Below, piece after piece: positions 1-64,000 of a DNA stretch of 64,000 nt. Origin of the DNA: Vicinamibacterales bacterium (GTDB taxonomy: Bacteria > Acidobacteriota > Vicinamibacteria > Vicinamibacterales > UBA8438). The notes below the pieces were generated by a model. The model was not told the origin of the DNA and did not search any database. It saw only the letters and a list, made by a program, of their open reading frames with translations. How positions within the stretch are numbered: position 1 is the first letter of the stretch; every line of letters starts with the position of its first letter. The position numbers and the translations under genes were made by a program. The DNA is taken from positions 144,639-208,638 of the forward strand of contig CBDBBK010000002.1 in assembly GCA_965202655.1 (NCBI GenBank), read 5' to 3'.

Positions 1-94
1 GAACACGGGCGGCCTTGGCGAGTCGGTATTGACTGATCCCAAGTTCGTCGAGGAATTCCGCGAGGTGTTCGCCGGGGTGAATGGGGGACGGCAT
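1..94 (-). CDS. higA: HigA-family antitoxin (HTH), 5' part, runs off the left edge
   Basis: Manual translation MPSPIHPGEHLAEFLDELGISQYRLAKAARV with the HPGE motif; AAAGGA RBS upstream; directly downstream of higB. Confidence 0.9.
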   Translation of the reverse strand, partial: MPSPIHPGEHLAEFLDELGISQYRLAKAARV

Positions 95-111
95 GGCGTG
101 GTCCTTTCGTG

Positions 112-384
112 TCAGTGGTAATCGGTGATCTCAATGTCTCGAGCGCCTTGCGGGCTCCAGCGAAAGCAAACGCGCCACTGATCGTTGATCCTGATGCTGT
201 ACTGGCCTTGCCGGTCGCCGCGCAGGGCCTCGAGGCGATGCGAGGGGGGCTGACGCAGGTCCGACAGGGCGACCGCCGCGACGACGCGTTGAAGTCGCAT
301 ACGCGCTCTTCGCTGGATGTCTGGTGGCAAGCGCGGGACGAACTCACCGGCAAAGCAGCGTTTCGTCTCGCGGTTCCGGAACAC
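112..384 (-). CDS. higB: HigB/RelE-family toxin (plasmid maintenance killer type)
   Basis: RLEALRGDRQGQYSIRINDQWRVCFRW...EITDYH; GTG start at 384 chosen from promoter spacing. Confidence 0.9.
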   Translation of the reverse strand: MFRNRETKRCFAGEFVPRLPPDIQRRARMRLQRVVAAVALSDLRQPPSHRLEALRGDRQGQYSIRINDQWRVCFRWSPQGARDIEITDYH

Positions 385-391
385 ATGACCG

Positions 392-420
392 ATAGTAACG
401 CATTGCGTTATTAACGCCAA
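392..420 (-). promoter_or_regulatory. higBA sigma70-type promoter with palindromic operator
   Basis: TTGGCG-17nt-TACTAT on the minus strand; palindrome TAACGCA-T-TGCGTTA (396-410) lies in the spacer. Confidence 0.75.
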
Positions 421-499
421 GAGTTAAGCTCTTGAGCCGGTTCGCCGTCGTTTCGCGCATTACCACAACAGACGGGCGAATACAGCCCGGGAAAAGGAA

Positions 500-1078
500 A
501 TGACGATGACGCTGCAACCTGAACGGCCCGGAGGCTACCGAATCCTCGCACTCGCACTGGCCACCGTGTTGGCGACAGCGGCCCACGCCGAGGCGCAGAC
601 GGCCGCATCATTCGACGAACTGCCGCGCGTGCTGAGCCTCGGAGACCGCGTTACCGTGACCGACGACACCGGCAGAGACCTTACGGGGCCGATCATCGAC
701 CTGTCGCCGTCCGGGCTGGCCCTGTCCCTCCGCGATCTTGGCGGCGCCCGGATCGACCTGCCGGCCGCCGAAGTCTCGCGCGTTCGCCAATGGCGCTCGG
801 ACTCGCTGCGGAACGGGACGCTGATCGGTCTTGGCGTCGCGGCAGTCCCCGGGTTCCTCTTCGTTGTGGCTGCCGGCGAGGGTGCGTCAGCCTACTCCGT
901 GGTGGGGTTCATGGGCTTGTCTCTTGGCTTGGGGGCTGGCATGGGCGCCGGAATCGATGCCCTGATCCCAACCACCCACGTCCTGTACGATCGGACGAGT
1001 GCGGCGCGGCAGCGGTGGACCGTCTCGCCGACGCTGTCGGCCCACCGTCGCGGCGTGGCCGTCTCGGTTGGCTTCTGA
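500..1078 (+). CDS. Exported/membrane hypothetical protein with glycine-zipper helices
   Basis: Signal peptide (AHAEA), GxxxG-rich TM segments, C-terminal VSVGF; AAAGGA RBS. Confidence 0.7.
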   Translation: MTMTLQPERPGGYRILALALATVLATAAHAEAQTAASFDELPRVLSLGDRVTVTDDTGRDLTGPIIDLSPSGLALSLRDLGGARIDLPAAEVSRVRQWRSDSLRNGTLIGLGVAAVPGFLFVVAAGEGASAYSVVGFMGLSLGLGAGMGAGIDALIPTTHVLYDRTSAARQRWTVSPTLSAHRRGVAVSVGF

Positions 1079-1083
1079 CGCCG

Positions 1084-1102
1084 GGCTCCGGCCACCGGAG
1101 CC
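1084..1102. terminator. Hairpin between convergent CDS and tRNA
   Basis: GGCTCCGG-CCA-CCGGAGCC; no clear U-tract. Confidence 0.4.
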
Positions 1103-1150
1103 GCGCGGGGCTGCCGCAACACTGGCTTCTCCGTGACAGAGGGTAGGATG

Positions 1151-1224
1151 TGGCTGGGAGGCAGGGATTCGAACCCCGATTCCACGGTCCAGAGCCGCGT
1201 GTCCTACCGTTGAACGACCTCCCA
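1151..1224 (-). tRNA. tRNA-Gln(CTG)
   Basis: TGGGAGGTCGTTCAACGGTAGGAC...CGCGG-CTCTGGA-CCGTG...GGTTCGAATCC...CCTCCCAGCCA; encoded CCA. Confidence 0.95.
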
Positions 1225-1265
1225 GCAGAGAAGCGCGGTAGGCCCGGAACCATTCATTATAGCGA

Positions 1266-2750
1266 ATGCGTTCAGCGCCCCCTTCGTTCGCCCGTTCCCG
1301 CGCGCTGTTTCTCCGCCTGCTCGGTCTCGTCTATCTGGCCGCGTTCGCTTCGCTGACGCCGCAGATTACGGCGCTCGTCGGCGATCAGGGCCTGCTGCCC
1401 GCCTCCGGCTACCTGGAACGCGTATACGACCTGTTCGGCCCGGACGCTTACCGGCAACTGCCGACACTGCTCTGGTTCTGGCCGTCGGACGGCATGCTGG
1501 TGGCGCTCTGCTGGTCGGGGCTGGCGTTGTCGGTGGCGGCGGTGGCGGGGCTTGCGCCGATCCCGGTCTTTGCCCTGCTCTGGCTCTGCTATCTGTCGCT
1601 GACGATCGCCGGACAGGACTTCCTGTCGTTTCAGTGGGACATCCTGCTCCTCGAGGCGGGCGTGCTGGCGATCTTCTACTCGCCCGCAACCTGGCGCGCG
1701 CCGCTCGGGCAGGGAGCCTCCGAGCCCTCCACCGTGGTGCGCTGGCTGATCGGGGGGCTGGCGTTCAAGCTGACGTTCCTGTCGGGGGCGACCAAGCTGT
1801 TGAGCGGCGATCCGACCTGGTGGGGGCTGACGGCGCTCGATTACCACTACGAGACGCAGCCGATACCGTCCTGGGTGAGCTGGTACGCGCACAACCTGCC
1901 CGCGTTCGTCGGGCACGCATCAGCCATCAAGATGTTCGCGGTGGAACTCGTCGCGCCGTTCGCGCTCCTCATGCCGGTGCGGTTCCGGCGCGTTCGGATT
2001 GTCGGCTTCGGGGCCCTCTGCGCGTTGCAGCTGGTGATCATGGCCACGGGGAACTACGGCTTCTTCAACCTGCTGACGGTGGTGCTGTACGTGTCGATGC
2101 TCGACGACGACGCGCTGGCTCTGCGCTGGCGCGTTCCGGTCTCGCCTGGAATGGCACCGCCGATTCGGAGGCCGCGCCGGCGCGGCTTGGGTGACTGGGC
2201 GCTGATCGCCGCCGTCGCCGTGCTCGCGCTGCTGAGCGCGCTCACCTTCGTCCGCGAGCTACGGAGTCCGGCGCCGATGCCGGCCTGGTCGAACACGCTG
2301 CTCGGCGCCGTCGCGCCGTTCCGGTCGGTGAGCGGCTACGGCCTGTTCCGTTCGATGACGACCGAGCGGCCGGAGATCATCCTCGAGGGGTCGGCGGACG
2401 GCACGACCTGGCGGGAGTACCCGTTCCGGTGGAAGGCCGGCGACCCGGCGCGCGCCCCCCGGTTCGTGCAACCGCACATGCCGCGTCTCGACTGGCAGAT
2501 GTGGTTCGCCGCCCTCGATCCGCAACGGCAGGCGCACTGGCTGCTGCCGCTCGCCCAACGCTTGCTCGAGAACGACCCGCTGGCGCTCGGGCTGCTCGAC
2601 ACGGCGGCCAATCCGTTTCCGGACGACCCGCCGCGGTACGTGCGGCTTCTGCTGTACCGCTACCGGTTCACCGCACCGGCGGACGCCTCGGACAACTGGT
2701 GGACGCGCGAGTTGCTCGGGCCGCTGACGGAACCGATGGGCTCGAGGTGA
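1266..2750 (+). CDS. Lipase maturation factor (LMF) family membrane protein
   Basis: FLSFQWDILLLEAG, YHYETQP, PHMPRLDWQMWFAAL motifs. Confidence 0.9.
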   Translation: MRSAPPSFARSRALFLRLLGLVYLAAFASLTPQITALVGDQGLLPASGYLERVYDLFGPDAYRQLPTLLWFWPSDGMLVALCWSGLALSVAAVAGLAPIPVFALLWLCYLSLTIAGQDFLSFQWDILLLEAGVLAIFYSPATWRAPLGQGASEPSTVVRWLIGGLAFKLTFLSGATKLLSGDPTWWGLTALDYHYETQPIPSWVSWYAHNLPAFVGHASAIKMFAVELVAPFALLMPVRFRRVRIVGFGALCALQLVIMATGNYGFFNLLTVVLYVSMLDDDALALRWRVPVSPGMAPPIRRPRRRGLGDWALIAAVAVLALLSALTFVRELRSPAPMPAWSNTLLGAVAPFRSVSGYGLFRSMTTERPEIILEGSADGTTWREYPFRWKAGDPARAPRFVQPHMPRLDWQMWFAALDPQRQAHWLLPLAQRLLENDPLALGLLDTAANPFPDDPPRYVRLLLYRYRFTAPADASDNWWTRELLGPLTEPMGSR

Positions 2751-2798
2751 AACCCCGCTACATTCGAGCGGCGAAGCATCCCGGCTGACCGGCGTCGC
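2746..2798. repeat. Partial copy of the MITE-like element at 31977-32138
   Basis: GGTGAAACCCCGCTACATTCGAGCGGCGAAGCATCCCGGCTGACCGGCGTCGC is the near-exact reverse complement of about 32075-32128. Confidence 0.85.
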
Positions 2799-3646
2799 TA
2801 CGCCCCGGCCGTGATGTCGACTACGGTCGTCAACTCCTGGGTGACGCCGTCGCCCCGATAGGCTCCGGTCACCGGCGCGGCGGCGGGCGGTTCGGCGGCG
2901 GCGGCGAGCGCGATATGCCGGTCGGAGACGGCGAGGCCCTGGCTCGGATCGTAGCCGCGCCAGCCGCCCCCCCGAAGGAACACTTCGCCCCACGCATGGA
3001 GGTCGGCCGGACGCGTCGTATCGCCGGTGTAGCAGTAGCCGCTGACGAAGCGCGCGGCGAGTCCCATGCAACGGCAGCAGTCGACGAACAGCATGGCGAG
3101 GTCGCGGCACGCCCCCTCGCGGGTCAGGAGTGTTTCCTCCGGCGATTGGGGATCGCCTTCCTCGCGGCCGACGACGGCAACACGTTGCTGGATCAGGGTG
3201 GCAAGCACGCGCGAGTAGGTCGCCTGGTTCCGCTTCGATTCGTGGGCCGCATCGAGGGCCAGTTCGCGGACGGAAACGGGCGCGGCGTCGGGCGGGTGCC
3301 GGTACTGCTCGAGGCGCTTGGCGAAGTCGGGCGCGTAGGCGTACGGCAACGCGCGGTCCGGCTCCGCGATCAGGTAACGGAACGGGTCGCTGACGAGGGT
3401 GTCGACTATGGCACGCGTCTCGATCGTCAGGTGCTCGGTCTCGCCTTCGAACCACGCGTGGGTGATGACGTTGCCTTCCGGATCGAGGTTGTCGGAGTGA
3501 ATCTGCGGCGCCGGGTCGATCGACAGGTCGTAGTCGACAAGCCGGATCGACGCGTCGGTCCGCGGATGCAGGCGGATGACGTGCGGTTCCAGGCCGACCG
3601 GCCCACTGTAGCGGTATGACGTGCGGTGGTGAACGGTTAGTCTCAC
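2798..3646 (-). CDS. Transglutaminase-like protein
   Basis: VRLTVHHRTSYRY N-domain; GACRDLA, ARFVSGY, HAWGEV, YDP triad motifs; GTGA overlap with the upstream stop. Confidence 0.9.
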   Translation of the reverse strand: MRLTVHHRTSYRYSGPVGLEPHVIRLHPRTDASIRLVDYDLSIDPAPQIHSDNLDPEGNVITHAWFEGETEHLTIETRAIVDTLVSDPFRYLIAEPDRALPYAYAPDFAKRLEQYRHPPDAAPVSVRELALDAAHESKRNQATYSRVLATLIQQRVAVVGREEGDPQSPEETLLTREGACRDLAMLFVDCCRCMGLAARFVSGYCYTGDTTRPADLHAWGEVFLRGGGWRGYDPSQGLAVSDRHIALAAAAEPPAAAPVTGAYRGDGVTQELTTVVDITAGA

Positions 3647-4425
3647 GGGACGGGTTCCTGCGGCGCGGCGACCCCGGGCGGTTCCGAAGTGCCGTCCATT
3701 GCGTTGAACGCCTGATCGAACCACTCGCCAGGCGTTTCTTCCACCGCGCGGCGGAGACGGTCGTCCCACCAGCGCGAGAGCTGTTCGAGATCGTGCTTTT
3801 CGAAACGCCGCTCGATGACGCGGAACGAACCGCGCCGGTACAGAACGACATCGATCGGAAAGTCGACGTCTGCCGCGCTGACCCGCGTTTCATCGAACGA
3901 GAGCAGCGCCACCTTGAAGGCATGCCGAAGCGAGTCGTCCACCGTCAACGCCCGGTCGATAATCGGCTTGCCGTAACCGGTCGAGCCGATCACGTGATAC
4001 GGCGTCAGCCGCCCGGTGTCGATCCAGTTCCCCTCCGGGTAGAGCAGGTAGAGCTTGTGCCGCCGGTCCTTCGACATCTGGCCCCCGATCAGCGCGTGGA
4101 TGTTGAACCGCATCCCCGCGTCGGTGATCGGCTTCCGATCCTCGCGCGCTACTTCACGCACCTGGGCGGCCAGCAGGTTCACCACCTCGTAGAGCCGCTC
4201 GAAGGGCTTGCCGTGCTCCGACCGCTCGGTCAGCCGCTCATCGAAATAGGTGAGCGTCTTGTCGCGCAGCGACCGGAGGCCGGAGGTCATGACGAAGAAC
4301 GTGCCGGTCGGCGGTGAATAGACCGTCACCTTCCGGAGGGAGGTCACTTCCTGGCCGGACGTGATGAGGGTGTCGGCCAGGCCGACGAGCCCCTCGTCGA
4401 TGTTCATGCTGACGCAGTACGTCAT
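3643..4425 (-). CDS. anbu: Anbu proteasome-type Ntn peptidase
   Basis: MTYCV N-terminal Thr nucleophile, YPEGNWI, YGKPIIDR; operon context. Confidence 0.88.
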   Translation of the reverse strand: MTYCVSMNIDEGLVGLADTLITSGQEVTSLRKVTVYSPPTGTFFVMTSGLRSLRDKTLTYFDERLTERSEHGKPFERLYEVVNLLAAQVREVAREDRKPITDAGMRFNIHALIGGQMSKDRRHKLYLLYPEGNWIDTGRLTPYHVIGSTGYGKPIIDRALTVDDSLRHAFKVALLSFDETRVSAADVDFPIDVVLYRRGSFRVIERRFEKHDLEQLSRWWDDRLRRAVEETPGEWFDQAFNAMDGTSEPPGVAAPQEPVP

Positions 4426-5387
4426 TCCGGGGCGTCCGTGCGCCGCGGCGGCGCAAAGAAGGTCCGCGTGATTTCGAATCCTACTCCGTTGAGCCGGTTC
4501 TGGATGCTGTCGAGAAACTCGTGCAGGCCCGTCCGAATCACGTCGGCGATGTCAGTATAGTCGAGGTCCGCGACGAGGCGGCCGAGCGCCCGTTCGGCGC
4601 TGTTGGCATAACGGCGGAGGGGGGTTCCGGTCACCGCGTGCAGCGATGTCTGCGCCTCGATCGCGCAGTGGTGCACCGAGCGGGGAAACTCCCGGTTGAG
4701 CAACAGGAAGCTGGCGACGGCGGCGGCCGCGACGCGGCCGTGAGTCCGCCGGTAGGCTTCGAACGCGCTGGCCGAGCGAAGCAGGGCGCTCCACTGGAGG
4801 TCGTCGACCGGCTTGCCGACGTCCTTCGGCGACGGCAGCAGCAGGTAGTACTTCGTGTCGACGATGCGCGTCGTCTGATCGCCCCGCTCCGTGAACTGAC
4901 CCATTCGGCTGAAGTGCCAAGCCTCGCCGTGCGCCATCGTCTCGTTCTTCGCCCCCTCGATTCGATAGCTTGACCGCTGGACGTGCTCGAAGAAGGCATG
5001 CGGGTCCGCCAGGGCCCGCTGCCGCGCCCCGGGCTCCCGCAGGAAAAGATAAAAGGTGTTTATCGCCTCCCACATCTCGGACGAGATGATCTCGCGGATC
5101 GAGCGCGCATTCTCGCGCGCCTTCGTCAGGCTCGAGACGATCGAGTTGGGGTTGTTCGCGTCGAAGGTGAGGAACTCGATGACGTTGGAACGCGACGGCC
5201 CGTCGTACGCGGCGCGGAACGCCGCCTCGTCGCCCGTGACCTTCACCATCGGATCCCATTGCTCCTCGGCCAGGCCGGGCATCTGAAGCTGCAACTGGTT
5301 GTTCACGCCGGCGACGCGCGCCACGTTCTCGGCGCGCGAGATGTAGCGGCTCATCCAGTAGATCGACTCGGCGACGCGGCTCAGCAT
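4422..5387 (-). CDS. Alpha-E domain protein
   Basis: MLSRVAESIYWMSRY, ARENARSIRE, FPRS motifs; start at ATG 5387. Confidence 0.9.
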   Translation of the reverse strand: MLSRVAESIYWMSRYISRAENVARVAGVNNQLQLQMPGLAEEQWDPMVKVTGDEAAFRAAYDGPSRSNVIEFLTFDANNPNSIVSSLTKARENARSIREIISSEMWEAINTFYLFLREPGARQRALADPHAFFEHVQRSSYRIEGAKNETMAHGEAWHFSRMGQFTERGDQTTRIVDTKYYLLLPSPKDVGKPVDDLQWSALLRSASAFEAYRRTHGRVAAAAVASFLLLNREFPRSVHHCAIEAQTSLHAVTGTPLRRYANSAERALGRLVADLDYTDIADVIRTGLHEFLDSIQNRLNGVGFEITRTFFAPPRRTDAPE

Positions 5388-5410
5388 GGTCGTGGCGGCA
5401 GGGGTGTCGG

Positions 5411-6856
5411 TCAGGGCGCGGCGGGCGGTGCGAGCACCCAGGTGTCCTTGCTGCCTCCTCCCTGCGACGAGTTGACGACGAGCGAGCCCTTCCGGAGGGC
5501 GACGCGCGTCAGCCCGCCCGGCAGCACGTAGCAGTCGCGCCCGTAGAGGATGTACGGGCGCAGGTCGACGTGGCGCCCCTCGAAGCCTTCCTCGACACGA
5601 GTCGGAACGCGCGACAGCCCCAGCGTCGGCTGCGCGATGTAGTTGCGGGGCTCCGCCTCGATCCGGCGGGCGAATTCGCTGAGTTCCTCCTGGCTGGCGG
5701 CGGGGCCGATCAGCAGGCCGTAGCCGCCGGATTCGTTCGCCGGCTTGACCACCAGTTCGGCGAGATGATCGAGGACGTAGCGGCGGTCGTCGTCCCGCCA
5801 GCAGAGGTAAGTCGGCACGTTGGGAAGTATCGGATCCTCGCCGAGGTAGTAGCGGATCATCTCCGGGACGTAGGCGTACACCACCTTGTCGTCGGCGACG
5901 CCGGTGCCGGGCGCGTTCACCAGCGTCACCCGGCCGCGCTGGTACAGATCCATGAGCCCCGGCACGCCCAGCAGCGAATCGGACCGGAAACAGGTGGGGT
6001 CGAGGAAGTCGTCGTCGATCCGGCGGTACAACACGTCGACCGGGTCGTAGCCGTGCGTCGTCCGCATCTGCAGCCGGTCGTCCACCACGTCGAGGTCGCG
6101 TCCCTCCACCAGCTCGATTCCCATCTGCTGGGCCAGGAAGGAATGCTCGAAGTACGCCGAGTTGAAGACGCCCGGGGTCAGCAGCGCGACGCTCGGCCGG
6201 TCGACCCGCTCCGGCGCCACCTCTTCGAGCATCGTCAGCAGTCGGCTCGGATAGTCCTGCACCGGCCGGACTCCCAGTCCCTCGAAGACGAGGGGGAACG
6301 TCTCGGTCATCACCGCACGGTTCTCCAGGACGTAGGACACCCCGGACGGGCACCGCAGGTTGTCCTCCAGGACGTAGATCGTCCCGTCCCGGTCGCGCAC
6401 CAGGTCGGTGCCGGTGATGTGGCACCAGACGCCGCGCGGCGGACGGAGCCCGCTGCACTCGGTGCGGTAGCCCTGCGACGATTCCACCACGTCGGCCGGC
6501 ACGATGCCGTCCCGAATGATCTTCCGGTCGTGGTAAACGTCGTTGATGAACAGGTTGAGCGCTTCGACGCGCTGCGTCAGCCCGCGCTCGATGGGAGCCC
6601 ACGTGTCGTGGGCGATTATCCGGGGGACGACGTCGAACGGGAAGATCCGCTCCGTTCCTTCCTCGTCGCCGTAGACGGTGAAGGTGATGCCGGTGTTGAG
6701 CAGCGCCTGCTCGGCGGCGGTGTGCCGGCGGATGAACTCGCCCGCCGGCAGCCCCTCGATCCGTTCGACGAGCGCACGCGCCTCCGGCCGGGGAGTGCCG
6801 TCCGGTAGGAACATCTCGTCGTAGAAGCCGCCGATGTCGTAACCGTTGAAGTTCAT
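5411..6856 (-). CDS. Circularly permuted type 2 ATP-grasp protein
   Basis: VLEDNLRCPSGVSY, RRIDDDFLDP, VVNSSQGGGSKDTWV. Confidence 0.93.
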   Translation of the reverse strand: MNFNGYDIGGFYDEMFLPDGTPRPEARALVERIEGLPAGEFIRRHTAAEQALLNTGITFTVYGDEEGTERIFPFDVVPRIIAHDTWAPIERGLTQRVEALNLFINDVYHDRKIIRDGIVPADVVESSQGYRTECSGLRPPRGVWCHITGTDLVRDRDGTIYVLEDNLRCPSGVSYVLENRAVMTETFPLVFEGLGVRPVQDYPSRLLTMLEEVAPERVDRPSVALLTPGVFNSAYFEHSFLAQQMGIELVEGRDLDVVDDRLQMRTTHGYDPVDVLYRRIDDDFLDPTCFRSDSLLGVPGLMDLYQRGRVTLVNAPGTGVADDKVVYAYVPEMIRYYLGEDPILPNVPTYLCWRDDDRRYVLDHLAELVVKPANESGGYGLLIGPAASQEELSEFARRIEAEPRNYIAQPTLGLSRVPTRVEEGFEGRHVDLRPYILYGRDCYVLPGGLTRVALRKGSLVVNSSQGGGSKDTWVLAPPAAP

Positions 6857-6893
6857 TGCGGTTCGAGTCGGTGAGGATCCTACCGTGAGGCTC

Positions 6894-7706
6894 CTAGTCG
6901 AGTGCGGCGACCAGGTCGACGCCGCCGAGCTGTCGCATGTGCCGGCGGATCCAGGCCTGCCGCTCCCGGACGTAGGGCGACGGATCGTCGACGCGCAACC
7001 GCGCCGGATTGGGCAGCACGGCGGCGAGCAGGGCGGCTTCGTCCGCCGTCAGTTCCGACGGCGTCTTTCCGAAGAAGTGGTCGCTGGCCGCCGTGATCCC
7101 GAACAGCCCGTCGCCGAACTCCGCGACGTTCAGGTACACCTCGACGATGCGCTGCTTGCTCCAGCAGAGTTCGATCAGCACGGTCAGGTGAGCTTCCAGT
7201 CCTTTCCGGAAGAAACTGCGGCCCGGCCAGAGGAAGAGGTTCTTAGCGGTCTGCTGCGAGATGGTGCTCGCGCCGCGCAGCCGTCCCCCGTCGCGCGCCT
7301 CGTCCAGCGCCATCTGAATTGCCTCGACGTCGAACCCGTGGTGATCCGGGAACTTCTGATCTTCGCTGGCGATTACCGCGAGCGCGGCGTGCGGGGCAAT
7401 CGCTTCCCAGTCCGTCCAGCGGTAGGTCGCGTACGTGGCGAAGCGCGAGTCTGCCGATGCCTCCGCCGCGGTTCGGTCGAGCCACGCGCTCTGGAGCATG
7501 AAGGCGGTCGTCGGTGGCGGCGCCCACCGGAAAAGAACGATCACGGCCAGTGGAAGGCCGACGCCGAGGGCGACGCTCGAGAGGCCGCCGCGCCAGAATA
7601 GTGTTCGCCGCCACGAACTCGCGCGGCGCCTGCGTCCGCGCCGCGCGTGCCGGTGGGATGCTCGATTGGTGCCGGTCATGTCCCCGTTGGCGTTCCGTTG
7701 CCCCAC
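6894..7706 (-). CDS. mtgA: Monofunctional peptidoglycan transglycosylase
   Basis: [28 protein letters not shown]; start uncertain (alternative 7679). Confidence 0.9.
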
Positions 7707-7785
7707 GTATCGGCGCGTGGATGGGATAACCTAGCAGTTCCCCCGGGGTTATGGATCTGCCCGCGCTGTTCGAGTCCTCACCACG

Positions 7786-8679
7786 GTGATCAGATCGCAT
7801 CCAGGAGTCGCCGTCTGGGTCCTGCTGGCGATGGCCGTCCCGACCGCTGTCGAGGCCGCGCAGACCGACGCCGCGGACGCCCTCTTGGCCGTCCGGGTCA
7901 AGACGGCCATTGTCAACGACGCGGATCTGGGCGAGTTGCCGATCGACGTGCGAGCCGTTGCGGGCGTCGTCACCCTGGAAGGCATCGTCCGCACGGCGGA
8001 TGAGGCGGATAGTGCAGTGGCGCTGGCGCAGAGGGTGGCCGGTGTCGCGCGCGTCGAGTCGGCGCTCGAGGTCGGCGATCCGGATCCGCTGGCGGAGCAG
8101 AGACGGCCGCGCCTGCCAGCGCTCGCCCCGAGGCCCACCGAAGGCCCGATGCGACTCATCGCGGCCGGCGGCACGATGCAACTGACCCGCGCCTCCGGCG
8201 CTCTCCGGGATCGGATTCGATCCCTCCGTCCCGTCTTCCGGTTCCGATCGAGCACCGGTCTGGGCCCGGCGGTGTCGTTCAGGGGAGGCGAGGTGGCCCT
8301 CGAGCCGGCAGGCGGGACGCAAAGCGCGCTGGCCGCGGTCCGGCTGCGGCCGGTGATGGCCGGCCTGAATTACAGCCTCGTTACCGGGCGCGTGACGCTC
8401 GGCGCCGGTGTCGTCGCCGGCTATTCGTTCAACAGCCTGAGTGTCGAAACCGCACGCGCCGGACCCGGCCGCGCGATTGCGGTCACGAACTCGTTCGCCG
8501 TCCAGCCCAAGCTGGACGTCTGGTTCGACGTGACGCGACGCATCGGCCTTACGCTTGGGGCGGGTTACCTGGTCAGCCGTCCGAAGGTGACCTTCGCGAG
8601 TGACGATATCGTGTCCACCGAGCGGATCCCGATAAACACGGTGGTGCTGAGCGCGGGCCTGGCGTACTGGATCTTCTGA
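7786..8679 (+). CDS. BON domain fused to a small outer-membrane beta-barrel
   Basis: Signal peptide; DALLAVRVKTAI...GVVTLEG...GVARVES BON pattern; alternating beta strands ending GLAYWIF. Confidence 0.7.
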   Translation: MIRSHPGVAVWVLLAMAVPTAVEAAQTDAADALLAVRVKTAIVNDADLGELPIDVRAVAGVVTLEGIVRTADEADSAVALAQRVAGVARVESALEVGDPDPLAEQRRPRLPALAPRPTEGPMRLIAAGGTMQLTRASGALRDRIRSLRPVFRFRSSTGLGPAVSFRGGEVALEPAGGTQSALAAVRLRPVMAGLNYSLVTGRVTLGAGVVAGYSFNSLSVETARAGPGRAIAVTNSFAVQPKLDVWFDVTRRIGLTLGAGYLVSRPKVTFASDDIVSTERIPINTVVLSAGLAYWIF

Positions 8680-8681
8680 CG

Positions 8682-9467
8682 ATGCTGCAGGCCTTCCGCA
8701 CGTTCGCGTTCTCGACCCTCGCCGGCGTGGGCGCGGCGTCGCTCTTCGCCGGGCGGGCGCTCGTCGCCGCCTTTCGCCCGCCCTACGAACTGAAGGAGAC
8801 GGCGCGGCAGATCTACGAGATCGGCTGGCGGTCGTTGCCGCTCATCGCGGCGTCGGGGTTCGCCGTCGGCATCGTGCTCTCGATGCAGACGCGCGCATCG
8901 CTGGAACGGTTCGGCGCGGAAGCACTGATTCCGGTCGGACTCGCCCTGGCTTTGGTGCGCGAGACGGGACCGCTGGTCACCGGCCTGCTCATTTCCGGGC
9001 GCGTTGGCGCCGGGGTCGGCGCGGAGCTGGGCGCCATGAAGGTGACCGAGCAGATCGACGCGCTGGAGGCGGTGGCGGTCGACTCGTTCAAGTTCCTCGT
9101 GGTGACGCGCATGATCGCCTGCATGGTGGCGATGCCGCTGCTGACCGCGGTGATGAACTTCACCGGCATCGTCGGTGGCTGGGTGGCCGAGGCGCCGATC
9201 TCCGGGATGGACTTCCCCGTGTACTTCCGCACCGCGTTCTCGTCGGTCCAGTTCACCGACTACATCCCGAGCACGCTCAAGACGGTGGTCTTCGGCTTCA
9301 TCATCTCCATCACCGCCGCTTACCTCGGCTTCAATACGCGCGGCGGCACCCAGGGCGTAGGCTACGCGGCGACTCGCGCCGTGGTGGTCGCGTCCATTCT
9401 GATGATCGCGGCCAACGTGGTGTTGGTCCGGCTGATCTTCTTCATCTTCCCCGAGGCGGCAGGGTGA
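8682..9467 (+). CDS. mlaE: MlaE-family ABC permease
   Basis: RETGPLVTGLLISGRVGAGVGAELGAMKVTEQIDALE. Confidence 0.92.
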   Translation: MLQAFRTFAFSTLAGVGAASLFAGRALVAAFRPPYELKETARQIYEIGWRSLPLIAASGFAVGIVLSMQTRASLERFGAEALIPVGLALALVRETGPLVTGLLISGRVGAGVGAELGAMKVTEQIDALEAVAVDSFKFLVVTRMIACMVAMPLLTAVMNFTGIVGGWVAEAPISGMDFPVYFRTAFSSVQFTDYIPSTLKTVVFGFIISITAAYLGFNTRGGTQGVGYAATRAVVVASILMIAANVVLVRLIFFIFPEAAG

Positions 9468-10213
9468 CGGACGGTGTTCCCGCCATCCGCCTCGAGCATG
9501 TCTCGAAGGCGTTCGGCTCTTTCCGGGTGCTCGACGACGTTTCGCTCACCATCCCGCGGGGCGAGGCGACGGTCGTGCTCGGCCGCAGCGGCACCGGCAA
9601 GAGCGTCATGCTGAAGCACGTGGTCGGCCTGCTGCAGCCCGATGCGGGTCATGTGTACGTCGGGGAGACGGACATCACGACGCTCGCGCCCGCGGATCTG
9701 GCGGTGGTTCGCCGCCAGGTCGGCTTCCTCTTCCAGAATGCCGCGCTCTTCGATTCGATCACGGTGGGCGAGAACGTCGCCTTTCCGATGCGCCGCCACG
9801 GGGACTGGCCGGAACCGACGGTGCGGGAGCGCGTCGCGCAGAAGCTGGCCGCAGTCGGCCTGGAGCATGCGGCCGACCTGATGCCGTCGGCGCTCTCCGG
9901 CGGCATGCGGAAGCGGGCCGGTCTGGCGCGCGCGATGGCCCTCGATCCGATGGTCCTGCTGGTGGACGAGCCGAGCGCCGGTCTGGATCCCATCACGTCG
10001 GACGAGATCGACATGCTGCTGGTGCGCGTGAAGGAAGAGCTGGGCACGACGCTGATCGTGGTGACCCACAACATCCCGAGCGCCCGGCGGATCGGCGACA
10101 CGCTGCTGTTCCTGCACCAGGGGCGGGTCCTGGCGCGAGGCACGGTGGCCGAAATGGACCGTAACGAGCACCCGATGGTGCGCCAGTTCATGAGTTCGGA
10201 AGCAGGCGGTTAA
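9464..10213 (+). CDS. mlaF: MlaF-family ABC ATPase
   Basis: GRSGTGKS, LSGGMRKRAGLARA, DEPSAGLDP. Confidence 0.92.
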   Translation: MTDGVPAIRLEHVSKAFGSFRVLDDVSLTIPRGEATVVLGRSGTGKSVMLKHVVGLLQPDAGHVYVGETDITTLAPADLAVVRRQVGFLFQNAALFDSITVGENVAFPMRRHGDWPEPTVRERVAQKLAAVGLEHAADLMPSALSGGMRKRAGLARAMALDPMVLLVDEPSAGLDPITSDEIDMLLVRVKEELGTTLIVVTHNIPSARRIGDTLLFLHQGRVLARGTVAEMDRNEHPMVRQFMSSEAGG

Positions 10214-10249
10214 GCGCCTGCCGGCAAAGTCGGAGGAAGGAGATCAACG

Positions 10250-11629
10250 ATGGGTTCCCCACGCCTGGCGCTGGTTGGCGCGTTCGTAGTCGGCGGACTG
10301 CTGCTGTTTGCGGTCGGTCTGTTCATGATCGGCGACCGGAGACTGCTCTTCACCGAGAGCTTCGAAGCGGTCGCCGACTTCGGCAACGTGAACGGCCTCG
10401 AGGTGGGCACGTCCGTGCGCCTTTCCGGACTGGCGGCGGGCGAAGTAACGAGTCTGACGCTGCCGGCCGCGCCCGGCGGACGCTTTCTGGTCCGGATGCG
10501 CATCCGGGAGGACCTGCGTCCGCTGGTCCGGACCGATTCGGTGGCGGCGATCCTGACCGACGGACTGCTCGGCGCGGCGTTCGTCGAGCTCCGGGAAGGG
10601 AGTTCCGACGCGCCGCCGGTGGAGGACGGCGGCGCCATACAGGGGGTCGACGCGGTGCAGGTGGCGGACCTGATCGCGGAGGGGCGCGAGACTTTCCGCG
10701 TCGTTGCCGACGAGATGGTCTCCATGCAGGGCCGCGTGCAGGAGACGTTCGACGACCTGGGCGAGACCGTCGACGCGACGACGAGCCTGATTCGCGACGT
10801 CGGCGTCGACGTCCGGGAAGTGGGCAGCGCGAGCGTGCAGCTCGTCGATTCCGCGCGCGGCGTGATGGACGAAGCGCAACGCCTGGTGGAGGGCGTGGCG
10901 GAAGGCGAGGGGACGGCCGGCCGGCTGCTGACCGACGACACGCTCTACACGCATCTGACCGGCGTCGTGCGCGAGACGGAGGCGACGATGCAGGCGGTCC
11001 GCGGCAGCGCGCAGGAGGTCCAGGCGATGGTCAACGGATGGACCGAGGATGAGAGCCCGGCCCAGCAGGTGCTGGTGGACGCGGGCGACGTCGTGACCTA
11101 CGCGCGCGACGCGATGGCGGACCTCGCCGAGAACACCGAGGCGATGAAGCGCAACTGGCTCTTCCGCGGCTTCTTCTCCGATCGCGGCTTCTACAACCTC
11201 GACGAGATGACACGCGACGAGTACCGCGAGCTCCTGGTCGACGACCGGTACACGCCGCTCCGGATATGGCTGTCGGCCGACGTGCTCTTCGACGCGGCCG
11301 GTGACGGCGAGCGCGTGCAGCTTGGGGATGGCGCCGAGCGGCGGCTGGAGGAGGCGATGGGCGAGCTGCTCGACTACCCGCGCAACGCGCCTCTGGTGGT
11401 GGAGGGGTACGCTACCGACGGCGGTCCCGGGCAGCAGTTCCGGCAGGCGCAGGAACGCGCGTCGGCCGTGCAGGCGTGGCTCTCGCGCGTGTTCCGGCGG
11501 TCCGCCGAGTTGACCGGGACCATGCCGCTGGGGCCGGACGCGCCCGAGAGCCCGTCGGGCGATGGCCGGTGGGACGGCGTCGCGCTGACGCTGTTCGCGG
11601 CGACGGAGGAACTGGAGACGGAGGAATAG
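10250..11629 (+). CDS. mlaD: MlaD/MCE protein with long helical stalk and OmpA-like C-terminal domain
   Basis: TM anchor, GLEVGTSVRLSG MCE motif, GEGTAGRLL, C-terminal VVEGYA...QERASAVQAWL. Confidence 0.8.
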   Translation: MGSPRLALVGAFVVGGLLLFAVGLFMIGDRRLLFTESFEAVADFGNVNGLEVGTSVRLSGLAAGEVTSLTLPAAPGGRFLVRMRIREDLRPLVRTDSVAAILTDGLLGAAFVELREGSSDAPPVEDGGAIQGVDAVQVADLIAEGRETFRVVADEMVSMQGRVQETFDDLGETVDATTSLIRDVGVDVREVGSASVQLVDSARGVMDEAQRLVEGVAEGEGTAGRLLTDDTLYTHLTGVVRETEATMQAVRGSAQEVQAMVNGWTEDESPAQQVLVDAGDVVTYARDAMADLAENTEAMKRNWLFRGFFSDRGFYNLDEMTRDEYRELLVDDRYTPLRIWLSADVLFDAAGDGERVQLGDGAERRLEEAMGELLDYPRNAPLVVEGYATDGGPGQQFRQAQERASAVQAWLSRVFRRSAELTGTMPLGPDAPESPSGDGRWDGVALTLFAATEELETEE

Positions 11630-11632
11630 ACG

Positions 11633-12985
11633 ATGCTGACCTTCTTGCGGGACTGGCTGATCGGCCAGGGGCTGCCCGCCGGCGCGGCGGAGCTGCTCGC
11701 CCTCGCGGCCGACATCGGCGTGATGCTGGTGCTGGCGTACGTGGCCGACGTCGTGGCGCGGCGCGTCATCGTGGTACGCGTTCGGCGCCTGGCGAGCCGC
11801 TCGATTACGCACTGGGACGATCACATCGCCCGCCACCGGGTGCTGGTCCGCCTGGCCCACGTCGCTCCCGCGGTCGTGATCTACTACCTGGCCATACCGG
11901 TGTTCGCCGACTATCCCCAGGTGCAACTGGTAGTCCGGCAACTGTCCCTGATCTACATGATCGCCATCGTCGCGCTCGCCGTCGACGGCGCGCTGAATGC
12001 CGTGACCGAGATCGTGAAGGCGATGGGGAAGGCGCGCGGCCTGCCGGTCACCGGCGTGGCCCAGGTGGCGAAGCTGCTGCTCTTCGGCGTCGCCGCCATC
12101 AGCGTCATCTCGCTCGTCCTCAACCGGTCGCCGTTGCTGATGCTCAGCGGCCTCGGGGCGGTGAGCGCAGTGCTGATGCTCGTTTTTCGCGACGCCATCC
12201 TCGGTTTCGTCGCCGGCCTTCAGATCAGCATCAACGACATGGTGCACCGCGGCGACTGGATCGAGATGCCGTCGCACGGCGTGGACGGCGACGTGATCGA
12301 GGTGGGGCTTACGACCGTCAAGGTGCAGAATTTCGACAAGACCATCGTCACGGTTCCGACCTACGCGCTCATCAGCGAGTCGTTCAAGAACTGGCGCGGC
12401 ATGTCGGAGTCGGGCGGGCGCCGCATCAAGCGGGCGATCAACATCGACATGAATTCGGTGCGGTTCTGCACCGAGGAGATGCTGGCCCGGTACATGCGGA
12501 TCCGCTACATCGAGGAGTACGTCGAGCGGAAGCGCGCCGAGGTGGAAAACTGGAACACCGAGCACGGGATCGACCGCGAGGACTACGCGAACGGTCGCCG
12601 TCTCACCAATCTCGGGACCTTCCGCGCCTACATCGTCGCTTACCTGCACCACCACCCGATGGTGCACGACGACATGACGTTTCTCATCCGCCACCTCGAT
12701 CCGACCGAGCACGGATTGCCAATCGAGATCTTCGTCTTCAGCCGCGATCAGAACTGGGTGCGGTACGAGGCGATCCAGGCGGACATCCTCGACCACCTGC
12801 TGGCGATCGCCCCGCAGTTCGACCTGCGGGTGTTCCAGAGCCCGTCCGGCGCGGCGGTCGAACGGGCCCTCGCCACGATGGCGCGACCGACTGGCGCTCC
12901 GGCGCTGCCCGATCAGCCGGAGGCGGCCGCAGACGCAGCCGCAAACAAGGCGGCGGTTTCCGCCGCCGTGCGTTCAGGCGAGTAG
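11633..12985 (+). CDS. MscS-family mechanosensitive channel (YbdG-like)
   Basis: LVFRDAILGFVAGLQ, GDWIEMP, FKNWRGMSESGGRRIKR. Confidence 0.9.
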   Translation: MLTFLRDWLIGQGLPAGAAELLALAADIGVMLVLAYVADVVARRVIVVRVRRLASRSITHWDDHIARHRVLVRLAHVAPAVVIYYLAIPVFADYPQVQLVVRQLSLIYMIAIVALAVDGALNAVTEIVKAMGKARGLPVTGVAQVAKLLLFGVAAISVISLVLNRSPLLMLSGLGAVSAVLMLVFRDAILGFVAGLQISINDMVHRGDWIEMPSHGVDGDVIEVGLTTVKVQNFDKTIVTVPTYALISESFKNWRGMSESGGRRIKRAINIDMNSVRFCTEEMLARYMRIRYIEEYVERKRAEVENWNTEHGIDREDYANGRRLTNLGTFRAYIVAYLHHHPMVHDDMTFLIRHLDPTEHGLPIEIFVFSRDQNWVRYEAIQADILDHLLAIAPQFDLRVFQSPSGAAVERALATMARPTGAPALPDQPEAAADAAANKAAVSAAVRSGE

Positions 12986-15253
12986 CCGCCAGACCTGCGT
13001 GAGCAGGAAGCAGACGGTCACGCCCATCACGAGCGGAAGGAGGGCGGCGACCGTCGTCCAGCGGGCGCTCCGCGTCTCCTTCCAGATCGTGTAGATCGTC
13101 GTGGAGCACGGGTTGTGGAGCAGGCTGAACAGCATCAGGTTGACGGCGGTCAGCAGCGTCCAGCCTCCCGCGCGCAGCAGGGAGCCGGTGGCGTCCGCGC
13201 TGTCGAGCTCGAACATCACCCCGGCGCCCGCCCCGGCGTCGCCCGTGATGCCTGACGCGGTCAGCACCGTCAGCATCAGCACGGTCGGAATCACGATCTC
13301 GTTCGCCGGAATCGCGACGACGTAGGCGAGCAGGATGACGCCGTTCAGGCCGATCAGCAGGCCGACGGGGTCGAGCCATGCCACCGAGTGCTCGGCGAGG
13401 CTGGCCCCGCCGAGGGTGATGTTCGAGATCAGCCAGATGGCGGCGCCCGCCGGCACCGCGAAGATGACGGCGCGCCACAGGACGATCAGGGTCCGGTCGA
13501 TCACCGACGTGTAGAGCGTCTGCAGAATGCGCGGCGGCCGGTAGGGCGGCAGCTCCAGGCTGAAGCTGGTCGCCTCGCCGCGCAGCACGGTGCGCGAGAG
13601 CGCCCAGGACGCGACGAACATCATCGCGATGCCGAGCAGGGCGATTCCCACCACCGCGCTGGCCGAGACCAGGCCGGCGAGATGCGCCGGCGCGAGCGCG
13701 CCGATGAAGATCGACGCGATCAGGATCTGGGTCGGCCAGCGTCCGTTGCACAGCGAGAAGTTGTTGGTGATGATGGCGATCAGCCGCTCGCGCGGCGAGT
13801 CGATGACCCGCGTCGACACGACGCCGGCCGCGTTGCAGCCGAATCCCATGCACATCGTGAGCGCCTGCTTGCCGTGCGCGCCGGCGTGGCGGAAGAGCGA
13901 GTCGAGGTTGAACGCCACCCGCGGCAGGTAGCCGAAGTCCTCCAGCAGCGTGAAGATCGGAAAGAAGATCGCCATCGGGGGCAGCATTACCGCCACCACC
14001 CAGGCGGTCGCGAGATAGACGCCGTCGAAGAGAAAGCCGCTCAGCCACCACGGGAAGCCCAGGGCGGCGCCGAAGTCCTTCAGCACCGGGTGCGTCGTGT
14101 CGATCAGGAGCGTCGCGAGCATGCTGGACGGCACGTTCGCGCCTTCGATCGTGATCCAGAAGACCGCAGCCAGAATCGCGAGCATCACCGGGAAGCCGAG
14201 CCAGCGGCTGGTGAGCAGCCGGTCGAGCCCCTGGTCGAGGTCGAAGCCGGTCCTGCGCAGCCCCCGGAGCTGCGCCCGTTCGGCGATCCGTTGCGCCGCG
14301 CCGTAGATCTCGGCCGTCAGCTTGTCGTGGAAGTCCGGTGGAAGATCCCACCGCAGGCGCTCCGCCGCCGCGAGTACGCGCTCCGGCTGCGCGGGTGCGT
14401 CGGCGCCGGCGGGGGCGGACGTTTCCGGCCGGGGGTCCCGGCGCCTGGCCGGCGAGTCGTCGGTCCGGCCGGGCGTCTGTGGGTCGGCGACCTGTCCCAG
14501 CTCTCCCGATCGGACGGCCTCGACCACCGCGCCGTCCGCGTTCAGCAGGCGCTGCGCCACCCAGCGGCTGCTCCGGACGTCCGGGAAGGCCTGCTCGACG
14601 ACACCGGCCAGCTCCGCCACCGCCCGCTCCACCTCCGGGGCCTGCTGCGCGATGCGAAACGGCGCCGTCTTCCGCCGCGCCGTGGCGACCGAATACGCGG
14701 CGTCGATCAGTTCGTCGATGCCGATCTTCGACCGTGCGGCGCCCGCCACCACGGGCACGCCCAGCTCGTGTTCGAGTTGCGCCGCATCGACTGCGATGCC
14801 GTGCCGTTTTGCCTCGTCGATCAGGTTGAGGAAGACCACCACCTGCCCCGTGATGTCGAGAATCTGCAGGGCCAGGTTCAGATTGCGTTCGAGGCGCGTG
14901 GCGTCCACGACGACGACGGTGACGTCGGGCCGGCCGAAGAGGATGAAGTCACGGGCCACTTCCTCGTCGACGCTTCCCGCCTGCAACGAGTAAGTTCCCG
15001 GCAGGTCGACGATCTTCACGCGCGATCCGCGGTGCGCGAAGACGCCTTCGGCGCGCGCGATCGTCTTTCCCGGCCAGTTGCCGGTGTGCTGGCGCAGACC
15101 GGTCAGCGCGTTGAAAACGGTGCTCTTGCCGACGTTCGGGTTACCGGCGAGGGCGATCAGCAGGTCCCATCGGTCGGGGCTTAGGCCGAGGCGAAGCAGA
15201 TGTTCCTCGCGGCGGCCGGCGCCGCCGTGGCACGACGGGGCAGGTAGCGGCAT
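12974..15253 (-). CDS. feoB: Ferrous iron transporter FeoB
   Basis: GNPNVGKS, DLPGTYS, gate motifs, ELPPY; TAATG coupling to the upstream gene. Confidence 0.93.
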   Translation of the reverse strand: MPLPAPSCHGGAGRREEHLLRLGLSPDRWDLLIALAGNPNVGKSTVFNALTGLRQHTGNWPGKTIARAEGVFAHRGSRVKIVDLPGTYSLQAGSVDEEVARDFILFGRPDVTVVVVDATRLERNLNLALQILDITGQVVVFLNLIDEAKRHGIAVDAAQLEHELGVPVVAGAARSKIGIDELIDAAYSVATARRKTAPFRIAQQAPEVERAVAELAGVVEQAFPDVRSSRWVAQRLLNADGAVVEAVRSGELGQVADPQTPGRTDDSPARRRDPRPETSAPAGADAPAQPERVLAAAERLRWDLPPDFHDKLTAEIYGAAQRIAERAQLRGLRRTGFDLDQGLDRLLTSRWLGFPVMLAILAAVFWITIEGANVPSSMLATLLIDTTHPVLKDFGAALGFPWWLSGFLFDGVYLATAWVVAVMLPPMAIFFPIFTLLEDFGYLPRVAFNLDSLFRHAGAHGKQALTMCMGFGCNAAGVVSTRVIDSPRERLIAIITNNFSLCNGRWPTQILIASIFIGALAPAHLAGLVSASAVVGIALLGIAMMFVASWALSRTVLRGEATSFSLELPPYRPPRILQTLYTSVIDRTLIVLWRAVIFAVPAGAAIWLISNITLGGASLAEHSVAWLDPVGLLIGLNGVILLAYVVAIPANEIVIPTVLMLTVLTASGITGDAGAGAGVMFELDSADATGSLLRAGGWTLLTAVNLMLFSLLHNPCSTTIYTIWKETRSARWTTVAALLPLVMGVTVCFLLTQVWRLLA

Positions 15254-16335
15254 TACGTCGTCCCGCCCGTCGCCAGGGCGCCGTTGCCGGTCCGGATGCC
15301 GGCGGTTCCGGCGGGGGCGTAGTGGGAAGCGACATGTATCCACCCCGCCTGCGAGCCGCGCAGGGCGATCAGGGCGCCGCGGATGCGGTAGGCAACCGGA
15401 TCCCCGCCGGCGCTGGTCAGCTCGCGGGTGATGGGGGTGCCGGGAACCACTCCCAGATCGAGCAGGCGCCGCCGCTGCGCCCCCTGGCAGGCCCGCGAGA
15501 TGTCCAGGACGTTCACCGTCTCGCCCGGCTGCGTGTCGGCCAGCGTGCGGCTCGGCGCATCGCCGTGCTCGCCCGCCGGAAGCAGCCGCACGGTGACGTT
15601 GCCCGCGGCGATCGGATCGACGTCCCAGGTGCGGCCGCTCGCATGCACCTGCACGGCGCCGTCGGAACGCCCCACGACGTCGAGCCGGCCGCCCAGGACG
15701 AAGCCATCGGCGATTAGCGTGTCGTACAGCTCCGGCGGCTCGTCCTCGAGGTGCACGACTTCGACTGCCCTGCCCGGCTCGACCGCGGTCAGGCTGACGC
15801 CCCGGTTGGGCGGCATGTCGCCAGCGGACGTGGGAATCGGGTCGCCATGCGGATCCCAGCGGGGATAACCCAGGCGCTCGTCGAGCGCGTCCACCTGCGC
15901 GGACGACAGGTCGTGCTCCACGCGTTCCGCCTCGTCATGCCATTCGCGCGGGGGCACGCCGGTGCGGTCGGCCAGGTAGCGCTCCCACATCCGGTGCGTC
16001 CGGACGAGGCGGAGGGCCGACCGCCGTCCCTCGCCGGTCAGTTCGAAACCGGCCGCTCCCGACTGCGCCAGACCCAGCTCGGTCAATCGCGACAGCAGCG
16101 ACGCCGCGCGCGCCCGGGTGACGTTCAGTTGGCCGGCCAGTCCTTCGAGCGTGCCGGGACGGGCGGCGTGTTCACACGTGTGCAGATGCTTGACCGCGTC
16201 TTCGAGCAGGACCCGTTCACTCAGCCGGATCAGTTGGCGCAGCCGCGCGATGGCGCCGACGCGCGGCCAGAACAGCAGCCCGCCGCCGGTGGCGACGAGG
16301 CCGAAAACGAGCAGGGCGAGGACCGGATCGACCAT
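15253..16335 (-). CDS. DtxR/MntR-family regulator with N-terminal TM helix and two FeoA domains
   Basis: EDAVK, RTHRMWERYL, EAERVEH, DPHGDPIP; RRLLDLGVVPG...GDPVAYRIRG FeoA. Confidence 0.88.
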   Translation of the reverse strand: MVDPVLALLVFGLVATGGGLLFWPRVGAIARLRQLIRLSERVLLEDAVKHLHTCEHAARPGTLEGLAGQLNVTRARAASLLSRLTELGLAQSGAAGFELTGEGRRSALRLVRTHRMWERYLADRTGVPPREWHDEAERVEHDLSSAQVDALDERLGYPRWDPHGDPIPTSAGDMPPNRGVSLTAVEPGRAVEVVHLEDEPPELYDTLIADGFVLGGRLDVVGRSDGAVQVHASGRTWDVDPIAAGNVTVRLLPAGEHGDAPSRTLADTQPGETVNVLDISRACQGAQRRRLLDLGVVPGTPITRELTSAGGDPVAYRIRGALIALRGSQAGWIHVASHYAPAGTAGIRTGNGALATGGTT

Positions 16336-16341
16336 GGACGC

Positions 16342-16363
16342 TATTTTTGGTTGCTCAAAAATA
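16342..16363. promoter_or_regulatory. Putative DtxR/MntR-type operator
   Basis: TATTTTTG-N6-CAAAAATA palindrome just upstream of the dtxR start, overlapping a TTGCTT-17-TAATAT promoter. Confidence 0.65.
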
Positions 16364-16461
16364 TTATCTCTATGGGTCAAAGAAAGCAAAGGGCAACATT
16401 CAGGGGGGCTTCCGGTCTGGAGGCCGGCGTGCCGGCCGCCGCACCGCAGGGAGCGCGGGCG

Positions 16462-17331
16462 CTAACGGACGGTTACGTCGATGTAGGCGGTGGTCCAGCA
16501 GCACTGATCGCCGCCGCCACCGTTGCCGGAGATGTCGTTGGCCGTCGCCATCAGGCGGTACTCGCCCGGCTCGCTGAAGGTGACCCAGGTGGTGGTGTCG
16601 CCTCCCGCCACGTCGCTGAACTCGTGGCGGCCGTTCTCCGGTTCCTCTTCCGCACCGGTGTCGAAGGTCACGTCGGCCGGACCGCGGTAGAGCCTCCAGG
16701 TGAGAATCAGCTCGGGACGCGGTCTCCGGTTGGCCCGCGGCGGCGGCGGATTGGTCAGCGGAACGTCGCGCACGGTTGCCGCCAGCTCCAGCGGCTCGCC
16801 GACCGCCGCCTCCAGCGTCGCGCTGATCCCGGTCACCGGAGGTCCCTGCACTTCGGCGCCGCCGCCGGCGCGCAGCCGGGGCGGCATATTGCCGTTCGCG
16901 CGGTTCAGGAACGGATCGAGGTAGTAGGACGGGTTCAGCCAGAACGAGACTTCCGACTGCTGGTTGTTGACCGAGACGGTCCACGTGAACCGCTGATCAC
17001 CGAAGTCCTCCGGGGCCGTGATCGTGAACACGCCCCAGCCGCGACCCGGAAGGAAGTGGCTGGGCTGGCCCTGGTCGGGGCCGCCGGGCTCGATGCGGTT
17101 CTCGGCGCCGATGGGAACGTCGACGGGGTGGTCGTTCCGGTTGTAGTAGCCGAGCAGGATGGTGAAAGTGCCGTCGTCGTTCGGGTACCAGCCCTCAAAC
17201 GCCGGGAAGATGGCTTCCCCCATGGCGCCCGCGGGTTCGAGAGGCAGTGGAGCGCGCGGCGGCTGCGCCGCGGCCCCGCCCGCCATCACGAGCAGGGCCG
17301 CGAGAACCAACAGCGTGATTGAAGACCGCAT
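16462..17331 (-). CDS. Exported hypothetical protein (Ig/PKD-like C-terminus)
   Basis: Signal peptide; EGWYPNDDGTFTILLGYYNRN; FSEPGEYRL; QCCWT. Confidence 0.75.
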   Translation of the reverse strand: MRSSITLLVLAALLVMAGGAAAQPPRAPLPLEPAGAMGEAIFPAFEGWYPNDDGTFTILLGYYNRNDHPVDVPIGAENRIEPGGPDQGQPSHFLPGRGWGVFTITAPEDFGDQRFTWTVSVNNQQSEVSFWLNPSYYLDPFLNRANGNMPPRLRAGGGAEVQGPPVTGISATLEAAVGEPLELAATVRDVPLTNPPPPRANRRPRPELILTWRLYRGPADVTFDTGAEEEPENGRHEFSDVAGGDTTTWVTFSEPGEYRLMATANDISGNGGGGDQCCWTTAYIDVTVR

Positions 17332-17353
17332 CGGTCCCTGTCGCGCCAGGCGA

Positions 17354-18679
17354 TCAGTTGTCGTTCGTTTCGCGCGCCGCCACCTCCGCCTCGTACTCCT
17401 CGTCGGTGAAGTAGGTGACGTTGACCCAGGCGTGCGCCATCTCGTCGACCGTGCGGTCGCCGTAGCCGACCCAGACGTTCGGATCGGGGTTGGCGCGGTT
17501 GGCGGCGGTGTTGTCGTGCCACGCGGTGATCTTCAGCAGCGTGCCCTTCGGCAGCAGCGGGGCGGCGCCGTCCGCGTAGACGTAGGTGTTGTGCCAGTTG
17601 AAGTTGAAGTCGCCCACGTGGCTCAGCACTTCACGCCGGCCGTTCGGCAGGATGGCCTCCATCGCCATCGCCTTGCCGCGCAGGTGCATGTGGGGCTGGA
17701 AGCTCTCCACGCGCCCCGCCCGCCGCATCGGGAAGAAGCCCTCGGTCACTGACACCGTGTTCGGCGGAATGTCGACGCGGCCGGCGCCCATCAGGTGGAG
17801 CACCTGCCGGTGCTGCGGCTCTTCGCCCTTCGGGTAGAAGTAGATCCCCAGTTCCACGTGGTCGGTGATCTCCTCGCCCGCGGCGGAGTAGTGCACGTCC
17901 CAGATGATCCGCGACCCCGGCAGCATCAGCTTGCCGCTTCCCGGGCGCATCAGCTCGCCCTGCTTGCCGACCGCCCACTCCATGAACAGGCCCGAGTTGG
18001 CGAGGGGATCGTCGTCGTCCGTCGCCGCTGGGTTCTGCAGCAGCGGGTCGGTTTCGTCCTGCTCGAGACGCGCGATCGCGTGATGCGTGATCCGGCGGCC
18101 GGCCGTCGTCCCGGGGCGCAGCTCGATGGCGCGCACCCAGCGCGGCTCGGTCAGGCCGGTTTCGGCCACGGGCTTCCACCAGGCGTCGGGCGCTTCGGCC
18201 CCCATGGTGAACGGCTCGGACTTGACCACCAGGTCGGGCGGACCGCCGAATCGCTCGGCGTAGTACCACTTGGACGCGTCGGGCCACTCCACGGCGGCCG
18301 GCATGTCCTCGGGGTTGCCGCGCGGCGCGCCGCCGTCGACCCAGCGGACGATGGTGTCGAGCTCCTCGTCGGTCAGCGACCGGTCGTTCCGGAAGTCATC
18401 GATGCCGACGGTCCGGTCGATGTGCCAGGGTGGCATCTGCCGCGTCGACACGCGGTCCCGGATGGAGCGGGCCCACGGGCGCGACTCCTCGTAGGTGACC
18501 AGCGACATCGGCGCGATGGAATTGGGTCGATGGCACGCTTCGCACTTCGCCTGGAAGATCGGCGCCACGTCCTTCGTGAAGGTGGGCACGCCGTCATCGG
18601 CGGCGAGTGCGGTCGCGGGCGTCCATGCGAGAGTGGCGATGACGGCCACCGCAAGAGCGGGGAGCGTACGGTTCAGCAT
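17354..18679 (-). CDS. c-type cytochrome fused to a copper type II monooxygenase-like domain
   Basis: Signal peptide, CEACH, MPPW, HHA, PHMHLRG, DEM motifs. Confidence 0.8.
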   Translation of the reverse strand: MLNRTLPALAVAVIATLAWTPATALAADDGVPTFTKDVAPIFQAKCEACHRPNSIAPMSLVTYEESRPWARSIRDRVSTRQMPPWHIDRTVGIDDFRNDRSLTDEELDTIVRWVDGGAPRGNPEDMPAAVEWPDASKWYYAERFGGPPDLVVKSEPFTMGAEAPDAWWKPVAETGLTEPRWVRAIELRPGTTAGRRITHHAIARLEQDETDPLLQNPAATDDDDPLANSGLFMEWAVGKQGELMRPGSGKLMLPGSRIIWDVHYSAAGEEITDHVELGIYFYPKGEEPQHRQVLHLMGAGRVDIPPNTVSVTEGFFPMRRAGRVESFQPHMHLRGKAMAMEAILPNGRREVLSHVGDFNFNWHNTYVYADGAAPLLPKGTLLKITAWHDNTAANRANPDPNVWVGYGDRTVDEMAHAWVNVTYFTDEEYEAEVAARETNDN

Positions 18680-18712
18680 GGGTGTTTCCTCTCGAAACTC
18701 ACGGGACAAGCG

Positions 18713-18726
18713 GCAATTATAATTGC
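18713..18726. promoter_or_regulatory. Palindromic bidirectional -10 element
   Basis: GCAATTATAATTGC contains TATAAT on both strands, between divergent genes. Confidence 0.6.
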
Positions 18727-18735
18727 AGACGCCCG

Positions 18736-20073
18736 ATGTTGCGAGGACGTTGCACTCCGCGTTTCGCACTGGCCGGCGCCGCCGCGCTTCTCGTCGCGGC
18801 GGTGGCCGCCGAGACCGTTCTCGGCCAGCGGGGCGGGGCTTTTCGGGGGCCGCGCGACCATCCCGCCATCCAGTACACCGACGGCCCCGTCGACAATGTC
18901 GTGGCCGATCTGAACGAGCGCCTCGAAGCGGGCGAGATCGAACTGCGCTGGGAAGGACGAAGCGGCTACCTGCGGTCCGCGCTCGCGGCGCTGGATCTGC
19001 CGATCGAATCGCAGTTGCTGGTCTTCTCGCCCACCAGCTTCCAGGCCGAGCACATCGACTTCGACAATCCCCGCGCGATGTACTTCGCCGACGAGGTGTC
19101 GCTGGGCTGGGTGCGCGGAGCGGACGTGCTCGAGATCGCCGCGTTCGACCGGCGGCAGGGAAGCGTCTTCTATACCCTCGCGCAGACGCCGGACGAGGAA
19201 CCCCGCTTCGAGCGGCGCGAGACCTGCCTGGCGTGCCACCTCTCGTGGGACACGCTCGGTGTTCCCGGGCTCCAGGCGATGAGCATGTTCCCCCTCCCGA
19301 AGGACCCGAACGCCTACGCGAGCGGCCACTTCGTCGACCACCGGAGCCGGCTCGAGGACCGGTGGGGCGGCTGGTACGTCACCGGCACGCACGGCGACTC
19401 GGCGCACATGGGGAACGTCGAGGTGGAGGACGTCGACGATCCGAATGCGACATTCGGCGTCGTGCCGCCGGTGATCGAATCCATGGAGGGCCGGTTCGAC
19501 CTCGAAGGCTTCCCGACCCCGTACAGCGACGTCGTGGCTCTCCTGGTGCTTGACCACCAGGTGCACATGACGAACCTGATCACGCGCGTCGGCTGGGAAG
19601 CGCGGCGGATCGCGCACCGGGAGGCGCATGTCGCCCCGGAGGACCGCGGCCGGTCCACCGACGACGGCCGCTTCCGGGAAATCGTCGACGAGGCGGCGGT
19701 CGAGCTGGTCGACTACCTGCTGTTCGTGGACGAGGCGCCGCTGCCCGCCGGCATCGCCGGCGCGTCCGGCTTCGCGGAGGCGTTCGCGGCCCGCGGCCCG
19801 CACGACAGCCAGGGGCGGACGCTCCGGGAGGTCGGCCTCGACGGCCGGCTGTTCCGATACCCGTGCAGCTACCTGATCTATACGGCCGCGTTCGACGCGT
19901 TGCCCGACTTCGCGCTCGAGGCGATCTACCGCAGGATGTGGGCCGTGCTGTCAGGCGAGATGACCGAATCTCCCTACGATCGCCTCAGCCTCGCCGACCG
20001 GCAGGCGATCGTGGAGATTCTCCGCGACACGAAGCCGGGCCTGCCGGACTACTTCACGCCGGTGACGCGGTAG
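18736..20073 (+). CDS. Exported protein with a single CxxCH heme motif
   Basis: Signal peptide, VFSPTSFQ, CLACH, RWGGWYVTG, FRYPCSYLIY. Confidence 0.75.
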   Translation: MLRGRCTPRFALAGAAALLVAAVAAETVLGQRGGAFRGPRDHPAIQYTDGPVDNVVADLNERLEAGEIELRWEGRSGYLRSALAALDLPIESQLLVFSPTSFQAEHIDFDNPRAMYFADEVSLGWVRGADVLEIAAFDRRQGSVFYTLAQTPDEEPRFERRETCLACHLSWDTLGVPGLQAMSMFPLPKDPNAYASGHFVDHRSRLEDRWGGWYVTGTHGDSAHMGNVEVEDVDDPNATFGVVPPVIESMEGRFDLEGFPTPYSDVVALLVLDHQVHMTNLITRVGWEARRIAHREAHVAPEDRGRSTDDGRFREIVDEAAVELVDYLLFVDEAPLPAGIAGASGFAEAFAARGPHDSQGRTLREVGLDGRLFRYPCSYLIYTAAFDALPDFALEAIYRRMWAVLSGEMTESPYDRLSLADRQAIVEILRDTKPGLPDYFTPVTR

Positions 20074-20116
20074 CGGACATCCTGCCGGCCCCGAGGCCGG
20101 CGCGCACCACGGATCG

Positions 20117-21481
20117 CTACACCGCGCCGTAGGCGACCAGCGCTTCCGCCACCTTGCGGAACCCCGCGATGTTCGCGCCCCGGACGTAATCGACGTGGCC
20201 GTCGTCGCCGGTCCCGTCGGCGCAGCACTTCTGGTGGATCCCCTTCATGATCTTCTGCAGTTGCGTATCCACCTCGTGGTGGTCCCACGAGATCCGGAGC
20301 GCATTCTGGCTCTGCTCCAGGCCCGATACGGCGACGCCGCCGGCGTTGGCCGCCTTTCCGGGGCCGAACAGGATCTTCCGGGCACGGAAGAGGTGGACGG
20401 CGTCCGGCGTGGACGGCATGTTGGCGCCCTCCGACACCGCGATGCAGCCGTTGTCGAGCAGCGCCGTCGCGTCGTCGCCGTCGAGTTCGTTCTGCGTCGC
20501 GCACGGCAGCGCGAGGTCGCACGGCACGCGCCACGGCCGCTGCCCCGCGTGATAGTCGCAGCCGAAGTGATCGGCGTACTCGCGGATCCGCCCGCGCCGC
20601 TTCTCCTTCAGGTCCTTCAGCCAGCAGAGCTTGTCGGCGTTGATGCCGTCCGGATCGTGGATGAAGCCGCCGGAGTCCGAGGCCACCACCACCGTCGCTC
20701 CCAGTTCGATCAGCTTCTCTATCGCGTAGAGGGCGACGTTGCCCGATCCGGAAACGACGGCAGTCTTTCCGCGCACCTCGGCGCTGCGCGTCGCGAGCAT
20801 GTTCTTGAGGAAGTAGACCGCGCCATAGCCGGTCGCCTCGGTCCGGACCCGGCTGCCGCCGAAGGCGAGTCCCTTGCCGGTCAGCACGCCGGTGAACCGG
20901 TTGGAGAGCCGCATGTACTGGCCGAAGAGGTAGCCGATCTCCCTCGCCCCGACGCCGATATCGCCCGCCGGCACGTCGGTGTCCTCGCCGATGTGCCGGT
21001 GCAGCTCGCGCATCATCGACTGACAGAAGCGCATCACTTCGCTGTCGCTCTTCCCGTGCGGGTTGAAGTTCGCGCCTCCCTTCGCTCCTCCCATCGGCAA
21101 GCCGGTCAGGCTGTTCTTCAGGATCTGTTCGAAGCCGAGGAACTTGAGCACGCTGCGGGTCACCGTCGGGTGGAAGCGCAGGCCGCCCTTGTAGGGGCCG
21201 ATCGCGTTGGAGAACTGCACGCGCCAGGCGCGGTCGGCGTGGATGTAGCCGTCGTCGCTCTGCCACGTGACGCGGAACGTGATGATCCGGTCCGGCTCGG
21301 TCAGCCGCTCCAGGATCTTCAGCCGTTCGTACTCCGGATGGTGCTGCTGGATGAACGGGATGACCGACTCGGCTACCTCCTGGACCGCCTGGTGGAACTC
21401 CGGCTCCGCCGGGTTGCGGCGGACGAGTCCCTGCATGAAGTTCTCAAGCGTGAGTGGTCTTGGTCGGTGCTGGATATGCAT
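20117..21481 (-). CDS. gdhA: NADP-specific glutamate dehydrogenase
   Basis: GPYKGGLRFHP, MGGAKGG, DVPAGDIGVG, GSGNVA, EGANMP. Confidence 0.95.
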   Translation of the reverse strand: MHIQHRPRPLTLENFMQGLVRRNPAEPEFHQAVQEVAESVIPFIQQHHPEYERLKILERLTEPDRIITFRVTWQSDDGYIHADRAWRVQFSNAIGPYKGGLRFHPTVTRSVLKFLGFEQILKNSLTGLPMGGAKGGANFNPHGKSDSEVMRFCQSMMRELHRHIGEDTDVPAGDIGVGAREIGYLFGQYMRLSNRFTGVLTGKGLAFGGSRVRTEATGYGAVYFLKNMLATRSAEVRGKTAVVSGSGNVALYAIEKLIELGATVVVASDSGGFIHDPDGINADKLCWLKDLKEKRRGRIREYADHFGCDYHAGQRPWRVPCDLALPCATQNELDGDDATALLDNGCIAVSEGANMPSTPDAVHLFRARKILFGPGKAANAGGVAVSGLEQSQNALRISWDHHEVDTQLQKIMKGIHQKCCADGTGDDGHVDYVRGANIAGFRKVAEALVAYGAV

Positions 21482-21536
21482 GGCTGCCCTTCAGGCGATG
21501 CATCGCCGATCGGAGGTGGCAGGGCTTCACGGCGGG

Positions 21537-22583
21537 TTACTTGGCCTCTCTCTTCAGCATAGCGGCGAGATCGCGTTTCTGTCCCGGCCGGCGGTCATCT
21601 CCGAGGGCCAGCATCCACATCGGGTAGGGAAGGGGCCGCGCGCTCACCTCGTCGAGCGACGTCAGCTCCTGGGCCGACAGTTTGAGGTCGACGGAGGCCA
21701 GGTTGTCGCGCAACTGATCCATCCGCTTCGCGCCGATGATGACGCTCGAGACGGCCGGCTTCGCCAGCAGCCAGGCGAGCGCCACCTGCGCCACCGACAC
21801 GCCGTGCGCTTCGGCGACCGCCGCCATCACGTCGAGGATGTCGAAGGTCTGGTCGCGGTCGACCGGCGGGAAGTCGAAGGCGGCGCGCCGCGCCTCGCGG
21901 TCGCGGGCGCCCGCGCGCGTGAACTTGCCGGTCAGGAAGCCTCCCGCGAGCGGACTCCAGACCAGCAGCGCGAGCCCCTGATCCTGAATCAGCGGGATGG
22001 TGTCGGTCTCCAGTTCGCGCCCCGCGAGCGAGTAGTACGACTGCGTCGCGCAGAACCGCTCGAGGCCGCGCCGCTCGGAGGCGCCGAGCGCCTTCATCAG
22101 TTCCCACGCCGGCAGGTTCGAGCAGCCGATGTAGCGAACCTTACCGGCGCGCACGAGATCGGAGAGCGCGCCGAGCGTCTCCTCGATGTCGGTGTCCGGG
22201 TCGCCCCGATGGATCTGGTAGAGGTCGATGTAGTCGGTGCCGAGCCGGCGCAGACTCGCTTCGCACGCCCGGATGATGTGGAGCCGCGACAGCCCCACCT
22301 GGTTGGCGCCCGGCCCCATCCGGCCGCGCACCTTGGTGGCGATGACGACCTCCTGCCGCTTGGACGCGAGCGCCTTCCCGAGAATCTCCTCGGAATCGCC
22401 GGTGGAGTAGACGTCCGCGGTGTCGAAGAAGTTGATCCCCGCGTCGATCGACGACCCGACCAGCGCGTCGGCGTCCCGCTGGCCCAGGGCGCCAATGATC
22501 TCCCACTCCGTTCCGAACGTCATCGCGCCCAGGCAGAGCTCCGACACGTAGACGCCCGTCCTTCCCAACTGTCGATAGTTCAT
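21537..22583 (-). CDS. Aldo/keto reductase
   Basis: FFDTADVY, SLRRLGTDYIDLYQIH, WSPLAGG. Confidence 0.93.
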   Translation of the reverse strand: MNYRQLGRTGVYVSELCLGAMTFGTEWEIIGALGQRDADALVGSSIDAGINFFDTADVYSTGDSEEILGKALASKRQEVVIATKVRGRMGPGANQVGLSRLHIIRACEASLRRLGTDYIDLYQIHRGDPDTDIEETLGALSDLVRAGKVRYIGCSNLPAWELMKALGASERRGLERFCATQSYYSLAGRELETDTIPLIQDQGLALLVWSPLAGGFLTGKFTRAGARDREARRAAFDFPPVDRDQTFDILDVMAAVAEAHGVSVAQVALAWLLAKPAVSSVIIGAKRMDQLRDNLASVDLKLSAQELTSLDEVSARPLPYPMWMLALGDDRRPGQKRDLAAMLKREAK

Positions 22584-22625
22584 GGCCCGCATTCTAGCCG
22601 TTGCAGATACACTGCAAGGTGGCGC

Positions 22626-22790
22626 ATGACGAGACGGGACAGGTTCGATCGCTTGTCCGGCGGGCAGTCCGGGCGGTCATGTCGGGACCGTTTGCTGGCC
22701 CTCGCCCGACGCTGTGCGCAGTTACCGGAACTGGATCCCAGGTCCGCTGAAGAGATAATCGGCTACGACGAACACGGCCTGCCCACCTGA
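22626..22790 (+). pseudogene. Truncated VapB-type (Rv0623-like) antitoxin, no toxin partner
   Basis: MTRRDRFDRL...LARRCAQLPELDPRSAEEIIGYDEHGLPT; upstream palindrome TTGCAG-ATACA-CTGCAA (22601-22617). Confidence 0.65.
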
Positions 22791-22802
22791 GGCCAAACCG
22801 CT

Positions 22803-23546
22803 TCAGCGAGCGTTCCACTGGGCGACCATCCAGTCGCCGGCGGCCTGGAGCGACGGCACGTAGCTGCCCATGTTGAAGTGGCCGACGCCCTCCAGGGGGG
22901 TGAAGGCGACCGGGTGGCCGGCCGCATCCAGTTGATGGAACGCGGCCTCTGCGGGCTCGAACGGGACCACTTCGTCGACGCGGCTGTGAATGATGTGGAT
23001 CGGCATGTCGCCGAACGCGTCGGGATCGAGGTCATTGGCCCGCCCCGCGATCGGAATGGCCCCGGTGAAGAAGTCGGCATGCTGCCCGGCGAAGAACCAG
23101 GTTCCGGCGCCGCCCAGGCTGAAGCCGGTCACCAGGACGCGCGTGCGGTCGATGTTGTAGTTGTCGACGACCTGCATGAGCAACGCCATCACGCCCCGGT
23201 CGGCGACCTCGGAGTTCCAGCGCCGGGTCGGGACATCCGGCGCGACCATCACGGCGCCGAGGCTGCGGAGCGCCGGCTCGAAGATGGTCTGCAGGTTCCG
23301 GCTGCCGTAGTAGGCGCCGGTGATGCCGCCCGGGTGCAGGGCGAGCACGAGCGGGCGCGGCTCGCCGTCCGGGTCATAGCCGTCGGGCAGGGAAAGGGCG
23401 TACGGCATCTCGCCGTGGCCGTCGATGGTGAAGACCAGGTGCTCCATGGAAGGACGTCCCCCTTGGGCCGCCAAGGGCGTAGCGGCAAGAAGCAGGAGTC
23501 CCGCAACCAGAGTCGCGCCGAATGCAATTCGCGTGTCCTGCATCAT
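22803..23546 (-). CDS. Exported alpha/beta hydrolase (esterase/peptidase)
   Basis: PLVLALH, TGFSLGG nucleophile elbow, DEVVP, GVGH. Confidence 0.85.
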   Translation of the reverse strand: MMQDTRIAFGATLVAGLLLLAATPLAAQGGRPSMEHLVFTIDGHGEMPYALSLPDGYDPDGEPRPLVLALHPGGITGAYYGSRNLQTIFEPALRSLGAVMVAPDVPTRRWNSEVADRGVMALLMQVVDNYNIDRTRVLVTGFSLGGAGTWFFAGQHADFFTGAIPIAGRANDLDPDAFGDMPIHIIHSRVDEVVPFEPAEAAFHQLDAAGHPVAFTPLEGVGHFNMGSYVPSLQAAGDWMVAQWNAR

Positions 23547-23738
23547 GTCGCTCCTTCGCCGGCATGATACTGCAACGTTCTGCGGCCCCGACTTCCGGCG
23601 CCGCCCGACCGGTCGGCCACGCACCTCGCCGAACGCGCTATACTCACATGACGCGCACACGGCGTTCCGGATCCCCTAACGGCGTCAGGCGCTCCGTGCC
23701 GCGGTACTGCTGGCGCACCCCTCGTCGTTGGCTGCATC

Positions 23739-25058
23739 ATGCCGAAACACGTACACGAGATCAGGGATCCGATCCATGTCTTTGTGCGCCTGGACAGCAC
23801 GGAGCGCGATGTCCTCGACTCCGCTCCCTTCCAGCGTCTGCGGCACATCCATCAACTGGCGCTCACTTACCTTGTTTACCCTGGTGCGACGCACCGTCGA
23901 TTCGAGCATTCCCTGGGCGTAATGGAACTGGCGACGCGGGTGTTTGACGTTGTTACCGCGCGCCCACACTTGACCGATGAGATCCAGGAACGCCTCGAGG
24001 CGCCGCGCGAGCAACTCGGCTACTGGCGACGCGTCCTTCGCATGGCCGCGCTTTGTCATGACCTCGGCCACCTTCCGTTCTCCCACGCGGCCGAGGAACT
24101 CTTGCCGGATGGGTGGAATCACGAACGTCTCACGCGTGCACTCATCGAGAGTGAACCGCTGCGGTCCATTTGGAACGCGATGACGCCACCTCTCAGATGC
24201 AACGATATTGTCAAGCTGGCAATCGGGCCCGGCGCAGCGAAGGACCTGACATTCTCGCCTTGGGAGACCATTCTGGCGGATATCATCGTCGGCGACGCGT
24301 TTGGCGTCGACCGGATGGACTATCTGCTTCGTGATTCGCACCACACCGGCGTTGCTTACGGCAAGTTCGATCATTATCGTCTCATCGATACGATTCGCAT
24401 TCTCCCGGTTCCTGACGATTCGGACGCGGGAACGGTTGGGGAACTCGCACTTGGCCTGGAGGAAGGCGGCAGACATTCCGCCGAAGCGCTTATGCTGGCG
24501 CGGTACTTTATGTACTCGCAGGTCTACTTTCATCCTGTTCGTCGAATCTATGACATACACTTGTTGGATTTCCTGCGAGATACCCTCGACGGCGGCACTT
24601 TCTCGATCGAGCTTCGGGAGCATCTCCGTAGCACCGACAACGAACTGACGGCAATGTTGCGGCAGGCAGCGGGTGATTCCCGCCGGCTGGGAAACGTCCA
24701 TGCGGATCGCATTGTCCACCGGAGACACTTCAAAGTCGTTTACCAGCGCAACCCAGCCGATGTGGCGATCAATCCAGAGGCGGGAGCGGCCGTTTGCAGA
24801 GCGCTGCGCGACAAGTACGGCGGCGATATGATCAGGCACGACCGTTCGCGGCCGAGGAGCGTGTCGCAGGATTTTCCTGTGGAACTCGGTGACGAAGTGG
24901 TCTCCTCGCTTGAAGTGTCGGAACTGCTGAAGGAAGTGCCGGTATGGTCGGTGGACAATGTATTTGCTGACGATTCGATCCTGAAGGACGCGAAGAATTG
25001 GGTGCGGGAGAACCGGGAGGATATCATTCGGCTTCCGGAGGAGGGCGACAGTGAATAG
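23739..25058 (+). CDS. HD-domain phosphohydrolase, SAMHD1/YwfO-like dNTPase
   Basis: IRDPIH, FQRLRHIHQL, HRRFEHSLG, LCHDLGH, DRMDYLLRDS, YSQVYFH. Confidence 0.9.
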   Translation: MPKHVHEIRDPIHVFVRLDSTERDVLDSAPFQRLRHIHQLALTYLVYPGATHRRFEHSLGVMELATRVFDVVTARPHLTDEIQERLEAPREQLGYWRRVLRMAALCHDLGHLPFSHAAEELLPDGWNHERLTRALIESEPLRSIWNAMTPPLRCNDIVKLAIGPGAAKDLTFSPWETILADIIVGDAFGVDRMDYLLRDSHHTGVAYGKFDHYRLIDTIRILPVPDDSDAGTVGELALGLEEGGRHSAEALMLARYFMYSQVYFHPVRRIYDIHLLDFLRDTLDGGTFSIELREHLRSTDNELTAMLRQAAGDSRRLGNVHADRIVHRRHFKVVYQRNPADVAINPEAGAAVCRALRDKYGGDMIRHDRSRPRSVSQDFPVELGDEVVSSLEVSELLKEVPVWSVDNVFADDSILKDAKNWVRENREDIIRLPEEGDSE

Positions 25059-25590
25059 ACTTGCGAGGGCGGCAGTACTCACGAGACTCGTGGAGGCCCT
25101 GCGGTGTCGGGGAAGTCGGTGTGGAGAGACCCACATTCAGAAGGCCGTGTATTTTCTCCAGGAATTGAGAAGCGTTCCGCTAGAGTTCGATTTTGTACTC
25201 TATAAATACGGCCCATACTCGTTCGACCTCAGGGATGAACTGATGAGTTTGCGGGCCGACGGGCTTGTCCAGTTGGCTTCCGGCGCCCGCATGGGTTCGA
25301 GGTTTGAAACGACGGACCGGACGCAGTACTTTCACAGTCGGTTCTCCAGGACTCTGGAGGCGCACGAAGCCAGCCTGGAGTTTGTCGCTGAGAAGGTTGA
25401 TAACAAGGGCGTGGCGGACTTGGAACGATATGCTACGGCTCTTCATGTGGTCAAGAGTGAGCCAACGCTACCCGAACAGGATCAAGTAGAAAGGTTGACG
25501 CTATACAAGCCGCACATTGCCGATGTTGCCGCAACGGAGGCGGTTAGGAAGGTCAAAGATTGGATAGCGGAGGCGACGGACGCACGGTAG
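25051..25590 (+). CDS. SocA/Panacea/YwgA-like protein
   Basis: [13 protein letters not shown]...[13 protein letters not shown] motif; overlaps the HD gene stop. Confidence 0.7.
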
Positions 25591-27278
25591 AGGTCCGAAC
25601 ACGGTTCGCACCCAGCCCGACGGGATACCTGCATATCGGCGGGGTGCGGACGGCGCTGTTCAACTGGCTCTTCGCGCGGCGCCACGGCGGGCGGTTCATT
25701 CTCCGGATCGACGACACCGACCGCGAGCGCAACGTCTCGGAGGCGCTGCAGCCGATCCTGGATGGCTTCCGCTGGCTGGGAATCGACTGGGACGAGGGGC
25801 CCGAGGTGGGCGGCCCGTGCGCGCCGTACTTCCAGTCGGAGCGGGGCGATCGTTACCGCGCCGCCGTCGACGCGCTGCTCGCGCGCGGCTGCGCCTACCG
25901 GGATTACGCGACCGCGAACGAGACGTCGGCGGAGCGCGACGCGGCGCAACGGGCCAAGCGACGCTTTATCTACAGCCGCCGCTGGATGGCAGAGACGGAC
26001 GCCGACGCGGCGCGCTTCGAGGCCGAGGGCCGCACCGCGGTGGTCCGCCTGAAGATGCCGCGCGAAGGCGCCTGCGCCTTCGACGATCTGGTCCGCGGTC
26101 CCGTCGCGTTCGACTGGGCGCTGGAGCAGGACCACGTGATTCAGCGGGCCGACGGCACGCCGCTCTATCACCTGGCGAGCGCGGTGGATGACCACGACGT
26201 CGACATCACGCACGTCATCCGCGCCGAGGAACACCTGTCGAACACGCCGCGGCAGATCTTCATCATGCAATCCCTAGGCTACGACCTGCCGCGCTATGCG
26301 CACGTCCCGTACGTGGCGGCGCCGGGCAGCAGCGAGAAGCTCAGCAAGCGGAAACTGGAGAAGTACCTCCGGCAGGATGACTTCCGGAAGGCGTACGAGC
26401 ATGCGTCGGGCATCATGGCGGCACTCGGCGAGACCGCGGACGGCGAGGCGTTCAACCCGGTGATGGTCGGCTTCTACCGTTCGGTCGGCTATCTCCCGGA
26501 CGCGCTGCTCAACTACCTGCTGCTCCTCGGCTGGTCGCTCGACGACCGGACCGAGGACTTCTCGCGCGACGCGATGATTGCGAACTTCTCGCTCGAGCGG
26601 GTCAACAAGTCGGCGGCCAGCTTCGATCCCCAGAAGCTGCTGGCGTTCCAGGAACGCCGCATGGCGCGCCTTTCCCTGGACGAGAAGGTCGACAGGGTGC
26701 GCCCCTACCTGACCGCGGCCCTCCGCGCGGGCGCCGGCGCGCCGGCGGGGGCGCCCCTGGCCACGCCGGCTCAAGGCGCGCCGCATTCCAGCCCGGCACT
26801 GGCGACCGCCGACCCTGCGCCCGCCGGCCGGCTCCGCGCCGTTGTCGCCGCCGCCGGCGACCGCCTGAAGGTGGCGGGCGACATCGTGAACTACACGGAG
26901 TTCTTTCTCGCCGACGATGCCTTTCCCTACGACCCGAAGGCGTTTGCGAAGCGCATCGCGAGGGACGGGGCCCCCGAGCTGCTCGCCCGGTTCCGGTCCG
27001 CCCTGGCCGGCGTCGACCCCTTCGCGGCGGCGACCGTCGAGGCCGCCCTGCACCGCTTCGTCGACGCCGAAGGCATCCGGATCGGCGGCATCATCCACGC
27101 CGTTCGCGTCGCCGTCACCGGCAAGGCGGTCGGCTTCGGCCTGTTCGAAGCGATGGCGATCCTGGGCCGCGAGTCCTGTCTCGCTAGAATTGATCGTGCG
27201 CTGGCCGCGGTGGCGGCCAGTTCGACCGCGCCGGACCCGGCCAGCCCAGGCCCGGCCGCGGCAGGACCGACATCGTGA
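25560..27278 (+). CDS. gltX: Glutamate--tRNA ligase
   Basis: [29 protein letters not shown]; TTG start with AGGAAGG RBS (start uncertain). Confidence 0.93.
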
Positions 27279-28969
27279 CGACACCCGACGCCGCAACGCC
27301 CAGTCTCGACTTCATTCGCGAGATCGTCGCCGACGACAAGGCGCACGACCGCCGCCACGGTCGGGTCCACACGCGCTTTCCGCCGGAACCGAACGGCTAC
27401 CTCCACATCGGCCACGCCAAGGCGATCTGCCTCAACTTCGGCATCGCCGACGAGTACGACGGCCTGTGCAACCTCCGGATGGACGACACCAACCCGGAGA
27501 CCGAGAAGATCGAGTTCGTCCGCGCCATCGAGAAGGACGTCCGCTGGCTCGGTTTCGACTGGGAAGATCGTTCGTTCTATGCGTCGGACTACTTCGAGCA
27601 GCTCTACGAGTGCGCGGTGAACCTGATCCGGAAGGGGCTCGCCTACGTCGACGACCTGCCGGGCGATCAGGTGAGCGCCTACCGCGGCCGCTGGGACGAA
27701 CCGGGCCGCAACTCGCCCTATCGCGACCGTCCCGTCGAGGAGAACCTCGACTTGTTCACCCGCATGCGCGCCGGCGAGTTCGAGGACGGCGCCCGCACGC
27801 TCCGCGCGAAGATCGACATGGCGGCTCCCAACATGAACCTGCGCGATCCGACCATCTACCGCATCCGCCGCAGCCCGCACTACCGCTCCGGCGACGACTG
27901 GGTGATCTATCCGACCTACGACTTCACGCATCCGCTCTCCGACGCGTTCGAGCGGGTGACGCACTCGCTCTGCACGCTCGAGTTCGAGGACCATCGCCCG
28001 CTCTACGACTGGTACCTGCAGGCGCTCGACTTCGAGGATCCGCCTCGCCAGATCGAGTTCGCCCGGCTCAACCTGACCTACACCGTCCTCAGCAAGCGGA
28101 AGCTGCTGGAACTGGTCGAGGGCGGCCATGTCGCAGGCTGGGACGACCCGCGCATGCCGACGCTCACCGCGCTGCGCCGGCGCGGCTGCCCCCCCGCCGC
28201 CATCCGCGACTTCTGCAACCGGATTGGCATCGCGAAAGCGAACTCCGTCGTGCAGGTGGCCCAGCTCGAGGACGCCGTCCGGCAGGAGCTGAACCGCACC
28301 GCGACCCGCGTCATGGCGGTGCTGCGCCCGCTGAAGGTGGTGATCGAGAACTATCCGGAGGATCGCATCGAGCAGCTCGAGGCGGTCAACAACCCGGAGG
28401 ACGAGAGCGCCGGCACCCGCCCGGTTCCCTTCGGGCGCGAGCTCTGGATCGAGCGCAGCGACTTCATGGAGGATCCGCCGCGCAAGTTCTTCCGTCTCGC
28501 GCCGGGCCGCGAGGTCCGCCTGCGCTACGCCTATTTCCTGACCTGCCGCGACGTCGTCAAGGACGCCGACGGCAACGTCGTCGAGTTGCGCTGCACCTAC
28601 GACCCGGAGACGCGCGGCGGCTACGCGCCGGACGGCCGCAAGGTGCGCGGCACCATCCACTGGGTCTCCGCGCAGCACGCCGTCCGCGCCGAGGCGCGCC
28701 TCTACGACCACCTGTTCACGGCCGAGTATCCGGAGGATCTGCCGGAAGGCGCCAACTGGCTCGACGGCATCAACCCGGCGTCGCTCGAGACGCTCGACGC
28801 GTGCTACGTCGAGCCGGGCATCGCCGCCGCCCCCGCCGGGACCCGCTGCCAGTTCGAGCGTCTCGGCTACTTCTGCGTCGACCCCGACTCGACGCCGGCC
28901 CGTCCCGTCTTCAACCGCACCGTCACCCTGCGCGACACCTGGGCGAGAATCGCGAAGCGGCAGGCATAG
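27275..28969 (+). CDS. glnS: Glutamine--tRNA ligase
   Basis: [33 protein letters not shown]. Confidence 0.96.
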
Positions 28970-29045
28970 GAAAAGGCGGCGGGCGCGTAGTACGCTAGCC
29001 GGAGCCTGGACGCCCCTGGGGGGGCAGCCGCACAGGAGGCATCTT

Positions 29046-30460
29046 ATGCAGTCCGAACAGCCACGTTCGTTCCTGGCGTCGTTCCTCGTCGTCGGTGCGC
29101 TCGCCGCCACGCTCGGCATCGGCGCCCTCTTCCTCGGCGAGGCCTACGAAGCGACCGCGCCCGCCATCGCGGCGCCCGCCGAGGGGAGTGGAGGCGCACT
29201 TGCGGAGGCCGATCTCGACACCGTCGATCCGGCGGCAGTCGGCCTGTCCGCCGAGCGCCTCGAACGTCTCGACGCCGGCCTGCAGGGCCTGGTCGACGAC
29301 GGCAGGATCGCCGGCGTGGTCGCCCTCGTCGCCCGCCACGGCAAGATCGCGTTCGCCGACGTCGCCGGCGTCCGGAACGTCGACACTGGCAGCCCGATGA
29401 CGCGCGATTCCATCTTCCGCATCTTCTCGATGACGAAGCCGATCACCGGCGTGGCGATGATGATGCTCTACGAGGAAGGGAAGTGGCGGCTGAACGATCC
29501 CGTCGAGCGGTACATCCCGGAGTTCGCCGACCTCAAGGTGTATGCCGGTGAGAACCCTGACGGCTCGATGCGGCTGGAGGATCCGGACCACCCGATCACG
29601 ATGCGCGAGCTGATGACCCACACCGCCGGCCTCGGCTACGTGCTCAACCCGCGCCACCCCGTCAACCAACTGTTCATGGAGCAGCGCGTCCTCAACCCGA
29701 CGGAAGAGTTGCAGGTGATGATCGACAAGCTGGCCGGCATCCCGCTGCTGGCGCAGCCGGGCCAGCGCTGGATCTACAGCGTCGCCGTCGACGTGCGCGG
29801 CTATATCGTCGAGAAGCTGTCGGGCCAGCCCTTCGAGCAGTTCCTGCAGGAGCGGATCTTCGACCCCCTCGGCATGGTCGATACGAAGTTCTACGTGCCG
29901 GAGGCCAACGTCGACCGCATCGCCCTGCGTCACACCATCGACGAGAGCGGCGACCTCGTGCTCGACTCACGCGGCGATCCGTTCACCGCCAACCCGGCCG
30001 GCCCGTCCGGCGGCGGCGGACTCTTCGGCACCGCCGACGACTACATCCGCTTCGCGCAGATGCTGCTGAACGGCGGCGAGTTCGACGGCCAGCGCCTGCT
30101 CGCGCCGCGCACCGTCGAGATGATCCGCACCAACCACATGTCGGCCGAGGCGACCGAGAACATGCGCGCCGGCATGGGCTTCGGCATGGACGTCATGATC
30201 TACGAGGATCCGGCCGCCGCCGGGGAGCCGCATGGCGCCGGCACCTACTACTGGCTCGGCATCGACGGCACCTGGTTCTGGATCGACCCCGCCCACGACC
30301 TCGTCTTCGTCGGCATGCTGCAGCACCGGGGCCCCAACCAGCAATACACGCACGGCGTCAGCTGAAGCGCCAACAACGCTTGGTACTCAGGCTCGCAAAT
30401 ATTGTCATCAATTGGAGGCGAGCATGCAGCAACTGGGTCTACCAGGCGATCGTCAACTGA
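29046..30460 (+). CDS. Beta-lactamase-family serine hydrolase; C-terminus interrupted (TGA at 30363-30365, native tail at 30431-30460)
   Basis: SMTK, WIYS, YWLG motifs; displaced tail NWVYQAIVN-stop matches the paralog tail LVYEAIE. Confidence 0.85.
30363..30430. other. 65-68 bp foreign insert in the hydrolase 3' end
   Basis: Lower GC; flanked by CAGC on both sides; removing it restores the reading frame. Confidence 0.7.
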
Positions 30461-30568
30461 CGCCGGCGGCGCGGGCATGGCATCCGGCACCCCGAAGATG
30501 ACCGCGGGCCGAGCGGCTCTCGTGAGCCTGCTTGGCGGCGGCAGCCAGCTTGTGGTCCTGGCACCGAA

Positions 30569-31888
30569 TCAGCGCGTTTCCTCGGTCAGCCAGCGCGCGG
30601 CCGGCACCCAGGTCACGCCGTTCGGAAGCCGCCGCCGGGGCGGCGACGCATCAAGCGTTACGAGCAGGAGACGGGCGTCGCGGTACGCCTGACCTGCCGA
30701 CCGGAGCGCGCGCACTTCCCGCTCCCAGGTCGTGTCCTCCCTCGTATCGAGGCAGACCTGGACAAGCAAGGGCGGCTCTCCCGGGCGGTGGGCGAAGAAG
30801 TCGACTTCCCAGCCCTCCGCCGTGCGCAAGTAGGAGACTTCCCAGCCGCGCCGTTCCAACTCCAGCAGGATGGCGGTCTCCAGGGCGCGGCCCTCGTGGC
30901 TGCGACCGCTGCCCGCGAACAGCGAGATTAGCCCCGGGTCCACGGGATACGCCTTGCGGGGATTGACCATTCTCTGGCGTTCCGAGGCGGCATGCAGAGA
31001 GACGGTGCGCACGAGGAAGGCATCCTCCAGGTACCCGAGGTAGGAGTGCAACGTGTCCTTGCCGACCCGCACCCCCTGCGAGCGCAGGGTGTCGTAGTGT
31101 TTCTTCACGGAGAATGCCCCGCCGGGGTTCGCCAGCAACTGCCGCTGCAGCCAGCGTAGCGCCAACGGATTCGTGACCCCATGCCGGTCGATCACGTCGC
31201 GCAGCACGACGACGTCGACGTAGCCGCTCAGCAACGCCGCCCGGTCTCGCGGGTCCGCACCCTGCGCCTCGGGGAAACCGCCCTCGATGAGATAGCGCCG
31301 CAGGCGCTGGTCGAGCGCCGCCGCTGGCCATTCCTCCGACCCGGTGCGCGCCGGCGGTTCGTCCCCGGTGTGGCGCAACGCTTCCCGGAAACTGAAGGGA
31401 TGAACCAGCACTTCCATCGCCCGCCCGCGAAGGCTGGTGGCCACCTCCCTGCTCAGGAGGCGGGCCGAGGAGCCGGAGAGGAACACGTCGACGCCGCCTG
31501 TGTCCATCAGACGCCGGACCAGTCCTTCCCAGCCCGGCACTTGCTGGACTTCATCCAGGTAGACAGTGACGACGTTCTTTCCGCGGAGGTGTGGAAACCG
31601 GCGGGCGTGCTCCTCGATCAGCCAGCCGAGGTCGGCCACGGTGAGACCGGTGAGCCGCTCGTCCTCGAGCAGGAGCATCAACTGCGATTCGGGGGGAGCG
31701 CCGGCACGCAGGCGCGCGGAGCGGCACTGCGCCAGAAACGAGGTCTTGCCACTGCGGCGCACGCCGATGACGGCAAACGCCTTGCCGGGGATCGCGGGCA
31801 GCCGCACGTCCCGGTGCGTCAGGCGCCGGAGCGGCAGGGCGAGTGACTCGTCCAGCTTGGCGCCCAGGAGCTCTCGTGAAATTGTCAC
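30569..31888 (-). CDS. AAA+ ATPase with DUF4143-type C-terminal domain
   Basis: GVRRSGKT, YLDEVQ, LSGSSA, GGFPE, ALETAI...EVDF...LVQVC; start uncertain. Confidence 0.88.
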   Translation of the reverse strand: MTISRELLGAKLDESLALPLRRLTHRDVRLPAIPGKAFAVIGVRRSGKTSFLAQCRSARLRAGAPPESQLMLLLEDERLTGLTVADLGWLIEEHARRFPHLRGKNVVTVYLDEVQQVPGWEGLVRRLMDTGGVDVFLSGSSARLLSREVATSLRGRAMEVLVHPFSFREALRHTGDEPPARTGSEEWPAAALDQRLRRYLIEGGFPEAQGADPRDRAALLSGYVDVVVLRDVIDRHGVTNPLALRWLQRQLLANPGGAFSVKKHYDTLRSQGVRVGKDTLHSYLGYLEDAFLVRTVSLHAASERQRMVNPRKAYPVDPGLISLFAGSGRSHEGRALETAILLELERRGWEVSYLRTAEGWEVDFFAHRPGEPPLLVQVCLDTREDTTWEREVRALRSAGQAYRDARLLLVTLDASPPRRRLPNGVTWVPAARWLTEETR

Positions 31889-31934
31889 TGGTGAAATGAC
31901 AATATATGGAAATTTGTCATTTTGCAAAGGACAA
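31882..31934. promoter_or_regulatory. Array of TTGTC/GACAA half-sites upstream of the AAA gene
   Basis: AAATGACAA-N11-TTGTCATTT (31894-31922), plus TTGTCA (31882) and GACAA (31930). Confidence 0.55.
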
Positions 31935-31976
31935 CTTGCCGAGACGATTCCGGTCGCGCCGGCGGAGGTTCCTTCC

Positions 31977-32138
31977 AGCAGCCCGTGGTGAAACCCCGTG
32001 TGACACCGAGAGCGGCGAGGCGCCCGGCTGACAAGGCGCGACGAGGGAGCATATTGGCCATATGCGACCGAGGAGCAACGCCGTTCAGCCGGGATGCATC
32101 GCCGCTCGAATGTAGAGGGGGTTTCACCACGGGCTGCT
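31977..32138. mobile_element. MITE/REPIN-like element, full copy
   Basis: Perfect 21 bp terminal IR AGCAGCCCGTGGTGAAACCCC; internal arms also pair; no credible ORF; related copies at 2746 and 53251. Confidence 0.85.
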
Positions 32139-32176
32139 AGAGCCGTATCGGAACGCGGCGGCTTCGCCCGGTAGGA

Positions 32177-32776
32177 CTACTGGCGAATCCGATGCCCGAG
32201 GACGCTGAGGGCCGCCGCCGCGGCCAGCTTGTGGTCCTTGCGCCAGGGCGTTCCCGCCTCTCGGCCGAACCGGGCAATGAGCGCGGTGACCGCGGCGACA
32301 TCGACGTCCATGGCTTCGGCGGCGAGCACCGTCGGGTCGGTCCTGCGCGGGTACCGCCGGACTTCCATACCGAGGCCGGCGGCGGCGTCGGCGAGGAACT
32401 CCCGGTACAGCATGCCGTCCGCGGCATTGATCAAGGGGCGTGAGCGGAGGACCTCCTCCAGCGAGTCGGGCAGCTTGTCGTACCGACTCGCGGGAAGGAC
32501 CAGCGCCTGGGCACGGTAGGTCGCGAGCAGGGTCGAAATCGCCGCCCGCGCGTGTTCCGCCACCGATCGCCTCACCCGGTCCACGAGTTCCGTGGCCGCT
32601 CCGAGGTCCAGCGTCAGAGCTTCGTGGTGGTAGGGCGCGCTCGGGAGTCCCTGGTCGATCAGCGCAACATGCCGCCGATCGAGAAAGACGGGGGCGCCGT
32701 CTTCTACCGCGAGGGTGACCAGCTCGGCCCGCGCGTAGTGGTCGGCGGCGCCGATGATGACGTCGGCGACACTCAT
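32177..32776 (-). CDS. Hypothetical protein
   Basis: Coding-like composition; TACAGT 8 nt before the ATG; HYARA...PYH...ADGMLYR...PWRKDHK. Confidence 0.7.
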   Translation of the reverse strand: MSVADVIIGAADHYARAELVTLAVEDGAPVFLDRRHVALIDQGLPSAPYHHEALTLDLGAATELVDRVRRSVAEHARAAISTLLATYRAQALVLPASRYDKLPDSLEEVLRSRPLINAADGMLYREFLADAAAGLGMEVRRYPRRTDPTVLAAEAMDVDVAAVTALIARFGREAGTPWRKDHKLAAAAALSVLGHRIRQ

Positions 32777-32860
32777 CGCTGACGACTGTACCGCGAGTCC
32801 CGCGCCCACCAGGCGGAGTCCCGCGCCGATCAGGCGGGCGCAGCGGCCGCGGCGGAGGAA

Positions 32861-35278
32861 TCAGTAGCGGACGCGGAGCCCCCCGATGGCCCAGGCGCCG
32901 GGGGAAAGGAAGCCGTCCTCGTAGTAGACGTTGTTGAACAGGTTCTCGACCTTCGCGTACAGATCCAGTCCGAGGTCCTGCCGGGCCAGCAGGTCGTAAC
33001 GGACGACCACGTCGCCCTTCACGGGACCGGTGAAGATGAAGTGGCGGCCCTGCCCGCCGAACGGCGACAACGAATAGTCGCTGGCGACGAACAGGTCGAA
33101 CGTCACGCTGGCGCGCTGGGCGATCCACTGCGTGGCCGTGAGCGTGAACAGGTGCTTCGACAGTCCCAGCACGCCGAAGAAGTCCTCGCCGATGGTCGGC
33201 GTGTTCGATTCCGCGTCGGTGTAGGTGTACGAGGCCCGCAACTGGGTCGACAGCGAAGGAGCGGCCTGCACGCTCGCTTCCACGCCGCGCGCCCGGCCGC
33301 CGCCCGTGTTGCGGTAGCCGCCGAACCGGCCGAAGGGATCGGTGGCGGCCGGGAAGTTCGCGAAGTCGAAGATGATGGTTTCCTGCAGGTCGGTGTAGAA
33401 GACGGTGGCGCTCAACTGCAGTTGCGAGTCGAACAGCCACTGGTCGATGCCGCCGTCGTACGCCACCGAGCGTTCCGGGTTCAGGCCCGGATCACCCCAG
33501 AAGTTGAACGCGCTGCTGAAGGAGGAGAACGATCCGCCGAAGCGCTCGAACGGCGACGGTACGCGGTAGCTGTTGCCCACGTGCGCCCGCAACTTCGTTC
33601 CGCTGTCCGGGAAGAGGTACGCCACGGCCGCGTCGCCCGTGTAGGCGTTCGGTGCTTCGACGTTCAGGTCGCCGTACGGGTGGCTGCCGCCGACGAACAG
33701 AGGATCCGGCAGATTGAACGTCTGGAAGCGTCCGCTGAAGCTCAACTGCAGGCGGCTGTCGAGCAGCTCGATCCGATCCTGCGCGTACAGCGCCTGGCTG
33801 TAGGACGCGATCGTGACGGTTGCCGCGTCCCCCGAGGCCTCGCGGTAGTACTCCTCACGCTCGAACTCGTAGCCGGCGCTGAAGAAGTTGGTCGTCCCGA
33901 ACGCCGAGTCGAGACGGGCCTGGATCGTGTCGACATGTCCGTTGAAGTGACTGCTGTTCACGGCGAGCGGCTGGTAGCCCGCGCCGCGTGGCCCGTCGAT
34001 GAACTCCCGGTTGGTGTCGACGCCCTGATAGCTGATGCGGTAGTTGGTGCCGGGCGCGACGCGGTGGCGCACGGTCGCCATGCCGTTCAGGAAGGAGGAC
34101 TGGCGGTCGTTGTCGGGGTCGTTGGCACTCGGCACGAACGTCGCGCTGCCGCCGCTGAAGGGCAGGCCCTGCTCGTAGAGCCCGAGCTGGTCCGTCGGCA
34201 GGGCGACGGCCGGGATGATGCCGTCTGCGGGGAAGTTGTCGACCACCGCGGCCGGGAACGCAGGACTGTCGCGCAGGCGCACGTTGTCGACGGTGTACCA
34301 GAGGCGGCCGGTTGCCGAGAACGTGGGCGTGGCCTGGTAGCGGAGCATCCCCTGCGGCGAGACGCTGCGGTACGGATTCGCCCCGCGAACCCCCTTCGTC
34401 ACGTCGATGTAGGAAAGGGCGCCGCTGTACGTGAGCCGGTCGTCGGCCACGCCGCCGCGTATGCTCGGCACGGAGCGGAACATGCCCAGCCCGCCGCCCT
34501 CGACGAGGACGTCTCCCTGCGCCGGTCCACCGCCGGTGCGCGACGTGATGTTGATGACGCCCGCCATCGCGCTCGAACCGTACAGCGACGACCCGGAGCC
34601 GCGCATCACTTCGATCTGCTCGGTATCGACGGTGGTCAGATGGGCCAGGAAGGCGGTCGTGTCGCCCTGCGGACTCGCGGCGTCCCGAAAGCGCATGCCG
34701 TCGATGAGCACGGCCGTGTCCTGGTTTCGCATGCCGCGCGTCTTGATGGTCGTGAAGCTGCCCGGCCCTCCCAGCGACTTCACGCGGATGCCCGGCAGCG
34801 TGCGGACGGCCTCGGCCACGGACATCTCGTTGCGCAGGGCGAGCTCCTCCGCGTCGATGACGTCGACCGCCTTCGCCGTCTCCTGCACCGTCAGCGGCGT
34901 GCTCGACGCCGTCACCACGACCTCGGCGGTCACGCCCGTGACGCCCAGCGTCAGGTCGCTGCTGCTGGGGCCGTCGACGCGGAGCACCGTCGCGCCCGAC
35001 AACGCTCCCGCGGCTCCCCGCGCTTCCAGCACGTAGTCGCCGGCCGGAATGCCATCGAACGCATAGCTACCGTCCGGTTGGCTGACGGCCTCCCGCACCT
35101 GTCCGCTCGCGCGGTCGAAGAGCCGGATCTCGGCGTCCGGGACAACCCGCTGCTGCGGGTCGAGAATACGCCCCGCGAGGCTGTCGGCCTCGGCCGGGTG
35201 CGCCAGCGCCAGCGCCAGTACCAGCGCACCCGCGACGGCCACTATGCGACACAGTGTGCGCAATGAACTTCCCTGCAT
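32861..35278 (-). CDS. TonB-dependent outer-membrane receptor
   Basis: Signal peptide, N-terminal Ig-like domain, VVVTAS TonB box, plug VLIDG/IEVMRGSGSSLYG, ENLFN, terminal Tyr. Confidence 0.93.
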   Translation of the reverse strand: MQGSSLRTLCRIVAVAGALVLALALAHPAEADSLAGRILDPQQRVVPDAEIRLFDRASGQVREAVSQPDGSYAFDGIPAGDYVLEARGAAGALSGATVLRVDGPSSSDLTLGVTGVTAEVVVTASSTPLTVQETAKAVDVIDAEELALRNEMSVAEAVRTLPGIRVKSLGGPGSFTTIKTRGMRNQDTAVLIDGMRFRDAASPQGDTTAFLAHLTTVDTEQIEVMRGSGSSLYGSSAMAGVINITSRTGGGPAQGDVLVEGGGLGMFRSVPSIRGGVADDRLTYSGALSYIDVTKGVRGANPYRSVSPQGMLRYQATPTFSATGRLWYTVDNVRLRDSPAFPAAVVDNFPADGIIPAVALPTDQLGLYEQGLPFSGGSATFVPSANDPDNDRQSSFLNGMATVRHRVAPGTNYRISYQGVDTNREFIDGPRGAGYQPLAVNSSHFNGHVDTIQARLDSAFGTTNFFSAGYEFEREEYYREASGDAATVTIASYSQALYAQDRIELLDSRLQLSFSGRFQTFNLPDPLFVGGSHPYGDLNVEAPNAYTGDAAVAYLFPDSGTKLRAHVGNSYRVPSPFERFGGSFSSFSSAFNFWGDPGLNPERSVAYDGGIDQWLFDSQLQLSATVFYTDLQETIIFDFANFPAATDPFGRFGGYRNTGGGRARGVEASVQAAPSLSTQLRASYTYTDAESNTPTIGEDFFGVLGLSKHLFTLTATQWIAQRASVTFDLFVASDYSLSPFGGQGRHFIFTGPVKGDVVVRYDLLARQDLGLDLYAKVENLFNNVYYEDGFLSPGAWAIGGLRVRY

Positions 35279-35406
35279 TACCCATCTCCCTCCATGCGGG
35301 GGCAAGTCTAGCGAACGGGTAGGGCAGCGCCCCTTAAGAGTTCCTGAAGACGGGCTCGCCGTTGCGCGACTTGTATACAGTAGGGTGCCCTGCGGGTTTC
35401 CTGCTT

Positions 35407-35979
35407 ATGCTGCTGCATGCGATCGGAATGGTCTGCAGTCTGGGCGCGGTGATCTTCGCCACCGGTGTCCGGGATCGAAAGGGCGCCGCCGCCCTCGTGG
35501 CCGGCTTTGCCGCCGCCGCCGTCTGGCTGCGTCCCGAGCCGGTGCTGGTGGGCGGCATCGCCGCGGGCGCCGCGGCGCTCTCGCTCGCCCGACCGCGCCG
35601 CGTGCCGGGGAACCTCATCGATTCGGCCGTTGCAGGATTGCTCGGCGGTCTGTGGGGCCACGTGCTCGTTCAGTTCAGCCTGCCCCCTTCGAGCGCCTGG
35701 CCGCTGGCGGCGGCGGTGGTCGGCGCCGCGGCGTTCATATCGCAGCGCCAGCCACGTTTCGCCCCGCTGGCGATGCGGGAGGACGCGCGTCTGGCGCACG
35801 CGTTCCTGGCGGTTCTGGTCGCCGCCTGGCCTGCCGTGTCGACGGGCTGGAGCGCGGCCGCCGCGATGAACCTTGAATCCGAAGCGACGGTGCGCGCTGC
35901 AGTGCAGCCCCCGGTCGCCATCGGACTGGCGGCGCTCGTGTCGCTCGGCGGGCTGCACGCGCTCTGGAGGCGCGCATGA
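35407..35979 (+). CDS. Multi-pass membrane protein (HmuT-like position)
   Basis: Several hydrophobic helices; ATGA overlap with the next gene. Confidence 0.7.
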   Translation: MLLHAIGMVCSLGAVIFATGVRDRKGAAALVAGFAAAAVWLRPEPVLVGGIAAGAAALSLARPRRVPGNLIDSAVAGLLGGLWGHVLVQFSLPPSSAWPLAAAVVGAAAFISQRQPRFAPLAMREDARLAHAFLAVLVAAWPAVSTGWSAAAAMNLESEATVRAAVQPPVAIGLAALVSLGGLHALWRRA

Positions 35980-36662
35980 GCATGCTGGGGACGCTCGAGA
36001 ACGGGCTGTTCGCGCTGGCGCAGGTGCTGCGGTTCCCGGTCATCGCGCTGCTCTGGGTGGCCGTGGCCGCGGTCGTGTTCATGGCGGGCGGCTGCCTGGT
36101 GGAGTGGCTGGCGCGCCGGCGCGAGCGGAGCGGCTTCGACCTCAACGCCTGGCTGGACGCAGGCACGGTACTGGGGTCGGACGCCGCCCGGCTGGGCGCG
36201 CTGCCGGCGCCGCTCCGCGCCCTGTTGCGCGACGTCGAGGCCGAGCACCGCAAGCCGTCCTTCGGCGACGGCGGGCTCGAGCACCTCGTCCTCGGACGCG
36301 AGGAAAAGGTGCGGCGCACGCTGAACGGGTCGCGACTGCTCGTCAAGGTGGGGCCGAGTCTCGGACTGCTCGGCACGCTCATCCCGATGGGGACGGCGCT
36401 GGCGTCGCTCACCACCGGCAACCTGGAAGTGATGGCGGGGCAGATGGTCGTCGCATTCACGACCACCATCGTCGGCCTCGCGGCCGGCACGGTCGCCTAC
36501 GTCATCCAGGTCGTGCGGCACGGCTGGGTCAACGAAACCGTCCGCGAGCAGCGGTTCCTGGCGGAGCGGCTGGCCGCGGAACTCGGGCGGGGCGCGGGCG
36601 GCGAGCTCGCGGCGGAGGAACGACACGATGGGGCGCTTTCTGCATCTGCCGTCGCCGGCTGA
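35976..36662 (+). CDS. MotA/TolQ/ExbB proton channel family protein
   Basis: GPSLGLLGTLIPM, AFTTTIVGL. Confidence 0.9.
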   Translation: MSMLGTLENGLFALAQVLRFPVIALLWVAVAAVVFMAGGCLVEWLARRRERSGFDLNAWLDAGTVLGSDAARLGALPAPLRALLRDVEAEHRKPSFGDGGLEHLVLGREEKVRRTLNGSRLLVKVGPSLGLLGTLIPMGTALASLTTGNLEVMAGQMVVAFTTTIVGLAAGTVAYVIQVVRHGWVNETVREQRFLAERLAAELGRGAGGELAAEERHDGALSASAVAG

Positions 36663-36960
36663 CACCGAAGACGAGGATCCGCTGTCGGGCGTCGCGAACA
36701 TCTTCGACGTATCCGTGGTGTTCATCGTCGGCCTGATGATCGCCCTCTTCTCCGTCTACCGCATCGGCGACCTCGTCGATGCCGACAGCGAGGTGACGCT
36801 CGTGAAGACCAACGCGGACGGCCTCAGCGAAATCATCGTCAAGCGCGGCACCGAGATCGAGGCGTACGAGCTGACCGGCGAGACCCTGGGCGGCCAGGGC
36901 GAACGGCTCGGCACCGCGTACCGCCTCGCCGACGGGCAGGTCATCTATGTGCCGGACTAG
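36628..36960 (+). CDS. DUF2149 (ExbD/TolR-like) protein
   Basis: EDPLSGVANIFDVSVVF...GERLGTAYRLADGQVIYVPD. Confidence 0.88.
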   Translation: MGRFLHLPSPADTEDEDPLSGVANIFDVSVVFIVGLMIALFSVYRIGDLVDADSEVTLVKTNADGLSEIIVKRGTEIEAYELTGETLGGQGERLGTAYRLADGQVIYVPD

Positions 36961-39900
36961 AGTTGTCGGCGCCCTGCTGGGCGCCCTGCTGATTGCAAGC
37001 TGCCTGGCCGCCCCGGCGAGCGCACAGGAGGTCCGCCTCGGGTACTTCACCGGCGACACGACGCTTCCCGGCGTGCTGGCCGCCTGGCAGGGGCTGCTCG
37101 GCGAACGCCCGGACCTGCGCGAGCGGGTCGAGGTCACCTTCCTGACCGAGTCGCTGCTCGACAGCGTCGACCCCGCGGACATGCTCGCCAGCGACGTGCT
37201 GATTCTCAACATCCACGAGCAGCACACGCTGGAGCGGTTCGACACGACGCACGCGGTCGACCTCGTCGCCGGGGTGACTGCCCGGGGGCTGGTGCTCGGC
37301 GTCGGCGAGGGCCTGCTGGCGCGGGAGCACTACGAAGCGCAAGGCGTGGCGTGGGACGGGCGCGCCCGCGCGTTCTGGGATTACTCGGGGTTCGCGAACC
37401 AGGTCGGCCTGTTTAAATACGTGCTGTCAGCCGCGGGTATTGCCGGTCTCGACGTCCCGGACCCGCAGCCGAACCTCGATGCCGGCTACTACTATCCCGA
37501 CGGTCAGCGCGGGCGGGTGTTCGCCACCTGGGAGGAGTTCGATGCGTGGCGGCGCGGCGCGGGCAGGCACCGTCCCGGCGCCACCAGGGTGGCGGTCGGC
37601 TTCTTCGGATCGTCGTATGACAACGGGGATACGGCGCTCGTCGACGCGGTGGTCGCCGAGATCGAGCGTCAGGGGGCGGAGGCGATCCCGGTCTTCGGCT
37701 ATCCCGCGGCCCCCGCTTTCGAAGCCCTGCTGCTCGATGCGGACGGCAACGCCCGCGCCGACGTCGCGCTGGCGTTCCTGTTCCGCTTCGCCGGTCCCGA
37801 GGCGAGCGGCCCGCTCGCGAAGCTCGACATCCCGGTGATCAGCCTGGTCAGCCTCTACGGGCGCAGCGAGGCGGAGTGGCGCGCCTCGGAGCAGGGGCTG
37901 TCTACCTTCGAGGGGACGTTCCAGGTGGCCGTGCCCGAGCTGGCGGGCCTGGTGGCGCCGACGGTGGTCGGCAGCAAGGAACGGCTGACCGACGGCGACA
38001 CCGGATTGACCATCATCGCCAGCCGACCGATCGCCTCGCGGGTGACCATGGCCGTCCGGCGCGCCCTGGGCTATGCGGCCCTGGCCGCCACGCCGAACGC
38101 CGACAAGCGCGTGGCGGTGCTCTTCTACAACTATCCGCCCGGGAAGGCCGGCATCGGCGCGAGCTATCTCAACGTCGCCGAGTCGCTGGCCAACATCCTC
38201 CAGCGGATGCGGGCGGCCGGCTACGACCTGGGCGCAACGGACGCCGACCTGTCGGCCGACGCGCTGCTTGAGCAGATGACCACCCGGGCGCGGAACGTCG
38301 GCGGCTACGCGCCGGGCGAGCTGGAGGAGATGCTGGCGGCGGGCGGCGCCGTGCGGGTCTGGCCAGGCGACTACGGCCAGTGGCTCGAGGGTGACTACGT
38401 GCCGGAGCTGCGGGACAAGGTGCTCGCGGACTGGGGCGAGCCCGCTGACGCCGACCTGATGGCCGAGGGCGGCAGCCTGATCGTCCCGGCGCTGCGGTAC
38501 GGCAATGTCGTGGTGCTCCCGCAGCCGGCGCGCGGCTGGGGCGAGGACCACACGCAGTTGTATCACGCGAAGGACCTCGCGCCGCACCATCAGTACGTCG
38601 CGACGTACAGTTGGCTGCGCGCGCCCGAGCCGGTTGGCTTCGACGCCGACGCGGTGGTTCATCTCGGGACGCACGGCACCCTCGAATGGCTCGACGGAAA
38701 GGACCTGGGCCTGTCCGCGGCGGACGCGCCCGACGCGCTCATCGCCGACCTGCCGGATCTGTACGTCTACAACGTGGATGTCGTCGGCGAAGGGCTCGTT
38801 GCGCGGCGCCGCGGCATGGCGACGCTCGTCGACCACATGGTGCCGCCGTTCACGCAGAGCGAGCTGCTGCCCGATCTGGCGGCGCTGAGCGAGAGCGTCG
38901 ACGATTACCACAACAACGTCCACAAGAACGAGCAGCTCGCCGCGGCCTACGGTGACGAGATCCGCCAGCGGGCGACGGACCTGGGGATGGTCAAGGACCT
39001 GGGTCTCGACCTCGGCGCCGGCGCGGACATTCCGCACGACGCGCTGCACGGCATTGAGGACTACCTGCTTGAGCTGCAGGGCACGAACATCCCCTACGGC
39101 CTGCACGCGTTCGGTCGGACGCCCACGGCCGAGATGCGCGCCAGCACCGTCGATGCGATCATCTCGGTCGACCGCAGCCTGCTGCCCGAGGACACGGTGG
39201 TGATGGCGGCCGACATGGAGCAGCGCATCGTCGACTCGGCGCCGCGCGAGCTCGACAACCTGGTCCGCGCGCTCCGCGGCGGCTACATTCCGGTCGGCGG
39301 CGGCGGCGAGCCGATCCGCAATCCGGACGCGTATCCGACCGGCAAGAACTTCTACGGCATCGACCCGGACAAGGTGCCGAAGCCGGCGGCCTGGAAGCTC
39401 GGCGTCGAGCTGGCCGATCAGATGCTGGCGGATCACGTGACCGAGCACGGCCGCTACCCGGAGAAGGTGTCGTTCGTCATCTGGGGCGACGAGACGATGC
39501 GGCACGAGGGGGTGCTCGAATCGCAGATCTTTCATCTGCTCGGGACGCGCCCGGTCTGGGACGCGCGCGGCAAGGTGGTCGACGTGGAGGTCGTCCCGGC
39601 GCGCGAGCTCGGCCGCCCGCGGGTGGACATCGTGATCGCGTCGGCGGCCGAGGGCATGTTCGGCAACGTCACCCGCCTGATGGACGAGGCGGTCCAGCGG
39701 GTCAAGGCGCTCGAGGAGGCGGAGAACTACGTTCGCCGCCACTACCTGGCGACGAGGGCGGCGCTCATCGACCGCGGCTATCCGGAGGAGGAGGCCGACC
39801 GCCGCGCGGGCGTGCGCATCTTCGACGAGCCGCCCGGCAAGTTCAACCTGAACACCTCGCGCATCGCCTCGGCGAGCGGGACCTGGGACAGCGACAAGCC

Positions 39901-40900
39901 GATGGCCGACGAGTACCTGTCCAAGCTGGGCCACGGCTACGGCAACGGGTTCTGGGGCGAGCCGATGGAGGACGTGTTCCGCATGGCGCTCTCCGGCACC
40001 GAGAAGGTCGTGCACAGCAGCTCGACCATGCTCTACGGCGCCTTGGACAACGACGACTTCTTCATGTACATGGGCGGCCTGGCCGCGGCGGTCCGCAGCA
40101 TCGACGGCGAGAGCCCCGAGCTGGTGGTGACCAACACCCGCGACCCCGGGCGGCCGGAGATGACCTCCATCGACAAGTTCCTCGGGGCCGAGTTCCGCAC
40201 GCGCTACGTGAACCCCACGTGGATCCAGGGGATGCAGGGCGAGGGTTATGCCGGCGCCGGCGAGATGCGGGCGTTCGTCGAGTATCTCTGGGGCTGGGAC
40301 GCCACGGTGCCCGAGACGGTCGACGACGCGATGTGGCAGGAGTCCTTCGAGGTGTACGTCGAGGACAAGCACGACCTCGGGATGAAGGCGTTCTTCGACG
40401 AGCACTCGCCGCACGCCTACCAGGACATCACCGGCCGCATGGTCGAGACGATCCGCAAGGGCTACTGGCAGGCCGGCGAAGCGGTCACCAGGCGCCTGCT
40501 GAGCGAGCATGTCGAGAGCGTCGAGCGGCACGGCGTCGGCTGCTCGGAGCACACCTGCGGCAATCCGCGGCTGTTGCGCTACGTCCTCGAGCAGGGCGCC
40601 ATCATGAACATTCCCGGCCCGGCGCTCGACGCGTACCGGGCGGCCATGGAAGCGGCGATCGACACCGACATCGAGACTGCGGCGGCGGAGGCCGAGGAGT
40701 TCGTCCGGTGGAACGAATCGCTGCCGGTGCGGACGACGATGAACATCGAAGGCTTCCGGATGGAGGCGGTGGCCGAGGCCGAGCCGGCGCCTGTGGGGGA
40801 GGCCGGGGCGGCCAGCGGCGCCCGGGACGTACTATGGATCGGCCTGCCGATCGTCGGGGCGCTCGCCGTCTGGCGCTGGCGGCGCCACCGCCGTTTCTGA
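36947..40900 (+). CDS. Exported CobN/ChlH-family chelatase-like protein (HmuS/BtuS-like)
   Basis: YNYPPGK, HLGTHGTLEWL, PTGKNFY, RPRVD, NPTWIQGMQGEGYAGA; N-terminal signal peptide and C-terminal TM+RRHRR anchor. Confidence 0.88.
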   Translation: MCRTRVVGALLGALLIASCLAAPASAQEVRLGYFTGDTTLPGVLAAWQGLLGERPDLRERVEVTFLTESLLDSVDPADMLASDVLILNIHEQHTLERFDTTHAVDLVAGVTARGLVLGVGEGLLAREHYEAQGVAWDGRARAFWDYSGFANQVGLFKYVLSAAGIAGLDVPDPQPNLDAGYYYPDGQRGRVFATWEEFDAWRRGAGRHRPGATRVAVGFFGSSYDNGDTALVDAVVAEIERQGAEAIPVFGYPAAPAFEALLLDADGNARADVALAFLFRFAGPEASGPLAKLDIPVISLVSLYGRSEAEWRASEQGLSTFEGTFQVAVPELAGLVAPTVVGSKERLTDGDTGLTIIASRPIASRVTMAVRRALGYAALAATPNADKRVAVLFYNYPPGKAGIGASYLNVAESLANILQRMRAAGYDLGATDADLSADALLEQMTTRARNVGGYAPGELEEMLAAGGAVRVWPGDYGQWLEGDYVPELRDKVLADWGEPADADLMAEGGSLIVPALRYGNVVVLPQPARGWGEDHTQLYHAKDLAPHHQYVATYSWLRAPEPVGFDADAVVHLGTHGTLEWLDGKDLGLSAADAPDALIADLPDLYVYNVDVVGEGLVARRRGMATLVDHMVPPFTQSELLPDLAALSESVDDYHNNVHKNEQLAAAYGDEIRQRATDLGMVKDLGLDLGAGADIPHDALHGIEDYLLELQGTNIPYGLHAFGRTPTAEMRASTVDAIISVDRSLLPEDTVVMAADMEQRIVDSAPRELDNLVRALRGGYIPVGGGGEPIRNPDAYPTGKNFYGIDPDKVPKPAAWKLGVELADQMLADHVTEHGRYPEKVSFVIWGDETMRHEGVLESQIFHLLGTRPVWDARGKVVDVEVVPARELGRPRVDIVIASAAEGMFGNVTRLMDEAVQRVKALEEAENYVRRHYLATRAALIDRGYPEEEADRRAGVRIFDEPPGKFNLNTSRIASASGTWDSDKPMADEYLSKLGHGYGNGFWGEPMEDVFRMALSGTEKVVHSSSTMLYGALDNDDFFMYMGGLAAAVRSIDGESPELVVTNTRDPGRPEMTSIDKFLGAEFRTRYVNPTWIQGMQGEGYAGAGEMRAFVEYLWGWDATVPETVDDAMWQESFEVYVEDKHDLGMKAFFDEHSPHAYQDITGRMVETIRKGYWQAGEAVTRRLLSEHVESVERHGVGCSEHTCGNPRLLRYVLEQGAIMNIPGPALDAYRAAMEAAIDTDIETAAAEAEEFVRWNESLPVRTTMNIEGFRMEAVAEAEPAPVGEAGAASGARDVLWIGLPIVGALAVWRWRRHRRF

Positions 40901-40905
40901 ACACG

Positions 40906-42174
40906 ATGCACCGACGAATCATTGTCGTCGTGTCCGTGCTGTTGACAGTGGCCGCGGTCGCCGGCCAGCAGCGGACTCCGGCATATCCGTGGGATTTGCC
41001 GCCCGGCGTTTCCGCGCCTCGGTTGCCCGTCGGCGCGCCGATGACGCCCGCCCGCGTCGAGCTCGGGCGGCACCTGTTCTACGACACGCGGCTGTCGGGG
41101 AACGGGACGCAGTCGTGCGCAACCTGCCACATCCAGGCGCTGGCCTTCACGGACGGGCGCCCGCGGGGACTCGGCTCGACCGGGGAACGCCACCCGCGCA
41201 GCGCGATGTCGCTGGTCAACGTGGCGTACCGGGATGCACTGACCTGGGGGAATCCGACCCTCCTGACGCTGGAGGAGCAGGTGCTCGTGCCGCTGTTCGC
41301 GACCGACCCGGTCGAGCTCGGGCTCGCCGGGCACGAGAAACGCGTGTATGCCGCGCTGGCCGCCTCGCCGGTCTACCGGCGGTTGTTCGAGGCGGCGTTT
41401 CCGCGGGTCGGGTCGATGGACGACGAGGAGCAACCCACCGAGCCGCTGGTCACCACCGAGCGCGTCGCGCTCGCGCTGGCGGCGTTCCAGCGCTCGATCG
41501 TCTCGTTTCGCTCGCCGTTCGACCGCCATCGGTTCTACGGTGACGAGACGGCGCTGTCGCTGCCGGCGCGGCGCGGGATGGAGCTCTTCTTCTCGCGCCG
41601 GGCGCGGTGCGGCGGCTGCCATCTGGGGCGTCCCAATCAGACGCATTCCGCCCTGTCGACGGACATCTCACTCAATCTGGACGGTGGCTCGAAGACCGCC
41701 ACGAGCCCGCTCACCGAACCGCCCGTGTTCAATTTCCACAACACGGGCCTCTACAACCTGCCGGGGCCGGTACCCTATCCGCCGGACAACACGGGACGCC
41801 ACGCGCACACCGGCGATCTCGAGCACGTGGGGCAGTTCCGCATTCCGACCCTGCGCAACGTCGCCGTCACGGCGCCCTACATGCACGACGGCAGCATCCC
41901 CGCGCTCAGCGAAGTGCTGGACCACTACGTGGCCGGCGGCCGCGCACCCAATCCGCAGCAGAGCGAGGCGATCGAGCCGTTGGCGCTGCGCGACGACGAG
42001 CGCCAGGATCTCATCGCGTTTCTCCAGAGCCTGACGGACGACGCGTTGCTGCGCGACCCGCGCTGGAGCGACCCCTGGGCGCTGGAGCCGCGAAGCCTCG
42101 CGGCGGGAGCCGCTGCGTCGCTTCCGGGACGAAGCGAAGCGGCCGCGGAGGAGGAGTCAGTACCGCCACGCTAA
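40906..42174 (+). CDS. Di-heme cytochrome c peroxidase family (MbnH-like)
   Basis: LGRHLFYD, CATCH, CGGCH, FHNTG, FRIPTLRNVAVTAPYMHDG; ATG at 40906. Confidence 0.88.
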   Translation: MHRRIIVVVSVLLTVAAVAGQQRTPAYPWDLPPGVSAPRLPVGAPMTPARVELGRHLFYDTRLSGNGTQSCATCHIQALAFTDGRPRGLGSTGERHPRSAMSLVNVAYRDALTWGNPTLLTLEEQVLVPLFATDPVELGLAGHEKRVYAALAASPVYRRLFEAAFPRVGSMDDEEQPTEPLVTTERVALALAAFQRSIVSFRSPFDRHRFYGDETALSLPARRGMELFFSRRARCGGCHLGRPNQTHSALSTDISLNLDGGSKTATSPLTEPPVFNFHNTGLYNLPGPVPYPPDNTGRHAHTGDLEHVGQFRIPTLRNVAVTAPYMHDGSIPALSEVLDHYVAGGRAPNPQQSEAIEPLALRDDERQDLIAFLQSLTDDALLRDPRWSDPWALEPRSLAAGAAASLPGRSEAAAEEESVPPR

Positions 42175-42254
42175 TCACGTAGGGCAGGTCAAGGTGCTTC
42201 CCGTCCCCAGTTGCGGATCCTGCTCAAGGTGAGGAAGATAATGGACGTACCCCG

Positions 42255-42518
42255 ATGTTCAGGACGTGGTGGAAGAGCGTGGACCGCTGGACTGAGGACT
42301 CGCAGGGACGCATGCCGGAGAGGATGTGGCCCCGCTACAGGTGGGGTCCGGGGAACATCCTCGCCTTCACGGGCTTCTGGATCCTCTGGCTCTCCTGGGC
42401 TTGGTGGCGCGCGGACGGCTGGCCTTACCGCTGGCTCTATGGGCTTCTCCTCGTGGTGTGGCTTCTCTTCGGGTGGTGGAGGTGGAAGCTCGATGTGACG
42501 GCCAAGGGCGACTCGTGA
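42255..42518 (+). CDS. Small Trp-rich membrane protein
   Basis: Two TM-like segments; its stop comes from the direct repeat starting at 42506. Confidence 0.5.
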   Translation: MFRTWWKSVDRWTEDSQGRMPERMWPRYRWGPGNILAFTGFWILWLSWAWWRADGWPYRWLYGLLLVVWLLFGWWRWKLDVTAKGDS

Positions 42519-42589
42519 GCGTTGAGGAGCGCCTCAAAATCCGAACTGACGATCCCCCCCCGCCGCTGCCGCCCGGCGACGTCCAGTAG
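42506..42589 (+). repeat. Direct repeat copy 1 (partner 43950-44036)
   Basis: GGGCGACTCGTGAG(C/T)GTTGAGGA.CGCCTC...TCCGAACTGAC...CGCCGCTG.CGCCCGGCGAC.TCC.GTAG. Confidence 0.85.
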
Positions 42590-43034
42590 GCGTCTGCTTA
42601 TTTCGGGAGATACTGCTCGCGGTCCTCCCGCCCCTCGTGCGCACCTTCGAATACGAGGCCTGCCCCCGCCGCAGCGCGTCGGAGGTCTTCGGCAGGGTCG
42701 CCAAGCACGCGCGACCCGCACGTACTCGCGCGCGGTGCCGGGCCTATGCCTATATTATTTAAAGATAAGCCATAATTCTCACTATGAAAGGCTTGGAATC
42801 GGGCACTTGTTAATGTAATCGTCATATAAATTAACTATAAGGGTTGCGGCCATTCCTCGTGTCCCGTGGCGGTAGCCCCAAGCGGAGCAATGATCTTCAA
42901 CCGGGTTGAACCACGCGACCCGCACGGTTTCTCTCGTTTCCCCACGAACTGGTCGATTCGCGAAAACTGCTAGCATCGCCGCCAGTCGATCACGGAGCGT
43001 GCTGACAGCCTTCCCCGAACCGGAACAGAACGAT

Positions 43035-43601
43035 ATGGAAATGACGTTGTTCCCGCTGTGCGAGTCGTGTGCGGCGGAGTTGGATCTCGACGGGACCATG
43101 GCGTGCGGTCCGGTGACGGAGCCGGAAACTGATTGCGTCCGGTGTTGGAGGACGAACGACGCCATCGCCAAACCCGCTGAATCGAGGGTCACGCGGACGG
43201 CGCGCCGCCCGGGTCCGGGTCGGAAGGCCAGCCACCAGGGTGACTTACGGACCGTGATGTCCGCGGTCCGTCACCAGGGAGGCGACAGCATGGCTTACGT
43301 CATCATCAACACCAGGCTGCTCGATCGGTGGCACGAAGCGATCACCGAGGCTCGCAATCTTGCGAAGGAGGCAAAGCACTACGCTGACTCCGTCGCGAGC
43401 GACGCAAACGAAGCCGTGGCTCAGGCACAGGAAGCGATCAGTACGCTCGACCAGGCGGCAGAGGCCCTCTCCGCCATCATCGAGAGGGCCACCGATGAAG
43501 ACGAGCGGAGGCGGCTGATGGAGTCCGGCGCCGCGGTTCCGATTCTCCTCGACGACGATTCGATTGCCGCGCGGCGCCCGAGCGCCTCAGGCCTGAGTTA
43601 G
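43035..43601 (+). CDS. Hypothetical protein: CxxC/CxxC N-part plus helical domain; alternative start at 43290
   Basis: CESC...CVRC; strong GGAGG RBS before in-frame ATG 43290 (MAYVIINTRLLDRW). Confidence 0.5.
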   Translation: MEMTLFPLCESCAAELDLDGTMACGPVTEPETDCVRCWRTNDAIAKPAESRVTRTARRPGPGRKASHQGDLRTVMSAVRHQGGDSMAYVIINTRLLDRWHEAITEARNLAKEAKHYADSVASDANEAVAQAQEAISTLDQAAEALSAIIERATDEDERRRLMESGAAVPILLDDDSIAARRPSASGLS

Positions 43602-43616
43602 CCTGGGAAAACGACA

Positions 43617-43985
43617 GTGCTGGACATGTACGCGGTTGGTTCGCAGATCGTGATTGCCATCCTGACCGGCGTGGGCGTCGTGTGGGCCATCCACGCATCG
43701 CTCGGCCGGGAACTGCGCGGTGACATCAAGGAATTGTCCAAAGAGATGGCACGGTTCGGAGAACGGATGGCGTGCGTCGAAGAGCGTTTCGCGAGCTTCC
43801 AACGGCGTGTTGCGGGTGTCGAAGAGCGACTCATAAGTGTCGATGGACGCCTCGTTAGCGTCGAAGGGCGCCTCGCTAACGTCGAGGGGCGCCTGGTAGG
43901 TGTCGAGAGCCGCTTGATAGGTGTCGAAGGGCGCTTGATAGGTGCCGAGGGGCGACTCGTGAGTGTTGAGGAACGCCTCTACTAA
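43617..43985 (+). CDS. Membrane-anchored heptad-repeat coiled-coil protein
   Basis: N-terminal TM helix followed by (VEGRLVS)n. Confidence 0.75.
   Translation: MLDMYAVGSQIVIAILTGVGVVWAIHASLGRELRGDIKELSKEMARFGERMACVEERFASFQRRVAGVEERLISVDGRLVSVEGRLANVEGRLVGVESRLIGVEGRLIGAEGRLVSVEERLY
43776..43985 (+). repeat. Coding 21 bp tandem repeat, 10 degenerate units
   Basis: GTCGAAGGGCGCCTCGTTAGC-like units at 21 bp period. Confidence 0.85.
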
Positions 43986-44036
43986 GTCCGAACTGACAGT
44001 CCCATGCCGCCGCTGGCGCCCGGCGACTTCCGGTAG
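43950..44036 (+). repeat. Direct repeat copy 2
   Basis: See 42506-42589; covers the heptad gene 3' end plus downstream DNA. Confidence 0.85.
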
Positions 44037-44043
44037 CCACCCG

Positions 44044-45786
44044 CTACGTCCGGAGATACCGCTCGCCGGTCCATTCCGGCGCCTGCTGATTGTGCTTCAG
44101 TCGCAGGCGCTGCAGCGCGAGTCCCGCGTAGTAGTCGTCCAGTCGATCGCTGCCGGATGACACGCCGGGGAGGCTGGTGGCGGCTTCGATGGCGAACCGG
44201 TCAACGAGGAGGCGGTTCTGCGCACTGCGGTACGCGTCGTTCCACCAGGCCAGGATACGTTCCTCGGCCTGCCGCAGGATCCGATCCCCCGGCAGGAGGT
44301 CGCGTTTCTCGTGCTGGTTGACCTGCCGGTGTGCTGGCATGAGGTTCCAGAGGTCGCCGCAGGGCCAGACTGCCCACGGGAAGCAGTGATCGATGTCGAG
44401 GCTGCCTGGGGATAGCCGACGGCCGGTCCAGACACAGTGGAGCGGTCTCGCCGCCAACAGGCGATCCGCCTGTTCGCGGGCCAGCCGAACGTCGCGTTCC
44501 GGTTCGAGCCATGTCATGGCTTGGGCAAGCCCCTGCTCGTCGAGCGGGCGTCCCTGCCGGTCGGCGTACGTCCGCATCAGCAGCTTCCACTCGGCGATGA
44601 TCGCTGGCTCGACCCACACGCTCAGGCGCCGAATCGCCAGCCAGAGGTGCATCGGTACACGCAGGGTGCCGAAGCTCGCGAAGTAACCGGCGGTGAGTCT
44701 GCCGTCAGCAGGACGCCGGGGGCGTTCCGTTGGGCCGGAATGCCGGACAGGAAGAATCGGTTCGTCGCTGTTCGGATAGGTCATGTAGCGGACCGGCATC
44801 CGGACGATCGTGGACGTGACGTCGAGCAGTGACCGATGCAGGGCGGCAAGGTCGTCGCCCGAGAACCGCGAGCCCACGCGGAGATCGTGGTGCGAGACAT
44901 CAAGGTGCTCGACCCCGGCAGGCTTGACGAATCCCAGTTTGTGGCCGCCGCGATCATTGACCGGGCTCTGGGGAATGTCGGCGTCGAGCAGTGGTTTGTA
45001 GAGCCGGATCCAGGTGAGGGCGACCAATCCCATGGGGATCGCGACGTGATCCTCGCCCTGTTCCTCCGCAAGGCCGAACGCGCCGTCGGCGATGCGGCAC
45101 AGGACGCGGAGCAGGCCCAGCTTGTAGGTCGAGCTCTTCGAGTCGTTCAGGATGACGTTGCGCAACAGCGGCAGCGCGTCCGTCCCATCGTCCGGGAGGC
45201 GGATGGCGACCTGCCGCCAGCGGACGTCGCCGCGGCCCCTGTGATCGGCATTGGTCGACTCCCGCTCCACGTAAGCGCCGTGGTCCGTCGCGAGGCGGCG
45301 GAGTTCGTCCACGGTGACGGGATGAAAGCCGCGGTGGTCGTCGTCCGGACCGTCGCGCAGGGTGATGGCGAGCAGGCCGCCCGGCTTGAGCAGCGTGATC
45401 AGCTTGCGGAAGGCGCGGGGGCGGTCGGTTGGCGCCAGGTGCATCCAGACGGCGCTGACGAGGATGACGTCGAACGAGAGCCCGGTGGCGAAGGTGTCCT
45501 TCAGCGCCGGAAGCCGGTCGTCGCGCCAGTTGATGCGCGGGTCGTCGTGGCGGGCACGGGCGAGCTCGCGCATGCGGGCGGACGGCTCGACGGCGACGAC
45601 GTCGTAGCCGAGGCCGGACAGGTGCGCGGCGTCGCGGCCGCTGCCCGCGCCGACGTCGAGGACGGCGGCGGGCGGCTTGGGGAGCAGGTCGGCCAGCCAG
45701 CCGTGGACGCGCTCGAAGGCGACGGACTCGTAGCGGTCGGACGCGACTTCGGCGTTGGCGTCGTACCAGGCTATGGGGTCAGGCAT
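44044..45786 (-). CDS. Class I SAM methyltransferase fused to an HNH endonuclease
   Basis: LDVGAGSGRD, SAVWMHL, LKPGG; central STYKLGLL; IDHCFPW...LWNLMPAH..VN...K. Confidence 0.85.
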   Translation of the reverse strand: MPDPIAWYDANAEVASDRYESVAFERVHGWLADLLPKPPAAVLDVGAGSGRDAAHLSGLGYDVVAVEPSARMRELARARHDDPRINWRDDRLPALKDTFATGLSFDVILVSAVWMHLAPTDRPRAFRKLITLLKPGGLLAITLRDGPDDDHRGFHPVTVDELRRLATDHGAYVERESTNADHRGRGDVRWRQVAIRLPDDGTDALPLLRNVILNDSKSSTYKLGLLRVLCRIADGAFGLAEEQGEDHVAIPMGLVALTWIRLYKPLLDADIPQSPVNDRGGHKLGFVKPAGVEHLDVSHHDLRVGSRFSGDDLAALHRSLLDVTSTIVRMPVRYMTYPNSDEPILPVRHSGPTERPRRPADGRLTAGYFASFGTLRVPMHLWLAIRRLSVWVEPAIIAEWKLLMRTYADRQGRPLDEQGLAQAMTWLEPERDVRLAREQADRLLAARPLHCVWTGRRLSPGSLDIDHCFPWAVWPCGDLWNLMPAHRQVNQHEKRDLLPGDRILRQAEERILAWWNDAYRSAQNRLLVDRFAIEAATSLPGVSSGSDRLDDYYAGLALQRLRLKHNQQAPEWTGERYLRT

Positions 45787-45850
45787 CCGCGCCCGCATTG
45801 TATGGCGGGATCGTGTTGCAAGCGCCTCCAGGAATACCTACCATCGGCGC

Positions 45851-47221
45851 ATGACTTACCCAATTGACGAGAAGATCGGCGACCGGCGGCCGGCGGCCCG
45901 TTGGACGGGGATCGTTGCGCTGTTGGCGGCGTCCGTCGCGTTTGCCGCCTGCGGGCCGGCGGAAGTCTCGGAGACGCCGTCCCCGGAGGCCGAGGCCTCC
46001 GCGGACGCGCCGATGGCCGCCGAATCGCCGGCCTCGGGGCTGCCGACCGCGAGCCCCGACACGGTCGGGATGTCGGCGGACGGGCTGGCCCGCATCGAGC
46101 CCGCCGTGCAGGCCTACGTCGACGACGGCCGGGTGGCTGGCGTGATGACGATGGTGGCGCGGGGCGGGCACGTCGTGCACTGGGCCGCCGCGGGCATGCG
46201 CGACCTCGACGCCGGCGATCCCCTCGAACCGGACGACATCTTCCGCATCTACTCGATGACGAAGCCCGTCACGAGCACCGGCGTGATGATCCTGGTCGAG
46301 GAAGGAGCGGTCGCGCTCGACGATCCGGTTTCGAAGTTCATTCCGGAGTTCGCCGACGTGCAGGTGCTCGACGACGACGGCGAGCGCGTGGCGCCGGCCG
46401 GCCCGATGACCGTCGAGCACCTCCTGACCCACACGTCGGGGTTGACCTACGGCTTCTTCGGGGATTCCCCGGTCGACCACCTCTACAACGAGTCGGGCTT
46501 CTTCACGCAGTCGGTGGGCCTCGAGGATTTCGCACAGAACGTGGCGGAGCTTCCCCTGGTGGCGAGTCCGGGCGAGCGCTGGAACTACAGCGTGTCCACC
46601 GACATCCTGGGCCGGGTGATCGAGGTCGCCTCCGGCCAGTCGTTCGATGCCTTCCTGCAGGAACGGATCTTCGATCCGCTCGGGATGGAAGACACCGCGT
46701 TCATGGTGCCGGCGGAGAAGCGTGGGCGCTTCCTGGCGAACTATGCGCGCGCCGACGACGCGCTGCAGATGATCGACTCGCCGGATGACGGGGAGTACAC
46801 GCGTCCGCCGGCCTGGGTCTCGGGCGGCGGCGGGCTGGCGTCCACTGCCTCCGACTACATCCGCTTCGCCCAGATGCTCCTCGAGGACGGCGCGCTCGGC
46901 GACGTGCGGATACTGGCCCCCGAGACGGTGGCGATGATGCGCTCGAACCGGCTCCCGGACGCGATGGTCCCGATCCAGCTCGGGAACTACCTGAGTCCCG
47001 GCTACGGCTTTGGGCTGGGATTCGCGGTCGCGGTGGATGCCGACGGCACGCCCGAGCCGGACAACAACGGCGTGTTCCGGTGGGCCGGCGCCGCCAACAC
47101 CTTCTTCTGGATCGACCCGGAGGCCGACCTGATCGGCATGGTCTGGACGCAGTTCAATCCGTTCGCGGCCTACAACCTCGAACGGGAGTTCCAGACCCTC
47201 GTGTACGAAGCCATCGAGTGA
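45851..47221 (+). CDS. Beta-lactamase-family serine hydrolase, probable lipoprotein
   Basis: FAAC lipobox-like, SMTK, LLTHTSG, WNYS, WAGAANT. Confidence 0.9.
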   Translation: MTYPIDEKIGDRRPAARWTGIVALLAASVAFAACGPAEVSETPSPEAEASADAPMAAESPASGLPTASPDTVGMSADGLARIEPAVQAYVDDGRVAGVMTMVARGGHVVHWAAAGMRDLDAGDPLEPDDIFRIYSMTKPVTSTGVMILVEEGAVALDDPVSKFIPEFADVQVLDDDGERVAPAGPMTVEHLLTHTSGLTYGFFGDSPVDHLYNESGFFTQSVGLEDFAQNVAELPLVASPGERWNYSVSTDILGRVIEVASGQSFDAFLQERIFDPLGMEDTAFMVPAEKRGRFLANYARADDALQMIDSPDDGEYTRPPAWVSGGGGLASTASDYIRFAQMLLEDGALGDVRILAPETVAMMRSNRLPDAMVPIQLGNYLSPGYGFGLGFAVAVDADGTPEPDNNGVFRWAGAANTFFWIDPEADLIGMVWTQFNPFAAYNLEREFQTLVYEAIE

Positions 47222-47336
47222 TCCGCCCGGCGGAGTTCCTCCCCCGTTCACGGGAACGTCCGCGCCCGCCGTGACGTTTTTTCGACGAACGAGTACGGAA
47301 ATGGGCTATTATCGACGCTGAAGCAGGTTTTTCGAC

Positions 47337-48896
47337 GTGATGACACGACCTGCGCCGGCCACCTTTCAGGACCTCGCCCGTCCGCCCGCGACCCGTCTTG
47401 CCGGGGCGGTCGCCCTCGTCCGCGAATTCGGCCTTGGTGTCCCCGTACGGCGCCCGGCCAGCGTGTCCGATCGGCACGTCAGCGGCAGCCGCCGCCGCGA
47501 CGGCTCCTGGATCGTCTTCGACAAGCGCTACTGGCCGGGAGACGAAGCCACCGACCACCTCGCCTTCATGCTCAGGCACGAAGATGCCGACCTTCTGGTG
47601 CTGCGGCGCGTCTTCGAGGCGCTGCCGCAGAACGTCATCGAGACGCTTGTCCGTGCGGCGCCGACCGCCCGTCACACGCGCCGCATCTGGTTTCTCTACG
47701 AAACGCTCACGGGCCGCATCCTCGAAGTCGACGATGCGGCGGGCGTCGCCGCCATCGACCTGCTCGACTCCAGGCGTTACTTCACCGGCAGGCCGCGACT
47801 CTCGAGGCGCCATCGGGTACGGGACAACCTGCTCGGCACCGGCCGGTTCTGCCCGGTAATCAGGCGCACGCCGGCGCTGCAGAGGTTTCTTTCCCTCGAC
47901 TTGGCCGCGCGTGCGCGCGCCACCGTGGGCCACGCGGGCGGGCAGGTGGTCGCCCGCGCCGCCAGCTTCCTGCTCCTGGCCGACAGCCGCGCGAGCTTTC
48001 AGATCGAAGGCGAGCGCCCCGGGCGCGACCGTCTGGAGCGTTGGGGCCGCGCCGTGCTGCAGGCAGGAAAAGACGCTCTCACCCTCGATGAGATCATCCG
48101 CCTCCACCGCGTCCTGATCGAAGACACGCGCTTTGTGCAGGCGGGCCTGCGCACCGATGGCGTCTTCATCGGCGACCGCGACCACGCGGGCGACCCGCTC
48201 CCCGAGTTCATCGGCGCTCGCGCGCAGGATCTCGACGACCTGATGGCCGGCCTGCTCGCAGCCAACGACCGCATGCGCGACGATGGCGTCGATCCGGTGC
48301 TGCAAGCCGCCGCGACCGCGTTCGCGTTCGTCTACGTACACCCGTTCGCGGACGGCAACGGGCGCCTGCACCGCTGCCTGATTCACCACGTCCTGGCGGA
48401 GCGGCGCTTCACGCCAGGCGGCATGGTGTTCCCGGTGTCGTCCGTCATGCTCGATCGCATCGACGATTACCGGAACACGCTGCAGGCGCAGTCCGGACCC
48501 CTGATGCCGTTCATCCGGTGGCGTCCGACGCCGGAACGTAACGTCGACGTGCTCAATGACACCGCCGACCTGTACCGGTACTTCGATTGCACGGAGGCCG
48601 CCGAGTTCCTCTATGCCTGCGTACGACGCACGGTTGATGACGATCTGCCCCGCGAGATCGACTACCTGCGCTGCCATGACGAGGCCATCCGGCGCATCGT
48701 GGAGGGCGTCGACGTCCCGGTGCGCATTGCCGAAGACCTCGTGATGTTCATCCGCCAGAACCGCGGCTCGCTCCCCGGGAGACGGCGCCGGCGGACATTC
48801 CAGGAACTGAGCGACGAGGAAGTGAACCGGGTAGAGAGCATCGTCGTCGACGCCTTCGCGGGTGCTGCGGGCGACGGGGTGGCGGCGCCGGACTAA
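47337..48896 (+). CDS. Fic-domain protein
   Basis: Canonical HPFADGNGRLHR. Confidence 0.9.
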   Translation: MMTRPAPATFQDLARPPATRLAGAVALVREFGLGVPVRRPASVSDRHVSGSRRRDGSWIVFDKRYWPGDEATDHLAFMLRHEDADLLVLRRVFEALPQNVIETLVRAAPTARHTRRIWFLYETLTGRILEVDDAAGVAAIDLLDSRRYFTGRPRLSRRHRVRDNLLGTGRFCPVIRRTPALQRFLSLDLAARARATVGHAGGQVVARAASFLLLADSRASFQIEGERPGRDRLERWGRAVLQAGKDALTLDEIIRLHRVLIEDTRFVQAGLRTDGVFIGDRDHAGDPLPEFIGARAQDLDDLMAGLLAANDRMRDDGVDPVLQAAATAFAFVYVHPFADGNGRLHRCLIHHVLAERRFTPGGMVFPVSSVMLDRIDDYRNTLQAQSGPLMPFIRWRPTPERNVDVLNDTADLYRYFDCTEAAEFLYACVRRTVDDDLPREIDYLRCHDEAIRRIVEGVDVPVRIAEDLVMFIRQNRGSLPGRRRRRTFQELSDEEVNRVESIVVDAFAGAAGDGVAAPD

Positions 48897-48902
48897 CCGC
48901 GG

Positions 48903-50225
48903 CTAGTTGATGCCGATCCTGAGGACGGTGAACAGCAGCCAGCAGGTGAAGCCGCCGACAATCGTCATCGACAGCCCCCACGCCATCAGCTTGTTGAACA
49001 GCTTGCGGCTGTCCTCGTGAGACGGCGCGGCGGCCATGCAGAGCGCGCCGAGGGTGGAGAGGGCGGAGACGTCCACCAGGTGCGCGCCGACGTTCATGGC
49101 CGAGGCGATGGCGAGCGGAGTCACCCCGCCCACCTGTTCCGCGAGGCCGGGGACGGTTGGCAGGAACGCCGGGAGCACGACCCCCGACGTGCTGCTGTAG
49201 ATGGATATGAACCCGGTGGTGAACGCCATGATTCCGGTGACGGTGTTGGCGCTGGAGACGCCGGCCAGCACGCGGGTGAAGAGCTCGAGGCCGCCCGTCT
49301 CGTCGAGGACGGAGATCAGAACGGTGACGCCGCAGACCATCATGATGACCCGCCAGGGCATCAGCTTGACCGCTTCGTTCTCGTCGCCCGCCTTGAGCAG
49401 CGCGAGGAGGATCGCCCCGGCGAAAGCGCCGAGGCCGACATGCAGGTTGAAGAAGATGACGCCGACGAGCAGGGCGCCGATGACGCCGATGGTGGTCCAG
49501 TGGCGTCGCTCGAAGGTGTCGCCGTCGCCGTCCGCTGCCGCGCTGCCGTCGTCGCCCACCGACGCTTCGGCGTCGCCGGAGCCTCCACCCGGGACGACCA
49601 GGTCGCCGTGGTGGCGGCGGCCGAGCAGGCGCCAGCCGCCCAGCAGGAAGTAGGCGGCGAACGCGATGACGATGTGCGCCATCATGTTGTTGAGGTACGT
49701 CTGCAGTTCGTTCCCGCCGAGGCCGATGTCGGCCATGACGCCGTTGACGATGACGCCCGTCGGCGCGATCGGGGAAAGCGATCCGGCGTTGGCGCCGTTG
49801 CCGATCATGATCGCCATCAGGAACGCCGGGATGCCCACCTGGCCGGCGACCGCCATCCCCATGGGAGCCATGAGCGCGGTGGACGAGATGTTGCCGGGGC
49901 CGATCGACGCCAGGACGAACGAGAGCAGGAAGAACATCATCGGCATCACGCCGACGTTTCCGCGGCAGAGGCGGACCGCGCGGTGGGCGATCAGGTCGAG
50001 GGTGCCGTTCGCCTGCGCCTGCGAAAAGAGGAGCGTGACCCCGGCCAGGGTCAGAAACAGCCGGGTCGGGAAGCCGGCCATTACGTCGTTGGCGCTCATG
50101 CCGGCCAGGAAGACGCCGACCACCCAGGCCAGCGCGATGGCGAGGAAGCCTACGTGCAAGCGGATGGTGCAACTGACGATGATGGCGACGGCAAGCGCGC
50201 CGAGCGAGAGGGTGGCGACATCCAT
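48903..50225 (-). CDS. SLC13/DcuC/ArsB-NhaD (IT superfamily) permease
   Basis: About 12 TM helices; GANAGSLSPIAPTG, VDVSALSTLGA. Confidence 0.85.
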   Translation of the reverse strand: MDVATLSLGALAVAIIVSCTIRLHVGFLAIALAWVVGVFLAGMSANDVMAGFPTRLFLTLAGVTLLFSQAQANGTLDLIAHRAVRLCRGNVGVMPMMFFLLSFVLASIGPGNISSTALMAPMGMAVAGQVGIPAFLMAIMIGNGANAGSLSPIAPTGVIVNGVMADIGLGGNELQTYLNNMMAHIVIAFAAYFLLGGWRLLGRRHHGDLVVPGGGSGDAEASVGDDGSAAADGDGDTFERRHWTTIGVIGALLVGVIFFNLHVGLGAFAGAILLALLKAGDENEAVKLMPWRVIMMVCGVTVLISVLDETGGLELFTRVLAGVSSANTVTGIMAFTTGFISIYSSTSGVVLPAFLPTVPGLAEQVGGVTPLAIASAMNVGAHLVDVSALSTLGALCMAAAPSHEDSRKLFNKLMAWGLSMTIVGGFTCWLLFTVLRIGIN

Positions 50226-50316
50226 GGGGCGGGAGTATATGGGAAAGGGGGCGCGGTGACGGCGCGCCGATGCGCCCACCGACCGATACAATGATTTGAT
50301 CGGGCGGCGGGCTCAA

Positions 50317-51669
50317 GTGCACATCATCATCATCGGGGGCGGCGACATCGGGTATCCGCTGGCCAACGACCTCTCGGCCGAGCACGACGTCTTCCTGGTC
50401 GACCGCGACCCGCTCCGCGCCCACCGCTTCTCGCATCTCGACGTCGAGTTCGTCACCGGCAGCGGCACGAGCCCGGACGTGTTGCGGCGAGCCGGCGTCG
50501 AGAAGTGCGACCTGCTGATAGCCGCCACCCGCCTCGACGAGGTGAACATCGTCGCCTGCTCGTTAGGCAGCGGCCTCGGCGCGAGGCGGACGATCTGCTT
50601 CGTCACGAAGGAAGACCTGCTGGCGCAGCGGAGCGGCGACGACAGCCTGCACCGCAACTTCGGCATCGACGAGATCATCTGGCCGGAAGCGCGGCTTGCG
50701 GCGGAGATCGAGCGCATCATCATGGCGCCGGGAGCGATCGACGCAGAGATGTTCGCGGGCGGTCGGATCGAGCTGCTCGAGTTCCGCCTCGAGGCCGACT
50801 CGCCGGTCGTCGGCCGCGAGGTGGCGTCGCTCTCGCTGCCGGCCGGCGTCGTCATCATCGCCCTGAAGCACGAGAATTCCACCTCGATTCCGCACGGGCA
50901 GACGGTGCTCGAGCCCGGCGACAAGGTGGTCCTGATGGGGACGCGCTACGGGATGAAGCGCCTGCGTTCCGTCATCGCCCCGGCGAGCGCCAACGCCGAG
51001 AGCCAGATGGTGACCATCATCGGCGGCGGCGACGTCGGTTTCCGGCTGGCGCAGAGTCTCGACGACGCGGACGGGATCCGCCTCGTCGTCATCGAGCGCG
51101 AGCGGGAGCGCGGCGAACTGCTGGCCGCGACGCTCCGCAACGCGCTGATCCTGCGGGGCGACGGCACGGACCTGGAACTGCTCGAATCGGAGGAGATCGG
51201 TCGGAGCGACGTCCTCGTCTCGGTAATCGACAACGACGAGCGGAACCTGCTCGCTTCCCTGCTCGGCCACCAGCTCGGCGTGCGCAAGGTGATTACGCGC
51301 GTCAGCAAGCCGTCGAACCACCACCTCTTCGAGCGGGTCGGCATCGATGTGGCGCTGTCGGCGCGCGGCGCGGCGGTCACCTCGGTCATTCACGGGATTG
51401 ACGGGGGCCGCGCCAGCCTCCTCGCCGTCCTCGAGGAGGGGCAGGCGCGCGTCCTCGAACTCGCGGTGCCGGGCGGATTCACGCCGACCGCCGTGCGCGA
51501 CCTCGAACTGCCGCCCGATTCGATCATCGGATCGATCCTGCGCGAGGGGGCGGTGGTGGTGCCGCACGGCGACGACCGCGTGCAGGGAGGCGATCGCCTG
51601 CTGGTCTGTTGCACCGAGCCGGCGGTCCGGGGAGTGCACGATCTGTTCGCCGGCGATACGGGCCCCTAG
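50317..51669 (+). CDS. trkA: Trk potassium uptake regulatory subunit
   Basis: Two IIGGGDxG RCK-N domains each followed by RCK-C. Confidence 0.92.
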   Translation: MHIIIIGGGDIGYPLANDLSAEHDVFLVDRDPLRAHRFSHLDVEFVTGSGTSPDVLRRAGVEKCDLLIAATRLDEVNIVACSLGSGLGARRTICFVTKEDLLAQRSGDDSLHRNFGIDEIIWPEARLAAEIERIIMAPGAIDAEMFAGGRIELLEFRLEADSPVVGREVASLSLPAGVVIIALKHENSTSIPHGQTVLEPGDKVVLMGTRYGMKRLRSVIAPASANAESQMVTIIGGGDVGFRLAQSLDDADGIRLVVIERERERGELLAATLRNALILRGDGTDLELLESEEIGRSDVLVSVIDNDERNLLASLLGHQLGVRKVITRVSKPSNHHLFERVGIDVALSARGAAVTSVIHGIDGGRASLLAVLEEGQARVLELAVPGGFTPTAVRDLELPPDSIIGSILREGAVVVPHGDDRVQGGDRLLVCCTEPAVRGVHDLFAGDTGP

Positions 51670-51720
51670 CGCGCCGGCACGCAGCAGATGGCGGATCGCA
51701 GGTAGCCCGGCAGCCACTCG

Positions 51721-53187
51721 ATGCGGATCATCATCGTCGCGTCGATCGCCGGCCGCATCCTGCGGGTCTTCGGCGCCGCGTTTCTCGCGCCCGCCGCCGT
51801 CGCCGCCGGCTACGGCGAGTGGAACGACGTCCCCGGCTTCCTGATCGGCGGGCTGCTGTCCGCCGCCATCGGCGAGGCGATGGTGCGCGGATCGCGCGGC
51901 GCGGGCGCGGGCCTGCGCCGGATCGAGGCGCTCGCGGTCGTCGCCAGCGTCTGGCTGATGCTCGCGCTGCTCTGCGCGGTGCCGCACCTGTGGGTCGGCC
52001 TCGACCCGATCGACGCCCTGTTCGAGGCGATGTCGGGGATCACGGCCACCGGCGCCACCATCCTGGCCGACTTCGAGACGCCGGGGCGCGGCTTCTTCTT
52101 CTGGCGCGCCATGACGCAGTGGCTGGGCGGCATGGGCGTCATCGCTCTCGTGCTGGCCGTGCTGCCCCGGCTGGCCATCGGGGTGCGGCAGCTCTTCTTC
52201 GCCGAGGTGCCGGGTCCGACCGAGGAGAACCTTGCGCCCCAGATCCGGAAGACGGCGGGGACGCTCTGGAAGTTCTACACGGGGCTGACCGCGGCGGAGG
52301 TGGTCGCGCTGGTGGTGGCGGGGATGCCGCTCTTCGATGCCGTCTGCCACGCGTTCACGAACGTGGCGGCGGGCGGGTTTTCGCCGAACCCGGAGTCCAT
52401 CGCGGGCTACAACAGCGTGGCCATCGAGTGGATCGTCATCGTCTTCATGTTTCTGTCCGGGGCGAACTTCGCGCTCCAGTACCGGGCCGTGCTCGGCTAC
52501 CCGGACGCCCTGGTGCGGGATGACGAGTTCCGCGCCTACGTCGGCATCGTCGCCGGGGCGGCCGCGATCCTCGCCGTCCTGCTGTGGCAACTGGAATCGG
52601 CCGGCGCCCCCATCCGGACGGCGCTGTTCCAGGTGCTGTCCATCCTGACCACCACCGGCTATGCGAGCACGGACTTCGAGTTGTGGTCGGACCAGACGAA
52701 GGTCGTCCTCCTCGCGATGATGTTCATCGGCGGCTGCGCCGGCTCCGCCGCGGGCGGGCCGAAGGTGCTGCGCCACATGCTGATCGGCCGCTTCACGCTG
52801 ACCGAGCTGCGCCGGACGCTGCACCTGCGGGGCGTCATGCCGGTCAAGATGGGCGGAAAGGCGGTGCCGGAGGAGGTGATCCGGTCCGTCCTGGTCTTCT
52901 TCCTCTTCTACATCCTGATGTTCGCGGTCACGACCGCCGTCGTGATCGGCCTCGGGGCCGACATGGAGACGGCGGTCACCGCCACGACCGGCGCCCTGGG
53001 CAACATCGGCCCCGGCTTCGGCGAGGTGGGTCCGATGGCGAACTACGGCGGGCTGCATCCGGTGAGCAAGCTGATGCTGATCGCCGCCATGTGGATCGGC
53101 CGCCTGGAAGTGGTGACCGTTCTGGCCCTGCTCCGCCCGGAGGTCTGGTTGCGGGCGCACTGGCAGGGCATCACGCCGCGCGGGTAG
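51721..53187 (+). CDS. trkH: Trk potassium uptake membrane subunit
   Basis: FEAMSGITATG, QWLGGMG, TTTGY, GNIGPG, GRLE. Confidence 0.93.
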   Translation: MRIIIVASIAGRILRVFGAAFLAPAAVAAGYGEWNDVPGFLIGGLLSAAIGEAMVRGSRGAGAGLRRIEALAVVASVWLMLALLCAVPHLWVGLDPIDALFEAMSGITATGATILADFETPGRGFFFWRAMTQWLGGMGVIALVLAVLPRLAIGVRQLFFAEVPGPTEENLAPQIRKTAGTLWKFYTGLTAAEVVALVVAGMPLFDAVCHAFTNVAAGGFSPNPESIAGYNSVAIEWIVIVFMFLSGANFALQYRAVLGYPDALVRDDEFRAYVGIVAGAAAILAVLLWQLESAGAPIRTALFQVLSILTTTGYASTDFELWSDQTKVVLLAMMFIGGCAGSAAGGPKVLRHMLIGRFTLTELRRTLHLRGVMPVKMGGKAVPEEVIRSVLVFFLFYILMFAVTTAVVIGLGADMETAVTATTGALGNIGPGFGEVGPMANYGGLHPVSKLMLIAAMWIGRLEVVTVLALLRPEVWLRAHWQGITPRG

Positions 53188-53250
53188 CGGCGGGCCGGCG
53201 TGGCGCACCGACCTCCAGGTTCCGGGTCGGCTCCCGCTACAGCCGCCCTG

Positions 53251-53331
53251 GGAGCCCGTGGTGAAACTCCCGCTACGTCAGTCGGGCGCCTCGCCGCTCT
53301 CCGTGCTACGCGGGGTTTCACCGCGGGCTCC
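53251..53331. repeat. Internally deleted copy of the MITE-like element
   Basis: GGAGCCCGTGGTGAAACTCC...GGGGTTTCACCGCGGGCTCC; interior matches the reverse complement of about 31981-32025. Confidence 0.85.
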
Positions 53332-54771
53332 GAGCTGCTCGTTCAGGATGTCCCACGCCCGCCGGACATGCCGTTCTTCGGTCCGGATGTGACCGATGGC
53401 GAGGCGAAGGGCATAGGCGCCGTTGAGCTTCGTGTGCGAGAGGAAGACCTCGCCGGTGGCGTTGACGGCGTCGAGCAGGCGTTCGTTCAGGGCGTCTAGA
53501 TCATCGGCGCCCGCGACGCCGGCGGGACGCGCGCGGAAGCAGACGACGCTGAACGGAACCGGCGCGAGGCGCTCGAAGCGCGGACTCTCGTCCACCCACG
53601 CGGCGAACTGTTGCGCGAGCCGGAGGTGCTCGGCGAGGCGGTCGCCGATGCCGTCGGATCCGAAGTAGCGCAGCACGGCCCAGAGCTTCAGGGCGCGGAA
53701 CCGGCGGCCGAGCTGCACGCCGGTGTCCATCAGGTTCCGCACGCCGGCGTCGCCTTCGCGCGTCTGCAGGTATTCGGGGGTCAGCGAGAACGCGGCGCGC
53801 ACGTCGTCCATCCGCCGGCAGTAGAACGCGCTCAGATCGAACGGCGTGAACAGCCACTTGTGCGGATTCACCACGACGGAGTCCGCGCGCCCGCAGCCGT
53901 CCATCACGGCGCGCATGCCCGGCGCGAGGGCGGCGGCCCCCGCGTACGCCGCGTCGACGTGCAGCCAGATGCGCTGGTCGGTCTCGAGGACATCGGCGAT
54001 CGCCGCCACCGGATCGACGCTGGTGGTCGACGTCGTCCCGACCGTCGCGACAACCGCCATCGGCAGCGCTCCGGCCGCGCGGTCCGCGGCGATCGCGTCG
54101 CCCAGGGCGTCCGGCCGCATCCGGAACTGGTCGTCCACCGGGATCTTCCGGATGGCGTCCATCCCCAGCCCGAGCGTCATCACCGCCTTGTCGACCGAGG
54201 AGTGCGACTGCGCGGAGGCGTAGACGGCGAGCGGCGGCAGGTCGGCGCGGCCCGACATCCCGCGTGTCCGCGTGTCCGGCGCGGCCCGATGGCGCGCGGC
54301 GGCCAGGGCATGCAGCGTCGAGACCGACGCGGTGTCATAGATCACGCCTTCGAAGGCGTCCGGCAGTCCGAGGAGTTGCCGGAGCCAGCCGAGCGTCACT
54401 TCCTCCAGCTCCGTGGCGGCGGGCGACGTCCGCCACAGCATCGCCTGGACGTTGAGCGCCGCGGAAAGGAACTCCGCCAGCACGCCCGGCGCGCTGCCGG
54501 AGATGGCGAAGTAGGCGAAGAAGCCGGGGTGGTTCCAGTGGGTGAGGCCGGGGACGACTACGCGCTCGAAGTCGCGGAAGATCTCGTCGAATCCGACGCC
54601 CTCGCGGGGCGGCCGGTCGGGCAGCGCGCCGCGGACGTCTCCGGGATGGGCGCGCGACAGGACCGGATAGCGCTCGGACCCGTCGAGGTAGGCGGCTATC
54701 CAGTCGACGAGCGCGTGCCCGTCGCGCCGGAACGCCTCCGCGTCCATGTCACCGAGGCGTCTGCGGGGCAC
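53278..54771 (-). CDS. PLP-dependent aromatic L-amino acid decarboxylase (group II)
   Basis: PGLTHWNHP, SPAATELE, HVDAAYAG, NPHKW, GRRFRALK. Confidence 0.92.
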   Translation of the reverse strand: MPRRRLGDMDAEAFRRDGHALVDWIAAYLDGSERYPVLSRAHPGDVRGALPDRPPREGVGFDEIFRDFERVVVPGLTHWNHPGFFAYFAISGSAPGVLAEFLSAALNVQAMLWRTSPAATELEEVTLGWLRQLLGLPDAFEGVIYDTASVSTLHALAAARHRAAPDTRTRGMSGRADLPPLAVYASAQSHSSVDKAVMTLGLGMDAIRKIPVDDQFRMRPDALGDAIAADRAAGALPMAVVATVGTTSTTSVDPVAAIADVLETDQRIWLHVDAAYAGAAALAPGMRAVMDGCGRADSVVVNPHKWLFTPFDLSAFYCRRMDDVRAAFSLTPEYLQTREGDAGVRNLMDTGVQLGRRFRALKLWAVLRYFGSDGIGDRLAEHLRLAQQFAAWVDESPRFERLAPVPFSVVCFRARPAGVAGADDLDALNERLLDAVNATGEVFLSHTKLNGAYALRLAIGHIRTEERHVRRAWDILNEQLGARGETPRSTESGEAPD

Positions 54772-54846
54772 GCGATCAGTTTGTCGGGCGGAATCGAACC
54801 GCCCCTCTCCGTCAGGAAGCGCGGCGCCGAGGCGCTCCGCAGATCG

Positions 54847-55398
54847 TCAGTTGCCGCCGAGGTAGTCGAGCGCGAACGCCCGCAGCGCATCGCTCCGCAG
54901 GCCGATCGCTTCCGCCTCGACCGTCGCGTCCTCGAACGAGTAGCCGTCCTGCTTCACGCGCTTGATGAGCCACATGAAGCCCACCCGATTGGCGGATCCG
55001 CAATGGATGTACACCGGCTGGTTGTCCGGCTCGGCCACCGTGTCGAGGAACTGATCGACGAGTTCGGTCGTCGGCTCGCGGAAGGGAAGATGCACGTAGT
55101 TCAATCCCGCCGCCTCAGCCGCCTCACGTGACGCTTCGACCCGCGCGTTCCGCTCGCCCGCGGTGCGGAAGTTGATGATCGTGTTGAATCCGCGCTCGCG
55201 GATCTCCGGCATCGCCTCCGGGCCGGTCGCCCCGGCGCACGCCACCGTGGCGTCCACCCGGGTGTAGTTCGGCACCCCTTCGGGTCCCTCTTCCTCAAGG
55301 AAGTTCTGCGCCTGCACGGCCACGACCGTCCCGGCCGCAACGAGCAGGACCGCAGCGAGAGCCGCCACCAACGTCAACGGTTTTCTTGACTGCTGCAT
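54847..55398 (-). CDS. Exported PTP-like/BLH (DUF442) sulfurtransferase-phosphatase domain protein
   Basis: Signal peptide, IINFR, HCGSANR. Confidence 0.8.
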   Translation of the reverse strand: MQQSRKPLTLVAALAAVLLVAAGTVVAVQAQNFLEEEGPEGVPNYTRVDATVACAGATGPEAMPEIRERGFNTIINFRTAGERNARVEASREAAEAAGLNYVHLPFREPTTELVDQFLDTVAEPDNQPVYIHCGSANRVGFMWLIKRVKQDGYSFEDATVEAEAIGLRSDALRAFALDYLGGN

Positions 55399-55498
55399 GA
55401 CCGGTGATTGTACCATCGGCGTCCACGCTTCTGGCGCGCCGGCGTACGCCCTCGGGGCGCGCTGGCCTCCAGACCGGCGCAAGAAAGGGAGGCACGGC

Positions 55499-55963
55499 AT
55501 GCCAGACGTTGTCCACACCAGCCGCATGCGGATCGAGCGGGTCAAGGGGCCGGTCCGCGAGGCGTTTCTCGACGGTTTCGACGCGCCGATCCGTTTCGGC
55601 GTCCACGGCGGCATCAAGAAGTTCTACGGCGTGGAGCCCGAGGAAGAGGTTCCCGCGACGCTGGACTACATCGTCGGCTCCGTCGGCGGTTGACTGCTCG
55701 GCACCCTTGCACGCGCACTGGAAGTGCGCAAGGTTCCGGCGCCGCGCGACAAGATCTCGGCCCAGGTGGAAGGCGATATCGAGGCCATCGACAACGTGCT
55801 GCGCATCACGCGGATCCGCGTCCGGTACGCTCTGACCGTCCCCCGCGGGATGCGGGAAGCGGCCGAGCGCGCCGTCGCGAAGCACCCGAAGGGGTGTCCC
55901 GCCGCGAACAGCGTTGCAGGCTGCATCGACCTCGACATCGCCGCCGACATCACCGAGGAATAG
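55499..55963 (+). CDS. OsmC/Ohr-family protein with in-frame TGA (selenocysteine) at 55691-55693
   Basis: GGAGG RBS; ATLDYIVGSVGG-U-LLGTLARAL...HPKGCP in one frame; downstream hairpin. Confidence 0.85.
55705..55733 (+). promoter_or_regulatory. Bacterial SECIS-like stem-loop
   Basis: CCTTG-CACG bulge-CGCACT-GGA-AGTGCG-CAAGG, starting 11 nt after the TGA. Confidence 0.7.
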
Positions 55964-56012
55964 GCCCGCCGGCCCCGCCGACCCCGCCGCTGGCGGCGCC
56001 AAGGCTGTCGCC

Positions 56013-57494
56013 GTGACACTTCCCCTGATGGATGGCCCCGGGGATCGCCCCGTCGGGTGGCGGCCGTGGTGCGCCTCCGCTTTCGCCGACGCCCGCGCCG
56101 CCGGCGCGCCCGTCCTGCTGTCGCTGGGGCCGTCGTGGTGCCGCGCCACCGCCGCGATGGCGTCGGACACTTACGCCGATCCCGCCGTCACCGCCCTGAT
56201 TGCCGAGCGGTTCGTTCCGATCCGCGTGGACGCGGACGCCCGCCCGGACATCGCCGACCGCTACAGCCTGGGCGGCTGGCCCACCACCGCGTTCCTGACT
56301 CCGGACGGCGACTTGCTGGGGGGCGAGACGTACATACCGCGCGAACGGATGCGCGGTCTGCTGCCGCGGGTGGCCGATGCCTTCGCCGCGCAGCGCGACG
56401 CGATTGCCGGGCGCCGCGCGCCGGCCCCGGGAGCACCCGTTCCCGCCGCCGCACCTGACCAGACGATGGACGGCTGGCTCGCCGCGCACCTGCTCGATCA
56501 GTTCGACGCCGAGCACGGCGGCTTCGGGAGCGCACCGAAGCGCGTGCACGCCGCCGCGCTCGAGTATGCGGCGCGCCGCGCCGCGGCGGGTGACGAACGG
56601 TTCGGCGACGTCGTCGACCGGACGCTGCGCGCCATCGGTTGGGGCGGGTTGTACGACCCGGTGAACGGCGGCGTCTTCCGCTACTGCGCAGGGTCGAACT
56701 GGACGGAGCCGGCGACCGAGAAACTGCTGGGCGTGAATGCGGCGGTGTTGCGGCTGCTGCTGGAACGCGACGGCGACGACTACCGCGAGCGCGCCGCGCA
56801 CCTGATCCGCTACGTCCGGCGAACGCTGCTCGGCCGTCCCCAGGGCCGGGCCGTGTTCTTCGCGAGCCAGCGGGCGGACCCCGACTACTACGCCGGCGAA
56901 ACGCTCCCGCCGCCCGCGGTGGATCGCGCCCTGTACGCGGACGGCACCGCGCTGATGGTCCGGGCCTGGGCGCGCGCCGCGACAGTGCTGGACGACGAGA
57001 GGCTGCTGGCGGATGCGGTCGACGCCCTCGAGCACGTGGTCGCCGGCACCTACGAGCGCGGCGGCGGGATCGCCCACCGGGCGGGCGAAGACGGCGGCGG
57101 AGCCGATACGGTGCGCGGACTGCTGGGTGATCAGGTGGCGGCCAGCGCGGCGCTCCTCGATCTGTACGCGGTGACGGATCGCGACGTCTATCTCGACATG
57201 GCGCAGGAACTGATGCACTTCTGTAACCACCACCTCTGGGACGATACGGCCGGCGCCTTTCGCGACCGCGTCCACGCCGCCGGCGACATCGGACTGCTCC
57301 GGGAAGCGGCATACCCCTTCGCCCTCAACTGCGATGCCGCCCGCGTTCTTCTCCGGCTGGCCCGTCTGACCGGACACGCGCCGTTCCACGACCGCGCCCT
57401 CTCGACGCTCGCCGCGCAGACTTCCACCGCCCGCGCCCACGGCCCCGACGCCGCTCCCTACGCCCTTGTCCTTCAGGATCTCGCCGCCGCCTGA
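56013..57494 (+). CDS. DUF255 thioredoxin-domain / YyaL (SPATA20)-like protein
   Basis: SWCRATAAM, FVPIRVDADARPDI, GGWPTT, GGFGSAPK, GGVFRY; start uncertain (56013 or 56028). Confidence 0.85.
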   Translation: MTLPLMDGPGDRPVGWRPWCASAFADARAAGAPVLLSLGPSWCRATAAMASDTYADPAVTALIAERFVPIRVDADARPDIADRYSLGGWPTTAFLTPDGDLLGGETYIPRERMRGLLPRVADAFAAQRDAIAGRRAPAPGAPVPAAAPDQTMDGWLAAHLLDQFDAEHGGFGSAPKRVHAAALEYAARRAAAGDERFGDVVDRTLRAIGWGGLYDPVNGGVFRYCAGSNWTEPATEKLLGVNAAVLRLLLERDGDDYRERAAHLIRYVRRTLLGRPQGRAVFFASQRADPDYYAGETLPPPAVDRALYADGTALMVRAWARAATVLDDERLLADAVDALEHVVAGTYERGGGIAHRAGEDGGGADTVRGLLGDQVAASAALLDLYAVTDRDVYLDMAQELMHFCNHHLWDDTAGAFRDRVHAAGDIGLLREAAYPFALNCDAARVLLRLARLTGHAPFHDRALSTLAAQTSTARAHGPDAAPYALVLQDLAAA

Positions 57495-57537
57495 GACCCC
57501 GGTCCCGCGGGCTGCTAGAATTCGCGCCGAAACAGCC

Positions 57538-59424
57538 GTGCCTTCCGACCCGTCCACGATCGCCGCTCTCGAACAGGTCGCCCTCCGGCTCCGTGTCGCC
57601 TCCATCCGGGCGACGAGCCAGGCGGGCAGCGGGCATCCCTCGAGCTGCTGCTCCGCCGCGGATGCCGTCGCCGCGCTCTTCTTCGCGCAGATGCGCTTCG
57701 ATCCGCGCAACCCGCAGCACGACGACAACGATCGCTTCGTCCTGTCGAAGGGGCACGCGGCGCCGCTGCTCTACGCCGCCTGGGCGGAAGCGGGCTACGT
57801 CCCGGCGGACGAACTGCTCAATCTGCGCGCCATCGATTCCGACCTGGAGGGCCATCCGACGCCGCGGCTCCCGTTCGTCGACGTTGCGACGGGTTCCCTC
57901 GGCCAGGGGATCTGCGCCGCGATCGGCATCGCGCTGAACGCGCGGCGGATCGGTTCGGACTACCGCACCTACGTCCTGATCGGCGACGGCGAGTCGGCGG
58001 AGGGATCGGTCTGGGAGGCGGCGCAGGTGGCCCAGCGGTACGCGCTCGACAACCTCTGCGCCATCACCGACGTCAACGCCTACGGGCAGAGCCGCATGAC
58101 GCAGTGGGGCCACGACATGGAGGCCTACCGGGCGCGGTGGGAGGCGTTCGGCTGGCACGCGGTCGTCGTCGACGGCCATAACATGCGGCAGATCGTCGAC
58201 GCGCTCGACGAGGCGGCGCGCACCCGTGGCCGGCCGACGATGATCCTGGCGCGCACGCTGAAGGGGAAGGGCGTCGCCCTCATCGAGGGCAAGGACGGGT
58301 GGCACGGCAAGCCGATCCCGCCGGGCGAGCCGCTCGATGCCGCGCTCGCCCCACTCGACGCGCAGCGGATCCCGGGAGCGGCGGCGCCCGAGATCCCGCC
58401 GCCGCCCGCACGTTCGATGCCGCCGGCCGCGCCCGCGCCGAGCGGGCCGCCGCGGCTGCCGGCGCCCCCTGCCTATGCGCCGGGCGACAAGGTGGCGACG
58501 CGCGCCGCGTACGGCGTAGCGCTGGCGGCGCTCGGCAGCGTGGACCCGCGCATCGTCGCGCTGGACGCCGACGTCAGCAACTCCACCTTCAGCCAGGACT
58601 TCGAGGCGGCGCATGCCGACCGCTTCTTCGAAACCTACATCGCGGAGCAGGTGATGGCCGGCATGGCGATGGGCTTCGCCAGCCGCGGCGCCATCCCGTT
58701 CCCGTCGACGTTCGCGGCGTTCCTGACGCGCGCCGCCGACTTCGTCCGGATGGCGGGGATCGGCCGGATGAACATCACCTTCGCGGGATCCCACGCCGGG
58801 GTATCGATCGGCGAGGACGGCCCGTCGCAGATGGCGCTGGAAGACCTCGCGATGATGCGCGCGGTGCCCGGGTGCGCGGTGTTCTATCCGTGCGACGGGA
58901 TGAGCGCGGCGCGGCTGGTCGAAGCGGCGGCGGGCTACGAGGGGATGGTCTACATCCGGACGACGCGCCCGGCGACGCCGGTGATCTACGGGCCGGACGA
59001 GGCGTTCCCGATCGGCGGCTCGAAGGTCGTGCGCCAGTCTCCGGACGACGCCGCGACCGTGGTCGCCGCCGGCATCACGCTGTTCGAGGCGCTCAAGGCG
59101 CACGACGTGCTCGCCGCGGACGGCATCGCGCTGCGCGTCATCGACGCTTACTCCGTGCAGCCGATCGATCGCGCCACGCTGCTCGCCTCGGCCGCGCAGA
59201 CCGGCAACCGACTCATCACCGTCGAGGACCACTATGCCGCTGGCGGCCTGGGCGACGCCGTCAGCGAAGCCGTGGCTCCCGACGGCATAGCGGTCGAACG
59301 CCTGGCGGTCCGCGAAGTGCCCCGAAGCGGCCCGCCGGCCGTCCTCCTGGATCGTTACGGCATCTCCGCCAACCGCATCGTCGCCGCCGTCCGCCGGCAG
59401 GTCGCCGCCACCAGTTCCGCGTAA
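57538..59424 (+). CDS. tkt: Transketolase
   Basis: GSGHPSS, LSKGHAAP, GDGESAEG, IAEQ, GEDGPSQ, VEDHY. Confidence 0.93.
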   Translation: MPSDPSTIAALEQVALRLRVASIRATSQAGSGHPSSCCSAADAVAALFFAQMRFDPRNPQHDDNDRFVLSKGHAAPLLYAAWAEAGYVPADELLNLRAIDSDLEGHPTPRLPFVDVATGSLGQGICAAIGIALNARRIGSDYRTYVLIGDGESAEGSVWEAAQVAQRYALDNLCAITDVNAYGQSRMTQWGHDMEAYRARWEAFGWHAVVVDGHNMRQIVDALDEAARTRGRPTMILARTLKGKGVALIEGKDGWHGKPIPPGEPLDAALAPLDAQRIPGAAAPEIPPPPARSMPPAAPAPSGPPRLPAPPAYAPGDKVATRAAYGVALAALGSVDPRIVALDADVSNSTFSQDFEAAHADRFFETYIAEQVMAGMAMGFASRGAIPFPSTFAAFLTRAADFVRMAGIGRMNITFAGSHAGVSIGEDGPSQMALEDLAMMRAVPGCAVFYPCDGMSAARLVEAAAGYEGMVYIRTTRPATPVIYGPDEAFPIGGSKVVRQSPDDAATVVAAGITLFEALKAHDVLAADGIALRVIDAYSVQPIDRATLLASAAQTGNRLITVEDHYAAGGLGDAVSEAVAPDGIAVERLAVREVPRSGPPAVLLDRYGISANRIVAAVRRQVAATSSA

Positions 59425-59573
59425 GCTGTTGCGGCGTTCAAGTACAAGCGGCGTGCGCGGCGGATGACGTCAGACGGGATGGAGAAAAACTGAACCCCGG
59501 GCGCATACCCGAAGGCAGAGGCGGACCCGGGGCGTTGGGTTAGCATAACGTCTAACTTCGTCAACGCGCAGCG

Positions 59574-61310
59574 ATGGGGATCATCATGTCAAGAGGAACA
59601 CTGGCGGTGGCGGCTATGCTGGGGATCACGCTGGTCGGCTCCGACTTCGGAATGCAGATGCAGGCGCAGTCGCAGGAGGCGCTCGGACACGGCTACAGCC
59701 GGCCCGCCCGGAGCGTCCACGGCAGCCGTTCCGAGGTGATCGCCCCGAACGGCATGGTGGCGGCGAGCCAGCCGCTCGCCGCGCAGGTGGGCCTGGAGAT
59801 CCTGAAATCCGGCGGCAATGCCATCGACGCCGCGGTCGCCGTCAACGCGATGCTCGGCTTGGTCGAGCCGCACATGAACGGGATTGGCGGCGACCTCTTC
59901 GCCATTCTGTGGGATGCCGAGTCCGAGCAGCTCTACGCGCTGAACGGCACCGGCCGCGCCCCCTACGAGATCACGCGCGAGACGCTCGTCAGCCAGGGCT
60001 ACGAACGGATGCCGGGCACGGGCCCGCTCACGTGGACGGTCCCGGGCGCGGTGGACGCCTGGAGCGAACTGCTCGACCGCTTCGGCACGATGGAGCTGGC
60101 CGAGCTGCTGCAGCCGGCGATCGGCTACGCCCGCGACGGTTTCCCGGTGAGCGAGATCATCCAGGGGCAGTGGTCGGCGTCGATGCCGTCGCTCCGGGAG
60201 TGGCCGACGTCGGCCGCGACCTACCTGCCCAACGGCCGGCCGCCGGCGGTGGGCGAGCTGTTCCGGAACCCGCAGCTCGCCGACACCTACGAGCAGATCG
60301 CGGAGGGTGGCCGCGACGCGTTCTACCGCGGCGAGATCGCCCGGAAGATCGTCGCGTTCAGCGAGGCGAACGGCGGCTATTTCACGATGGCCGACTTCGA
60401 GGATCACACCTCGGCCTGGGTTGAGCCGGTCAGCACGAACTACCGCGGCTACGACGTCTGGGAGGTGCCGCCCAACAGCTCGGGCATCCTCGCGCTGATG
60501 ATCCTGAACATCATGGAGGGCTACGACATCGCGTCCCTCGGCCACAACAGCGCGGAGGCGCTCCACCTCTACACGGAGGCGAAGAAGCTGGTCTGGGCGG
60601 ACCGTAACACCTACGTGGCCGACGGGGACGCGAACGAACTGCCGACGCGGCAGCTCATCTCGAAGCCGTACGCGGAGGCGCGCCGCAAGCTGATCGACCG
60701 GCAGCGCGCCGCGACCGCCGTGACCCCGGGCCAGCCGTTTGAGTACAGCGACACCGTCTACCTGACGGTGGTCGACAAGGACCGGAATGCCATCTCACTC
60801 ATCGAGAGCATCTTCGGCAGCTTCGGCTCGAAGATCGTTCCCGCCGACCTCGGCTTCGCGCTCCAGAACCGGGGCTCCGGCTTCACCCTGGAGGAGGGCC
60901 ACCTCAATTCGCTCGCGCCGCACAAGCGCTCGCTCCACACCAACATGCCCGGGTTCGTCACCAAGGACGGCAAGCCGTTCATGCCGTTCGGGGTGATGGG
61001 CGGTCCGATGCAGCCGCAGGGCCACTGGCAGGTGCTGTCGAACATCATCGACCATGGCATGAACCTGCAGGAGGCGGGCGACGCGGCGCGCGTGCGCCAC
61101 AGCCCGAGCAGCCGGCCGGGCGGCACGCTGGCCGTCGAACCGGGCATCTCCGACGAGGTCATCGCCGAGCTCCGGCGCCGCGGCCACCATGTCGAACGGC
61201 AGGGCGGCGGCGGGATGGGCGGCTACCAGGCGATCATGATCCACCCGGAGACGGGCATGCTCCACGGCGGCACGGACCCCCGCAAGGACGGCCTGGTCGC
61301 CGGGTACTAG
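59574..61310 (+). CDS. ggt: Gamma-glutamyltransferase
   Basis: GGNAIDAAVA, GIGGD, DTVYLTVVD (Thr nucleophile), GVMGG, DPRKDG. Confidence 0.93.
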   Translation: MGIIMSRGTLAVAAMLGITLVGSDFGMQMQAQSQEALGHGYSRPARSVHGSRSEVIAPNGMVAASQPLAAQVGLEILKSGGNAIDAAVAVNAMLGLVEPHMNGIGGDLFAILWDAESEQLYALNGTGRAPYEITRETLVSQGYERMPGTGPLTWTVPGAVDAWSELLDRFGTMELAELLQPAIGYARDGFPVSEIIQGQWSASMPSLREWPTSAATYLPNGRPPAVGELFRNPQLADTYEQIAEGGRDAFYRGEIARKIVAFSEANGGYFTMADFEDHTSAWVEPVSTNYRGYDVWEVPPNSSGILALMILNIMEGYDIASLGHNSAEALHLYTEAKKLVWADRNTYVADGDANELPTRQLISKPYAEARRKLIDRQRAATAVTPGQPFEYSDTVYLTVVDKDRNAISLIESIFGSFGSKIVPADLGFALQNRGSGFTLEEGHLNSLAPHKRSLHTNMPGFVTKDGKPFMPFGVMGGPMQPQGHWQVLSNIIDHGMNLQEAGDAARVRHSPSSRPGGTLAVEPGISDEVIAELRRRGHHVERQGGGGMGGYQAIMIHPETGMLHGGTDPRKDGLVAGY

Positions 61311-61377
61311 TCGAAGAGCTGCTCGATTGGCGGCAACTGCGATGATCCGTCACGTTGGGCGGAGAGCAAACTGAGGA

Positions 61378-61971
61378 ATGCCGAAGACGGATGCTCGCGT
61401 CCGGCCTACGGAGGAACTCACTAACTGGCAGATGGCCGTGCTGGCCCTCTACGCCCTAGGTGGAGCAACGTCGCCCCTGCACGGCGAAGACGTCGCAATG
61501 AAGTGTTACGAGATGGCGCCGCGCAGATTCGGTTGGGAGAAACATCGGCAGTACCCGCACCTCGAACGCGCCTGCGCAGCCTTGCGCGACGCCAAGAAGG
61601 AAAAGAACGGCGCCCTAGTCAGCGGCACCGAAACCAAGGGCTGGCTCCTCACGAAGGAGGGACTGGCGTGGTGTGAAGAGAACGCGGCGGTGCTCGGTGC
61701 CGGGGTACTTCGGAGCGGGATGTCATCTCTGCCGAAGGCTGAAGTTCGCGTACTCCGAGAGCTTGAAGCGCACCGCCTGTTCGCGCAGTGGAAGCGCGGG
61801 GAGCGCGAGATGTCGCGTTATGAAGTCGCTGACGCCCTAGGCTACCCCGCGGATGCGCCTCGCGACGCCGTGCGCGTACGTCTCGACGCGCTGATCGGCG
61901 CTGCTCATATTGCGAAGATGGGCGAGATGGAGAGGTTTTTGGAGTGGCTCGAACTGACGGTCGTATCGTAG
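61378..61971 (+). CDS. Hypothetical protein, possibly winged-helix
   Basis: GAGG RBS; HGEDVAMKCYEMAPRRFGW...YP...LRDAKK...GWLLTKEG. Confidence 0.7.
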   Translation: MPKTDARVRPTEELTNWQMAVLALYALGGATSPLHGEDVAMKCYEMAPRRFGWEKHRQYPHLERACAALRDAKKEKNGALVSGTETKGWLLTKEGLAWCEENAAVLGAGVLRSGMSSLPKAEVRVLRELEAHRLFAQWKRGEREMSRYEVADALGYPADAPRDAVRVRLDALIGAAHIAKMGEMERFLEWLELTVVS

Positions 61972-64000
61972 ACGTCAAGGTCTCTGCTCGCGCCCAGCGG
62001 CAGGATGCGGAACTCGCCATGGGTTCCGACCCGATCAACGCTATCGTCGAACTCGTTACCAACTCTGATGACGCCTACCTTGCGATGAACAGCGGCAGAC
62101 GCGAGAAAATCCGCATCGAGGTCGAGCGCCACCGGCGCGCACCGACGACAATCGTGGTCAGGGACCGCGCCGGCGGCATGTCCGAACAGGAGCTTGAACA
62201 ACGGCTCGGCACGATGGGCCGGCGGACGAGCGGATTCGAGACCGGCGCGGAGCGTAGGGGGCTGTTGGGTCGCGGCGCCAAGGATATCGTTCATTTCGGA
62301 CCAGCCAGATGGGAATCCGCCAAGGATGGAAAGTGTAGCTACTTGGAACTGCTCTACGAAGGACGGTTCACTGGCAAGGCCAAGGTAGGGCGACTGGGAA
62401 AGACCCCGCGCAACGAGAGAGGTACAACAGCCACTTTGGAGGTTCAGCCTCGTTTCCGGGTTCCCCAGCACGACACATTGTTACGGAAGCTCCGCAATCA
62501 CTACGCTCTGCGCCCGTTAATCCTCGACGAGAAAGTCAGAGAGTTGACGCTTGCGGATCTGTCGCAGCGGCGCAGCGACAAGGTACGTTTCGTGCCTCCA
62601 AGGGCTCGCGTTCTTGAGAAGACCACGCTCCCCATTCCTGGCTACGAGGGCCAGGAGTTGAAGTTGTGGCTCTATCAGGCAAGCGAGCCCCTTTCAGATG
62701 AGGGAGAAGAACGCGAGTACTGGCAGCATTCCATCCTTATTCAATCAGGACGAGCGGCGTACGAGATATTCGACGGCGGCAAGTTCTCTCGTGAGCCCTA
62801 TGCTTCGCATCTCAGGCGCATCTACGGTTACGCCTGTGTTCCCGGCATCAACGAGTTGATTCGCGAATTCGATGATGCGGAAAGCGAGGGCACCGCAACG
62901 GACAAGCACAATCCGGTGAGGCTCGTACGGAGGGATCGTCATGGTCTGCCGGCGCGGAGAGATCACCCTTTTGTGGAAGCGCTGTATACCGTGCTCGAGG
63001 GCGCGCTCGAGCCTCACTTGGAACGACTCAGAAAGGCTGCCGAAGAAGCGGGAGGTAGAGTCTCCGATGAAGCGAGGCGCAGATGGGATCGCGCCGGGCG
63101 GGAGCTTGCGAGACTCATGGAGGAGGAAGGAGCCGGCAGCGGGCTTGAGGGTGAGCTTCCGCCTCCAGGTTTGTCATTGATCCCGGCCGTTCGTCGTGTC
63201 GAGCCCGGTGAAGTGGCCCGCTTGCTGGTGCGCTATCGCCCCCGCGAGGACGATCCATTGGACGTGCCGACGTGGGCAGTCGAAGTCACAGAGTCCAACG
63301 AAGATGGCCCGCGCGAACCGGTGTCCGTGAACTTGGAGTCGAGGCACGGTTATTTCAGCCGTACCTACAGCATTACCGGCAGGGAAGAAGGTTCGCTCAG
63401 CGAAGTGATGGTTCGCACCGGTGCCGAAGAGAAGAAGGCTCTCGTCGAGTGGTGCCACCGTTCAACTCCGCCGGTCGCGGACTTCGAATTCGAGCATGCG
63501 CGCTTCTCTATCAAAGACGGTCAGGAGCGGTGGGTGGCGCTGTTTGCACCTTGGGACATGGTCACGGGTGTTGGCGAGCGGGTTAGGTTGCAGATCGACG
63601 GGGATTCGAACATCACGTTGCGTTCGGGACCCACGGGCGTGTTCACGCACGATGAGGACCGTGACGCCGGCGTTTGCCGGATTAGGGTGCGTGGGCAGGG
63701 CATTGGCTCGCGTGCGCGCTTGACCGCCACACTGGGCGACGATGTGGCGGAAACGGAGTTGACAGTTGCTGGCGCGGGTGTTGCTGGCATCAAGATCGAC
63801 ATAAAGGAAGAGAAGATCGAGCAGCGTGCCTGGATGGAAGCAGGTAGGGTCTGTGTTAACGCAAAGGACCCGACTGTGAGGCGCTACCTCGGCCCCAAGA
63901 GTGCCAATTGGCCCGGCCAGGATTCGGTGCCGTTCAATGTCATGCTCGCCGAAGTGATCGTCGAGGCCGCAGCGCGCGGTCAGCTCCAGCAGAAAGAGAC
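61944..64000 (+). CDS. GHKL (MORC/Hsp90-like) ATPase, 3'-partial; absent from the ORF track because it has no stop
   Basis: GTG 61944 with GGAGAGG RBS; AIVELVTNSDDA, VRDRAGGM, RGLLGRGAK; frame open at the points checked through to the window end. Confidence 0.85.
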   Translation, partial: MARTDGRIVDVKVSARAQRQDAELAMGSDPINAIVELVTNSDDAYLAMNSGRREKIRIEVERHRRAPTTIVVRDRAGGMSEQELEQRLGTMGRRTSGFETGAERRGLLGRGAKDIVHFGPARWESAKDGKCSYLELLYEGRFTGKAKVGRLGKTPRNERGTTATLEVQPRFRVPQHDTLLRKLRNHYALRPLILDEKVRELTLADLSQRRSDKVRFVPPRARVLEKTTLPIPGYEGQELKLWLYQASEPLSDEGEEREYWQHSILIQSGRAAYEIFDGGKFSREPYASHLRRIYGYACVPGINELIREFDDAESEGTATDKHNPVRLVRRDRHGLPARRDHPFVEALYTVLEGALEPHLERLRKAAEEAGGRVSDEARRRWDRAGRELARLMEEEGAGSGLEGELPPPGLSLIPAVRRVEPGEVARLLVRYRPREDDPLDVPTWAVEVTESNEDGPREPVSVNLESRHGYFSRTYSITGREEGSLSEVMVRTGAEEKKALVEWCHRSTPPVADFEFEHARFSIKDGQERWVALFAPWDMVTGVGERVRLQIDGDSNITLRSGPTGVFTHDEDRDAGVCRIRVRGQGIGSRARLTATLGDDVAETELTVAGAGVAGIKIDIKEEKIEQRAWMEAGRVCVNAKDPTVRRYLGPKSANWPGQDSVPFNVMLAEVIVEAAARGQLQQKE

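What the first reader, a model, noticed from the sequence alone, without database searches (positions are those of the whole stretch)
55499..55963. Hidden OsmC-family selenoprotein with a SECIS-like hairpin
Seen: two ORF-track fragments are one reading frame joined by TGA (55691). The TGA sits in VGG-*-LLG, and the frame later contains HPKGCP. A bulged stem-loop with a G-first loop starts 11 nt after the TGA. Known: OsmC/Ohr peroxidases have a first catalytic Cys in this helix and a second in a CP motif, and bacterial SECIS elements lie just 3' of the UGA. Inference: a 154 aa Sec-containing peroxidase that gene callers would split in two. OsmC-like selenoproteins have been reported before, so any novelty lies in this lineage and context.
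Basis: partly seen in the sequence, partly recalled or inferred. Interest (0 to 1): 0.78.

Follow-up and report, generated by a model that had tools for sequence, protein, structure and literature searches.

The report
OsmC-type selenoprotein gene split by annotation
The apparent stop codon inside this small antioxidant-type (OsmC) gene almost certainly encodes selenocysteine at the catalytic site; this kind of selenoprotein has been known since 2005, so the main value is correcting an annotation that cuts the gene in two.

Summary
Window 55499-55963 (+) is one 154-codon frame with a single in-frame TGA (55691-55693). It is an OsmC-fold protein (Pfam PF02566; AlphaFold pLDDT 97.4). U65 aligns with the first (peroxidatic) Cys of solved OsmC/Ohr proteins and C133 with the second.

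The TGA sits in the same column in 110 of 110 related loci inspected, from Vicinamibacterales and several other phyla. All 51 ortholog-level matches in 301 Acidobacteriota genomes carry exactly one TGA. More distant full-length homologs mostly have Cys there (44 Cys/Cys).

A hairpin (55713-55729, loop GGA) meets the published bacterial SECIS model. It shows covariation and is the least synonymously variable stretch of the gene.

selA, selB, selD and tRNA-Sec are present. TGA is otherwise this genome's commonest stop. Contigs from four studies confirm the TGA.

This is a real selenoprotein gene of a known kind. It lies outside the curated model NF041052 and lacks the published UxxT motif (it has U-x-x-G-T). 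Public databases hold it as two halves. This scan has met the same family before on other DNA. Selenium incorporation and peroxidase activity remain untested. Interest is low to moderate.

The parts
55487..55492 (+). Shine-Dalgarno sequence GGGAGG, 6 nt before the ATG
   Evidence: Read directly from the sequence.
55499..55963 (+). Single coding sequence of 154 codons plus TAG stop: OsmC-fold selenoprotein
   Evidence: Translation with TGA=U. Pfam OsmC E=2.9e-10, 40.9 bits against a 27.5 cut-off. AlphaFold pLDDT 97.4 with OsmC/Ohr fold matches. Orthologs align over residues 1-154 in relatives.
55691..55693 (+). UGA read as selenocysteine (U65), at the peroxidatic-Cys column
   Evidence: TGA is in this column in 30 of 30 loci from relatives and 80 of 80 named loci. 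It aligns with the first Cys of 1ukk, 4mh4 and 1n2f. No variant appears in contigs from 4 studies.
55713..55729 (+). SECIS hairpin: arms 55713-55719 and 55723-55729, loop GGA at 55720-55722 (or loop UGGAA with a 6-bp stem); 25-26 nt from the UGA to the loop
   Evidence: Meets all four criteria of the bSECIS model quoted, with core dG -9.7 kcal/mol. Across 57 sequences 98.2% of cells pair and 3 of 8 pairs change on both sides; 0 of 500 shuffles reach the covariation score. Codons 72-78 are the lowest of 91 windows in synonymous variability.
55895..55897 (+). TGT codon for C133 in the G-C-P motif, at the resolving-Cys column
   Evidence: Cys in 80 of 80 named loci. Invariant in 85 unique Sec-form proteins and in alignment A4. 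Aligns with the second Cys of OsmC/Ohr structures.

Best explanation
Window 55499-55963 is one intact gene for a 154-residue OsmC-fold thiol/selenol peroxidase-type protein.

During translation the UGA at 55691 is recoded as selenocysteine. SelB carrying Sec-tRNA(Sec) is recruited by the mRNA hairpin at 55713-55729, 25-26 nt downstream of the UGA. The genome's own selA, selB, selD and tRNA-Sec supply the machinery.

The selenolate of U65 sits at the N-terminal part of the long helix (residues 54-76), in the position of the peroxidatic Cys of OsmC/Ohr. By analogy with those enzymes it would attack a hydroperoxide, form a selenenic acid, and then a selenenylsulfide with C133 (the resolving position in G-C-P). 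A dithiol reductant would then reduce that bond. The invariant residues R20 and E91 or D56 are candidates for the activating Arg/Glu pair.

Shown here: the single frame, the family and fold, the aligned catalytic columns, conservation of the TGA and hairpin, the presence of the machinery, and the existence of Cys homologs.

Inferred: actual selenium insertion, the peroxidase chemistry, the substrate and the reductant.
For: Family and fold:
- Pfam OsmC, 40.9 bits against a 27.5 cut-off.
- AlphaFold pLDDT 97.4, pTM 0.89.
- The top Foldseek PDB hits are OsmC/Ohr proteins: 2onf TM 0.78, then 4mh4, 6mjn, 1lql, 1ukk and 1nye, with 63 matches at E<=0.001.

Catalytic columns:
- U65 and C133 align with the two Cys of 1ukk, 4mh4 and 1n2f and of 1ukk and 2onf by profile.

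TGA conservation:
- 41 of 44 matching genomes among 61 relatives have exactly one TGA.
- It is in the same column in 30 of 30 loci and 80 of 80 named loci. Those span Vicinamibacterales, Terriglobia, Actinomycetota, Rokubacteria/Methylomirabilales, Nitrospinota and a deltaproteobacterial MAG.
- All 51 matches at E<=1e-20 in 47 of 301 Acidobacteriota genomes have one TGA (the column was not inspected there).

Sec/Cys pairing:
- 44 full-length homologs have Cys/Cys.
- C65 and C133 are the only invariant columns of A4.

SECIS:
- All four model criteria are met.
- Covariation is present.
- The hairpin core has the lowest synonymous variability of the gene: entropy 0.33 against 1.14 bits, Mann-Whitney p=2.4e-4, rank 1 of 91 windows.

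Machinery:
- selA 544 bits, selD 316 bits, selB 304 bits, all above their cut-offs, and tRNA-Sec 60.6 bits plus ARAGORN.
- All 41 TGA-carrying relatives have selA above cut-off. The 4 genomes without selA lack the ortholog.

TGA elsewhere:
- TGA ends 649 of 1140 long frames and three of the four flanking genes.

Independent data:
- Contigs from 4 studies cross the TGA with 0 mismatches.
Against: - There is no direct evidence of selenium insertion or of expression. No RNA run was available, and nothing here measures protein.
- The hairpin on its own is unremarkable in this GC-rich genome (z = -0.5; 13% of random TGAs pass the model).
- RNAalifold over all clades finds no common structure (2 pairs, -0.59 kcal/mol), because the hairpin lies in a different register in the Actinomycetota-type and Rokubacteria-type clades. 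One of 11 representatives tested (L113) reaches only -6.9 kcal/mol.
- One ortholog (G007, L048) has an extra in-frame TAG at codon 21.
- Some distant full-length homologs have A, S, D, G or V at the first column, so not every relative is a redox enzyme.
- selA is nearly universal in this order (57 of 61), so the co-occurrence discriminates poorly.
- Peroxidase activity rests on homology only. Scores against the curated OsmC peroxiredoxin models are far below their cut-offs (TIGR03562 16 against 85.8; TIGR03563 13.8 against 166).
Confidence: 0.88

Rival explanations
1. The selenoprotein is real but is not a hydroperoxide reductase. It would use the U65/C133 pair for another redox or transfer reaction, for example reduction of disulfides, persulfides or selenium compounds, or a sensing or carrier role. 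Many OsmC-superfamily branches have no demonstrated activity.
For: - Scores against the curated OsmC and SACOL1771 peroxiredoxin models are far below their cut-offs.
- Several of the closest structures are uncharacterised 'hypothetical' or 'putative' OsmC-like proteins, such as 2onf, 4mh4 and 2egt.
- The family has its own invariant set (R20, H36, D56, E91) that I could not map onto the Ohr or OsmC catalytic Arg/Glu.
- Neighbours differ by phylum and include a DUF255 thioredoxin-like protein, a BLH-phosphatase-like protein and MsrPQ-like genes.
Against: - Both catalytic columns of OsmC/Ohr are kept.
- The fold matches peroxidases of all three branches with TM 0.65-0.78.
- Sec at a peroxidatic position is the common pattern among thiol-peroxidase selenoproteins listed in the catalogues read here (passages).
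Confidence: 0.2
2. The UGA is read through or recoded as a standard amino acid (Trp, Cys, Gly or Arg) rather than Sec, either by near-cognate decoding or by a deviant genetic code.
For: Seven database proteins carry W at this column (4 that span both catalytic columns, 3 shorter ones).
Against: - TGA is the commonest stop in this genome (649 of 1140 long frames) and ends three of the four flanking genes.
- The W proteins come from contigs of about 0.7-0.9 kb and sit next to Sec forms in the tree (P0003 with L105, SH-aLRT 97). That fits gene callers having used a TGA=Trp table; this is an inference, since their DNA could not be read.
- A Trp at the catalytic Cys column would abolish the chemistry.
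- A conserved, covarying hairpin at SECIS distance and a full Sec machinery are present.
Confidence: 0.04
3. The TGA is a genuine stop. The locus would be a pseudogene or two separate small genes (an N-terminal 64-residue peptide and a C-terminal OsmC fragment), as public annotation has it.
For: - Gene callers produce 75 N-terminal fragments, 50 of which align up to query residue 64. They also produce 100 C-terminal fragments, 60 of which align from residue 66.
- One ortholog (L048) has an additional TAG.
Against: - A nonsense codon would not be kept in the same column in 110 of 110 loci across several phyla down to 51% identity while both halves stay in frame under purifying selection. There are 25 invariant residues on both sides, including C133-P134.
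- Neither half alone forms the OsmC fold.
Confidence: 0.02
4. Sequencing or assembly error: the true codon is TGC or TGT.
For: None found.
Against: - Contigs from four runs of four different studies cross 55691-55693 with 0 mismatches, and no alternative letter is listed there.
- 110 independently assembled relatives have TGA.
Confidence: 0.005

Closest known systems
OsmC-like selenoprotein family of the marine metagenome surveys (Zhang, Fomenko and Gladyshev 2005, PMC1088965; GOS 2008, PMC2398784; catalogues PMC9312934 and PMC13188914). I read passages only.
   Same: PF02566/OsmC domain. Sec predicted at a redox-active Cys column with Cys homologs. A SECIS hairpin immediately 3' of the UGA with G in the apical loop. 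Predicted by bioinformatics, not validated biochemically.
   Different: The published motif is UxxT and the assignment is COG1765 (YhfA type). Here the motif is U-L-L-G-T (UxxGT), and by profile the nearest solved structures are OsmC proper (1ukk 6.5e-8, 1qwi/1nye 2.4e-5), ahead of YhfA 1ml8 (3.6e-3). I could not fetch the published example sequences, so identity with or distinctness from that family is unresolved.
NCBIfam NF041052 'OsmC-related (seleno)protein'
   Same: An OsmC-superfamily model that allows for Sec. It is the best NCBIfam hit for this protein.
   Different: The score is 22.8 bits against a curated cut-off of 95. There is no six-frame match in this genome at E<=0.01, and 0 of 201 Acidobacteriota genomes have a member above cut-off. 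NCBI's pipeline would therefore not name or join this gene.
OsmC (E. coli 1qwi/1nye; T. thermophilus 1ukk) and Ohr (1n2f, 1zb9, 6ebg) two-Cys hydroperoxide reductases
   Same: Same fold (TM 0.65-0.78). The peroxidatic and resolving positions are in the same columns.
   Different: Sec replaces the first Cys. Sequence identity is only 12-21%. Scores against TIGR03562 and TIGR03563 are below their cut-offs. The activating Arg/Glu could not be mapped. The reductant is unknown.
E. coli fdhF-type bacterial SECIS and the consensus bSECIS model (as quoted in PMC13188914, section 5, passages)
   Same: A hairpin inside the coding sequence, 16-37 nt from the UGA to the loop, a small apical loop with G-G, and MFE <= -7.5 kcal/mol. 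The loop UGGAA fits the N1-G-[G/U]-N-N2 pattern with a U-A closing pair.
   Different: The sequence is unrelated to that of other families. Within this one protein family the hairpin occupies three different registers in different clades.

Membership tests
OsmC superfamily (Pfam PF02566) | Score above Pfam's gathering threshold | tested here: met
   40.9 bits against 27.5, E=2.9e-10, residues 54-147 on profile positions 8-99 of 100.
OsmC superfamily (Pfam PF02566) | OsmC/Ohr alpha-beta fold | tested here: met
   AlphaFold pLDDT 97.4. Foldseek PDB top hits are all OsmC/Ohr, TM 0.62-0.78, with 63 matches at E<=0.001.
OsmC/Ohr two-Cys peroxidases | First (peroxidatic) Cys on the long helix and second (resolving) Cys in a C-P context, in the family's columns | tested here: met
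   U65 and C133 align with both Cys of 1ukk, 4mh4 and 1n2f and of 1ukk and 2onf. The first position holds Sec instead of Cys.
OsmC/Ohr two-Cys peroxidases | Conserved activating Arg and Glu near the peroxidatic residue (feature recalled from the OsmC/Ohr literature, not from a call) | tested here: inconclusive
   R20, D56 and E91 are invariant in 85 Sec forms, but I did not map them onto the Ohr or OsmC residues in three dimensions.
OsmC/Ohr two-Cys peroxidases | Hydroperoxide reductase activity | not testable with these tools
   Needs an enzyme assay.
NCBIfam TIGR03562 (OsmC family peroxiredoxin) and TIGR03563 | Score above the curated cut-off | tested here: not met
   16 bits against 85.8, and 13.8 bits against 166.15.
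NCBIfam NF041052 OsmC-related (seleno)protein | Score above the curated cut-off of 95 bits | tested here: not met
   22.8 bits. No six-frame match in G000. 0 of 201 genomes of the phylum over the cut-off.
Published OsmC-like selenoprotein family (Sargasso Sea/GOS) | Redox motif UxxT | tested here: not met
   The window has U-L-L-G-T. G68 and T69 are invariant in 85 Sec forms. The published motif is quoted.
Published OsmC-like selenoprotein family (Sargasso Sea/GOS) | Sequence similarity to the published examples (AACY01145085, MBR72571.1, MCS5647933.1) | not testable with these tools
   No tool fetches sequences by those accession numbers.
Bacterial selenoprotein gene (general criteria used in the surveys) | In-frame TGA aligned with Cys in homologs, with conserved flanks | tested here: met
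   TGA in 110 of 110 loci. 44 Cys/Cys full-length homologs.
Bacterial selenoprotein gene (general criteria used in the surveys) | bSECIS model: loop 3-9 nt, stem 4-16 bp, G in the first two loop positions, 16-37 nt spacing, MFE <= -7.5 | tested here: met
   Loop GGA or UGGAA, stem 7 or 6 bp, spacing 26 or 25 nt, -9.7 kcal/mol (criteria quoted). The baseline pass rate of random TGAs is 13%.
Bacterial selenoprotein gene (general criteria used in the surveys) | Sec machinery (selA, selB, selC, selD) in the genome | tested here: met
   all are above their curated cut-offs.
Bacterial selenoprotein gene (general criteria used in the surveys) | Selenium actually incorporated | not testable with these tools
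   Needs 75Se labelling or mass spectrometry.

The most novel reading that the evidence does not exclude
This is a second, separate OsmC-superfamily selenoprotein lineage. It would be of the OsmC-proper type with motif U-x-x-G-T, distinct from the COG1765/UxxT family described in 2005 and from NF041052. It is abundant in Acidobacteriota (about one genome in six in the sample) and present in at least five other phyla. The UGA has been retained while the SECIS hairpin was rebuilt in three different registers of the same coding stretch. That would make it a natural series for studying how SECIS elements turn over under protein-coding constraint.
Probability: 0.45. Interest if true: 0.45.

Novelty: new member of a known kind. 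Interest (0 to 1): 0.3.

Why it matters
The practical value is annotation. In public protein collections this gene appears mostly as two halves: 75 N-terminal and 100 C-terminal fragments against 4 full-length read-throughs with W among the proteins examined. No curated NCBIfam model joins the halves.

As a result, a widespread antioxidant-type selenoprotein of soil and marine Acidobacteriota and several other phyla goes uncounted in selenoproteome and selenium-use surveys.

Biologically it adds a well-supported, lineage-wide case of Sec at the peroxidatic position of an OsmC-type protein. It also offers a family in which the UGA is fixed while the recoding hairpin differs between clades. It does not change what is known about how selenoproteins work.

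Tried and rejected
- RNAalifold on all 72 non-redundant TGA+60 sequences gave no common structure (2 pairs). I then treated the clades separately.
- A motif scan of the genome for the same hairpin after a TGA (10 hits) returned this gene and nine hits without an open frame across the TGA. It was not informative about other selenoproteins.
- Gene context gave no functional partner. Synteny with the DUF255 thioredoxin-like gene (50 of 80 loci), the BLH-phosphatase-like gene (42 of 80), the PLP decarboxylase (52 of 80) and transketolase (42 of 80) is confined to Vicinamibacterales-type loci and absent from the other phyla. I read it as shared ancestry. Pfam on 50 neighbouring ORFs from 21 distant loci found no shared partner.
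- Expression could not be assessed: no RNA holder was listed.
- The careful maximum-likelihood search did not finish in 288 s, so only the quick tree is reported.
- The search for NF041052 members in the phylum, intended for a direct comparison, found none above cut-off. The comparison with that family therefore rests on scores only.
- Literature. 'osmc' + 'selenoprotein' gave 10 papers and 'selenoprotein' + 'acidobacteriota' gave 13. None of the listings or passages I read describes an OsmC selenoprotein in Acidobacteriota, and the deep-Sep paper has 0 occurrences of OsmC. No supplements were read, and they may list such genes. A third search was rejected for a malformed term and was not repeated.
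- Complex prediction (homodimer) was not used. OsmC dimers are textbook, so a pass would add little.

Full report
**Observation**

Window 55499-55963 on the + strand is a single reading frame of 154 codons with one internal TGA at 55691-55693. With TGA read as U the product contains ...VGS-VGG-U-LLGTLARALEVR... and ...KHPKGCPAAN.... GGGAGG at 55487-55492 precedes the ATG by 6 nt.

**Family, fold and catalytic columns**

- The product matches Pfam OsmC (PF02566) at 40.9 bits against a gathering score of 27.5.
- An AlphaFold model built on 41 sequences is very confident (pLDDT 97.4, pTM 0.89).
- Its best PDB matches are all OsmC/Ohr proteins: 2onf TM 0.78, then 4mh4, 6mjn, 1lql, 1ukk, 1nye, 1n2f and others, with 63 matches at E<=0.001.
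- In sequence alignments to solved structures, U65 falls on the first Cys and C133 on the second Cys of T. thermophilus OsmC (1ukk), 4mh4 and P. aeruginosa Ohr (1n2f). A family profile gives the same result with 1ukk (6.5e-8) and 2onf.
- In the model U65 lies near the start of the long helix 54-76, and C133 lies between helices 119-132 and 134-139.

**Conservation of the TGA**

- Among 61 related genomes, 44 have a match, and 41 of those carry exactly one TGA inside it.
- The other three are a fragment at a contig end that does not reach the column (G019), a short partial match with a TAG (G046), and a 29%-identical paralog without a stop (G040).
- In the 30 loci fetched, the TGA is in the same column in 30 of 30. 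One of them (G007, L048) also has a TAG at codon 21.
- A scan of species-representative genomes found 285 relatives. In the best 80, the column is TGA in 80 of 80 and the second column is Cys in 80 of 80.
- Those records are titled Vicinamibacterales, Vicinamibacteraceae, Vicinamibacteria, Acidobacteria, Terriglobia, Actinomycetota (Thermoleophilia, Gaiellales), Rokuibacteriota, Methylomirabilales, Nitrospinota and one Deltaproteobacteria MAG.
- In an even sample of 301 genomes of the phylum, 47 have a match at E<=1e-20. All 51 matches, down to 36% identity, contain exactly one TGA. I did not inspect the column there.

**Cys homologs and what the databases hold**

- Of 266 database proteins examined, those spanning both columns are mostly Cys/Cys (44). 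Four have W at the first column and C at the second. A minority of distant ones have A, S, D, G or V at the first column.
- The same set holds 75 N-terminal fragments, 50 of which align up to query residue 64. It also holds 100 C-terminal fragments, 60 of which align from residue 66. These are the two halves that gene callers make of this gene.
- In a quick maximum-likelihood tree (79 rows; the careful search did not finish), all 27 Sec forms lie in one half together with 12 Cys and 4 W forms. That half is separated from 36 Cys/other forms by a branch with SH-aLRT 92.
- Cys forms are interspersed among the Sec forms: 8 changes by parsimony, at least 4 forced by well-supported branches.
- The W proteins sit next to Sec forms (P0003 with L105, support 97). 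I infer that they are TGA codons translated with a TGA=Trp table on short contigs. Their DNA could not be read.

**The hairpin**

- The bSECIS model quoted in a 2026 review (passages) asks for a 3-9 nt apical loop, a 4-16 bp upper stem, a G in the first two loop positions (pattern N1-G-[G/U]-N-N2), 16-37 nt between the UGA and the loop, and MFE <= -7.5 kcal/mol.
- The window has GCGCACU-GGA-AGUGCGC at 55713-55729: stem 7 bp, loop GGA, spacing 26 nt, -9.7 kcal/mol. Read the other way it is a 6-bp stem with loop UGGAA, spacing 25 nt, -8.8 kcal/mol.
- On its own this proves little. The 70-nt fold has z = -0.5. 13% of 4000 random TGAs in this genome pass the same test, and 5.7% are at least as stable.
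- The weight comes from comparison. In 57 non-redundant Vicinamibacterales-type sequences, 98.2% of cells pair. Three of 8 pairs change on both sides (C-G to G-C in 6 sequences, G-C to A-U in 1, A-U to G-C in 1). The remaining changes are G-U wobbles. Depending on the measure, 0 or 1 of 500 shuffles reach the observed values, and all slid controls are far lower.
- Across 67 unique coding sequences, codons 72-78 (the hairpin) have the lowest synonymous variability of 91 seven-codon windows. Mean codon entropy is 0.33 against 1.14 bits elsewhere (Mann-Whitney p=2.4e-4). The one variable site, GAA/GAG at codon 75, closes the loop as U-A or U-G.
- The sequences are related, so these statistics overstate independence.
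- Across all clades RNAalifold finds nothing in common, because the other clades carry different hairpins in other registers. The Actinomycetota type has CUGGCCA-CGGCGC-UGGCCAG (spacing 19). The Rokubacteria/Terriglobia type has CGCU[G/A]GC-CGGGGC-GCU[G/A]GCG (spacing 17).
- Ten of 11 representatives tested pass the model. L113 reaches only -6.9 kcal/mol.

**Machinery, code and data quality**

- The genome (4.16 Mb, 3 contigs, 94.6% complete) has selA (544 bits), selD (316 bits) and selB (304 bits), all above their curated cut-offs.
- It also has one tRNA-Sec, found by ARAGORN and by Rfam RF01852 at 60.6 bits against 47.
- selA is above cut-off in 57 of 61 relatives. All 41 TGA carriers have it, and the four genomes without it lack the ortholog. 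Because selA is almost universal in this group, this is consistent but not discriminating.
- TGA ends 649 of 1140 long frames and three of the four flanking genes, so the code is standard.
- Contigs of four runs from four studies (marine and sponge metagenomes) cross the TGA with 0 mismatches, and no alternative letter is listed there.

**Context**

- Upstream on the minus strand lies a BLH-phosphatase-like protein (54847-55398), and beyond it a PLP-dependent decarboxylase.
- Downstream on the same strand lie a DUF255 thioredoxin-like/GlcNAc-2-epimerase-like protein (about 55998-57494) and transketolase.
- This order is kept in Vicinamibacterales-type loci only and is absent in the other phyla.
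- In Actinomycetota the gene often follows MsrP/MsrQ-like genes. One locus has rubrerythrin next door, and two Terriglobia-type loci have an ECF sigma factor.
- This loosely suggests oxidative stress, but no partner gene is established.

**Mechanism**

- Shown: one gene, the OsmC fold, Sec at the peroxidatic column, Cys at the resolving column, a conserved recoding hairpin, and the machinery.
- Inferred from the established OsmC/Ohr mechanism: the U65 selenolate reduces a hydroperoxide and forms a selenenylsulfide with C133, which is then recycled by a dithiol donor. PDB titles show Ohr with dihydrolipoamide.
- R20, H36, D56 and E91 are invariant in 85 unique Sec forms and are candidates for the activating residues.

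**Comparison with what is known**

- OsmC-like selenoproteins were predicted in the Sargasso Sea survey (3 sequences, COG1765, motif UXXT) and again in GOS and Olavius symbiont data. They are listed in the 2022 and 2026 catalogues (passages).
- This protein has UxxGT, not UxxT.
- By profile it is nearer OsmC proper than YhfA.
- It scores 22.8 bits against the 95-bit cut-off of NF041052. That model has no member above cut-off in 201 genomes of the phylum (the tally includes one genome flagged unpublished, G083).
- I could not fetch the published example sequences. Whether this is the 2005 family or a second Sec lineage therefore stays open.

**Earlier notes of this scan**

Four look-alike windows by sequence and 25 notes by words describe the same kind of gene in other genomes, with the same reading. 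I reached mine before seeing them, and I treat them as agreement rather than evidence.

**Verdict**

This is a real, conserved selenoprotein gene, with about 0.93 confidence for Sec recoding and about 0.7 for peroxidase function. It is a new member of a known kind, and its main consequence is a systematic annotation error. Interest 0.3.

Noticed in passing
G000 contig C1:1192972-1195356 (locus L002:142-2526, +); outside the window: selD is fused to an N-terminal pyridine-nucleotide-disulfide oxidoreductase domain. The 794-aa frame has Pyr_redox_2 at residues 32-337 and AIRS/AIRS_C at residues 490-785, with no in-frame stop, so it is a Cys-type or other non-Sec SelD.
   Followed up: partly
Loci L111-L128 (Actinomycetota type) and L106, L120, L121, L125, L127 (Rokubacteria/Terriglobia type), TGA +17 to +40: Within one protein family the UGA is fixed, but the downstream hairpin sits in three different registers with different sequences. 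In the Rokubacteria type, both Leu codons switch together from CUG to CUA in L121 and L125, turning two G-U pairs into A-U pairs.
   Followed up: partly
L048 (G007:C9), codon 21 of the ortholog: One ortholog carries an additional in-frame TAG at codon 21, besides the Sec TGA. It may be a decaying copy or an assembly error in that genome.
   Followed up: no
window 55672-55733: In all four runs laid, the summed contig depth rises several-fold over the TGA-plus-hairpin stretch (for example X2: 843 against about 52-180 in the bins just before and 74-153 after). The rise comes from very short, high-depth contigs of 43-46 nt. It could reflect near-identical nucleotides shared by many co-occurring relatives. 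The tool warns that contig depth cannot rank parts of a gene, so this is only a hint.
   Followed up: no
G062, G097, G149, G274: Four genomes of the phylum carry two TGA-containing copies of the family.
   Followed up: no
window 55998-57494 (+): The gene immediately downstream on the same strand is a DUF255 (Thioredox_DsbH) plus GlcNAc-2-epimerase-like protein. Its thioredoxin-like region reads S-W-C-R-A rather than C-x-x-C. The adjacency is kept in 50 of 80 loci, all of them Vicinamibacterales-type.
   Followed up: partly
L111, L112, L114, L116, L118, L119, L128: In Actinomycetota the Sec-OsmC gene lies just downstream of MsrP/MsrQ-like genes (molybdopterin oxidoreductase in L111 and L112; cytochrome b561 in L111, L114, L116, L118, L119 and L128). 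In five of these seven loci (L111, L112, L114, L118, L128) a carboxylesterase follows downstream.
   Followed up: no
The search of earlier findings, notes e1-2814045 and e1-4540973: Earlier notes describe another OsmC subfamily with the TGA at the second (C-terminal) Cys instead of the first. It was not seen in this window or checked here.
   Followed up: no
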